In this document: one piece after another, positions 1-40,000 of the stretch
How the letters are laid out: every line of letters begins with the position of its first letter
Numbering within the stretch: the stretch's first letter is position 1
Source: Candidatus Altimarinota bacterium
Lineage (GTDB): Bacteria; Patescibacteriota; Gracilibacteria; UBA1369; UM-FILTER-53-11
DNA length: 40,000 nt
Direction of reading: 5' to 3'
Assembly (NCBI GenBank): GCA_018061065.1
Contig: JAGOUV010000001.1
Span: 12,217-52,216, forward strand
Notes under the pieces: model-generated
The model's input: only the letters and a program-made list of their open reading frames with translations
What the model was told of the DNA's origin: nothing
The model's database searches: none
Position numbers and translations under genes: made by a program

Positions 1-373
1 CCAAATGCGTCTCGTGAATAAAACTAGGGGAGTTATTACCCAGAAAAACACTGAGCGACTCATACGTCGCGTCTTCTTCTAACATAATTTTCAGAAAATA
101 TAATCCATGTTGCGGCGTCTGCTCGCTCATAATCGAGGTAAGTTTCAGCTTCGCGCCTTTTGCTACCGTAATTTCAATCATATTACTGCCCGGATCAAAT
201 TCATGCATTTTCAGCTCAAATGTTGTCCCCGGCGCAATAATCATATGCATTTTGCGTCCACTAAATTCGTCAAAAGCACCTCGTATTCTGTTATACGACT
301 GCATGCGCTGGTTTTTCCCTGCGGTGACCGCCAGCGTTTTTATAAGATCATTTTCTGAAAGTGTTTTCCACAT
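1..373 (-). CDS. sufD: SufD-like Fe-S cluster assembly protein (SufB/SufD family), N-terminal part; the ORF runs off the left edge
   Basis: My own minus-strand translation from the ATG at 373-371 reads MWKTLSENDLIKTLAVTAGKNQRMQSYNRIRGAFDEF...IEITVAKGAKLKLTSIMSEQ... and stays open to position 1. It lies 27 nt downstream of sufB in the sufC-sufB-sufD order. It is absent from the ORF track because no stop falls inside the window. The + strand ORF 107..358 is its antisense shadow. Confidence 0.55.
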   Translation of the reverse strand, partial: MWKTLSENDLIKTLAVTAGKNQRMQSYNRIRGAFDEFSGRKMHMIIAPGTTFELKMHEFDPGSNMIEITVAKGAKLKLTSIMSEQTPQHGLYFLKIMLEEDATYESLSVFLGNNSPSFIHETHL

Positions 374-400
374 AAATGAAAATCAGTGCGAAAAATAATA

Positions 401-1816
401 TCAACCAACAGCGCCCAATGTCTCCATCTCAAGCTCAATTAAACGATTCATTTCAACTGCGTATTCCAGTGGCATTGCCTTTACAATCGGCTCAATAAAG
501 CCATTTACAATCATCGCCATCGCTTCATCTTCACTGATACCGCGACTCATCAAATAAAATAACTGCTCCTCACTAATTTTCCCCACAGTCGCCTCATGTC
601 CAATCGAAACATCGTTTTCCGCGATCTTCATATCCGGAATCGTGTCAGAAATAGAGTAGTCATCCAAGATCAATGCATCGCATTTTACTTGTGCCTTTGC
701 GCCGATTGCACCTTTTAGAATATGTAATAATCCGCGATACACCGACGTTCCGCCTCCCTTACTAATACTTTTCATCACCACTTTTGAGGTCGTATGTTTT
801 CCCACATGGATAACTTTTGCGCCCGTGTCTTGAATCTGTCCTTTGTTTGCAAATGCGATTCCAAGATGATCTGCATGCGAATAATCTCCTTTCAAAATAC
901 TGCAGGGGTACAACATTGTTGCGCCACTTCCCATATTTCCACCCACCCATTCCATCACGCCGTGTGAGTCCACAATGGCGCGCTTCGTATTAAGGTTATA
1001 GGTATTGCGGCTCCAGTTTTCAACGCTTGAGTAGCGGAAGCGTGCGTTCTCTTTTACATAGACTTCAACAAGCCCCGCATGAATCGACGGTGTCTCATAT
1101 TTTGCTGCAGAACAACCTTCAATATAATTTCCACCCGCGCCTTCTTCTACAATAATAAGCGTGTGTTCAAACTGTCCCATGGAGCTGGCGTTCATGCGGA
1201 AATACGCTTGCAGCGGTTTATCAACATGAACTCCTTTTGGAATATAAATAAAAGTACCGCCGCTCCAGACTGCGCCGTGAAGTGCCGCAAATTTGTGATC
1301 GTGCATGGTGACACAGCGCATAAAATACTGCTTCACTAAATCCGGATATAACTTGAGTGCGCTGTCCATATCCTCAAAAATCACGCCTTGCGAAGCATAT
1401 TCTTCTTTGAGTTTGTGATAGACGTTATTGCTTTCGTACTGCGCCCCGGCGCCTGCCAGGTATTTGCGCTCTGCCTCGGGAATTCCCAATTTTTCAAACG
1501 TTCGCTTAATTTCATCCGGTACATCTTCCCACTTGGTGGCATTCTGAACTTCACCAGGCTTTGCATAATAAATAATCTCATCAAATTTAAGCCCGGATAA
1601 ATCGGGTCCCCATGTAGGCAGCGGTTTGGAAAGAAACACCTCAAGGGATTTGAGCCGGTGTTCACGCATCCAATCGGGTTCTTCTTTTTCTTTTGACATA
1701 CGCTCAACCAATGCCTTGCTCAAGCCTTTTTGCACGCCTGACATATACGCCGTTGAGTCGGCATCATCGAGCGTGTTGCGATTTAAATTGTTTACGTAGT
1801 CTAAGGTAACGGTCAT
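401..1816 (-). CDS. sufB: Fe-S cluster assembly protein SufB
   Basis: The 471-aa ORF carries SufB-type blocks (GGNYIEGCSA, VIHVGKHTTSKVVMKSIS, HEATVGKISEEQLFYLMSRGISEDEA). Its start overlaps the sufC stop by 4 nt (1813-1816). Confidence 0.95.
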   Translation of the reverse strand: MTVTLDYVNNLNRNTLDDADSTAYMSGVQKGLSKALVERMSKEKEEPDWMREHRLKSLEVFLSKPLPTWGPDLSGLKFDEIIYYAKPGEVQNATKWEDVPDEIKRTFEKLGIPEAERKYLAGAGAQYESNNVYHKLKEEYASQGVIFEDMDSALKLYPDLVKQYFMRCVTMHDHKFAALHGAVWSGGTFIYIPKGVHVDKPLQAYFRMNASSMGQFEHTLIIVEEGAGGNYIEGCSAAKYETPSIHAGLVEVYVKENARFRYSSVENWSRNTYNLNTKRAIVDSHGVMEWVGGNMGSGATMLYPCSILKGDYSHADHLGIAFANKGQIQDTGAKVIHVGKHTTSKVVMKSISKGGGTSVYRGLLHILKGAIGAKAQVKCDALILDDYSISDTIPDMKIAENDVSIGHEATVGKISEEQLFYLMSRGISEDEAMAMIVNGFIEPIVKAMPLEYAVEMNRLIELEMETLGAVG

Positions 1817-2589
1817 AGAATTGATTGATAATCACTCGTCACTAATTGGTGTTCTCTAATCCAGTCATAACCTTCTTTCTCCACTTTTTCACTGAGTTCT
1901 GGTCCGCCGGACATGACAATTTTTCCATTGATCATAATGTGCACAAAGTGCGGCTGCACATAATGTAAGATGCGTTGATAATGAGTAATAACGAGCATCC
2001 CGCGTTTGGGTGAGGCGAGCTTATTGATGCCCTCACTTACCGTGCGCAATGCATCGACATCCAAGCCCGAATCCGTTTCATCTAGAATGGCAATTTTCGG
2101 CTCAAGTAAAGCCATTTGAATAATCTCCACTTTCTTTTTTTCACCACCAGAAAAGCCTTCATTAACTGAGCGATTCATAAAGTTTGCTGCCAATGAAAAT
2201 TCCTTTAATTTTTCACGCAATAATTTTCTAAACGCCATGGGATGTAATGCTTCCAGTCCGCGCGCCTTACGTACCGCATTCACCGCAGACTGCAAAAATG
2301 ACGATACGCTGACCCCCGGAATTTCTTTAGGATACTGAAACGCCAAGAAAATTCCTTTTTGTGCGCGCTTATCTGCTTTGAGCGTCGTTAAGTCATCACT
2401 TCCCATGGTTATTGTTCCCGCAGTAATTTTGTACTTGGGATGTCCCATAATCGTATTCGCCAAAGTCGATTTACCTGAGCCATTCGGCCCCATTATTGCA
2501 TGAATCTCCCCCGGTTTAATGGTGAGCGTAACGCCATTGACGATGGCTTTTTCTTCAACGTTTATGTGTAGGTTGTTGATCTGAAACAC
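1813..2589 (-). CDS. sufC: Fe-S cluster assembly ATPase SufC
   Basis: Walker A GPNGSGKST, ABC signature FSGGEKKK and Walker B ILDETDSGLD are present, with a SufC-like N terminus. The start codon is GTG at 2589-2587. Confidence 0.95.
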   Translation of the reverse strand: MFQINNLHINVEEKAIVNGVTLTIKPGEIHAIMGPNGSGKSTLANTIMGHPKYKITAGTITMGSDDLTTLKADKRAQKGIFLAFQYPKEIPGVSVSSFLQSAVNAVRKARGLEALHPMAFRKLLREKLKEFSLAANFMNRSVNEGFSGGEKKKVEIIQMALLEPKIAILDETDSGLDVDALRTVSEGINKLASPKRGMLVITHYQRILHYVQPHFVHIMINGKIVMSGGPELSEKVEKEGYDWIREHQLVTSDYQSIL

Positions 2590-2615
2590 AAGTAAGAGAG
2601 GTTAGTAGTTAGTGA

Positions 2616-3026
2616 TTAGTTGAGTGTGTCGGCGAGCGTCTTGCTGCTTAAATAATTTTTGAGGAGCTCGGTCGCGCCTTGCCAGGTTTGTTTCATACCG
2701 CAGCCAGCTTCACAGTGACAGGCATCTTTTTTTTCAGAGCTGCATTTTACGGGTTCCACAGGTCCTTCAAGTGCCTCAAGAACTTGTATGAGAGTGATTT
2801 CACTTGGTTTCCTGGTCAGGCTATAGCCACCGCCTTTGCCTTCTTTGCTATTCAATAACCCAGCCTCTTTTAATGTCGTGGCCAATTGAGAAATATACTT
2901 GAGTGATAACTTTTTTTCTTCAGCAATCTCACTCAGTGAAACCTGAGCTTTCCCCGCTGCTTGTGCATTAGCAATTGCGGTAAGCATCAAGAGTCCGTAG
3001 TCGCCTTTTGTAGATATAGAGAACAT
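2616..3026 (-). CDS. Rrf2/IscR-family transcriptional regulator, probable regulator of the suf operon
   Basis: The N-terminal winged-helix region is typical of Rrf2 proteins (STKGDYGLLMLTAIA...LSEIAEEKKLSLKYISQLATTLKEAGLL...KGGGYSL). A C-terminal Cys cluster (VKC..DACHCEAGC) could hold an Fe-S cluster. The gene lies directly upstream of sufC on the same strand. Confidence 0.85.
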   Translation of the reverse strand: MFSISTKGDYGLLMLTAIANAQAAGKAQVSLSEIAEEKKLSLKYISQLATTLKEAGLLNSKEGKGGGYSLTRKPSEITLIQVLEALEGPVEPVKCSSEKKDACHCEAGCGMKQTWQGATELLKNYLSSKTLADTLN

Positions 3027-3033
3027 AAATTGA

Positions 3034-3050
3034 ACTACTAGTGAAGTAGT
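3034..3050. promoter_or_regulatory. Inverted repeat ACTACT-N5-AGTAGT in the leader of the Rrf2 gene (candidate operator)
   Basis: The repeat has perfect 6-bp arms and sits 8 nt upstream of the Rrf2 start codon. It is just downstream of a minus-sense TATACT hexamer (3059-3054). Confidence 0.35.
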
Positions 3051-3118
3051 AGGAGTATAGGTCTTTGTACCTTAATAATCAAGTCCCAATAAGTAATTAA
3101 ATTCGTTATACTATCAGC

Positions 3119-3913
3119 ATGTTCCAATCTCCTGGTGCCATTGCGTTAGAACTCGGTCCGCTCATGATTCGCTGGTACGGAATTATGATCGTAACGGGTA
3201 TCGTATGTGCTTATTTTTTGTCGCGGCATTTAGCAAGAAAGCGCGGAATCGATCCACTCCATATTGAAAATATGGCCTTATGGCTCGTGCTTATAGGTGT
3301 TATCGGTGCGCGTCTTTACTATGTGCTTTTTAACCTCTCGTTTTTCCTTGAGCATCCGCTTGATATCGTAAAAATCTGGAATGGGGGACTGGCAATTCAC
3401 GGTGGATTGATTGCCGGAGCGCTCACTTTTTTCTGGTACTGCAAAAAACATAACATTTCCTTGCTCAATGGCGCGGATGTTTTAGCGCCGGGACTTATTT
3501 TGGCACAAGCGATTGGACGGTGGGGAAATTTTTTCAACAGTGAGGCGTTTGGAAGTCCTACAAATCTCCCTTGGAAGGTTTTCATTCCTGTTGATGCGCG
3601 TCCATCACAATTTAAAGACATTGAATATTTTCATCCTACGTTTTTATACGAATCACTTTGGAATCTTTTGGTCTTTGTTTTGCTCATGATTTTATTCCGC
3701 AGCAGCTATGGGAAAAAACATCCCGGTACCCTTCTTTTTGTTTATATGATCGCCTATTCGATTGGTCGTTTTTTTATAGAAGGATTACGAACTGACAGTC
3801 TTTACATTGGACCTTTACGTACTGCACAAGTGGTGAGTTTAATACTGTGTGCCGCAGGAATTATTGGTTTGATTTTGATACGGAAGAGGCATAGCATTAA
3901 AGATACCTTTTAA
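3119..3913 (+). CDS. lgt: Prolipoprotein diacylglyceryl transferase
   Basis: The Lgt signature GRWGNFFNSEAFG is present in a polytopic membrane protein of typical length (264 aa). Confidence 0.95.
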   Translation: MFQSPGAIALELGPLMIRWYGIMIVTGIVCAYFLSRHLARKRGIDPLHIENMALWLVLIGVIGARLYYVLFNLSFFLEHPLDIVKIWNGGLAIHGGLIAGALTFFWYCKKHNISLLNGADVLAPGLILAQAIGRWGNFFNSEAFGSPTNLPWKVFIPVDARPSQFKDIEYFHPTFLYESLWNLLVFVLLMILFRSSYGKKHPGTLLFVYMIAYSIGRFFIEGLRTDSLYIGPLRTAQVVSLILCAAGIIGLILIRKRHSIKDTF

Positions 3914-3943
3914 AGGTATTTTTAGTTCTTAACTCCCTTTTCT

Positions 3944-4309
3944 ATGGAGACAAAGTTCTTCTTTAAGCACATGCTGCAACAAGACCAAGAGCGTCTTATG
4001 GAGTACTTCGAGAAGAAAATTCCCAAGCTGCAGAAGCTGCTCACGCACTTTTCTCAGGATGACATCATGCTTCAAGTGAAGGGTGAGTATTTTAAGAAGC
4101 ACAATGCGTTTAATGTGGAAGTAGTTTTAAAGGCAGCGGGCACCACAATTAATTCTAATGAGACAAGTCATTCACTGACAAAGGCGGTTGATTTGGCAAA
4201 AGATCGTCTTGAGATGCAAATCAAAAAAGATACTTCGGTATTCACGCGTAAGCATCGCAATATCAAACAGCGCAGTAGCTTGAAGCAATTAGTGCTGCAG
4301 GAAGTATAA
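3944..4309 (+). CDS. hpf: Ribosome hibernation-promoting factor / RaiA (YfiA) family protein, short form
   Basis: At 121 aa, it follows the pattern typical of the sigma-54 modulation/HPF family (EKKIPKLQKLL...V.V......F.VEVVL.A.G..I.S.E.S.SL.KAVDLAKDRLEMQIKK). Confidence 0.65.
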   Translation: METKFFFKHMLQQDQERLMEYFEKKIPKLQKLLTHFSQDDIMLQVKGEYFKKHNAFNVEVVLKAAGTTINSNETSHSLTKAVDLAKDRLEMQIKKDTSVFTRKHRNIKQRSSLKQLVLQEV

Positions 4310-4793
4310 AAAATGCGAATGCGACGGTAACTTCTAACATGCGCACAACTTTTTTCCCCATCGTTTCGGTGGGGAATTTTGTTATATGCGTAAGATTATA
4401 GAGTGCCAATCCATAACTTACAAAAATCAAAAGACTGGCGAGCACTACGCCATCGTGTGTCGCCCAAAAACCGAGCTTTAGAGGTATGAGCATGCTTACA
4501 CCTGCCATAATACTGACGTGCATTATCTGATCCATTAAAAATCCGATGCCAAAACTTTTAGCATTTTTCTGGAGATGGACTTTTGTCATATCAACCAGAG
4601 CGTGAGTAGAAGCGATGACAATTAATCCCGCCCAAACACGAATATCATTTGACCAGACCAAGAGTGCCATTGCAACAAAATGCACACCTGCGTGAATACT
4701 GATGCCCGCGACACGATTTTCCTTGAGTCGCACCAGCCATCCGGGCTGGAGTAAATAATCACCGAGTAAATGTGCTACGAAGAGTGGATTCAT
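4263..4793 (-). CDS. Polytopic membrane protein, DUF3307-like
   Basis: The N-terminal motif VAHLLGDYLLQ resembles my recollection of DUF3307, and several hydrophobic helices are present. The gene lies 6 nt downstream of the cNMP-binding gene. Confidence 0.5.
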   Translation of the reverse strand: MNPLFVAHLLGDYLLQPGWLVRLKENRVAGISIHAGVHFVAMALLVWSNDIRVWAGLIVIASTHALVDMTKVHLQKNAKSFGIGFLMDQIMHVSIMAGVSMLIPLKLGFWATHDGVVLASLLIFVSYGLALYNLTHITKFPTETMGKKVVRMLEVTVAFAFFILPAALIASSYCAV

Positions 4794-4799
4794 AAAAAA

Positions 4800-5240
4800 C
4801 TAACTAGCTTGGTTGTTCTGTTTTACACGATCTATGAACTCTTGTGAAATTTTTGCTGCCGTTTCGGGCGCATTTTCCATGAGTTTCATGAAAACCTGTT
4901 TCTTCAATTCAAAAACTTCACACTCACCGAGGGCAGTTGCCGTTGCGTTGCGTGGCTCCTCAAACACAAAGGCCATCTCACCAAAAAATCCACCGTTAGA
5001 AAGTACTGCAACTTCTTTATCATCGCCGATCGGTTGCTTGCGACTAATCCGCACCATTCCATTTTTTAAAATATACATGCATGCATTTTCATCGATTGTC
5101 TGTCCTTCCTGAAAAAAAACATGACCTACCGGATAATAGTTCATCGTAATATTCTTAATAATCTCCTCGTGTTGAGCCTCATTAAGCGCCTCAAAGAGGG
5201 GAATCTGCTTGATAATAGGGAGCATGCCGGATATATCCAT
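4800..5240 (-). CDS. Stand-alone cyclic-nucleotide-binding domain protein
   Basis: The phosphate-binding-cassette pattern GGFFGEMAFVFEEPRNATATA (FGE...R.A) is present. At 146 aa there is no room for an effector or DNA-binding domain. Confidence 0.8.
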   Translation of the reverse strand: MDISGMLPIIKQIPLFEALNEAQHEEIIKNITMNYYPVGHVFFQEGQTIDENACMYILKNGMVRISRKQPIGDDKEVAVLSNGGFFGEMAFVFEEPRNATATALGECEVFELKKQVFMKLMENAPETAAKISQEFIDRVKQNNQAS

Positions 5241-5332
5241 ATGCGTTTTGTTTTATATAGTACTATTTTAACATAAATAACGTATATTAGCAATTATCAC
5301 TTATTTTAGTTTTATTGTAGAATCAACCTGTT

Positions 5333-7735
5333 ATGGCTCAAAAATATGACGCGGTTGCCACCGAACAAAAATGGCAGAAAAAATGGGAAGAGAGTGGCGT
5401 ACATACGACCGATCTCACCAGCAAAAAGCCCAAGTGGTATAACTTGGTGATGTTTCCGTATCCGTCGGGAGACAAGTTACACGTGGGACACTGGTATAAC
5501 TACGGACCTGCGGACTCATTTGCGCGCTATAAGAGAATGAATGGCTTCAATGTACTCGAACCGATGGGCTACGATAGCTTTGGTCTGCCTGCGGAAAATT
5601 ACGCGATCAAGACGGGAACTGCGCCACGCATCAGCACAGAGAAAAATATTGAGTACATGACCAAGCAGCTGACGGTGATTGGCACGATGTATGACTGGGA
5701 TAAAGCCGTAATTACCTCACGTCCCGATTATTATAAATGGACGCAGTGGTGTTTTTTGGAGTTGTATAAAAAAGGCTTAGCTTACAAGAAAGAAGCTCCC
5801 GTGAACTGGTGTCCAAAGGATCAAACTGTGCTTGCCAACGAGCAGGTAAAAGAGGGGATGTGTGATCGTTGTGGCAGTGAGGTGATGCAGAAAAATTTAA
5901 CACAGTGGTTTTTCAAAATTACTGATTATTGTGAAGATTTATTGAAGCATGAAGGCTTAGATTGGCCTGAGAAAACTAAAATCATGCAGACGAACTGGAT
6001 TGGAAAGAAGACGGGTATCAATATTGATTATCAAGTAAAGGGTCTGGATGAAAAAATTACCGTTTTTACTACGCGACCTGATACAAATTTTGGTGCAACG
6101 TTTTTGGTCGTTGCGCCTGATGGCGTTTTTGTGAAGACACACATGGAAAAATTTCCAAATAAAAAAGATGTTGAGGAATATGTGGAGAAATCATTGCGTA
6201 AGACAGAGCTGGAGCGCATGGCTGAGGGCAAAAAAAAGACGGGTGCTTTTACGGGTCTCTATGCTATTAATAATTTAAATGGTCGTGAGATGCCCATTTA
6301 TGTTGGTGATTTTGTCCTGGGGAATTTTGGTACAGGAAATGTGGTTGCAGTGCCTGCACATGATCTACGCGATTTTGATTTCGCACAGGCGATGAATCTG
6401 GATATTATCCGTGTTGTGGTGGGGAAAGATGGCGATGCTTCAGAAATTACCAAAGCAGATCAAGTTCAAGAAGAAGAGGGAACGATGATCAACAGTGATT
6501 TTTTGAATGGATTGGATATTCATGTGGCAACGCAGAAAATCATGGATTACCTGGAAGAAAAGGGCTGGGGTAAGCGGATTGTGAGCTATCGTCTGCGCGA
6601 CTGGCTCTTGTCACGTCAGCGCTACTGGGGTGCGCCGATTCCGATCATCAATTGTGTGAAGTGCGGAGAAGTGCCCGTGCCTGAAAAAGATCTCCCCGTT
6701 GTCTTGCCGGAGCAGGGCGTGGATTATTTGCCCAAGGGTAAGGCACCGCTGGCGAGTGTAGATTATTTTATGAACACGCAGTGTCCTACATGTGGTGGCC
6801 CCGCAACGCGTGAGCCGGATACGATGGATACATTTGTAGATTCCAGCTGGTACTTCTTGCGCTATCTCTCGCCCAAAAAAGACGATGCTGCCTTTGATCC
6901 TGAGTTGATTAAGAAGTGGTTGCCCGTCGATCTGTATATTGGTGGTCCTGAGCACGCCTGTATGCATTTATTGTATGCGCGCTTTATTCATAAAGTGTTG
7001 GTCAATGATCGTAAGTCCGAACCTTTTAAGAAGTTGGTGCACCAGGGGTTGATTACGAAAGATGGTGCAAAGATGAGTAAATCAAAGGGCAATGTGGTCT
7101 CACCGGACGAGTTTGTTGCAAAGTACGGCAGTGATGTTTTTCGCATATATCTCATGTTCATGGGGCCGTTCACCGATGGTGGTGATTGGAATGATCGAGG
7201 TATTACAGGTATCGCGCGCTTTGCGCAGCGCGTCTGGGATATTATGAGTAGCGAAGATCTGAAGGAAGATAACAAGGAGTCTCTACGCGCTATTCATAAT
7301 GCGATTAAAAAAGTGAGTGAGGATATTGAGACTTTCCACTTCAATACCGCACTCTCGTGTTTTATGGAGCTGGTGAATTTAGTTTTGCATACGGGACTCA
7401 CGCACGATTCCAAAATGAAGTTTGCTCAGATTATTGCGCCACTGGCACCACACTTAGCTGAAGAAGCTTGGGAATTATTAGGACAAAAAGAGAGCATTTT
7501 TACTTCCACATGGCCAACATATGATAAGAGCATGTTGGTGGCAGAGAGCTTTGAGCTCGTGATTCAGGTGAACGGAAAAGTTCGTGGTCGTGTAACTGCA
7601 TCTATGGGGATCACGGAAAAAGAGGCGATGGAGCTTGCTCATCAGAATGAGGCCACCAAGCCACATATTGATGGCAAAAAAATCGTTAAGGTTATCTACG
7701 TACCCAACAAACTGCTGAATATTGTAGCGGTATAA
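5333..7735 (+). CDS. leuS: Leucyl-tRNA synthetase
   Basis: The 800-aa protein has a class I HIGH-type motif (PSGDKLHVGH) and KMSKSKGN, with LeuS architecture throughout. Confidence 0.97.
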   Translation: MAQKYDAVATEQKWQKKWEESGVHTTDLTSKKPKWYNLVMFPYPSGDKLHVGHWYNYGPADSFARYKRMNGFNVLEPMGYDSFGLPAENYAIKTGTAPRISTEKNIEYMTKQLTVIGTMYDWDKAVITSRPDYYKWTQWCFLELYKKGLAYKKEAPVNWCPKDQTVLANEQVKEGMCDRCGSEVMQKNLTQWFFKITDYCEDLLKHEGLDWPEKTKIMQTNWIGKKTGINIDYQVKGLDEKITVFTTRPDTNFGATFLVVAPDGVFVKTHMEKFPNKKDVEEYVEKSLRKTELERMAEGKKKTGAFTGLYAINNLNGREMPIYVGDFVLGNFGTGNVVAVPAHDLRDFDFAQAMNLDIIRVVVGKDGDASEITKADQVQEEEGTMINSDFLNGLDIHVATQKIMDYLEEKGWGKRIVSYRLRDWLLSRQRYWGAPIPIINCVKCGEVPVPEKDLPVVLPEQGVDYLPKGKAPLASVDYFMNTQCPTCGGPATREPDTMDTFVDSSWYFLRYLSPKKDDAAFDPELIKKWLPVDLYIGGPEHACMHLLYARFIHKVLVNDRKSEPFKKLVHQGLITKDGAKMSKSKGNVVSPDEFVAKYGSDVFRIYLMFMGPFTDGGDWNDRGITGIARFAQRVWDIMSSEDLKEDNKESLRAIHNAIKKVSEDIETFHFNTALSCFMELVNLVLHTGLTHDSKMKFAQIIAPLAPHLAEEAWELLGQKESIFTSTWPTYDKSMLVAESFELVIQVNGKVRGRVTASMGITEKEAMELAHQNEATKPHIDGKKIVKVIYVPNKLLNIVAV

Positions 7736-7745
7736 ATGAGGTTTC

Positions 7746-8297
7746 TTAGTATTGAATGATGCCTGCCGCGCGATGAATGAAGAACTGTTTTTCTGAGGTT
7801 CCCGCGCGCGCTTTTACATACAACATATTGGCGGAGTTCACGCGATCATTACAGTATAGCGATGTTTTTGCGGTACCTACCTCAAACATAATCACCGCAA
7901 AATTATTACACGGTAATTGTGCGTCACTCAGCGCAGTTACTGCCGCGCTACTTGGATTAAAAGTAAATGTTTCCACTGCAAGCTCATCTTGATCAATAAT
8001 ACGATTGGCACTCGATTCTTTTTCGGCAAAAACACGAACGGTATTTTGAGGCTGTTCACCAAATGAAAATACGACACCATACGCACTTATTTTTGCCTCA
8101 TTGGCGTTGTCTGTATTTTTATTACTAATTGCCAGCGCTCGCGCTCGCTGAACCATAAAAGTCACCTTATCCATGGCATTATTAAGCTGCAGCTGGCTTG
8201 TTAGGCTTCGTGAGCCACTCAACGCAGCAGCAGTCAGAATAATAATTATCGTCAGGGATATGAGTATTTCCAGGAGCGTGAAGCCACGGCGATTCAT
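7746..8297 (-). CDS. Type IV pilin-like pseudopilin (GspH/FimT-like minor pilin)
   Basis: The prepilin leader and methylation motif MNRRG|FTLLEILISLTIIIIL is present. I prefer the ATG at 8297, which gives a short leader, over the GTG at 8312 used in the ORF track. Confidence 0.8.
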   Translation of the reverse strand: MNRRGFTLLEILISLTIIIILTAAALSGSRSLTSQLQLNNAMDKVTFMVQRARALAISNKNTDNANEAKISAYGVVFSFGEQPQNTVRVFAEKESSANRIIDQDELAVETFTFNPSSAAVTALSDAQLPCNNFAVIMFEVGTAKTSLYCNDRVNSANMLYVKARAGTSEKQFFIHRAAGIIQY

Positions 8298-8311
8298 GGG
8301 ATTATTGTACA

Positions 8312-9142
8312 CTACTCAGTCTTCTCAACGTATTCAGTCTTTTTAAGTATGCCGCCCTTAACTGAGATTTCCCATTTGGCCATTTTAGATCCATCTACGT
8401 ATTCCTGCTCATTGAGGTGCAATCCACGGAAGCATGACCATGTCACCGTTTCGCCGCTGAGTGAGCCGCTGCATGGATCTACTTCTGCGCCAGTGGCAGT
8501 GTTATTAAGCAATTGAATATCTTCATACAGGGTAACGGTATCGTTATAGACGACTGCTAGCGTATCGCGCTTAGTAAAATCAAAAGATACCTCACCGGCA
8601 AATTTTCCGTCGCTATAGAGCGTTGGTGTTCCCTGTGGCACCAAATAACCAGAAGCCACATCTACATTTGGTCCCAAATGACATACAGAAAATGCATAAA
8701 AATCATTCTTCTCGGTCATCTGAATCTGACGCACAATTTTATTCTCAAGGTTGCGGACGTAGGTAGGAGTATATACGTTGAGATTCAAAGCTTTTCGTAG
8801 CTCTTCATCGGCAATAAGTGAGCTCAAAAGATCACCACCAGCGGTATCTCCATTCTGCATACCTGCACAATCGGGTTTTGTTGCAGTATTGGAAATATAA
8901 ACTGATGGAACCATTCCTGATGAGAATAATGTCCGTGGAATCATCCATTGTTTATAAGCTGAGAAATCCAGTGTTTTTTGTTCTGCAACAGTTACCTGTG
9001 CAGTGGTTGTAGCTGATGTTGGGGGAGTCGTTACGGTGGGTGTCTCTGGTGTAACGGGCGCTGTATCAACAGCAATTTTTCCGCATGCACTCAATGCAAT
9101 CACGGCTAATCCAATTGCGATACCTTTGCTAATCTTATTCAT
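8312..9142 (-). CDS. Lipoprotein of unknown function
   Basis: The signal peptide has a lipobox (GLAVIALSAC|GK) followed by a Thr/Pro-rich linker and a Cys-containing globular part. It overlaps the rsmI stop by 4 nt. Confidence 0.7.
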   Translation of the reverse strand: MNKISKGIAIGLAVIALSACGKIAVDTAPVTPETPTVTTPPTSATTTAQVTVAEQKTLDFSAYKQWMIPRTLFSSGMVPSVYISNTATKPDCAGMQNGDTAGGDLLSSLIADEELRKALNLNVYTPTYVRNLENKIVRQIQMTEKNDFYAFSVCHLGPNVDVASGYLVPQGTPTLYSDGKFAGEVSFDFTKRDTLAVVYNDTVTLYEDIQLLNNTATGAEVDPCSGSLSGETVTWSCFRGLHLNEQEYVDGSKMAKWEISVKGGILKKTEYVEKTE

Positions 9143-9801
9143 AATGGAGCAATTACTAAAGTAAATTCGCCTTTCGGCTTTTTTTGAGTAAAGTGAGCTT
9201 TTGCCTCGGCAATAGTACCACGAAACACTTCTTCAAACTGTTTTGTTAATTCTCGGCAGACGGCAATGCGGCGCTCTCCGCCAAAATACGTCTCAAATTC
9301 AGCGAGCGTTTTTTCCATTCGATGCGGTGCTTCATAAATAACAATCGAATACTCGGATGTTGCGAGTGACGTAAGTAGTGTTTTGCGTCCCTTTTTAATA
9401 GGTAAAAATCCTAAATATAAAAAGTGATGTGACGGTAGTCCCGAAGCCACAATTGCCGTAGTGACCGCGCTTGCTCCGGGCAGAGAAGTAAGTTCCAGCC
9501 CTGCGTTCAGAACCGCTTGAATAAGCCTATATCCGGGGTCTGAAATGCCGGGCGTTCCCGCGTCAGAAATAAGTGCGATATTTTTTCCTTCTCGCAAAAG
9601 TTGTATGTAGTTTTCTATCTCATGTTCGGTAGAGTAACTATGGAAGCTGCGTACCTGGTTTTTGATTTCGTACCGGTCGAGCAGTACGCGTGAGTGGCGC
9701 GTGTCTTCCGCCAAAATTAACTCTACTTCTTTTAATATGCGTACCCCGCGGTAGGTCATATCTTCTAGATTTCCAATTGGTGTAGGTACGATATACAGCA
9801 T
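9139..9801 (-). CDS. rsmI: 16S rRNA (cytidine1402-2'-O)-methyltransferase
   Basis: The N terminus MLYIVPTPIGNLEDMTYRGVRILKEVELILAEDTRHSRVLL is typical of RsmI and of the tetrapyrrole-methylase fold. Confidence 0.9.
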   Translation of the reverse strand: MLYIVPTPIGNLEDMTYRGVRILKEVELILAEDTRHSRVLLDRYEIKNQVRSFHSYSTEHEIENYIQLLREGKNIALISDAGTPGISDPGYRLIQAVLNAGLELTSLPGASAVTTAIVASGLPSHHFLYLGFLPIKKGRKTLLTSLATSEYSIVIYEAPHRMEKTLAEFETYFGGERRIAVCRELTKQFEEVFRGTIAEAKAHFTQKKPKGEFTLVIAPL

Positions 9802-9803
9802 AA

Positions 9804-9968
9804 TTAACGGCGATGACCGCGCTTAAATAACCCAGGACTGAGAAAGGGGATTGCGATAAGTACAAAAATCACTGCCTGCAAGATTGGAATGAGCAGTCCA
9901 ATGATTCCAATCATAAGAAGTATAAGACCTAAGCTCATCCGCAGTAGTAATTTCAAGTTTTGATTCAT
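9804..9968 (-). CDS. Small two-helix membrane protein (54 aa)
   Basis: An internal ATG at 9968 gives MNQNLKLLLRMSLGLILLMIGIIGLLIPILQAVIFVLIAIPFLSPGLFKRGHRR. The longer track ORF (to 10139) would overlap tsaB. The short form starts 4 nt after the tsaB stop. Confidence 0.45.
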   Translation of the reverse strand: MNQNLKLLLRMSLGLILLMIGIIGLLIPILQAVIFVLIAIPFLSPGLFKRGHRR

Positions 9969-9972
9969 GAAT

Positions 9973-10638
9973 TCAGGATTTCTTCGGCGTAATATTAGGC
10001 GGCCTCCAGTACCGAGGGAGGATAATACCATTTTTGGCTTTCCGCAGCAATTTTGCAGGGAGGTTGGCGCAGATTTCACTAAAGCTCGGTAGCTCAGTTT
10101 GATCAATCCATTCCCATGTGCGGGGTGCGGTCGTATCAAAGAGTTTCCGCTGAGAAGCGCTTATATTCCCCATCCACACGCTGCCCCATTCTTTTTTGTA
10201 TGTTTCGATGATTGTTTCAAGTGGTGCAGGTTCAGTATGTTCCAATCCATTCAGCTCAACGACATATACTCCACCGGCATTAATGAGTACGTGAGTGGGC
10301 ATATCGCACAATACAGCACGCTCCATCCATACGGCTTCCGTGCTCACGCCAAAGAGGGGAATCTTAAGCACATATCCCAATGTTACTGCGGTAGTAATAC
10401 CACAACGCACTGCAGAAAAAGAACCTGGTCCTTCACAGACAATGATTCGTTTCAGCGCTTTTAGACTTTTCTTTTTGCTCTTCAAAAGTGCCATCACTTC
10501 CTTCATGAGTCGCTCGGTTTCTCTGTTGGTGGCAGGCCACACGCGCTGTCCGATAACCTTTTTATTATCAACTAACCCCACAGAGGTCAGTTCATGCGCC
10601 GTATCTATAGTCAAAGTTAACACGCCCCCATTATACAT
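9973..10638 (-). CDS. tsaB: tRNA threonylcarbamoyladenosine (t6A) biosynthesis protein TsaB
   Basis: LTLTIDTAHE...GPGSFSAVRCGITTAVTLGYVLKIPLFGVST matches the YeaZ/TsaB pattern. Confidence 0.8.
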   Translation of the reverse strand: MYNGGVLTLTIDTAHELTSVGLVDNKKVIGQRVWPATNRETERLMKEVMALLKSKKKSLKALKRIIVCEGPGSFSAVRCGITTAVTLGYVLKIPLFGVSTEAVWMERAVLCDMPTHVLINAGGVYVVELNGLEHTEPAPLETIIETYKKEWGSVWMGNISASQRKLFDTTAPRTWEWIDQTELPSFSEICANLPAKLLRKAKNGIILPRYWRPPNITPKKS

Positions 10639-10653
10639 GTTGCGCTAAAGAAC

Positions 10654-10965
10654 CTAATTTCTTCGTTTCTTGCTGTCTTTTTGTAACTTCTTATCTTTTT
10701 TTTGAAGCAACATCTCGTGCTTTGTTTTCTGCAATCCTATCACTCCGCGTTGTAACCGATGAATCAACTCATCCACTTGTTCGTAACTATATTTGCTCCC
10801 ACGATTTATATAATGCACGAGCTCGAGACAAATCGACTTCAATGAAAATGCCCCGTTAGGTACCTGCTTGATCTGATTTCCCGGATTAAAATGCTTCGCG
10901 CTTTTTTGTTCGGCGCGGTTATCTTTTCTTTCCCCTTCGTTTGGTATTTGTTTCAGAGACATCAC
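10654..10965 (-). CDS. Hypothetical basic protein (103 aa)
   Basis: The ORF fills the gap in a co-oriented gene string and has a Lys/Arg-rich C terminus. I recognise no family. Confidence 0.4.
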   Translation of the reverse strand: MMSLKQIPNEGERKDNRAEQKSAKHFNPGNQIKQVPNGAFSLKSICLELVHYINRGSKYSYEQVDELIHRLQRGVIGLQKTKHEMLLQKKDKKLQKDSKKRRN

Positions 10966-10988
10966 TACATAATACCATTTTTAATCTG

Positions 10989-11540
10989 TTAATTCAATGG
11001 CAAGTACTCCAAAATCTCAGGAAATTCGGTATATCCCGCCTCCGCATTAAAATGCCCCGCATTTTCTTTAATTATAAGCCTTCCCCGCAGTTTTTGAGCC
11101 ACTAATTCGCCGTTCCCTACAGCTACAAAGGGGTCGTCTTTTGAGTGAAAAACGACGAATTCTTGAGCCGTAAGCTCAATGCGATCCCAGTCAAAAGGAT
11201 GACCCACAAATGGCTTGTCGCCTTCGTAATACTTGATTGGCAAGACTCCTGCCGTAGGCGCTACTTAGATAGCCATCTCAACTTGAACATGCAGCTTTTC
11301 CATCACGCGCAGCAGAAATGCTCCCCCAAGACTATGTCCAATAAGCACTGTTTCAGGAGTAATAAGGGGTAGATAGGGTTCCATAACCGCATGCCAATTT
11401 TCTGGGGTTTGGTGTTGTGGAGTGGGGAACTGAGGAATAACCACCTCTATGCCCCGCTCTTGGAGTATATTTTTAAGCCATGGAAACCAATTCTCTTGGG
11501 GACTCCCGCCCGTTCCATGAAAGATAATAACGCGTTTCAT
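10989..11540 (-). pseudogene. YdeN/RBBP9-type alpha/beta serine hydrolase interrupted by one in-frame TAA (11267-11265)
   Basis: Track ORFs 11265..11540 and 10989..11243 are in the same frame. The sequence reads ...HVQVEMAI*VAPTAGVLPIKYYEG... The nucleophile motif GHSLGG lies before the stop, and the acid (SKDDPFV) and His (AGHFN) motifs lie after it. The combined length of about 183 aa fits the family. Confidence 0.7.
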
Positions 11541-11627
11541 TTCCCGGCAATGGTAGCTACTTTGCTTCTTTTAAACAATATATGAACAGGCCCTAATAAA
11601 TCCGCAATAAATTTTCCGGCTTTTTTG

Positions 11628-11656
11628 TTGCACCACTTTTTTTCCTGTACTAGTAT
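11628..11656 (+). promoter_or_regulatory. Candidate sigma70-type promoter of trxA (TTGCAC-N17-TAGTAT)
   Basis: The -35 is at 11628-11633 and the -10 at 11651-11656. The -10 ends 9 nt before the ATG, implying a near-leaderless mRNA. Confidence 0.4.
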
Positions 11657-11665
11657 TGCTCCACT

Positions 11666-11983
11666 ATGGCTACACAATTTACCGATCAAAATTTCGCAGC
11701 ACAGACAGGAAAAGGACTCGCTATCGTGGATATGTACGCAGACTGGTGCGGTCCGTGCAAAATGATGGCTCCCGCTTTTGAAGAGCTCGCAAAAAACTAT
11801 GAAGGCAAAGTTACTATGGGCAAGCTCAATGTAGATGAGAACGGAGAGACACCTATGAAGTTCGGCGTCTCAGGAATTCCTACGCTCGTTTTCTTGAAAG
11901 ATGGGGTAGAAATCGGTCGCACAGTGGGCTTTCAGTCAAAAGACGCCCTCGATGGGAAGATCAAAGAGATTTTCGCCTTCTAG
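11666..11983 (+). CDS. trxA: Thioredoxin
   Basis: The WCGPCK active site is present in a 105-aa protein. Confidence 0.95.
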   Translation: MATQFTDQNFAAQTGKGLAIVDMYADWCGPCKMMAPAFEELAKNYEGKVTMGKLNVDENGETPMKFGVSGIPTLVFLKDGVEIGRTVGFQSKDALDGKIKEIFAF

Positions 11984-12411
11984 CTGTTAATTTTTCGCTG
12001 CCATTTTTTAGCCTCTCCTACAGCTACTTTGTCTGCCTCGGTATTTTCCTTGTGACCGGCGTGACCCTTTACCCACTTCCACGTAATTTTTTCAAATAGC
12101 TCGATAACGGAATCCATCTTTTCCCAGAGATCGAGATTTTTTTTGCGTTTCCAGCCTTGTAGTAAACTTTGAATTACCAAACTTGAGTCGCTGTATACCG
12201 TACACGTCTTAACCTCAGGCATATTTTTGTGCAACCAGAAAAGTGCCGCAATAACCGCAGACATCTCCATGCGATTATTAGTCGTCAGCGCCTCACCACC
12301 TTTTACAATATGTTTCTGGTCATCCCACTTTATAATCGCCCCAAATCCACCCGGGCCAGGATTGCCCAATGAACTCCCATCAGTAAAAATTTCTACGTGC
12401 ATGTGCCGCAT
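11980..12411 (-). CDS. rnhA: Ribonuclease HI
   Basis: The DEDD catalytic pattern is present (FTDGSSLGNPGPGG, NNRMEM, YSDSS, KGHAGHKENTEADK) in a 143-aa protein. Confidence 0.92.
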   Translation of the reverse strand: MRHMHVEIFTDGSSLGNPGPGGFGAIIKWDDQKHIVKGGEALTTNNRMEMSAVIAALFWLHKNMPEVKTCTVYSDSSLVIQSLLQGWKRKKNLDLWEKMDSVIELFEKITWKWVKGHAGHKENTEADKVAVGEAKKWQRKINS

Positions 12412-13370
12412 TATACAGCTCTGCGCAGCTTTGCGATAACCGGATGTAGAACCGCAGCGGGATCAAGAATAACTGCCACTTCAGCAAACTCTTTTGCCGC
12501 ATCACTGCATCTGGGATAACGATGTTCGGGTCCTTTTTTTAAACACTTAAAAATTACATCAGTTAAATCCGCGCTGGTTGTACGTGGTAACCGACGTGTG
12601 GATTGATCCGGAAAAACAGTTTCGTGTCGGTCAAATCTTGCAAAAGGTAAATTTGAACTTTGAGAATGCATGTATCTTCGTGTGAGCAAGGTATGTATCA
12701 CTACACCTGCCGCATACTCGTCAGCTTCAGGCCTCATCGGTTTGCCACCGGCGCGTTCAGGAGCCTTATATTCGAAGGTATAAACTGAATTTCCATCATT
12801 ACCAGTTGGAGCAGTCGAGTCAAAATCAATGATGCGTACGGCATCAAGATCGGGGCTCACCAGTACATTATCTGGCTTGATGTCCCCGTGAATGAGATTT
12901 GCTTCACTATGCATGCGATCAGCTTCATCGCATATCAGCGCACCAACCATGGCTGCTTTGGCGTCACTTACACACCGCCTTCTTTCAAATCCCTCGTATA
13001 GGAGTGAGTGATACGGTATGTGTTCCAGAAACATTCCGTTACCGCTTGTGATTGTGCGCCGTCCATTTGGTGTATCTATACGAGTGGTTTTAGTTTGCTC
13101 CCCATATAGTTTTGGTCCGATGCCAATCTTATTAAGTCTTCTCAAACGTTTCATCTCGGCAGCAGCTCCGCCGCGCGTGCTCCCTTTGTAGATAACGCTC
13201 TTGTCTTCGTTAGGTATAGTAATTCCCATACCTTCGATAACCTCACGAACAGCATCATCAAGCCGTAATACAATGACATGGTTTCGTGGGCCATCATGAA
13301 GAATCGCTTGGAATGGCCTCACGTTTAGATTAACTACTTCCTGTTCTGGTGCCTGATTAAAACTGTGCAT
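12411..13370 (-). CDS. Atypical protein-kinase-fold protein (Ser/Thr kinase-like)
   Basis: It has a catalytic loop HGDIKPDNVLV, a metal-binding IIDFDS and YKAPE. I see no canonical GxGxxG loop. The protein has no TM segment or signal peptide. Confidence 0.65.
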   Translation of the reverse strand: MHSFNQAPEQEVVNLNVRPFQAILHDGPRNHVIVLRLDDAVREVIEGMGITIPNEDKSVIYKGSTRGGAAAEMKRLRRLNKIGIGPKLYGEQTKTTRIDTPNGRRTITSGNGMFLEHIPYHSLLYEGFERRRCVSDAKAAMVGALICDEADRMHSEANLIHGDIKPDNVLVSPDLDAVRIIDFDSTAPTGNDGNSVYTFEYKAPERAGGKPMRPEADEYAAGVVIHTLLTRRYMHSQSSNLPFARFDRHETVFPDQSTRRLPRTTSADLTDVIFKCLKKGPEHRYPRCSDAAKEFAEVAVILDPAAVLHPVIAKLRRAV

Positions 13371-13521
13371 AATAAATAGAAGGCTGTATTTTGCAATATA
13401 ATTACGTTTTAGTCAAGCATTTACGGGGTTCAAACGATCAACACATTATATCAATTTTTGTCATCTAATGCAATCGAAATTTCGCTGGTAGAAGCACAAT
13501 AAAACCTGTTAAATAGATGAC

Positions 13522-14391
13522 GTGCAAGCAATAGGCGCCTTTCTGGCGGGAATTATCAACGGCATAGCTCATTTTGCCACTACGATTTGGCAGAATCTTG
13601 ATCTGACTCAATACAGTTTGTTTCAGATTATATTGGATGTGCTTTTAGTGGCGGTACTTTTCTACTGGCTCATTATGATTATTCGCGGTACGCGAGCCAC
13701 GAATATTGTTCTAGGATTTGTTGTTATCGTGATTGTCTTTGCCATCAGCCGTTGGTTTAACTTGGTAGCGCTCGGTTGGCTTTTGGATCGTCTGTTGACG
13801 GTTATCCTTGTCGCAATTCCAATTATTTTTCAACAGGAGATTCGCCGTGGACTGGAAAAACTGGGTAAGACAAAATTTTTTCTTGCACAGGAAGCAAAGG
13901 AAATCGATATTACTATTAGTGAATTAATTGAGACGTGTTTTGAGATGGGTCAGAAGAAAATTGGTGCGCTTATTGTGTTTAAAGGCGAGGTAAGTCTTAA
14001 AGAATACTTGGATACGGGAGTCGCCCTGCATGCGCATGTTTCTCGTGAATTATTATTATCGCTTTTTTCCAAGTCCAGTCCGCTTCATGATGGGGCTATT
14101 ATTATTGAAGAAAACGAGATTGTGGCTGCGGGATGTGTATTGCCTCACTCATTTAAAGAATATGGTCATCGTTTTGGTACGCGACATAAGGCAGCACTTG
14201 GATTATCTGAGAGCACCGATGCGCAAATTTTTGTCGTCTCAGAAGAGCGTGGAGTTGTATCCTATGTAAACAATGGGAATATAGAAGAATCAATTTCTCC
14301 TGAACGCATGCAGCAGTTGTTGCTTTCTATCATGGCTCCTCGTCGCGTCCATAAATCGCAACGGAAAGCACATAATCGCACCTCACGTTAA
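13522..14391 (+). CDS. cdaA: Diadenylate cyclase CdaA (DisA_N domain, membrane-anchored)
   Basis: Three N-terminal TM helices are followed by GALIVF...PLHDGAIII...GTRHKAALGLSESTDA. The start codon is GTG. Confidence 0.92.
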   Translation: MQAIGAFLAGIINGIAHFATTIWQNLDLTQYSLFQIILDVLLVAVLFYWLIMIIRGTRATNIVLGFVVIVIVFAISRWFNLVALGWLLDRLLTVILVAIPIIFQQEIRRGLEKLGKTKFFLAQEAKEIDITISELIETCFEMGQKKIGALIVFKGEVSLKEYLDTGVALHAHVSRELLLSLFSKSSPLHDGAIIIEENEIVAAGCVLPHSFKEYGHRFGTRHKAALGLSESTDAQIFVVSEERGVVSYVNNGNIEESISPERMQQLLLSIMAPRRVHKSQRKAHNRTSR

Positions 14392-14394
14392 TCT

Positions 14395-15339
14395 ATGTTT
14401 CATAACCTTCCCATAAAAATTGTTTCGGTTGTCCTCGCTATTATATTTTGGCTTTTTGTGGTGAGTCTTGAAAATGTATATGTACGTTTACCTGCCCAAA
14501 TCCCGGTAACAGCTTTCAATAAAGGTGAAGAAGTTGCACTCACCACACCGCTTCCTTCTATCTCGCTTGGCATTAGAACAGATGATCCGCTGCTTGAACG
14601 ATCACTGACGGAGACAGATTTTGAGGCCTATATTGATTTAAGTAATGTGGGAGTGGGAGAACACACGCTGCCTATATCAGTGACAGCTCGTAATTCACAT
14701 GTCAGTGTTGTGCGTATTGAACCTGCAGAGGTAACCATCACTCTAGAGCCCATAAAACAGAAATTTATAACCCTTACGGCAAAAACAACGGGTGCACCTG
14801 CGCGTGGGTATATGATAAAAGGCGTTGATATAGAGCCCCAATCCATTACGGTGAGCGGCGGTGATTCTATTTTACGGCGCATTACACGCGGGGAGGTAAT
14901 GGTTGCCGTAGCTGCGGATGTAGAAAATACGTTTAGTCTTTTGGATGCGCCAGTGAACTTCTACGATGAAAGTGGGGCGAAAGTAGAGGGAGTTTCCCTT
15001 GATAATACAAAAATATCGGCTACCGTGCGTATAGAAAAAACTATAAGTACTAAAGAAGTCGGTGTTCATCCGGTGCTGAAAGGTTCGCTCGTAAATGCTA
15101 CGGTAAAAAGTGTAAGCGTTGATCCGGTTCTGATGAGTGTTGAGGGTGATGAAGAAATTTTGAAGGCACTCGAAACGGTTGATACGGCTGCGATTGATCT
15201 AAGTACCATACGTACTGACGGTGATTTTAAGAGTGTGGTAAGAAAAGTAGCGCTTCAATTGCCCGCTGGTGTCACTCTTTCTTCACGCACGAATTTTATG
15301 GTGAGTGTGACGATAACATTTCAGCCTACAACACCATGA
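14395..15339 (+). CDS. cdaR: CdaA regulatory protein CdaR (YbbR-domain protein)
   Basis: An N-terminal TM helix is followed by repeated beta-rich YbbR-like modules. The gene starts 3 nt after cdaA, which is the canonical pairing. Confidence 0.75.
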   Translation: MFHNLPIKIVSVVLAIIFWLFVVSLENVYVRLPAQIPVTAFNKGEEVALTTPLPSISLGIRTDDPLLERSLTETDFEAYIDLSNVGVGEHTLPISVTARNSHVSVVRIEPAEVTITLEPIKQKFITLTAKTTGAPARGYMIKGVDIEPQSITVSGGDSILRRITRGEVMVAVAADVENTFSLLDAPVNFYDESGAKVEGVSLDNTKISATVRIEKTISTKEVGVHPVLKGSLVNATVKSVSVDPVLMSVEGDEEILKALETVDTAAIDLSTIRTDGDFKSVVRKVALQLPAGVTLSSRTNFMVSVTITFQPTTP

Positions 15340-16001
15340 GGATCTGTATTCCGCTGCGGCCAAAGTCGTTTATCCATGCGCTCAAGCTACTTGATCATGC
15401 GCAAAAAAAAGCCGATATTGTTGAGTTGTGGATAGATACTCTCAGCGATAAAGAAGTCGCTGTACTTATTGCAAAAGCTAAAAGACCCGTGCTTGTGGTG
15501 TGCAAAGGAAAACGGGAAAAAGGAGATTTTAAGGGAAGTGAACTTCAGCGTGTAGAAAAACTTATAGCTGCGGTAATGGCAGGAGCGCGGTATGTGGACG
15601 TAGGGTTGCATACGGCGGATGCCCTTATTAAAAAAATAAAAAAAGTTTGCGAAAAAAGAGGTGCTGAGTTGGTAATTTCTCATCATGATTGGAAACGAAC
15701 GCCCTCATTGGACGTACTATTAAAAATTGCGCAACAGTCAGGTAAAAAAGGCGCAGATATTATTAAAATTGCTGCGTACTGCACTGCCTGGTCGGATACG
15801 GTGGTCTTGTATGAATTAGTAAAAAGACTACGCGAGAAAAAATATAATGTGGTGGTGGTGGGCATGGGGCAAAAGAGTTTTTTTGCTCGTTTAGGATGTG
15901 CGGTACTTGGAGGGGAGTGGACCTATGCAGCGCTTGATAAGAAGTCAGCAACTGCGAGCGGACAACCCACGGTAGAAGAAATGAGAGATGTGCAGGGATA
16001 A
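15336..16001 (+). CDS. aroD: Type I 3-dehydroquinate dehydratase
   Basis: The motifs DIVELWIDTL, YVDVGL, ISHHDWKRTP, GADIIKIAAY (Schiff-base Lys context) and VGMGQKSFFARL are present. The start overlaps cdaR in an ATGA. Confidence 0.8.
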   Translation: MRICIPLRPKSFIHALKLLDHAQKKADIVELWIDTLSDKEVAVLIAKAKRPVLVVCKGKREKGDFKGSELQRVEKLIAAVMAGARYVDVGLHTADALIKKIKKVCEKRGAELVISHHDWKRTPSLDVLLKIAQQSGKKGADIIKIAAYCTAWSDTVVLYELVKRLREKKYNVVVVGMGQKSFFARLGCAVLGGEWTYAALDKKSATASGQPTVEEMRDVQG

Positions 16002-16024
16002 AACAGTGGTATACTACGCGCACT

Positions 16025-17119
16025 ATGGCTTTACAGATTGGTATCGTAGGACTTCCCAATGTGGGAAAATCAACCTTATTTAATGCGCTGACGCGGACGC
16101 AAAAGGCACAGGCGGCTAACTATCCGTTTTGTACGATTGATCCGAATGTCGGTGTGGTAGAAGTGCCTGATGAACGTTTAAAAAAGCTCATTGAGATCGT
16201 GAAGCCACAGCGTGTGTTGCCAGCGATGGTGGAGTTTGTCGATATTGCGGGATTGGTGAAAGGTGCAAGCACGGGTGAGGGATTGGGTAATAAATTTTTG
16301 GCAAATATCAGAGAGTGTAATGCAATTGCACAGGTGGTGCGCGTCTTCCGTGATCCGAATGTAATTCATGTTCATGAGAATGTGGATGCGAAGCGTGATA
16401 TTGAAATTGTTCAGTCTGAGCTCATTTTGGCTGATCTGGACACCGTAACGAAGCGGTTGGGAACTGCACAAAGCACAGCTAAGACAGGCAATCCAAAGGC
16501 AGTGGCGTATGCGGAAATTATCGAAAAATTAAAGAGACATTTAGAGGAGGGGAAATTGGCATTTGTTTTTGCTCAGGATGAGGCGCAGCGTGAGGCAATT
16601 GTAGATCTGCATTTATTGACCAATAAGCCTATTTTATATATCGCAAACGTAGATGAGGCAGATTTAAAAATAATTGATAAGGAAGCGTTGAAGAAAGAGT
16701 TGGGACTCGCGGACGGTACTGAAATTATTCCGATTTCCGCAAAAATTGAGGAGGAGCTTTCACAAATGGGTGAGGAAGATGCAAATGTATTTCTGGAAGA
16801 TTTAGGTTTGAAGGAGCCAGGTCTTTATGCGCTTATTCATGCGGCATATCGGACATTGGGATACATGACATATTTCACTGCGGGAGTGCAAGAAGTGCGT
16901 GCATGGACGATCATGCGTGGAGATACCGCGCCTCAGGCAGCGGGAGTTATTCACACTGATTTTGAAAAAGGATTTATTGCTGCAGAGGTGGTGGGTTATG
17001 AAGATTTTGTAGCCTGTGGTGGTGAGGCAGGTGCAAAAGAAAAAGGAAAACTGCGCATTGAAGGTCGCGATTATGTGATGAAAGATGGTGACGTGGTGCA
17101 TTTTAGATTTAATGTGTAG
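16025..17119 (+). CDS. ychF: Ribosome-binding ATPase YchF
   Basis: GIVGLPNVGKSTLFNALT and a C-terminal TGS-like domain (VMKDGDVVHFRFNV) are present in a 364-aa protein. Confidence 0.95.
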   Translation: MALQIGIVGLPNVGKSTLFNALTRTQKAQAANYPFCTIDPNVGVVEVPDERLKKLIEIVKPQRVLPAMVEFVDIAGLVKGASTGEGLGNKFLANIRECNAIAQVVRVFRDPNVIHVHENVDAKRDIEIVQSELILADLDTVTKRLGTAQSTAKTGNPKAVAYAEIIEKLKRHLEEGKLAFVFAQDEAQREAIVDLHLLTNKPILYIANVDEADLKIIDKEALKKELGLADGTEIIPISAKIEEELSQMGEEDANVFLEDLGLKEPGLYALIHAAYRTLGYMTYFTAGVQEVRAWTIMRGDTAPQAAGVIHTDFEKGFIAAEVVGYEDFVACGGEAGAKEKGKLRIEGRDYVMKDGDVVHFRFNV

Positions 17120-17124
17120 TTGTT

Positions 17125-18237
17125 ATGAAAAAGGTAGTGGTCGCTATGTCGGGTGGAGTAGATTCGTCTGTTGCGGCAGCCCTTTTAAAGGAGCAGGGCT
17201 ATGAGTGTATCGGCGTGCATCTGCACTTCTGGACAGATCCAAAAGTCGACGAGCTTACTAAACATTTGCCGCAAAATAAATGTTGCACATTAGGTGGATT
17301 GGAGGATGCACGTTGGGTGGCGGGGAAGTTAGGTATGCCTTTTTATGTGTTAAATGTTGAGCAGCAGTTTAAGGATCATGTGGTGGATTATTTTTTAGAA
17401 ACCCATGCGCAGGGGCGCACGCCTAATCCGTGTGTTGAGTGCAACAATCATATTAAATTTGGATATTTATGGGATAAAGCGCGCGAGCTTGGAGCTGATT
17501 TTCTGGCTTCTGGCCACTATGCACAGGTACTTGAGGAAGAGGGGGTGAAAACATTGCATACGCCGGTGGATATGGAAAAAGATCAGACGTATTTTTTGTT
17601 TCGCACGAAACAGGCGGTCTTAGATCACGTACTTTTTCCGATGGGGAAATACAAAAAATCCGAAGTGTATGAAATAGCAAAAAAATACGGATTAATTCGC
17701 GTGACGGAAAAACCGGAAAGTCAGGGGCTTTGTTTCTTTTCTGAGGCTTCGCCAAAACATTTTTTGAAAAGGTATCTTGAGGCAAAACATTTTACTCATG
17801 GTTCGATTATCACCGTGGATGGACGTACCATTGGAGAGCATAAAGGGTTGCCTCTCTATACCGTAGGGCAGAGAAGTGGCTTGGGAATCGGAGGAATTAA
17901 GGGCGAGCCGGAAGGCGAGCCCTGGTATGTTGTTCGTTTAGATCCTGAGAAAAATGCACTTATTGTAGGTCGAGAAAAAGATATTTTAGAGTCGCGCATC
18001 GAGTGTGAAGAAGTGCGTTTTATTGGTGAACCTCCGTCTACTCCCATGGAAGTAGAGGTGCGCATACGTCATCGTGGCGAACGTATTCCGGCTACGCTTA
18101 CTGTTAATCAGGACAAAGCAGTTCTTATATGTAGGCATCCTGCGCGTGGAGTTTCTCCCGGTCAGGCTGCGGTATTTTATGTGGGAACAAAGCTGCTGGG
18201 AGGTGGTATAATTACGTTAAGTCGCATTGCGATTTAA
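17125..18237 (+). CDS. mnmA: tRNA-specific 2-thiouridylase MnmA
   Basis: The PP-loop VAMSGGVDSSVAA is present, with catalytic Cys contexts (NPCVECN, GLCF). Confidence 0.95.
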   Translation: MKKVVVAMSGGVDSSVAAALLKEQGYECIGVHLHFWTDPKVDELTKHLPQNKCCTLGGLEDARWVAGKLGMPFYVLNVEQQFKDHVVDYFLETHAQGRTPNPCVECNNHIKFGYLWDKARELGADFLASGHYAQVLEEEGVKTLHTPVDMEKDQTYFLFRTKQAVLDHVLFPMGKYKKSEVYEIAKKYGLIRVTEKPESQGLCFFSEASPKHFLKRYLEAKHFTHGSIITVDGRTIGEHKGLPLYTVGQRSGLGIGGIKGEPEGEPWYVVRLDPEKNALIVGREKDILESRIECEEVRFIGEPPSTPMEVEVRIRHRGERIPATLTVNQDKAVLICRHPARGVSPGQAAVFYVGTKLLGGGIITLSRIAI

Positions 18238-18256
18238 GCAGTGTAGCCCTCCTCTT

Positions 18257-19147
18257 ATGGCTGAGAAAAAAGAAATATTCACACTTCATATTGATGCCTT
18301 ACCCTCAGTTGCTAAGCCTGCAAAAATTCAGGCACAGCAGGTTCATCGTAAGAAATCACTTAATGTAGAACTTCCCGCACCTGTTCTGCCAGCACCTCAA
18401 GCACAAGCCGTAAAGTCCCGTTCGCTCATAGGTAAAATATGGGAAAAAGTTGAGTTTATCTTTGTATCTGGAGCGGTTTTCTTAGTAATTTATGTGATTC
18501 TCAACTGGCAGGCATTGGCACTTAACGCCGAGCATTATTGGGACGTTTGGCGTGGAGTGAAAAGTCCGCTTGAGCACTTGGTGGCAGATACAGAAAATGT
18601 TCCTGAGCGTCTTACACCGACGGTAACTGCATCAGCAAATGGTATTGCCGATGAGTACACCATTCCGCCTCTTGAAATTGAAGTCTATCCTACCGACATG
18701 CGCGTTGTGATTCCACGAATTAATCAAAATGTTCCGGTAGTTGGAGTGAAAAATGAAAACCTTATTGCACGACGCTGGGAAGAATTGGAAAAAGATATTC
18801 AAGGTGCTCTACGCAGCGGTGTGGTGCATTATCCAGGAACCTCATTGCCGGGTGATCGTGGGAATGTGGTAATTACCGGTCACTCATCATACTATGCATG
18901 GGATCCTGGTCGCTTTAAAGATGTGTTTGCGTTGCTGCATGACGTTCAGGTAAAAGACCGTGTGGTGGTCTATTTCAATCAGAAGAAGTTTATTTACGAG
19001 GTCGATAAAAAAGAAGTCGTACTTCCAAAAGATGTCGATGTCTTGAGTGCTACCAATCACGAGCAGCTCACGCTGATCACCTGTACACCTATTGGGACAA
19101 ACTTAAAACGCCTTGTGGTGACCGCGCACTTAGTCGAGCAAAGTTGA
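18257..19147 (+). CDS. Sortase-family transpeptidase with an N-terminal membrane anchor
   Basis: VVITGHSSY (His) ... LTLITCTP (catalytic Cys, TLxTC) ... R near the C terminus, with a TM helix FIFVSGAVFLVIYVIL. I prefer the ATG at 18257 over the TTG at 18227 used by the ORF track. Confidence 0.85.
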   Translation: MAEKKEIFTLHIDALPSVAKPAKIQAQQVHRKKSLNVELPAPVLPAPQAQAVKSRSLIGKIWEKVEFIFVSGAVFLVIYVILNWQALALNAEHYWDVWRGVKSPLEHLVADTENVPERLTPTVTASANGIADEYTIPPLEIEVYPTDMRVVIPRINQNVPVVGVKNENLIARRWEELEKDIQGALRSGVVHYPGTSLPGDRGNVVITGHSSYYAWDPGRFKDVFALLHDVQVKDRVVVYFNQKKFIYEVDKKEVVLPKDVDVLSATNHEQLTLITCTPIGTNLKRLVVTAHLVEQS

Positions 19148-19154
19148 AAACGTT

Positions 19155-19664
19155 CTATAAATTATTCAACTGACTGAGCAAATTCTCCTGCGCTGCAGCT
19201 TCTTGCTCCTTTGTGGTGGCCTCTTCCACGCGGATTTTTTCCCGCTCTTCTTTGTGCTCAAACTCTTTCCATTCCTCAACATGTTTCTGATTAATCTGCT
19301 CAACATTCTGATTATATTGTTTATCGAGTGTCGCCAGCTGCTGCTTCTCATTGTTCAAAATTTCACGCAACTTTTGTACCTGATCATCCGTCATAATCGG
19401 CAAAATCTGAAACCAGTAGCGGCGTTCATCGTCGTTCATTGACTCTGTCTGCAAAATCAACGGCACTAATTCACCAAATTTCTCCTTAACTGTGTCAGGA
19501 ATATTATATTTTTCAAAGAGTGACTGATTTGCGTCATCGCTTGTTGTAGTCGCAGTTGTCGTCTGTGTTGTTGCGGCTGTTGCAGCTTGGGTTATTTGAT
19601 TGAGATCAAATCCGCCTTGAGCTGAAGTACCGGTAGGGGTCTGATTGTTTGTTGTGTCAGCCAT
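19155..19664 (-). CDS. Hypothetical protein: Thr/Gln-rich N terminus plus a conserved helical domain (family copy A)
   Basis: This 169-aa protein is the last gene of the five-gene operon. Residues ~64-135 align without gaps to the C-terminal domain of ORF 32524..33252 (see findings). Confidence 0.7.
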   Translation of the reverse strand: MADTTNNQTPTGTSAQGGFDLNQITQAATAATTQTTTATTTSDDANQSLFEKYNIPDTVKEKFGELVPLILQTESMNDDERRYWFQILPIMTDDQVQKLREILNNEKQQLATLDKQYNQNVEQINQKHVEEWKEFEHKEEREKIRVEEATTKEQEAAAQENLLSQLNNL

Positions 19665-19684
19665 ATGTATCGAGTTATTATACC

Positions 19685-21160
19685 TTATTTTGCAGCCTTT
19701 TGTCCATCTTCAGCAGGTGCTTCTGGTGCAGTAGGGGTGGCAGGTGTCTCGGGAGTCTCAGGGGGAGCCGTGATTACACTTGTGCCCTTATATTTAAAGT
19801 CCACGCCAATATCTTTTGGTGAGAGGAGAGCCAATACCGTCTGATCTTTTCCGTTGGCTACCTTGGTCATTCTGAGCGATAATTTCGTCTTAAATTTATC
19901 GATTCGATCAGCAGGAACATTACTAAAACCCTTAATTTTATTTAATTCATCTGGCTTGCCGAGCAGTGCAAGTACGTCACTGGCTTTTTTATCTGCAAAG
20001 TTACTCGCAAACTTTTTAGGAATGCCCGCATCTTTAAAACGCTGTTCAACATTGAGCATGAGTTTTGCCTCTTCTACACCACTTTTTGCGAGCATATCGG
20101 TGGATACAAAGAATGAAGCGAGTGATTTACCAATCCACGGAATTTTATACAGTGCCATTCCAATACTGGTCATAATCGCTACTATTTTAGGAGCGTAAGC
20201 AGCAAATTTTCCGTCGAATGATGTCTTGAGAAATGATTCAGCCTGTCCGCTTAGAGAAGGATCTTCATTTAGTATCGCATCTTCAGCCTGATCTTCGGCG
20301 GTTTGTGTCGCACCCAGCTCTTTCAATGCTTCCTCAGCTTTTGTTTTTGCCGCCTCAACGGGTGCTTTTTTGGCTTCACTGCCATCATATTCTCCGACTG
20401 CTTTTTTGAGCTCGGCAATGGCATCAACCGTGGCTGCTTTCTCACCGCCTTCATTTGCATTCATATCAGTCTCAAATTTTGCAATATTAATGCCATTTAC
20501 ATAGGCAATGGCATCTTTGAGTCCATCGATTTCGCGTTGTGCCGCATCCACTTTTGTTTGGTCACCATTTGCTGCATCTAACTGTGACTTTAATCCATCA
20601 AGTTTCGTTTTAAGTGTCGTTGCGTTTGGCTCCAGCCCTGAGAGTGTTCCCTCAATACCTTGTTTTTGTGTGGTAGCCGCCTTGCCCACTGCAGCGCGCT
20701 GCTCGCGTTCAGCTTTCCACGCATCAAACCCTGTTTTATTTGCGGACTCAAACCATTGTTCAAAGTTTGCAATAGGTTGGGTTTTGAATTCGGCTACGGC
20801 TGCTTGTGCTCTAGGAAGATCTACTTTCTTACCCCAACCCGGATCTTTCGCATCGGCAATCTCAATTAATTTTGTCTTCACTGCATCCATCCATAAACGA
20901 CGCTGAATATCTGGTGCATCATGCGGAATGCTACTGATTGTATTCTTAAATGCCATCACCAGTTCAGCAACCGGTGGTGAAGATTGATCCTTATCTTCTA
21001 AATCAATCTTTTCAACTAATCCTTTATAAAAGGCAGTGGCAAATTGGTCTAGCTGTGCCTGGGTTTGCCCCGTAATATCAGCACGCGCACCCTCTGGAGC
21101 CGCTGGTTTTTCCGGTACGACGGGTTTAGGTGCTTCTGGTGGTGTCTGTGGATCAGCCAT
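19685..21160 (-). CDS. Hypothetical coiled-coil protein with Pro-rich termini and one internal hydrophobic segment
   Basis: The 491-aa protein has the N terminus MADPQTPPEAPKPVVPEKPAAPE and a C terminus rich in PETPETPATPTAPEAP. It has long Ala/Lys/Glu-rich helices and a hydrophobic stretch IVAIMTSIGMALYKIPWIGKSLASFFV. No signal peptide is present. Confidence 0.7.
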   Translation of the reverse strand: MADPQTPPEAPKPVVPEKPAAPEGARADITGQTQAQLDQFATAFYKGLVEKIDLEDKDQSSPPVAELVMAFKNTISSIPHDAPDIQRRLWMDAVKTKLIEIADAKDPGWGKKVDLPRAQAAVAEFKTQPIANFEQWFESANKTGFDAWKAEREQRAAVGKAATTQKQGIEGTLSGLEPNATTLKTKLDGLKSQLDAANGDQTKVDAAQREIDGLKDAIAYVNGINIAKFETDMNANEGGEKAATVDAIAELKKAVGEYDGSEAKKAPVEAAKTKAEEALKELGATQTAEDQAEDAILNEDPSLSGQAESFLKTSFDGKFAAYAPKIVAIMTSIGMALYKIPWIGKSLASFFVSTDMLAKSGVEEAKLMLNVEQRFKDAGIPKKFASNFADKKASDVLALLGKPDELNKIKGFSNVPADRIDKFKTKLSLRMTKVANGKDQTVLALLSPKDIGVDFKYKGTSVITAPPETPETPATPTAPEAPAEDGQKAAK

Positions 21161-21184
21161 AAAAGTGCTGTTTAAAAGATTTGT

Positions 21185-22093
21185 TTATGCCTTTTTTTCA
21201 GGCTCAGCTTTAGCGGGTGGTGGAGGGGTTTTATCTTTATTTTCAAATCCAGTTATATAAGGCGCGGGATCGATTGCTTTTCCATTATCCATAATACTAA
21301 TCTGCAATGTCTCATTAGCTTTCATATTTCCTACAGTTCCTCCAGGAGCTACTGAGCCAGCTACAAGTCCCTTAGTGTCTACATTTGAATAATGAATGAC
21401 TTTTCCTTCTAATGGTCCATCACTTACCTTTAGATCAAATTCATTAGCTTTGATGTTCTCTATAGTGCCTTTTTCCATGGCGAGAATCGAGGTATCTGCC
21501 ACGACCTTCATACTCAGTACATTGTTTGTGATAACTTTTTCTGGAGGGAATACCTTGAGTTCAGCTCCAAAAGGTGACGAGGTAAAGCCAGGGGCGTTTT
21601 TGCTTTTATCTGCGGCATCTTTACTCTTACTAATGCCAATTTTATCGGTAAATTTCTCAACTAGTTTCACCATTGCATTCATGAGATCTTCAAATAGTTT
21701 TCCCACTTTCTTGAAGAACTCATCTGCGTTACTTGCGCCTGCTGCGGCAAGCGTAGCATTTGCTCCTTGTTCGAGGGGGGTGGTGCCTGTTCCTTCTGGA
21801 GTAGTGGTAGCAGGAGCCGTAGGATTAGCAGGTGGTGCGGACAATGCAGTTTCGGCGGTCTTTTTTAATGCTTCTGCCTTAGCATTATCACCTTGTTCTG
21901 CTGCTTTTAGGGCCGCTTCTACTGCTTGTTTTGCTGCCTCTGGTTTATCAGCGGGAACGGGAGTTTCGGGTCCGACCGGAGCTGCGGTTGGTGCAACGGG
22001 TGCTGTTGGCGCAGCTGCAGGCGCATTCGGCGCCATCCAGACAAAGCGATTTTCTGGTGGTACAGCGGTGGTGATGCAATAAAATAATTTCAT
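21185..22093 (-). CDS. Degenerate LytM/M23-like domain protein (zinc ligands missing) with a Pro/Ala-rich N-terminal half
   Basis: The C-terminal ~110 aa follow the M23 template (SSPFG..., VIHYSNV, GGTVGNM, LQISIMDNGKAIDPAPYI). HxxxD and HxH are replaced by LSMKV and LQISI. The start could be 22093 or the internal ATG at 22036. Confidence 0.6.
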   Translation of the reverse strand: MKLFYCITTAVPPENRFVWMAPNAPAAAPTAPVAPTAAPVGPETPVPADKPEAAKQAVEAALKAAEQGDNAKAEALKKTAETALSAPPANPTAPATTTPEGTGTTPLEQGANATLAAAGASNADEFFKKVGKLFEDLMNAMVKLVEKFTDKIGISKSKDAADKSKNAPGFTSSPFGAELKVFPPEKVITNNVLSMKVVADTSILAMEKGTIENIKANEFDLKVSDGPLEGKVIHYSNVDTKGLVAGSVAPGGTVGNMKANETLQISIMDNGKAIDPAPYITGFENKDKTPPPPAKAEPEKKA

Positions 22094-22096
22094 AAA

Positions 22097-23383
22097 TTAA
22101 CTGTTGTTCGATAAGTCAGCAAAATGGAGTGCAACTTCCGCTACTTGTTTTGCGTAATCTGCACGTTTATCGCAGCCATAATATCCGGGTTTGATTTCTT
22201 CGCGCTGCCAGTATCTCATCTTTTTGAAATTTTCTGGCGACTTATTATCCATCCAGTTTGCGTAGAGGACATAACCAAGTGCTCCCATGTTGTGGGTAAT
22301 ATAAATTTTTTCAACATCACTTGCGTCATTTATTTTCCACTTATCGTTTACACGTTTGTTTACATACGCCATTGATTCCCGAATATTCCAAGCAGTAAAC
22401 ATAATTGCATCACGCGCATTGTGCGGATCAAAATTCGGATCCTGGTGTTTTTGATAGCTTTCACGCGTAGTTTTAATAACCTGAGCATACCCAGCGGCAC
22501 CTGATGATTCATTGACGATAAGCGCATTCCAGCGTGATTCTTTTGAGATAATCGCCACAAGTGTTTCTACCGGAACACCATATTTTGCTGATGCTTCAGG
22601 AAGTGCTTTTTCGATAACCGGCTGGTCTTTCCAGCTGGCGATACCTTCTCGCACACCATCCACAAATTTTTTGTAGAGCTTTGGATTTTTATTCATGCCA
22701 CATTCCTGTGCCTTTTGACGAATGAACTCATCGGTAACTTCACCGCGTTCTTGAGCGGCAGACAGTTCGTTGATAATGCTGCTGGGAACACTCTGTCCAA
22801 CTGCAATACGGAGCTGTCCGGGGAGGTCTTTTGTGTTTATTTTTTTGTACGCACGCAGTGCAGTGTATCGTTCCTGTTGAGATAACTGTCGATCGAGTTT
22901 ATGGGGTTGCCAAGGGGCTTTTCGCATCTTTGAAGTTGCTTCCACTTCTTCAGCTTCTTCAGTAGTGAGGGGTCTCTCTTCGCGTGGGGTGTCCAGTGTT
23001 GCGCGTACATCGTCTGCGGTCGCTCCGTAGGGAGCGAGCAGGTTAAGTAATTTTTCAAATATTTTTTCAACCGCTTCACCTAATTTGCTAAAGGTATCGG
23101 CGAGTTTTCGGGTTGTGTCACAGAGGGTATTGGGATCTGTTTCCAACTTTTCAGCTTCCACTTTTACTCCTGTTGTTTTTGATATTTCATGTGCCTTTTT
23201 GGCCTGTACATCACGAATAATGCCCTTTAATTTTGGTCCGACCGGCTCTGCGGGGACTTTTTCATAAGGTTCTTTTGGTTTCTCTGCGGCTACCACCGGT
23301 TGGGCAGTGGTCGTCTCAGCACCGCGGTAGCACCAGCGTTGAGTTGAGAGAGTTGCTCGGAAATAGTGAGAAAATAATTGCAT
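22097..23383 (-). CDS. Lytic transglycosylase (SLT) domain protein
   Basis: The C-terminal third carries SLT motifs: catalytic E-S (ISKESRWN), GAAGYAQV (G-x-x-Q) and THNMGALGY (the AYNAG position). No signal peptide is present. The start lies 1 nt after the upstream stop. Confidence 0.7.
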   Translation of the reverse strand: MQLFSHYFRATLSTQRWCYRGAETTTAQPVVAAEKPKEPYEKVPAEPVGPKLKGIIRDVQAKKAHEISKTTGVKVEAEKLETDPNTLCDTTRKLADTFSKLGEAVEKIFEKLLNLLAPYGATADDVRATLDTPREERPLTTEEAEEVEATSKMRKAPWQPHKLDRQLSQQERYTALRAYKKINTKDLPGQLRIAVGQSVPSSIINELSAAQERGEVTDEFIRQKAQECGMNKNPKLYKKFVDGVREGIASWKDQPVIEKALPEASAKYGVPVETLVAIISKESRWNALIVNESSGAAGYAQVIKTTRESYQKHQDPNFDPHNARDAIMFTAWNIRESMAYVNKRVNDKWKINDASDVEKIYITHNMGALGYVLYANWMDNKSPENFKKMRYWQREEIKPGYYGCDKRADYAKQVAEVALHFADLSNNS

Positions 23384-23384
23384 G

Positions 23385-23774
23385 TTAGATGACGTATACG
23401 TCGCCTGAAATTTCTTCCAAGCTTTCTTTTGTTAAACGCACTGAGTGAACCAAATTTTCAATCTGAAATGTGGGCTGTTTGTAGTACGTCCATAAGTCGT
23501 AGATCGTACGCAGCGTAGAGCAGAGATTAAACGCATCTAGATCTACTTTTCCCTGTTGTAGCTCATTCAGTTTTTCATAGATGGGCATGTTGATGAGCGA
23601 GCTGGGCATAAGTAAGTTAATTTCCTTGGCTTCTACCTTAGCGACTACCATATTCAAAAACGCCTCATCTTCCTGAGAAATCCCCTGTGGATTCACAACC
23701 GGAGTGTTAAGCATTTTTTGCGTCTCCGGATCGATATCCGATAAACCTGTAGTTGGTGTTTGTTTTGGTTCCAT
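23385..23774 (-). CDS. Hypothetical protein (129 aa), first gene of the five-gene operon
   Basis: The ORF is tightly packed against the next gene. I recognise no family. The C terminus reads TKESLEEISGDVYVI. Confidence 0.55.
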   Translation of the reverse strand: MEPKQTPTTGLSDIDPETQKMLNTPVVNPQGISQEDEAFLNMVVAKVEAKEINLLMPSSLINMPIYEKLNELQQGKVDLDAFNLCSTLRTIYDLWTYYKQPTFQIENLVHSVRLTKESLEEISGDVYVI

Positions 23775-23778
23775 TTAA

Positions 23779-27483
<3,705 letters not shown>

Positions 27484-27544
27484 TGTGGGGCTACGATAGC
27501 ACGAAATAACTAAGGAGTCAGCAGTAACCTCTTGACCGCTCCTG

Positions 27545-27991
27545 TTAGGCTGCTGCGTTTTTCTCAAATCCACTATGTGCTTTAGCTGAAGCCTTTGTTC
27601 CTTCCGTAACCGTGTTTTGCGCCACGAGTGCTGCGGCTTCCTGGGCAAGTGCTTTGGATGCCTCTTTGGGGCCCGTGGTAGGGATTTCTTTATTTTGTGA
27701 TACCGCTATTCCTTCAACGGGGAATCCTTTAGCTCCTAACTCTTGAACACCATTTTTGACGAGTGCGAGCATTTGATCTCCTGCTTTGTGCATAGTGTCA
27801 TTAAAATCTTTGAGTGCAGCCTGAAGTTGAGGAGTTTTTTCAGGAGGAGTATGCGCAACAATATCAGCCGTATTGAGTGCTTCGGCTGCAGCTGGAGGAA
27901 GCGCATCGGATTGCTCTGGTGGCTTTATTTGATTATTTGTCTCCACGCCGTTTGGCGCTGGTACATCTGGTTGTTTTGCTACTTCTGTCAT
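27545..27991 (-). CDS. Hypothetical Pro/Ala-rich protein (148 aa)
   Basis: The ORF sits 2 nt downstream of the 81-aa gene. It has no signal peptide, and its composition resembles the low-complexity proteins of the 19-23 kb operon. Confidence 0.5.
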   Translation of the reverse strand: MTEVAKQPDVPAPNGVETNNQIKPPEQSDALPPAAAEALNTADIVAHTPPEKTPQLQAALKDFNDTMHKAGDQMLALVKNGVQELGAKGFPVEGIAVSQNKEIPTTGPKEASKALAQEAAALVAQNTVTEGTKASAKAHSGFEKNAAA

Positions 27992-27993
27992 AA

Positions 27994-28239
27994 TTATGCG
28001 TTAACAACAATACTTGCTAAATGATTTTTTAGCTCCTGCCATGCGTGTGTTTCAAGTGCTCTAATGCGCTGAACCTCGGTTGCCTCTTTTTCAAAAAATA
28101 CTTTTAAATCCAGCAACTGTGCTTCGGTTGTATTATCCAATCTCACGAGCATTTTTTTCTTATCCTCAAAAGACAAGATCTGCGAGGACAAAATGAGCCC
28201 TTCAACTTCCCTCAATAATGGTGCATTTGCGTTTGGCAT
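27994..28239 (-). CDS. Small helical protein (81 aa), probable divergent copy C of the conserved helical domain
   Basis: LILSSQILSFEDKKKMLVRLDNTTEAQLLDLKVFFEKE aligns without gaps to the core of copies A and B. Confidence 0.5.
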   Translation of the reverse strand: MPNANAPLLREVEGLILSSQILSFEDKKKMLVRLDNTTEAQLLDLKVFFEKEATEVQRIRALETHAWQELKNHLASIVVNA

Positions 28240-28262
28240 ACTTCAGATAAGTATACCATTTT

Positions 28263-29387
28263 TTACTTATTTTGGGAATACGTCTCTGCAACGAGCTCTT
28301 CTATGGCTGTGCGGAAGTTGGCAGTGCTGAATTTTTGGGCATGTTCATGCATTTTCAGCGGATTGTAGGTTGTCTGAAGCAGTTTTTCTAATCCTTCTTT
28401 CATGGATTCAACCGTTTGTTCCTTAAAAAATTCTCCCGTCACTCCCGCTATCACCGACTCACTCACTCCACCTTCTTGGTACGCGAGCACTGGTTTTCCA
28501 CATGCCATAGCTTCTACCGGCGTTATGCCAAAATCTTCTTCACCAGGGAATATCAACGCTTTGCAGCGCATCATATAATCGCGGACGACGTCATCGGGCT
28601 GCCAACCCAGAAATGTAATATTTGAATTTGCCTTATTCATAAGGCTTGCGCGATGAGCCCCCTCACCAATAACAACGAGTTTTTTTTCTGTCGTATTGAA
28701 AAAATCCACCGCAAGATCAACTTTTTTATAAGGCGAAAGCGTTGAGACAATTAAATAAAAATCTTCATGCGTGGTGGACGGAGAAAAGCGCTCGATATCA
28801 ACGGGAGGATAGACAACGCGTGATTCTTGGCGATAGTATTTTTTGATTCGTTTTTGTACATGATGAGAATTCGCGATAAGCATATCTGCTCTGTCCGATG
28901 CGGTAAAATCCCATATGCGTAATCCGTGCATTATTTTTTCAACCGCCATTTTTTTGAGACCTTTTAGATGTTGCTCGTGTTTATATTCATGCGTCCAATC
29001 CCAGAGATAGCGGACGGGGGAGTGCATATAACAAATATGTTTGGTGTGCGGACTGGTGATAATGCCGTGTGCAAATGCCGTGCTCGATGAGATAACGAGA
29101 TCGAATTCTGAAAAATCAAAATCTTCTATATACCGTGGCAAGAGGGGAAGTAGATAGCGATAGCGTTTTTTTATAAAATTAGGGAGGCGCTGAAGTCCTG
29201 AGGTAACAATACGTTTTTCAGGAAAAATACTGCCCGTTTTTTCTGCATCATAAAGGAGCGTATAAATGGGCGCCTCGGGAAACATCTCTGCCAATACGTT
29301 TAAAACACGCTCGGCGCCGCCCAGTCGCAGGAGATAATCATGCACTAATGCAACGCGTAGACCTTTCGTGGACAGGCTTTCTTTCAC
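28263..29387 (-). CDS. GT4-family (GT-B fold) glycosyltransferase
   Basis: The C-terminal motif FPGEEDFGITPVEAMACGKPVLA (E-x7-E) is present, and the 374-aa length is typical. Confidence 0.85.
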   Translation of the reverse strand: MKESLSTKGLRVALVHDYLLRLGGAERVLNVLAEMFPEAPIYTLLYDAEKTGSIFPEKRIVTSGLQRLPNFIKKRYRYLLPLLPRYIEDFDFSEFDLVISSSTAFAHGIITSPHTKHICYMHSPVRYLWDWTHEYKHEQHLKGLKKMAVEKIMHGLRIWDFTASDRADMLIANSHHVQKRIKKYYRQESRVVYPPVDIERFSPSTTHEDFYLIVSTLSPYKKVDLAVDFFNTTEKKLVVIGEGAHRASLMNKANSNITFLGWQPDDVVRDYMMRCKALIFPGEEDFGITPVEAMACGKPVLAYQEGGVSESVIAGVTGEFFKEQTVESMKEGLEKLLQTTYNPLKMHEHAQKFSTANFRTAIEELVAETYSQNK

Positions 29388-29405
29388 CAGCCCACCCTAG
29401 CCGAT

Positions 29406-30041
29406 CTATGCGGCTTTCACAATAGCGATTCCCTCTAAATGAAGAGCCCCGACACTTCGTAGAGTCTGCGCCGCTGAGTTCATAGTAGCCCCCGTTGTTA
29501 TGACATCATCAATAAGATAATACGTATACGTTGGATCGAGTTGCAGGCGGTCTCGGGGGTCAAATGCGCGTAACATGTTTTCCGCCCGTGCTGTTTTTGA
29601 GAGACCCACCTGCGGCCGCACATAGTGAGTACGCACAAGTAAATCCTGTAGCTCAATCTCATATTGCTTTGCGATCATAGTGGCAATAATCCGACTTTGA
29701 TTAAATCCGCGCCACGCAAGTCTCCGTGGATGCAGAGGAATAGGCACTAGTATCGCTGGCCGCTTAATAGTAATGGTGCGTTTTTGCAACATTGTTTCTA
29801 TGACCTCTTCCACGGCGGAACAAAAATTATATTTGAGTAACTGTGTGAGCTGTAGTGCGCAGGGATCACGATATTCTTGAAAGAGGGAATGTACCTGCAG
29901 GTCGCCGATCGTATCTTTTTTTGCGATTGCTTGTTGTAATGAGCCGAAACATTTTAAACAGAAAAAGGTGCCTTCTCGCTTACATGATACGCAGCGTTGA
30001 GGAAATAAAAAGTTCACCAATCGGTCAACAAATAACTGCAT
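29406..30041 (-). CDS. comF: ComF-family phosphoribosyltransferase-domain protein
   Basis: An N-terminal Cys4 zinc ribbon (CVSCKREG...CLKC) is followed by the PRTase motif YYLIDDVITTGATM. Confidence 0.8.
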   Translation of the reverse strand: MQLFVDRLVNFLFPQRCVSCKREGTFFCLKCFGSLQQAIAKKDTIGDLQVHSLFQEYRDPCALQLTQLLKYNFCSAVEEVIETMLQKRTITIKRPAILVPIPLHPRRLAWRGFNQSRIIATMIAKQYEIELQDLLVRTHYVRPQVGLSKTARAENMLRAFDPRDRLQLDPTYTYYLIDDVITTGATMNSAAQTLRSVGALHLEGIAIVKAA

Positions 30042-30056
30042 AAATGAGTTTTTTAA

Positions 30057-30126
30057 ACCGAAGCGGCGGAGTCAGTGCTCCTATCCGAACCTGCCATTGT
30101 CGGATAACAATTTGCACCGCTTCGGT
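30057..30126. other. 70-nt nested stem-loop element (candidate structured RNA or regulatory element)
   Basis: A perfect 10-bp outer stem ACCGAAGCGG (30057-30066) / CCGCTTCGGT (30117-30126) encloses a 7-bp inner stem TATCCGA (30082-30088) / TCGGATA (30100-30106). The element starts 16 nt upstream of the comF start codon. Confidence 0.4.
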
Positions 30127-30213
30127 CTTGTATCGTCGATACTTATAACAGACCAACATTAAATTTCTGTGAAATAATTATGAAAAATTTATGAACGGGA
30201 AAAACCGCCGGGG

Positions 30214-30242
30214 TTGCCTAAGGCTACGGCGCTCACTATAAT
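30214..30242 (+). promoter_or_regulatory. Candidate sigma70 promoter TTGCCT-N17-TATAAT upstream of tRNA-Val(GAC)
   Basis: The -35 is at 30214-30219, and a consensus -10 is at 30237-30242 with a 17-nt spacer. The promoter lies about 115 nt upstream of the tRNA. Confidence 0.45.
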
Positions 30243-30311
30243 ACGCAGGCTTATAGAAGTAATTCTTCAATCTTGAGCGTCCCACAGGGACGCTGCGTAG
30301 GCTGAACGAGG

Positions 30312-30355
30312 ATCTGGCTTTGCCAGTCCGAGTGAGGCCGAAGCCTATAAAGTAA
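30312..30355 (+). repeat. Conserved 44-nt tRNA-Val leader, copy 1
   Basis: ATCTGGCTttGCCAGT...N...(T)ATAAAGTAA abuts the tRNA 5' end. 27 of 44 positions are identical to copy 2, with identical spacing. Confidence 0.7.
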
Positions 30356-30432
30356 GGGCAGTTAGCTCAGTTGGCTAGAGCGTCTCGTTGACGTCGAGAA
30401 GGTCAGAGGTTCGAATCCTCTACTGCCCACCA
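30356..30432 (+). tRNA. tRNA-Val (anticodon GAC), CCA encoded
   Basis: Manual cloverleaf: acceptor GGGCAGT/ACTGCCC, D stem GCTC/GAGC, anticodon stem TCTCG/CGAGA with loop TTGACGT, T arm AGAGG-TTCGAAT-CCTCT, discriminator A, CCA. Confidence 0.93.
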
Positions 30433-30554
30433 CAGGTTGTTCAGTATCAGGAATCGTTCATCATGACGGTAAAGTTTTGTATATAATATTTGCTTGAGCC
30501 TATCTGCAACTATCATATACTGCTCATACAGATATTTTATTACTTACCACTTCT

Positions 30555-31280
30555 ATGTCTATGAAAAATAATGTATTTTCTCGGTCATTGCAGTTTGTAG
30601 CTCTTGCTGCGTTGCTTGCAATAACATTGAGCGCGTGCACACTCGCCGGAGATGACAACGCGGGAAAAAATAACCCACCAAACGGTCAGGCAAGTGATGC
30701 TGATAAAGATGATGATACCCTGGCCATCCCAAGAATTGATACTCAAGCCGCACAACTCCGCGTTGTTTTAAATACCCTTTATAGACAGCATGTTAACCTT
30801 GCTTCAGAAGCATTACGTGCGAGTTTTGATGGTGCCGTTCAGTCCGATGCTGCCGCGCATTCACTCGATCGCAACTCAATTGAAATGGCGAAAGTTATTG
30901 GCACAATCTATGGTCCCGATTCAGAGAAACGTTTCCTGGAGATATGGAGAAGCCACATTGGTTTTTTTGTAGACTACACGCTTGCTAGTAAAAAAGGTGA
31001 TAAAGCTGCTATGGAAAAGGCGGTAAAGAACCTAGGCGGATATGTTGATGCGATAGCTGACTTCCTCTCAAGTGCAAATCCTAACTTACCTCGTCAAACC
31101 GTTAAAGATCTTGTAAGCCAACACATCACTCACTTGAAGACAGCAATTGATAGTTATGTGGTAAAAGAATATGCAAAATCATACCTCGCACAGTCAGATG
31201 CAGATTTGCAAATGGGTGCGTTTGCCGATGTCATTACAGGAGCGGTAGTGAGACAGTTCCCTGCGAAATATAATAAATAA
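30555..31280 (+). CDS. Helical lipoprotein of unknown function
   Basis: The signal peptide has a lipobox (LAITLSAC|TLAG). The mature part is helical with two similar halves (..YRQHVNLASEAL.., ..LVSQHITHLKTAI..). Confidence 0.7.
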   Translation: MSMKNNVFSRSLQFVALAALLAITLSACTLAGDDNAGKNNPPNGQASDADKDDDTLAIPRIDTQAAQLRVVLNTLYRQHVNLASEALRASFDGAVQSDAAAHSLDRNSIEMAKVIGTIYGPDSEKRFLEIWRSHIGFFVDYTLASKKGDKAAMEKAVKNLGGYVDAIADFLSSANPNLPRQTVKDLVSQHITHLKTAIDSYVVKEYAKSYLAQSDADLQMGAFADVITGAVVRQFPAKYNK

Positions 31281-31304
31281 TTAAATAAATAGCTAAGTTG
31301 ATAT

Positions 31305-31339
31305 AGAAGCCCTGTAAGATATATACTTGCAGGGCTTCT
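31305..31339 (+). terminator. Strong stem-loop downstream of the lipoprotein gene (terminator-like, no U tract)
   Basis: AGAAGCCCTGTAAG-ATATATA-CTTGCAGGGCTTCT forms a stem of about 14 bp (one G-T pair). It starts 25 nt after the stop and is followed only by TT. Confidence 0.45.
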
Positions 31340-31376
31340 TAGCGAGCGCACGGCGCGAGCGCGAAACGAGCGAAGA

Positions 31377-31420
31377 ATCTGGCTCAGCCAGTTCTGAACG
31401 AAGTTGAGCTCATAAAGTAA
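31377..31420 (+). repeat. Conserved 44-nt tRNA-Val leader, copy 2
   Basis: ATCTGGCTcaGCCAGT...CATAAAGTAA abuts the tRNA 5' end, with the same block spacing as copy 1. Confidence 0.7.
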
Positions 31421-31497
31421 GGGCAATTAGCTCAGTTGGTTAGAGCGCACGATTCACATTCGTGAGGTCACAAGTTCGAATCTTGTATTGCCCACCA
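31421..31497 (+). tRNA. tRNA-Val (anticodon CAC), CCA encoded
   Basis: Manual cloverleaf: acceptor GGGCAAT/ATTGCCC, D stem GCTC/GAGC, anticodon stem CACGA/TCGTG with loop TTCACAT, T arm ACAAG-TTCGAAT-CTTGT, discriminator A, CCA. Confidence 0.93.
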
Positions 31498-31507
31498 TAT
31501 GACCATA

Positions 31508-31535
31508 TTGACAAAATAAAGTTTCGGCATATTCT
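31508..31535 (+). promoter_or_regulatory. Candidate promoter TTGACA-N16-TATTCT of the isochorismatase-family gene
   Basis: A consensus -35 is at 31508-31513 and the -10 at 31530-31535. The -10 ends 6 nt before the GTG start (31542), consistent with a leaderless mRNA. Confidence 0.5.
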
Positions 31536-31541
31536 ATTAGT

Positions 31542-32237
31542 GTGAGAAGGCTATACAATCTTGAAGCTCAACCGAATCCAATTGAAATTGATGCCGCACA
31601 TAGCGCCGTTATTGTAACGGATATGCAGCGTGATTTTATGGAGAGAGGAGGAGTCGCAGAAGCATGGGGACAAAATCCCGAAGCCCTTCGACATATTATT
31701 CCTAATATTCAGAGAGTTGTTGATGCTGCACGAAAAGCTGCAATAGAAGTCATTTGGTTACGTGAAGGATATAGTTCAGATTTAAGTGATGTGCCAATTT
31801 CTTGGAAAGAAGATTTTGCTGAAGGTGAGCGCATTGGAGATGTTGGGAACGGAGGGTGGAGATTTTTGATTCGTGGTGAATTAGGACATGGAATTATTGA
31901 TGAACTCAGCCCAGCGCCGGAAGAGAAAATCTTTGATAAGGCTTCAAAAAACGCATTCCACAGGCCAGAATTTAATGCTTATTTGCAGCAAGCATTAAAA
32001 AGAAATCTACTATGGACGGGTGTGACCACGAATGTTTGTGTGGGAACGAGCGTGCGTGCTTCAAATGATCATGGTTATAGATCAGTAGTCCTTGCAGACG
32101 GAACTGCTGCCTATAATCCTGCTTGGCATGAAAATGAATTAGATACTATCCGTGGACAGGGGAAGCAAAATAAACGTGGGATTTTTGGCTGGGTTACTAC
32201 TTCAGAAAATGTAATTCGGTCATTAGAGGCTGCTTAA
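31542..32237 (+). CDS. Isochorismatase-family cysteine hydrolase
   Basis: AVIVTDMQRDF (Asp), a mid-protein Lys context and TGVTTNVCVGTSVRASNDHGY (catalytic Cys) are present. The start codon is GTG. Confidence 0.8.
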   Translation: MRRLYNLEAQPNPIEIDAAHSAVIVTDMQRDFMERGGVAEAWGQNPEALRHIIPNIQRVVDAARKAAIEVIWLREGYSSDLSDVPISWKEDFAEGERIGDVGNGGWRFLIRGELGHGIIDELSPAPEEKIFDKASKNAFHRPEFNAYLQQALKRNLLWTGVTTNVCVGTSVRASNDHGYRSVVLADGTAAYNPAWHENELDTIRGQGKQNKRGIFGWVTTSENVIRSLEAA

Positions 32238-32337
32238 ATATATATAGTTTGTCCTTAACAGGACAGACGAGCTAGTGCACGTGCACACTTATTTGAAATA
32301 TTTATGGTCTTTTTTCAAAAATCTGCTATTAATGGTG

Positions 32338-32358
32338 GTCTGCCCGGGCAGACTTTTT
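32338..32358 (+). terminator. Rho-independent terminator (GTCTGCCCGGGCAGAC + TTTTT)
   Basis: A perfect 16-nt GC-rich palindrome is followed by a T5 run. It starts 101 nt after the stop of the upstream gene. Confidence 0.7.
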
Positions 32359-32504
32359 GCCCGTTATTTGGCTTTATATAAGCCATTTTCGCCTTAAAAA
32401 GTCTACCGCCTACGCGGCGACTTACCAACTCATAGTAAAAAAGAGGCATGCGGTCGCAGAAACTATATATAAAGTTTCTCCATTTTATGAGGCGATCAAC
32501 AATA

Positions 32505-32513
32505 TGTTATAAT
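32505..32513 (+). promoter_or_regulatory. Extended -10 promoter element TGTTATAAT
   Basis: This is a perfect TGnTATAAT that ends 10 nt before the ATG at 32524. Confidence 0.5.
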
Positions 32514-32523
32514 CGCTACACTT

Positions 32524-33252
32524 ATGGACGATCAATTCATTCCACCGCCACCTCCACCACCACAAAACTCAGGACAGCCATTTAATGATCCTAATGCGGG
32601 TTATCAGCAACCGTATTCACAACAACAATACGATCCAGCGCAGTATGCGGGAGCTCAGCCAGCAGGCCAGCAACAACAATTTGCGCAGCCAGATCCAACT
32701 CAGTACGCAGGCGATCAATCTCCGCAATATCCGCAAGCCTCAGCACAAGATCCCTACGCTCAGATGGGCTATGATCCTCTCATGGGTCAGGCAGGGCAGG
32801 GAGGAGGCGATGATCCTTTTGGTGATGCAGGCGGTGCGCCTCCTGCAGGTGCTCCACCTCCCAAGCCAAGCAAACCAGCAAATTTTCAGTTGGGTACGCT
32901 TCTCGGGCCAGTTTTAAATATAAAAGTTGCTCCTCATTCATTACAGTTTGATCAGCAGTATTTTTTGCATCTCTTGGCCGGCTCTATTTCCCTTACTAAA
33001 GACGAAAAAATCCGCATTGTTGAATCCATTCCGAAGTTAAAGCAGGTTCAGGTTGATGAGTTGGTTAGAATTTTCGAGGAAGAGCGCGTGAAGTTCGCCG
33101 AACTAGGGGAGGAGCATGTACCTCAGCTTGAGAAACTCGCAAAGCAGCACTATGAAGACTGGATCGATATTGAAATGCGTCAGCAGCAGGTAAGCCAAGC
33201 CTCTACAGACGAGGCTCAGGCAGACGAAATTCGCAAACAATTGGGCCTTTAA
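32524..33252 (+). CDS. Protein with a Gln/Pro/Tyr-rich disordered N-terminal half plus the conserved helical domain (family copy B)
   Basis: The 242-aa protein starts with PPPPPPPQ and has imperfect repeats DP(A/T)QYAG(A/D)Q. Its C-terminal domain SLTKDEKIRIVESIPKLKQVQVDELVRIFEEE...QHYEDW is homologous to ORF 19155..19664. Confidence 0.75.
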   Translation: MDDQFIPPPPPPPQNSGQPFNDPNAGYQQPYSQQQYDPAQYAGAQPAGQQQQFAQPDPTQYAGDQSPQYPQASAQDPYAQMGYDPLMGQAGQGGGDDPFGDAGGAPPAGAPPPKPSKPANFQLGTLLGPVLNIKVAPHSLQFDQQYFLHLLAGSISLTKDEKIRIVESIPKLKQVQVDELVRIFEEERVKFAELGEEHVPQLEKLAKQHYEDWIDIEMRQQQVSQASTDEAQADEIRKQLGL

Positions 33253-33276
33253 TTACTTTTCTTAATTAATATCCAT

Positions 33277-33579
33277 ATGAAAAAGACAATGACGGTTTTC
33301 TCAGCATTGATGCTTATTGCACTTTTGAGCGCGTGTGGCACCACACCTACTGCGACAGTAACAACTGATACAACTCAATCAAACGACTCAGTACAAACAA
33401 CTACAGTGAAAGAGGGAACTTCACCAGAAGTAACTGCCGAAGAAAAATCCCCCTCAGTTGATGAAGGGGATCTTTATTTTAAGGTCCTTGCAAGCGGTGA
33501 TGTGAAGCAGTGCGATAAACTTACTACAGTATTCCTTAAGTCACAGTGCACCAGCAAACTTACTGCTAAAGAAGAATAA
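33277..33579 (+). CDS. Small lipoprotein (100 aa)
   Basis: A signal peptide with lipobox (LIALLSAC|GT) is followed by a Thr-rich linker and a short C-terminal domain with two Cys. Confidence 0.65.
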   Translation: MKKTMTVFSALMLIALLSACGTTPTATVTTDTTQSNDSVQTTTVKEGTSPEVTAEEKSPSVDEGDLYFKVLASGDVKQCDKLTTVFLKSQCTSKLTAKEE

Positions 33580-33584
33580 GTTTA

Positions 33585-35150
33585 TTATTGCTGCTGTGGA
33601 ATATCTGGGCTGAAGCATTGCGCTCTTGGACGTGCATTAAATGTGCCCGCTTGAGCAATGATGCGCTTAGTCATCAAACTGCATCTCTGCTGGCCATCTA
33701 CGGGTCTTATATACCATAGGCCATTTGCAGGTGGAGTATCATCATCAAATACGACTGAACAAGACAGCAATTTATCACCAGCAGTACAGTCGCGTGTTAC
33801 CGGTGCACTCCAAGCAGTTGAAGCACCTGCAGGTAGTACCGCAGACGCACCGCTCGTAACAGAGTAAAATGTACCAATACTTCCTGCACTAATGCTATTT
33901 GCGGTCATACTTTGTACAGTTATGTCATCAACATCAAGTGTTCCGTCTATACTTGAATTGCCACCTTCAACATGAAGACCTTTTTCAGACAACATATAAA
34001 TATTTCCTGCGTACATATTGATCTCGTTCAAGCGTTTTACACCATTATCAGCTGCTCGTCCGATGGTAACGAACCCACCGTTTGTAGTTCCAACAGTTAA
34101 ATTGCGTCCCACGTTGACATCACTTGTTGTTGTGACCATGCCATTATCAATGCGTACATTAGTTGCGTTATTACTCTCTTGAATTACTACGTTGCTCGTA
34201 ATATGTGTGCTAGCACTGATAATATCAAGTGAATTTTTTGCGTCGAGTAATGCAGTTTGTGCAAAAATTCTTACACGATTGCTATCATTGTTAGTTCCCT
34301 CAGTTCCAATAATTACGTTTGCACCACCTGTATCGCCACCCAGTAATTCGAGGTTTGCATTATTTCCGGAAATTGTACCGTTTGTGACCCCAACTCCAGC
34401 TACTTGACGGTTAAGGGCGCTACCCTCTACACGAACCCAGTCTTGAGTAACTTCAAGTGTTCCCGATGTCTGCATTGATCCAAGTAAATTTAAGCTGCCG
34501 GTGATTTGATGACGTGATGAACCGTCAGCAGCTCCAATTACCATTGTTCCTGGGCCACTTAGTAAACTACCAGAAGAAAGAAGAAGATCACTTCCTAAGC
34601 TTAAGTTAACAGCACCTCTTAATGTCAGATCGCCAGTAATGCGGTTTGGAACTGCTCCTGCATTTCCATTGCTCTGTCCGCTAACACTTAGTCCACCAGT
34701 TACACGTAGGTTTCCTGACTCATTATTATTTCCTATAATTTCAACTTCATCATAAATCCTTAGAGGATTGACTGCACCGGGTACGCCAGGAGTTGTATTT
34801 GTTATTCCCATTCTAAAATCACCCAATCCTTGCACCATTAGATCGTCACCAACCTGTGCAGGACCATTTTGATTGATCCAAATCGGTGCGTTAATTGCAG
34901 AGAAGCGAGGAACCGGCTGTGTTGCTGCTCCCGGTGCTCCATTTGGCGTAGTTGAACCCAGCGAAATATTTCCACCTGGTTGAATGACTACCGCGCCACC
35001 CGTGACATCACGTAAAACTTGTCCCGCTATATTAGAGTAGGGACTTGCAGGAACGGTGACTTGCTGTGCTTGTGCCGTAGCTCCCAAAGGAATGGCGACC
35101 GCCACAGAAGTAAGTGCACACAGAGTGAGAACGCGACGTAATGTTTTCAT
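33585..35150 (-). CDS. Secreted Gly/Asn/Thr/Ser-rich repeat protein (beta-helix/adhesin-like) with a Cys-containing C-terminal domain
   Basis: The Sec signal is MKTLRRVLTLCALTSVAVAIPLGATAQA. It is followed by ~400 aa of short degenerate G/N/T/S/V-rich beta-strand-like repeats. In the mature protein, Cys occurs only in the last ~70 aa (RDCTAGDKLLSC...RCSL...QCFSP). Confidence 0.65.
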   Translation of the reverse strand: MKTLRRVLTLCALTSVAVAIPLGATAQAQQVTVPASPYSNIAGQVLRDVTGGAVVIQPGGNISLGSTTPNGAPGAATQPVPRFSAINAPIWINQNGPAQVGDDLMVQGLGDFRMGITNTTPGVPGAVNPLRIYDEVEIIGNNNESGNLRVTGGLSVSGQSNGNAGAVPNRITGDLTLRGAVNLSLGSDLLLSSGSLLSGPGTMVIGAADGSSRHQITGSLNLLGSMQTSGTLEVTQDWVRVEGSALNRQVAGVGVTNGTISGNNANLELLGGDTGGANVIIGTEGTNNDSNRVRIFAQTALLDAKNSLDIISASTHITSNVVIQESNNATNVRIDNGMVTTTSDVNVGRNLTVGTTNGGFVTIGRAADNGVKRLNEINMYAGNIYMLSEKGLHVEGGNSSIDGTLDVDDITVQSMTANSISAGSIGTFYSVTSGASAVLPAGASTAWSAPVTRDCTAGDKLLSCSVVFDDDTPPANGLWYIRPVDGQQRCSLMTKRIIAQAGTFNARPRAQCFSPDIPQQQ

Positions 35151-35202
35151 AAATTTGATATTTATTAATTCGTATTAGTATACCTTTTTTTTGCAATTTT
35201 CG

Positions 35203-37011
35203 CTAGTTCAATACACGCGCCTCTTGAATAACATACTTAATATTGTCTCCAATAGATGGAATGGTAGGAGCCCAGATGGGCCAGGTCTTTACTTGGACAT
35301 CCTGAATTTCCTCAGTTTGTTGTTGAAGGTATTCCTGTGCAGCTTCGATACGCAGTCCCGCAATGTGATCCGTTACTTTTTTCAGGAAGCGCTTTCCATT
35401 CTCAGTCTCGGGATCAAGATCATAGACTTGCAGTGCGCGCATGGTGACGGTGATACGACGGCGACCATTTGCCTCATCTCCATCCAAATAGCGGTATGAA
35501 AGATCTTTTTCATCGATGGTGAGGATTTTCTTGTCCGGATCAACACGGCTCAACAGACGCTCTTTTACTTGGTCAACGAGCTCTTGATAATTAAATGCCA
35601 AACCGCTCATGGTATATGAAGCAGAAAGCTCAAATTGATCGATTGATGTACCCACAAGCCCCGGTGGAACAGTAACGGTGGGCTTACCAATAGTAATTAC
35701 ATGACTGTCATTGAGGAGTGAGAGCGAGGTTTTTTTGACTAAATTTTGCTGCTCAAGATAGGATTTAAGATCGGCTGCTGCCTCTTTATTAATTTTTTGC
35801 ACGATCTCAGACTGGGCTGCATCGACATCTTCCTGGCTGATGACTTTTACCACGCTTGTTTCACCACCGGTCATAGCGGCCTTGCTTGTTGCAGTCAATT
35901 TTTTTCGATTTTCTTCATTTTTCAAACCGGGTAGGAAAAAAGTTGTTGGGGGAATATTTCCACGGCTTCCAATGACTTGAAGATTTGCATCAAGTTCATC
36001 GGCGATCACCGCAATATCCAGGGTTCCTGGCTGTGCACCGCGTGCGGGTGGAATACGTACCGCTGTTGGCGTGCGGAATACAATGCCGTCTTCCGTCTGA
36101 AAACGTGTCTTTTCAGCCAAATCCCAAGGGTTCGGACTGGTGTTAGTTACCGTAATTACGCCGCGACTGCGATTTCCTTTTGAAATTTTCCCCGTAGCAA
36201 AATGCACCACTTTTTTAGTGAAAGGCGGTGCCTCAATCGGATAGCTGGCAACAACGATGCTCTGATTACGAGCATTTTCTAAATCACCATTTTTTGCAGG
36301 ATCAAGAAAGTTCACATTAAATGTTTGTTCCAATACGGTGGGGCGGGGAGTCAGATAAACGGTTGCACCCGGCAGCGCAATATACGCAATAGCCAAAAAC
36401 AGCATCACGCTGACTAAAATCAACGTAAAAAGTGCTTGTTTATTAGGTGCACTAAAGACGAGCTTGGTGCCTTTCATCTCCTGTTTTTTCTTCTTCATCT
36501 TATCGCGCACCGATTCTAAAATTGTTTGAATACCGTGAGGACGATTTATTTTAATCACTTCTGATATTGAAATTTTTTCGTTTACACGTTTTGTGGGACG
36601 CTCACTTTTTAGCGGAATTTTGTCATTGGCAAACGTATCGCGTACTACGGCTTTTTTCTGGAGTTGTTCGGCGGCGAGAATACCCAATTTTTCGGCATAT
36701 TTAAGCCCTGTTGGGTCACTCGTTATCATGATGATTTCCTTCTCAACTTCACCTGTTTTTTTTAATAAAATCTTCATATTAAGAAGACTCTGAAACAACA
36801 CGGCTTTACGTGGAACTACGATCGCAATTTTCTTAGCGGGCGTTTTTTTAATCGCATCAAATACATGAGTAATCTCATCATCAATATCGACATACAAAAC
36901 TTTCTCGTGACCAAACGCACGAATTTTTTCGTATACATCAGTATCGCGGATTTTGCGCTTCTCAATGGCAAATCGCGGCCGCAGTCCATCTTGTTTCTTG
37001 CCTTCATCCAT
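35203..37011 (-). CDS. Bitopic membrane protein of unknown function (cytoplasmic N domain, one TM, large external domain)
   Basis: The 602-aa protein has a TM helix ALFTLILVSVMLFLAIAYIAL at about residue 190. Its external part faintly resembles baseplate-J-like beta-rich proteins; this is recollection only and is not verified. The gene starts 11 nt after the ftsA stop. Confidence 0.6.
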   Translation of the reverse strand: MDEGKKQDGLRPRFAIEKRKIRDTDVYEKIRAFGHEKVLYVDIDDEITHVFDAIKKTPAKKIAIVVPRKAVLFQSLLNMKILLKKTGEVEKEIIMITSDPTGLKYAEKLGILAAEQLQKKAVVRDTFANDKIPLKSERPTKRVNEKISISEVIKINRPHGIQTILESVRDKMKKKKQEMKGTKLVFSAPNKQALFTLILVSVMLFLAIAYIALPGATVYLTPRPTVLEQTFNVNFLDPAKNGDLENARNQSIVVASYPIEAPPFTKKVVHFATGKISKGNRSRGVITVTNTSPNPWDLAEKTRFQTEDGIVFRTPTAVRIPPARGAQPGTLDIAVIADELDANLQVIGSRGNIPPTTFFLPGLKNEENRKKLTATSKAAMTGGETSVVKVISQEDVDAAQSEIVQKINKEAAADLKSYLEQQNLVKKTSLSLLNDSHVITIGKPTVTVPPGLVGTSIDQFELSASYTMSGLAFNYQELVDQVKERLLSRVDPDKKILTIDEKDLSYRYLDGDEANGRRRITVTMRALQVYDLDPETENGKRFLKKVTDHIAGLRIEAAQEYLQQQTEEIQDVQVKTWPIWAPTIPSIGDNIKYVIQEARVLN

Positions 37012-37022
37012 GGGCTTTATAA

Positions 37023-38282
37023 TTACATTTGCATAAGACGAATCACTTTGCGCAGCAAGGTGGTCATGAGATGTTCTTCATCGATATACTCCACGCCCAG
37101 CCGCGCCAGACCCAGCGGAGTAATATCTTGTGGATCATTCAGTCGACGTGTGTGATCCTTAATATTAGTTACCATTTTGGGCGTAAGAATCTCCACAATA
37201 GGAGTCTTCTTAAAAGGCATATCTTTATACCACTCGGTCGTGGTCATGAGCTGACGAATTTCTGGTAAGTGGGAACCACCGCCACACATATAAATATGGT
37301 GAGGCAAAACTTCCTGGCCAAACTCACCAAGCGTAATGATTATTCCCGAGAGCCACACATCTGCATCCGTTTCCATTGCCTCTTTTACGACGCGCTCAGA
37401 TTGTTTTTCTAGTCCACCTTTTCCATATGCCTGCTTAATCGACTCCGCTTCAGAAAGCGAAATATTCAGTACCGAGGCGAGCCGTTTAGTAAATGTACGT
37501 CCGCCGAGCGTAAACATTTTAGTAGCCTCTACGCAGCCGTTACGCACGAGTGCAATATCAGTAGTTCCTCCGCCAATATCGATAAACAATGCAGAGAGCG
37601 GATTATCCGGTGAGGGATCCAGCACCTGTGCCAGTGCATACGGTTCGGCAGTAATCGTCATAATATTCAAATTCAATTCGGCGGCAATAGTTTGCAACGC
37701 ACCGAAATGCACGAGTGGCGCAAAGGCGTTAAAGAGCGCGATCTCGATTTCTTTTCCTTGAAATCCTATGGGATTTTTTACTGAGAACCCATCGATGCGA
37801 ACATCGACGAGCGCCGCATTGACGAGTTTAATATCAATTTCACTACACCCCGTCTCACTTGCCAGCTGAGTGCGCGTTTCTTCAAAAGATTTCCACTGCA
37901 CTTTGTGAATAATTTGCTTGAGTTCATGAAGATCAATTTTTGTCTGTGGTTCTTTTCTCGTATAGACCGTTCGATAGGTAATGCCTTTTACTAATTCACC
38001 CGCGATTCCCAAAACTACATCGCTCGGATACATGTCCGCTTCATTGCATGCCTGTTCAAGCGCTTGAGAGCAATTTTCAATTACTCCTGCAATATCCAAA
38101 ACAGCACCACTATTCATATCGCCGGGCTTCTGGGGAACCTTTCCCACGCCGCGAATATGGGCTATGTCACCAGCTGCTTCACAGACGAGCGCCTTTACGA
38201 CATCAGTCCCGATATCGAGCGCCAAGAATCCTCCGCCGCGCTTCTGTGTTTCATTTTTTTTCCTCCGTAGAAAGTTCAACAT
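37023..38282 (-). CDS. ftsA: Cell division protein FtsA (actin-fold ATPase)
   Basis: LALDIGTDVVKALV, FIDIGGGTTDIALV...GGRTFTKRLA...AESIKQAYG and MCGGGSHLPEI are present, along with an inserted 1C-like subdomain and a C-terminal amphipathic helix (TTLLRKVIRLMQM). Confidence 0.8.
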   Translation of the reverse strand: MLNFLRRKKNETQKRGGGFLALDIGTDVVKALVCEAAGDIAHIRGVGKVPQKPGDMNSGAVLDIAGVIENCSQALEQACNEADMYPSDVVLGIAGELVKGITYRTVYTRKEPQTKIDLHELKQIIHKVQWKSFEETRTQLASETGCSEIDIKLVNAALVDVRIDGFSVKNPIGFQGKEIEIALFNAFAPLVHFGALQTIAAELNLNIMTITAEPYALAQVLDPSPDNPLSALFIDIGGGTTDIALVRNGCVEATKMFTLGGRTFTKRLASVLNISLSEAESIKQAYGKGGLEKQSERVVKEAMETDADVWLSGIIITLGEFGQEVLPHHIYMCGGGSHLPEIRQLMTTTEWYKDMPFKKTPIVEILTPKMVTNIKDHTRRLNDPQDITPLGLARLGVEYIDEEHLMTTLLRKVIRLMQM

Positions 38283-38536
38283 GAGCGACTAACAGAATAC
38301 CTTAAAATTATGATATAATGAAATGATGCTATTTTTAAATAAAGACATAATTACGGAGGGAATTCGAGGAGCGTTGTCCATGACCATACCGCAGATCGTG
38401 AAGGCTCCTGTTTCTAGTAGTGCCAACTCTGACACCAGACATTTTATTTCTGATACGTTTCGTTTTATTAGAAAAATTCCTGCGCGCAATTATGCACGGC
38501 TCAATGAGTATTCGCCGATAGGCTGGTTGTGAAGAC

Positions 38537-39679
38537 CTAGCGAGCAACTATTCGTGGAATAGTCTCGTTAATGCGCGTGGTGATTTCGTAATTAATAGTA
38601 TCCGCCCACAGTGCAAGTTCCTGTGCCGTGATGCCATCACCGATGAGTGTCACCGGATCTTCTAGCTTCACGCGAGGAATATCAGTCACATCAACCATCA
38701 TAATATTCATGCAGACGCGTCCCACCACCGGCGCGCGTTTTTTGTGAATGAGCACTTGAGCTTTATTACTCAATCCACGATCATAGCCGTCATAGTAGCC
38801 TACCGGTAGAATTGCCAAACGTGTCGGACGCTTTGCCTGAAAAGTGCAGCCATATCCCACAAATGCTCCTGCGGGGATTTCTTTTATCTGCACTACATGG
38901 GTTTTCCAGCTCAATGCACGACGAAGATTTTTCCCCGGATGATTTTTTCTGAATACACTTTCTACTTCAGGGCTTGGCCACATTCCGTATGCAGCTACAC
39001 CAGGGCGAACTAGTTGGAAATGCGTTTCAGGGAATAATAATGTCGCAGCAGAGTTGGCGCAGTGTGCGAGGGGAATTTCGATATTATTTTTTTTAAGCAG
39101 CTCGATTGCTTCTAGAAAACGTTTGAGCTGTTGACGCGGATATGAGTTTCCATCGAATGCACTGCTTACCGCAATATCCTCGATATTGGCAAAATGCGTT
39201 GAAATTCCCTCTACTATTATATTGTTTTTCTTACATTCCTTAACAAATGCTACTAATTCATCCGTATGAATTCCCTGACGATGATTGCCCGTCTCTACTT
39301 TTATATGAATGATCGCCCCCTTTATTTTCTTCAGTGCTGCAATGGTCTCCCTATTATATACGGTCAATCTACAGCCGAGCTTCACCGCTTCTTTTAAATC
39401 AGAAAGGGGAGTGTATCCCAAAATTAAAATCGGGACTTTTGCATATTTTTTTGGCAGTTGTTTTCTCAATATTTGGGCTTCAAATAGCGCATTTACGCAA
39501 AGCCAATCCGCTCCACCATCGAGAAAAGCAGTAGCGGTCTCAACTAATCCGTGACCATACGCATTAGACTTTACCGCCGGAGCCATGAGGACTTTTTTGC
39601 CAATTACTCCTCTAATTAGGCGAATATTAGAGGTGAGAGCGCTTCGAGAGATAGCTACTCTAGATAATGTTATTGACAT
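38537..39679 (-). CDS. alr: Alanine racemase
   Basis: The PLP-Lys motif APAVKSNAYGHG is present in a 380-aa protein with a typical C-terminal beta domain (GYGCTF...VGRVCMNIMMVDVT). Confidence 0.92.
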   Translation of the reverse strand: MSITLSRVAISRSALTSNIRLIRGVIGKKVLMAPAVKSNAYGHGLVETATAFLDGGADWLCVNALFEAQILRKQLPKKYAKVPILILGYTPLSDLKEAVKLGCRLTVYNRETIAALKKIKGAIIHIKVETGNHRQGIHTDELVAFVKECKKNNIIVEGISTHFANIEDIAVSSAFDGNSYPRQQLKRFLEAIELLKKNNIEIPLAHCANSAATLLFPETHFQLVRPGVAAYGMWPSPEVESVFRKNHPGKNLRRALSWKTHVVQIKEIPAGAFVGYGCTFQAKRPTRLAILPVGYYDGYDRGLSNKAQVLIHKKRAPVVGRVCMNIMMVDVTDIPRVKLEDPVTLIGDGITAQELALWADTINYEITTRINETIPRIVAR

Positions 39680-39798
39680 ATGCGCAATATTATTCTATAA
39701 TTTACACGTAAATGAAAAACAAATATATGAGCCACGGCAGTCAGTATATGTAATTACGGTAGTTTGTTAAATCAATTATTTTTTAATTTTATACGCTT

Positions 39799-40000
39799 AT
39801 GCGTAAAAACAAAAAGTTAGTAGCAGATGCAGTCTCAGAGATGAGACACTTCTTGCTGGGTGCATCACTCGTTTTGGTGCTCGTAACGGTAGTGCCCGCT
39901 TTGGCACAGGACGCACCTCCACCACCACCACCACCAGCAGGCGGTGAGATGATGCCACCTCCTCCGGGCGGACAGATGCCACCTCCAGGCGGTGAACAGA
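39799..40000 (+). CDS. Secreted Pro/Gly-rich repeat protein, N-terminal part; the ORF runs off the right edge
   Basis: My own translation from the ATG at 39799 reads MRKNKKLVADAVSEMRHFLLGASLVLVLVTVVPALAQDAPPPPPPPAGGEMMPPPPGGQMPPPGGEQ. This is a signal peptide followed by GG(E/Q)M-PPPP repeats. The track ORF 39797..39982 (-) is its antisense shadow. Confidence 0.5.
   Translation, partial: MRKNKKLVADAVSEMRHFLLGASLVLVLVTVVPALAQDAPPPPPPPAGGEMMPPPPGGQMPPPGGEQ

Follow-up and report, generated by a model that had tools for sequence, protein, structure and literature searches.

In E. coli, EnvC and NlpD use an inactive LytM domain to regulate the wall hydrolases AmiA/B/C, the target thus being an amidase and not a transglycosylase, with EnvC under FtsEX control and NlpD a lipoprotein. 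DipM of Caulobacter crescentus and its partners are Sec-exported and periplasmic, DipM carries LysM domains, and the genes are not in an operon with their targets. [quoted passage not shown] A degenerate LytM is likewise combined with an SLT domain in related Gram-positive VirB1-like hydrolases, and PrgK itself is a single membrane-anchored protein, encoded among conjugation genes and targeted by PrgL. An active/inactive M23 heterodimer is furthermore known as Csd1-Csd2 in Helicobacter pylori (PMC5053510), and signal-less wall hydrolases are found among phage endolysins, tail lysins and tape-measure proteins.

The operon described here, g1 to g5, shares with DipM-SdpA/B the pairing of a dead LytM protein (g3) with an SLT-type transglycosylase (g2) and a presumed place in chromosomal cell-wall remodelling. 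However, g2 and g3 have neither a signal nor a LysM domain, their genes lie side by side, and a leader and helix module is common to the two. Unlike in PrgK, SLT and degenerate LytM (dLytM) are divided between two proteins, and a CHAP domain is lacking. The Ala/Lys/Glu-rich g4 and g5, the latter ending in a long predicted helix, recall the coiled coil of EnvC, but no amidase, FtsEX or lipobox was found at the locus.

Layout and setting of the operon

The operon comprises five minus-strand reading frames, g1 (129 aa, 23385..23774), g2 (428 aa, 22097..23383), g3 (302 aa, 21185..22093), g4 (491 aa, 19685..21160) and g5 (169 aa, 19155..19664), separated by 1, 3, 24 and 20 nt. All were re-found where a first-pass annotation had placed them, as were the 19-nt spacer to ligA, the 7-nt spacer between g5 and the convergent sortase gene (18227..19147, plus strand; Pfam Sortase, E 3.8e-26) and the motifs it had read in g2 (KESRWN, GAAGYAQV, THNMG) and g3 (LSMKV, LQISI). 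The divergent g1-ligA spacer (23775..23793), GGTATAATTATATGATTAA, holds TATAAT boxes overlapping on both strands, so that a -10 box precedes g1, and would fit a bidirectional promoter whose transcripts have a short leader or none. Upstream sequences were inspected throughout the window, that is the whole 40 kb stretch analysed, and no Shine-Dalgarno motif precedes any of its genes; within the cluster there is furthermore no terminator-like site on the minus strand. Since g2-g4 are tightly packed in one orientation and no -10 boxes of their own were seen upstream of them, they would depend on the g1 promoter. A promoter-like site (19677..19706, minus strand; TGGACA, 18 nt, TATAAT; 11 of 12 matches) is present directly upstream of g5, which can probably be transcribed alone.

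The context is one of housekeeping genes, and the earlier statement that no phage or conjugation genes flank the operon holds, a plasmid context being absent as well. No VirB4, VirD4 or other type IV secretion genes occur among the Pfam-scanned reading frames of at least 110 aa in the window, nor were any noticed in gene maps of 86 loci from relatives, whose flanking genes were not Pfam-scanned, and g2 has no match in plasmids.

The transglycosylase, the dead LytM protein and their N-termini

In the signal-less g2 protein a leader-like N-terminal peptide is followed by a Pro-rich linker and an amphipathic helix, and the SLT catalytic domain (aa 252-371; 22271..22630, minus strand), in which the Glu-Ser motif (KES), GAAGYAQV and THNMG are kept, lies C-terminally. 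Both relevant Pfam families score above their cut-offs (SLT_4, E 3e-11, 43.7 bits against 27; SLT, E 1.3e-8, 34.8 bits against 21.3), in agreement with the initial SLT assignment, and at the level of sequence they identify g2 as a lytic transglycosylase of the family-1 type in which the catalytic Glu-Ser motif is preserved. In the sister lineages L006, L009 and L011 the g2 orthologues carry an intact M23 domain fused to the SLT domain, with the dLytM gene next to them, and the M23 endopeptidase domain has been lost from g2 in the window lineage. These one-protein fusions are nearer to PrgK, and the intact M23 encoded beside a degenerate one is the same pairing as in Csd1-Csd2, whereas the window is left with SLT alone and the Csd proteins are membrane-anchored or ordinarily exported.

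The g3 protein opens with a leader of about 20 aa ending in NRFVW (MKLFYCITTAVPPENRFVWM; 22034..22093, minus strand), continues with a Pro/Ala/Thr-rich linker and, at aa 123-153, an amphipathic helix, and closes with a degenerate M23/LytM domain (aa ~185-280; 21254..21541, minus strand). Peptidase_M23 is the top Pfam match of this domain, weak in the window (E 0.1), better in the L002 orthologue (E 1.1e-4), and above the 28.7-bit cut-off in two further orthologues, with 36.5 bits for L003-644 and 38.3 bits for L009-464. When the g3 domain is aligned with intact M23 domains and with lysostaphin, all four metal or catalytic positions carry other residues, and the loop preceding the HxH motif is deleted. 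It is thus by way of the orthologues and the loss of all four ligands that the degenerate LytM assignment is upheld, and g3 is, judged by its residues, a catalytically dead LytM (M23) protein. The amphipathic helix of g2 (aa ~86-118, TLCDTTRKLADTFSKLGEAVEKIFEKLLNLL; 23030..23128, minus strand) resembles the one preceding the dLytM domain in the g3 family; indeed, with an HMM built from six g3-family helices, the g2 segment was the best non-training match among 5592 reading frames (E 0.007, 14.6 bits).

Many proteins encoded between g1 and g5, a position hereafter called the slot, begin with a leader of about 20 aa (…R-L-V-W) followed by an amphipathic helix, and this common N-terminal module precedes C-terminal domains as varied as SLT, SLT plus M23, one or two dLytM, and domains of unknown kind. 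Of the 72 slot genes 11 encode the R-[LF]-V-[WF] leader, the family to which that of g3 belongs, compared with 4 of the 1863 remaining reading frames that are 100 aa or longer (Fisher p 1e-13), and the leader peptide must be translated, since all differences between the two L002 copies are synonymous. It is however facultative, being missing from g4 of the window, from all g2, g3 and g4 orthologues of L007 and from g2 of L011.

Neither a Sec-type N-terminal signal nor a lipobox was found in any of g1-g5, Tat signals being judged by eye only. In the first 60 aa the most hydrophobic 10-residue segment averages 0.5 to 1.7 on the Kyte-Doolittle scale, compared to 2.3 to 3.3 for lipoproteins 30555 and 8312, Sec protein 33585 and prepilin 7746 of the same window, and there is no room for upstream alternative starts. 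The reported absence of Sec and lipoprotein signals accordingly stands, although of the controls cited for it two lipoproteins and one Sec protein could be verified where three lipoproteins had been claimed. Export by a non-classical route, as the first-pass annotation had it, was arrived at by elimination only and gains no support, no exporter having been found.

A variable slot between two older genes

The gene arrangement exceeds chance. On an independent contig (L002) both the order of the genes and their flanks are found again, at protein identities of 28 to 81%, and variants of the order occur in L003, L006, L007, L008, L009 and L011, always between ligA and the sortase gene, so that the synteny on which the original interpretation had been made to depend is present. 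The notion of five genes forming one fixed system, on the other hand, has to be abandoned. The slot holds zero to four genes from more than 10 unrelated families, it is occupied by the hydrolase/dLytM/g4 set only in a small subclade, and in most genomes it is either empty or filled by proteins without a wall-hydrolase domain. In comparison with L002, g2, g3 and g4 are only 48, 28 and 43% identical, whereas g1 (81%), g5 (76%) and the sortase fall within 73 to 81%. The g2-g4 genes hence evolve much faster, a pattern that an accessory or outward-facing role would explain no less well than a housekeeping one. They were acquired together in one subclade, in the slot between the older, slowly evolving g1 and g5. 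Furthermore, the SLT gene is missing from the otherwise orthologous cluster of L003, and the dLytM protein can therefore not depend on it there.

The g4 protein has Pro-rich ends, an Ala/Lys/Glu-rich middle whose composition predicts helix and, towards the C-terminus, a conserved region (aa 296-465), which jackhmmer finds only in about nine loci of the subclade. The g4 protein and its orthologues appear largely helical, and its only Pfam or PHROG match, to MapZ_EC1, stays below threshold (E 7e-4). The hydrophobic stretch noticed earlier is indeed there, as a helix (aa ~319-350) opening the C-terminal region, but it is borderline, with a KD19 of 1.49 that is below the usual 1.6 (1.63 to 1.91 in orthologues), and there is no clear membrane protein among the cluster genes.

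The g1 and g5 genes form an ancient pair present in about 70 to 86 Peribacteria/Peregrinibacteria loci, g1 orthologues adjoining ligA in 71 of 86 and the sortase gene adjoining g5 in 84 of 86 (co-directionally in four). The g1 protein belongs to a lineage-specific family in which Y66, R89, K116 and E120 are invariant (70-sequence alignment); searches of Pfam and the PDB returned no relative, and AF2 run on the single sequence gave no usable model (pLDDT 47). For g5, AF2 with a 9-sequence alignment (pLDDT 77) predicts a disordered, Thr/Gln/Ala-rich N-terminus (1-43), short helices (57-90) and a single long C-terminal helix (93-168), a fold without a match in the PDB or BFVD. Its conserved helical domain (aa 48-122; 19299..19523, minus strand) is a widespread, unnamed module of about 70 aa with 1255 clusters at E<=1e-3. 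Since this domain turns up in many other settings, the scaffold role that the first-pass annotation proposed for the three helical proteins, g5 among them, gains no support. A 242-aa paralogue with a Pro/Gln/Tyr-rich N-terminus is encoded in the window (32524..33252, plus strand; jackhmmer E 3.2e-18), the jackhmmer value being the only independent one, because the profile giving E 1.3e-27 in hmmsearch contained that very sequence.

It could be argued that the five genes are not one system at all, but that g1 and g5 are housekeeping genes with promoters of their own, flanking a permissive insertion site in which g2-g4 constitute an unrelated wall-hydrolase cassette. This would agree with the 13 loci in which g1 and g5 are direct neighbours at a distance of 16 to 73 nt, with the promoter-like site of g5 and its separability from g1-g4, and with the occurrence of the g5 domain in many unrelated contexts outside the clade. 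It should also be mentioned that the entire neighbourhood (dnaX, ligA, srt, mnmA, ychF) is syntenic and that adjacency alone is therefore weak evidence. Nonetheless we consider this rather unlikely, since the inserted genes are co-oriented, packed at 1 to 24 nt and devoid of -10 boxes, since the slot has been reused by many families across the clade, and since g1 remained with g2-g4 when an inversion in L007 split g5 from them.

Weapon, lysis cassette or wall remodelling

The variability of the slot between conserved flanks, with its contents diverging quickly and the flanks slowly, may instead suggest a host- or competitor-directed weapon, the slot carrying exchangeable, outward-going cargo that breaches the wall of another cell, g1 and g5 acting as conserved adaptors or chaperones and the R-L-V-W leader as a delivery tag. 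One N-terminal module in front of different C-terminal domains would be in line with this, as would the RLVF-leader proteins beyond the slot in L074 and the predatory habit of related lineages such as the Absconditabacteria (PMC11452946). However, neither a secretion machine nor an immunity gene or a toxin domain is found in or near the 86 loci examined, an enzyme domain can be recognised in only a minority of slot proteins, many hydrolase orthologues lack the leader, and Peribacteria have not been shown to be epibionts (PMC4736985), all of which makes a weapon distinctly improbable. The genetic code of the organism is the standard one and its affinities are with Peribacteria/Peregrinibacteria, and the host wall of a reduced-genome epibiont, put forward by the first-pass annotation as a target, is likewise unsupported.

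Least likely of all, and in our opinion very doubtful, is an endolysin-type autolysis in which cytoplasmic hydrolases are freed through a membrane lesion made by a holin-like g4, in resemblance of phage lysis cassettes or holin/endolysin-dependent (type 10) secretion systems, for although SLT and M23 enzymes without a signal typify phage endolysins and tail lysins and the cluster's only hydrophobic helix is in g4, the PHROG matches (endolysin, tail and tape-measure families; for g2 transglycosylase and endolysin families) are restricted to catalytic domains, with none for g1, g3, g4 and g5, tblastn of g2 against 50,697 phage records gave nothing, no phage genes are nearby, the ligA-sortase position is fixed across many species, g4 varies from 491 to 873 aa with borderline hydrophobicity and without the at least two transmembrane helices expected of a holin, and the conserved leader would be left without a role.

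The best reading, by analogy with DipM and PrgK, thus appears to be a module of a lytic transglycosylase and a dLytM regulator with lineage-specific accessory proteins, and we hold with moderate confidence that the locus is a vertically inherited chromosomal operon for controlled peptidoglycan cutting. Counted in its favour, besides the SLT and M23 assignments and the recurring gene order, were the gaps of 1 to 24 nt, the leader statistics, the shared helix, the housekeeping context and the dLytM precedents; counted against it were the missing exporter, the facultative leader, the SLT-less L003, the fast evolution of g2-g4 and the hydrolase-free slots. The adaptor role first suggested for the dLytM protein is plausible by precedent (PMC10336132, PMC11323569), and g3 would bind and tune the g2 enzyme as DipM does SdpA/B and the LytM domain of PrgK its SLT. 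The R-L-V-W leader, the Pro-rich spacer and the amphipathic helix may direct g2 and g3 to a common partner or place, the partner most likely being g4 and/or the g1 and g5 proteins. Because the substrate is met outside, the proteins must exit the cytoplasm, presumably by a route without a Sec-type signal. Finally, and this is the weakest step, the target would most likely be the cell's own wall, which may be cut to make space for a surface structure or in cell separation.

A predicted wall enzyme beside a dead LytM protein

On the minus strand of the window, neighbouring genes for a predicted transglycosylase and a dead LytM protein belong to a run of five co-oriented genes: g1 (23385..23774, 129 aa), g2 (22097..23383, 428 aa), g3 (21185..22093, 302 aa), g4 (19685..21160, 491 aa) and g5 (19155..19664, 169 aa). 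Successive genes lie 1, 3, 24 and 20 nt apart, and the run is set off by 19 nt from the divergent ligA gene and by 7 nt from the convergent sortase gene. ORF coordinates and translations bear out this layout, as described in the first-pass annotation, together with all the motifs quoted there. Its assignment of g2 to the SLT family likewise stands, since residues 252-371 exceed the cut-offs of both PF19489 SLT_4 (43.7 bits, cut-off 27) and PF01464 SLT (34.8 bits, cut-off 21.3). The motif set of family 1 transglycosylases is a catalytic Glu in E-S followed downstream by G-x-x-Q and (A/T)-x-N-x-G. The g2 translation contains ISKESRWN, GAAGYAQV and THNMG, with the catalytic Glu-Ser retained, and its orthologue in the related contig L002 has the counterparts ISKESSWN, AAGLAQG and THNMG; g2 is thus apparently an intact lytic transglycosylase. 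The formation of 1,6-anhydro-MurNAc is not to be assumed, since the SLT domain of PrgK proved to be a muramidase (PMC11323569). At three sister-lineage loci (L006, L009 and L011) the g2 orthologue joins an SLT domain to an M23 domain that is fully intact (E 1e-23 to 1e-26), all metal and catalytic residues being kept, and a dLytM gene comes next; the lineage of the window and L002 has lost that active endopeptidase domain.

The C-terminal domain of g3 reaches 13.2 bits (E 0.1) against Peptidase_M23 in the window, where the cut-off is 28.7 bits, and the L002 orthologue reaches E 1.1e-4. Homology to M23 is nonetheless supported by transitivity, since the cut-off is exceeded by two orthologues (36.5 bits for L003-644, 38.3 bits for L009-464) that BLAST clustering links to the window protein, and since the domains of the g3 family line up in register with lysostaphin and intact M23 domains. 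In this alignment both residues of HxxxD, the YxHL histidine and both residues of HxH are lost, …NNVLS…, YSNV and LQIS standing in their places, and the loop preceding HxH is deleted, in the window domain and its six orthologues alike. An active M23 metallopeptidase can be ruled out, every zinc ligand and catalytic residue being replaced, and judged by its residues the domain is a degenerate LytM (dLytM) domain and not an enzyme. The earlier dLytM call was right, because the orthologues belong to the M23 family and the metal and catalytic residues are gone. Searches of the g3 domain, g1 and g5 against PDB profiles gave nothing below E 0.1, and a word-index homology search with full-length g3 returned the query only, because low-complexity words swamped the candidate list.

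The operon is driven from g1, and the arrangement is vertically inherited within a housekeeping neighbourhood. A Shine-Dalgarno sequence is absent before every gene in the window. TATAAT boxes lie 6 to 12 nt upstream of the start codons of g1, g5, ligA, ychF, lgt and a g5 paralogue, and these positions suggest that mRNAs are leaderless or nearly so. The 19-nt spacer between g1 and ligA (23775..23793) accommodates divergent, overlapping -10 boxes, and upstream of g5 there is a -35/-10 pair with 11 of 12 positions matching. Since boxes precede g1 and g5 and none is found upstream of g2, g3 and g4, a g1-g4(-g5) transcript with an additional, independent start at g5 is suggested. The genes g2, g3 and g4 share one reading frame (19685..23383), separated by TAA plus one codon and TAA plus eight codons, which is probably a coincidence; a read-through polyprotein is ruled out by the L002 genes, which are out of frame. 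The NCBI record is labelled 'Candidatus Gracilibacteria bacterium', a name usually tied to genetic code 25, and relatives are labelled Peribacteria or Peregrinibacteria. Code 25 is ruled out and the standard code applies, because TGA terminates 6 of 25 well-supported genes in the window.

Base composition is flat throughout the operon region, and housekeeping genes are spread across the 40 kb (SufBC, Lgt, LeuRS, CdaA, YbbR, AroD, YchF, MnmA, LigA, DnaX, an FtsA-like protein and Alr). In the window, ORFs of 110 aa or more gave no Pfam match to a phage, conjugation or secretion-ATPase family, and with the housekeeping flanks this confirms that no phage or conjugation genes flank the operon. A prophage lysis cassette or tail lysin is rejected on account of these flanks and of a position fixed across species; tblastn found no phage-genome homologue, and PHROG matches are restricted to the catalytic domains. 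A T4SS-associated hydrolase of the VirB1/PrgK type is likewise rejected, there being no T4SS ATPase or channel family among the Pfam matches of window ORFs of at least 110 aa. No T4SS genes were noticed in the gene maps of 86 related loci, where the flanking genes lay outside the Pfam scan, and tblastn gave no plasmid match to g2.

The g1…g5 frame and its unannotated families

A word-index search with the C-terminal part of g2 found one relative, a 50% identical SLT protein, which led to L002, where the same five genes stand between the same ligA and sortase flanks. Identity between window and L002 is 81% for g1, 76% for g5 and 73% for the sortase, and 48% for g2, 43% for g4 and 28% for g3. 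Contig L003, found via the conserved block of g5, has the flanks of the window and four genes, in which a 644-aa protein that has no SLT but two dLytM domains is encoded between g1 and the g4-g5 pair. A scan of one genome per species gave 90 relatives of g5, and 80 loci were fetched. Because jackhmmer over all ORFs of the loci placed g5 in 86 loci and g1 in 71 (the sortase in 84, ligA in 71), whereas g2 was found in only 9 and g4 in 9-10, the set of wall hydrolase, dLytM protein and g4 is a subclade-specific filling of an older frame. The common map is ligA< g1> [slot] g5> <srt <mnmA, in which srt is the sortase gene and the slot is the variable space between g1 and g5. It is empty in 13 loci, where g1 and g5 are only 16 to 73 nt apart; most loci have a single gene there, and the subclade of the window has as many as four. 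Slot proteins fall into more than 10 BLAST families, and Pfam searches of 69 of them gave M23 in 9, SLT in 5, Peptidase_M15_4 in 1 and nothing informative in the others. The notion that the five-gene order is conserved in relatives holds for L002, flanks included, but not more widely, the g2-g4 set being confined to the subclade and the slot being variable. In L007 (9337..16425) the srt-g5 pair is inverted, leaving g1-g2-(411 aa)-g4 as a separate unit, and g5 is therefore separable from the rest. The longest sortase ORF of the window begins at a TTG and shares its first 11 nt (18227..18237) with the end of mnmA; the L002 orthologue and the gene call of L001 suggest that the true start is an ATG ten codons downstream.

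Residues Y66, R89, K116 and E120 are invariant in an alignment of 70 g1 orthologues. The family has no Pfam or PDB relative, a Pfam scan of the 70 sequences at E<=1 returning scattered noise (e.g. GldN in 7 of 70, at E of at least 0.009), and a single-sequence AF2 model was discarded at pLDDT 47. For g4 no family was found in Pfam or PHROG; its conserved C-terminal region is restricted to the subclade, and a metagenome scan with the alignment of that region returned the source contig of L008 only.

An AF2 model of g5 from a 9-sequence alignment is confident (pLDDT 77) and predicts that a disordered N-terminal part leads into a small helical domain and then a single long helix; the fold has no match in PDB or BFVD. 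The domain of about 70 aa (19299..19523) has the pattern …SESMxDxERxYWFxILPxMTxEQ…L..IL..EK..L… and was found in 1255 clusters at E<=1e-3 in an exhaustive profile search of 1.84 billion representatives; Pfam, PDB and Foldseek gave no match, and the domain seems to be a widespread one that has not been described. The proteins carrying it are mostly 120 to 250 aa long. In other phyla it is repeated three or four times within giant NB-ARC/CHAT/SIR2/FGE-sulfatase/TPR proteins, stands at the end of a caspase-TPR protein and, in a Ser/Thr kinase, comes after the transmembrane helix, and in non-CPR proteins it lies behind ordinary Sec or lipoprotein signals. With such varied architectures and signals, the domain must function in more than one setting, and in certain bacteria its place is probably outside the cytoplasm. 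Small g5 homologues outside the clade have unrelated neighbourhoods. The g5 paralogue of the window (32524..33252, plus strand, 242 aa) carries a second copy of the domain (jackhmmer E 3.2e-18; the profile giving a later domain match itself included this sequence) behind a long Pro/Gln/Tyr/Gly-rich N-terminus, and no hydrolase gene adjoins it. Two large Pfam-less proteins are encoded at 33585..37011 on the minus strand, immediately downstream of the FtsA-like gene at 37023..38282, which has the same orientation: one, of 521 aa, has a Sec signal and is rich in Gly, Asn, Ser and Thr, and the other, of 602 aa, has a single hydrophobic helix in its interior.

Export signals and the shared N-terminal module

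Enzymes that cut peptidoglycan have to get outside the membrane, and yet none of the five proteins has an ordinary export signal, as the first-pass annotation had noted. In a simple hydropathy scan of g1-g5 no Sec-like N-terminus was found, the maximal 10-residue mean in the first 60 aa being 0.5 to 1.7, against 2.3 to 3.3 for two lipoproteins, a Sec protein and a prepilin from the same window, and the N-termini of the five carry no twin-arginine motif or lipobox. Missed upstream starts are excluded by the tiny intergenic gaps, and since orthologues with intact SLT and M23 domains are likewise without signal, its absence is a real puzzle and not an annotation slip. Among other routes, a Tat signal is ruled out by the lack of both twin-arginine consensus and h-region, and a double-glycine leader of the peptidase-ABC transporter type by the fact that GG follows the leader in some proteins only and that the conserved positions misfit; Pfam matches of window ORFs of at least 110 aa include no ABC exporter. 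Nor do g1-g5 look like substrates of the sortase whose gene is their conserved neighbour: when the C-termini of the five proteins and of their orthologues in L002 and L003 were inspected by eye, none showed an LPXTG-like motif with hydrophobic anchor and basic tail.

What many slot proteins do have, and what had been overlooked, is an N-terminal leader of about 20 aa (e.g. MIFSHYYNSWSTRPARLVWKGG and MKPIHTLYSNSLKPSRLVWQTAAP) that ends in [AK]-R-[LF]-V-[WF] and is followed by a Pro/Ala/Thr-rich stretch. In the window it is represented by …NRFVWM in g3 and, more loosely, by …QRWCYRG in g2. In its strict form the motif is found in 11 of 72 slot genes and, among other ORFs of at least 100 aa, in 4 of 1863 (Fisher p 1e-13), and the peptide is translated, since two copies in L002 differ at synonymous sites only. 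The leader family is not restricted to the slot, because locus L074 (16384..18910) encodes two leader proteins (MIINHQKNKFQIFSKRLVFQ… and MLINHYTNKLQIFSKRLVFQ…) about 6 kb from a g1-g5 pair with an empty slot; a 131-aa gene between them was considered as a g5 paralogue and dismissed, having no match to the domain profile even at E 10. The leader is facultative, as it is missing from g4 of the window, from all L007 orthologues and slot proteins and from g2 of L011. Also overlooked was an amphipathic helix (GGFMxLLEKLIEKLxKLMEKI-like) common to the g2 and g3 families, right before the catalytic or dLytM domain. With a profile of the g3-family helix, that of window g2 is the best outside match among 5592 ORFs (E 0.007), which makes a common helix suggestive, not strong. 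By these N-terminal features g2 and g3 are seen to share a module.

Possible functions of the operon

That the operon serves to remodel the cell's own wall has, in our estimate, an even chance of being correct. In such a system g3 would regulate g2, by analogy with two precedents for pairing a dLytM domain with a transglycosylase, DipM-SdpA/B (PMC10336132) and PrgK with its LytM and SLT domains (PMC11323569). The common N-terminal module would target both proteins to a shared partner, which may be g4, g1 or g5, and their export would follow a non-standard route. The link between g2 and g3 here consists in gene adjacency and co-conservation. It is unlikely that the genes form no single system and are merely co-located.

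With equal reserve one may consider a hitherto unrecognised delivery system of Peribacteria and Peregrinibacteria, independent of Sec signals and leading to the envelope or beyond, in which g1 and g5 would be adaptors and the slot would hold cargo, marked by the R-L-V-W leader of about 20 aa, the Pro-rich spacer and the amphipathic helix and including active wall hydrolases (SLT, SLT plus M23). A role directed at a host or competitor would agree with g2-g4 diverging fast and with slot contents that vary as cargo might, and we consider it quite improbable. Lysis-type, holin-like release is very improbable; the hydrophobic helix of g4 is borderline (KD19 of 1.49 in the window, 1.63 to 1.91 in orthologues).

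The logic of an enzyme with a dead LytM partner is already known. No described counterpart was found in Pfam, NCBIfam, PHROGs, PDB or the papers searched for the g1…g5 frame with exchangeable slot, for signal-less proteins that are encoded separately and share leader and helix, or for the g1, g4 and g5 families. Three annotation-free protein families are thereby defined, g1, g4 and the g5 domain, the last with more than 1,200 sequence clusters, and a separate-gene, signal-less case is added to the few known pairings of dead LytM and transglycosylase. It is doubtful that the finding marks a new export or targeting route. Clearly intact wall enzymes (SLT in the window, SLT plus M23 in sister genomes) are found without an ordinary signal, though other proteins of the same genome use such signals, and we know of no cultured member of this clade of the candidate phyla radiation. 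Solving the exit route would close a gap in the cell biology of this radiation and could expose a new targeting signal.

Follow-up and report, generated by a model that had tools for sequence, protein, structure and literature searches.

Three open reading frames in the 40,000-nucleotide stretch of DNA analysed here, which we refer to as the window, raise the question of whether they encode copies of one common domain and, if so, what that domain does. Gene A (19155..19664, minus strand) encodes 169 residues arranged as a Thr/Gln-rich disordered head, a module of the A type, a charged helix and a conserved C-terminal tail. Gene B (32524..33252, plus strand) encodes 242 residues, in which a Pro/Gln/Tyr-rich disordered head is followed by an invariant PANFQLG motif, a module of the B type and, again, a conserved tail. 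Gene C (27994..28239, minus strand) is short, with 81 residues that cover the module's cap and the start of its stalk. All three were found where an earlier note on this DNA had placed them, and its description of low-complexity N-termini in A and B, as well as of the genes beside them, agrees with ours.

Homology of the three proteins

The similarity between A and B was proposed on the basis of a gap-free alignment of residues 75-132 of A with residues 156-213 of B, which we reproduced; it contains 15 identities and scores 75 with BLOSUM62. Over the best A-B segment without gaps the score is 85, compared to 32.0 +/- 5.3 in 1000 composition-preserving shuffles (z = 10), none of which reaches 85. 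BLASTP with compositional adjustment does not find the pair significant (E = 0.13) and does not detect C at all, and this would be the outcome if the resemblance were an artefact of composition or coiled-coil character, or if C at least were no true member. For A and B, however, this outcome is superseded by the shuffles and by the comparison of profiles built from the A and B families, which hhalign aligns over 77 ungapped columns with a probability of 94.9% and E = 4.2e-8; together with the invariant polar residues that the two have in common, these rule out an artefact for this pair. The homologous domain spans approximately 85-90 residues without gaps and, as judged from sequence, is a previously unannotated one that belongs to no named family.

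The case for C is of a different kind. The claim that it is a shortened copy does not hold at the pairwise level, where shuffle scores against A and B are not significant (z = 1.0 and 1.8), but it does at the level of profiles. Against an HMM of the A and B domains, C itself reaches E = 0.035, ranking 4 among 5274 genome ORFs, while a homolog with 70% identity (P0242) reaches E = 6e-4 and the positional ortholog that lies beside dnaX in a related genome (P0243) reaches E = 5e-7, with all three matching in a single register. The matched stretch of C (28057..28200, minus strand) covers its residues 14-61, aligned to profile positions 14-61. The gene order comF-GT4-C-dnaX is conserved, and purifying selection acts on C (pN 0.19, pS 0.76, pN/pS about 0.25). 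From its profile matches and its positional ortholog we take C to be a divergent short member, and the notion that the similarity is spurious, whether for A and B or for C, appears extremely improbable. A fourth module ORF, D, is encoded elsewhere in the same genome and, like C, does not have the part of the stalk that bears the His and Trp residues.

Conservation and neighbourhoods in the class

A and B are both present in all 17 of the genomes sampled from this class, which goes by the names Peregrinibacteria and Gracilibacteria, usually as one copy each. A and B are ancient paralogous subtypes: in the tree, a split supported at 100/99 divides them, and both clades also contain multidomain proteins from other phyla. 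The proposal of an expanded, lineage-specific family therefore did not survive: the subtypes are two and deep, there is usually one gene of each in every genome, and the module is spread over at least four phyla. The orthologous family of A comprises 154 proteins, all annotated as hypothetical and none with a Pfam domain. The family of B comprises 482 proteins, whose identity is 65-85% over the C-terminal 108 residues.

The module copy in A (19230..19502, minus strand) was delimited to residues 55-145 from the A-family alignment and the joint alignment with B, and follows the motif TESMNDDERxYWFQILPIMTxxQVxKLREILxNEKxQLxxLDxxYxxxxxxxNxKHxxEW. The copy in B (32929..33201, plus strand; residues 136-226, from three alignments) follows PxHxLxFDExxFLxLLAGSISLTKDEKxRIxESIPKLKQxQxDELxRIFEEExxKFAxLxxxHxxQLxKLxxxHxxxW. 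The PANFQLG motif, which separates the disordered head of B from its module (32875..32895, plus strand), is invariant at P118, A119, N120 and G124 in the B-family alignment. The same alignment reveals the tail of B, EIRKQLGL (33226..33249, plus strand), with G241 invariant and R237 and K238 nearly so. The tail of A, NLLSQLNNL (19158..19184, minus strand; columns 301-309 of the A-family alignment), has the family consensus LLKKLQxL and is similar to that of B; any role for it is conjectural, though it may serve as a docking peptide.

Synteny at both the A and B loci is conserved across related genomes, but the partners are not those that had been named. For A, the conserved partner is not the 491-aa protein but an orphan of 129 aa (23385..23774, minus strand), encoded by the first gene of the A operon. 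This gene lies immediately upstream of A in two related loci (L002 and L003) and is first of the operon in a third (L001) and in the window; its orthologs match with E = 1e-31 to 1e-51, and the protein is essentially restricted to the class, where it is encoded approximately 4 kb or less from a module gene. Between it and A lie, only in this order, three further genes (19685..23383, minus strand) for proteins of 428, 302 and 491 aa, the first with an SLT domain (Pfam SLT_4, E = 3e-11). This insert is present in L001, there with Peptidase_M23, and absent in L002 and L003, and is therefore outside the conserved core. Downstream of B, a small lipoprotein (33277..33579, plus strand) is also found after B in two other loci (L004 and L005), though with weak sequence conservation (E = 7.6e-7 and 0.013). 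Phage and plasmid collections searched by tblastn gave no match. The sequencing runs that contain the locus are exclusively wastewater metagenome DNA, with no RNA run among them.

Predicted structure of the module

AlphaFold2 predicts both types of the module to be helical, as the earlier note had expected. The A-type model (pLDDT 87.4) places helices at residues 3-8, 12-18, 24-36 and 39-90, and the B-type model has a pLDDT of 87.8 and a pTM of 0.75; in both predictions a small helical cap sits on one helix of 52-59 residues. Along this predicted stalk runs a heptad-like hydrophobic stripe with a spacing of 3-4 residues (conserved hydrophobic positions 49, 52/53, 56, 63, 66, 74, 77, 85 and 88), with which H70, H81 and W85 are aligned, the two histidines in register. 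In the joint alignment of A and B, H74 and W78 are invariant, and a second His is conserved among the B-type copies. As modelled, the stalk has the long helix and the 3-4-residue hydrophobic periodicity of a coiled coil. Gly and Pro are, however, frequent in the B-type copies at L-G/D-x-x-H-x-P and could interrupt the stalk, such that the continuous helix of the models may be an artefact that arises because a monomer was modelled. A and B have a pI of approximately 4.5, and the mean net charge of the module copies is -4.4.

That the domain has no named family, as had been claimed, was borne out throughout: searches of Pfam, NCBIfam and PADLOC, two PDB sequence-profile searches and two Foldseek searches returned no significant family or fold. 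PADLOC left A and B unmatched, and Foldseek gave no structural neighbour that points to a specific function for either model. Full-text literature searches, and PMC7159879 itself, gave no description of the module or of FGE-sulfatase (FGS) domains that carry a helical insert.

The module in other phyla

The module matches 1,485 cluster representatives and is found in proteins of at least four phyla, including Gammaproteobacteria, Deltaproteobacteria and Bacteroidota, though the named taxa of carriers rest on two clusters only. Copies in the multidomain proteins of other phyla are 39-53% identical to the B-type module. Their fusion partners are NB-ARC/STAND, SIR2/SIR2_2, CHAT, caspase, Mrr/Mrr_cat, Pkinase, Sel1/TPR and HisKA. 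The module lies on the N-terminal side of the caspase domain in P0377 and P0349 and of Mrr_cat in P0361, giant proteins carry 3-6 tandem copies, giants with NB-ARC, SIR2 and CHAT domains have several each, and split FGE-sulfatase domains hold tandem copies as inserts.

These architectures resemble those that effector-associated domains (EAD1-11) and Death-like adaptor domains form in the NTP-dependent conflict systems of bacteria (Kaur et al., eLife 2020 PMC7159879; eLife 2021 PMC8195603). Like the EADs, the module is small, all-alpha and non-enzymatic, is fused to the N-terminal side of caspase and Mrr effectors, and is likewise present on STAND NTPases with SIR2, CHAT, TPR and FGS domains, thus combining N-terminal effector fusion with presence on the NTPase component. 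Unlike them, it matches no Pfam EAD or Death-like model in A, B, 14 domain copies or 22 multidomain carriers, and its predicted shape is a cap with a long stalk instead of a compact helical bundle. The homotypic coupling of EADs was not seen either, as no second module gene lies within +/-10 kb of the multidomain carriers in the only three loci considered (L013, L014 and L015, of which L014 has a caspase fusion), and the pairing signature of adaptor domains is thus absent there. A further difference is that the module also exists as a class-wide, core pair of stand-alone proteins in CPR bacteria.

Possible functions of the module

We lean, somewhat more than evenly, towards the module being an acidic protein-interaction or oligomerisation module, with A and B as hub or scaffold proteins. 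In the predicted fold, an extended P-x-H-x-L-x-F-D-E lead-in precedes two short helices that pack against the base of a third, which extends as a stalk of approximately 50-60 residues; a pair of conserved His residues and one Trp belong to its heptad-like stripe. In the mechanism we envisage, the stalk would oligomerise as a coiled coil, and the highly conserved cap (SISLT-DEK ... IP-L-Q-Q-DEL) would bind a conserved partner. Within the class, A and B are core, acidic, cytoplasmic proteins, and their layout of a disordered low-complexity head, a module and a conserved C-terminal tail is that of a hub or scaffold; A is presumably co-transcribed with its conserved 129-aa partner. In other phyla, fusion to effector and signalling domains may serve assembly or recruitment. 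PopZ and McdB are bacterial hub or scaffold proteins that combine a disordered region with a helical oligomerisation domain. A and B are similar to these in being acidic and in having a low-complexity disordered region with a C-terminal helical or coiled-coil part; they differ in the order of the parts and in their motifs, and no sequence relationship was detected. Homology, core status, predicted fold, acidity, the 129-aa partner and the behaviour of a mobile non-enzymatic module speak for interaction, and the missing pairing at three loci, the possible stalk break and the want of a structural neighbour speak against it.

The cap could instead be analogous, or distantly related, to the ET (extra-terminal) domain of BET proteins and bind short linear peptides in a two-helix groove, which would be a more specific form of interaction. 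Across the helix-loop-helix SISLT-DEK...IP-L...DEL, six of 14 B-type copies have a match to Pfam BET (PF17035) with E < 1, the best at E = 5e-4, and the ET domain shares the pattern S/T-x-x-E-K...I/L-P-x-L...L-x-x-I. Every match nonetheless falls under the gathering score (best 19.9 vs 24.5 bits, with E = 5e-4 to 8e-4), A and B proper have none, the ET domain is without a long stalk, and neither the PDB sequence-profile search nor either Foldseek search recovered an ET-domain chain or fold; the module is not assigned to this family, and we consider the relationship unlikely. Quite unlikely, too, is that the His-His-Trp stripe, together with polar residues of the cap, binds a metal, haem or a small molecule, which would make the module a sensor and not an adaptor. 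The conservation of the His and Trp residues, fusion to histidine kinases and STAND NTPases, and insertion into ligand-binding FGE-sulfatase domains are consistent with sensing, but known binding folds were not matched, C and D are devoid of this stretch, and the stripe on which His and Trp are located also contains the hydrophobic core positions, an arrangement that fits a coiled-coil interface equally well.

Binding of nucleic acids by an HMG-box-like or homeodomain-like fold has very little to recommend it. The best PDB sequence-profile match is the SOX-5 HMG box (E = 0.16), and the Sox2 DNA-binding domain (E = 3.8) and homeodomains are among weak Foldseek matches with E = 3.4-3.8; these are not significant, with TM scores of 0.2-0.3, and the acidity of the module is opposite to the basic surface of such domains and disfavors this role, and the module is not placed among the HMG boxes. 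Finally, the class includes episymbionts and predators of other bacteria, and in plant NLR proteins integrated domains act as decoys or sensors. By analogy, the module might act at the interface of CPR episymbiont and host, with copies in NLR-like proteins as integrated decoys or sensors for it or its partner, a scenario we regard as highly doubtful. It draws on the core status of A and B in the class and on the up to six copies, with 40-53% identity, in NLR-like STAND, caspase and SIR2 proteins of Gammaproteobacteria, Deltaproteobacteria and Bacteroidota; if true, it would represent a bacterial immune module aimed at bacterial parasites.

Conclusions

Our analysis defines a family of 1,485 cluster representatives that protein-family and structure databases do not cover, and a model of this family can provide annotation for many hypothetical proteins. 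It joins what would otherwise be unconnected, namely a universally conserved and highly constrained pair of orphan proteins, in a class whose genomes are mostly unannotated, and the giant NLR-like STAND, caspase, SIR2 and FGE-sulfatase proteins of other phyla, in whose variable regions the module lies. A and B, as small, soluble and readily expressed proteins, would offer an experimental handle on a module of bacterial conflict and signalling proteins. Should there be a conserved binding partner of the module, its identification would inform both the cell biology of CPR bacteria and the way in which the giant proteins sense or assemble.

Results

All three open reading frames described in the earlier note, A (19155..19664, - strand, 169 aa), B (32524..33252, + strand, 242 aa) and C (27994..28239, - strand, 81 aa), were recovered, as was the gap-free alignment of A residues 75-132 with B residues 156-213 (15 identities, BLOSUM62 score 75). 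An artefact reading of the similarity is very unlikely: the top ungapped segment between the C-terminal halves of A and B scores 85, against 32.0 +/- 5.3 for 1000 composition-preserving shuffles, none of which reached 85 (z = 10). Comparison of the A-family and B-family profiles with hhalign returned a probability of 94.9% (E = 4.2e-8) over 77 ungapped columns, and both families share invariant S, E, Q, I, E, H and W residues. Because BLASTP with compositional adjustment misses the match (E = 0.13), routine annotation would leave A and B unlinked. The orthologous groups comprise at least 154 proteins for A and at least 482 for B, all lacking any Pfam domain and carrying names of the hypothetical protein type from Candidatus Peregrinibacteria, Gracilibacteria or Patescibacteria. 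Their family alignments (A1 and A2) show variable, low-complexity heads followed by a C-terminal part that is strongly conserved and, in the B family, 65-85% identical over the last 108 residues. The two families also end in similar conserved tails, LLKKLQxL in A (19158-19184, -) and EIRKQLGL in B (33226-33249, +), a shared peptide that could be a docking motif.

AlphaFold2 run with the family alignments gave confident models, with a pLDDT of 87.4 for the A module and of 87.8 for the B module (pTM 0.75; pLDDT 92-97 across residues 10-60). Each model has an extended lead-in followed by two short helices and a third, which runs on for 52-59 residues. Along this long helix conserved hydrophobic positions recur every 3-4 residues, forming a stripe that also includes the invariant Trp and a pair of conserved His. 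To judge from the sequences, in which Gly or Pro is frequent near L-G/D-x-x-H-x-P in B-type copies, the long helix may in reality be kinked.

C had been taken for a shortened copy. Its pairwise match to A or B is not significant (shuffle z = 1.0 and 1.8, respectively), and its only database relative is P0242, 70% identical. The A+B module HMM ranks C fourth among 5,274 genome ORFs (E = 0.035) and matches P0242 at E = 6e-4; it also matches, in the same register and at E = 5e-7, P0243, an 80-aa gene adjoining dnaX at C's position in a related genome. C and P0242 share the synteny comF-GT4-C and differ with pN = 0.19 and pS = 0.76. From these scores, the pN/pS values and the synteny, we conclude that C is a genuine gene, most likely encoding a short, divergent family member that retains the cap and the first part of the stalk. 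The HMM also picks out D, a 77-aa ORF outside the window (contig C18:165770-166003, +; MDELLNNQLNQDIILMLALSQFMAQAEKRAWVELLEDMTDEEKNILKNNL...), which matches the module's first half at E = 4e-4; the genome thus has four candidate members, not three. At the dnaX locus (25873-27991, -), the longest ORF (TTG start 27648) overlaps a 148-aa ORF (27545..27991); an internal ATG near 27483, where the conserved N-terminus of dnaX starts, is probably the true start codon, which would make the overlap an ORF-calling artefact.

Among 301 genomes sampled across the phylum, strong module matches occur in 17 of 17 Peregrinibacteria/Gracilibacteria-named genomes (the class), usually as one A and one B; outside the class, weak matches confined to the module's first half were found in only 13 of 284. 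Around A the order ligA, divergent ~130-aa gene, A, then convergent sortase, mnmA and ychF is kept, and B follows comF-GT4, which sit on the opposite strand; in another genome the distance between A and B is 34 kb. In a maximum-likelihood tree of 65 module copies, an A-type clade (11 candidate phyla radiation, or CPR, A proteins together with caspase, Sel1 and kinase fusions) is separated at 100/99 support from a B-type clade (10 CPR B proteins and 38 copies found in multidomain proteins). Copies from multidomain proteins thus fall in both clades. We conclude that A and B are ancient paralogous subtypes, and the local lineage-specific expansion once proposed is not borne out by the class-wide distribution, synteny and two-clade tree. 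At four loci in other Patescibacteria classes (L006-L009; genomes G068, G293, G043 and G190), proteins of 300-520 aa are headed by the module's first ~40 residues (L..LI..S.LL..EEK..WL.LLP.MNDKQL.EL..IL), followed by a long Pro-rich linker and a distinct conserved C-terminal domain (..GYF.V.F.LEQSPLY..Y...G..); they look like another unannotated family.

A closes an operon whose first gene encodes a 129-aa orphan (23385..23774). The 491-aa protein had been put forward as A's neighbour; its gene, with the SLT-domain and 302-aa genes that also lie between, is present only in closer relatives, and the conserved partner of A is the 129-aa protein. In two more distant genomes the 129-aa gene sits immediately upstream of A. 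It has orthologs matching at E = 1e-31 to 1e-51, is essentially absent outside the class, and stays no more than about 4 kb from a gene carrying the module. The small lipoprotein gene downstream of B is poorly conserved in sequence. Convergent to A is a class C/D/E-like sortase (18227-19147, +; TLITC motif; NCBIfam E = 3e-22), whose position beside A is kept in three other genomes. The sequencing runs matching the locus are all DNA, from wastewater metagenomes.

Searched exhaustively with an HMM, 1.84 billion cluster representatives yielded 1,485 proteins at E <= 1e-3, of which 609 reach E <= 1e-10; the best-scoring ones are 1,000-2,444 aa long and carry 3-6 module copies apiece. Named carriers, examples from a still incomplete taxonomic table, come from MAGs of Gammaproteobacteria, Deltaproteobacteria and Bacteroidota. 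Pfam partners are CHAT, SIR2_2, NB-ARC/nSTAND, TPR, FGE-sulfatase, Peptidase_C14 (caspase), Pkinase, Mrr_cat, Sel1 and HisKA/HATPase_c, and the B module is 39-53% identical to the copies in multidomain carriers. In P0250 and P0244 (Gammaproteobacteria MAGs), one or two copies lie between N-terminal (profile ~28-150) and C-terminal (~171-255 or 208-255) parts of an FGE-sulfatase domain, as inserts in that domain, an arrangement for which the literature examined gave no description. P0274 (559 aa, Logan/ENA), which falls within the CPR A clade, joins a Ser/Thr protein kinase, strongly matching PADLOC PD-T4-6 models, to a C-terminal A-type module.

Discussion

The earlier note could assign the domain to no named family, and this stands: Pfam gave no significant match for A, B or C, NCBIfam likewise none, PADLOC none for A or B, and neither full-text literature searches nor PMC7159879 yielded a description of the module. 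Classic effector-associated domains of bacterial conflict systems are marked by two carriers per neighbourhood, whereas at three loci no second module carrier was seen in the same neighbourhood; we therefore do not file the module among them. A peptide binder resembling the extra-terminal (ET) domain of BET proteins is suggested by matches of 6 of 14 B-type copies to Pfam BET (best E = 5e-4), but these are sub-threshold and no ET structure appeared in either Foldseek search (best E 2.0 and 3.4; TM scores 0.2-0.35). A nucleic-acid binder is opposed by the acidity of the module (mean net charge -4.4; pI of A and B about 4.5), as is an HMG or homeodomain reading; the best profile match among PDB sequences was the SOX-5 HMG box at E = 0.16. 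Less probably, the conserved His and Trp residues of the long helix could form a ligand- or metal-sensing site.

As a mobile, non-enzymatic unit, the module can be repeated in tandem or inserted within another domain; it is fused to effector and signalling domains and, in the CPR class, attached to disordered heads. The stalk looks like a coiled coil, and the conservation of the cap, unusually high for a small helical domain, points to the binding of a specific conserved partner. The analysis establishes the homology, the distribution, the domain architectures and the predicted fold; for the mechanism of the module we infer, with a modest leaning towards this reading, a protein-interaction or oligomerisation module, through which A and B would serve as hub or scaffold proteins.
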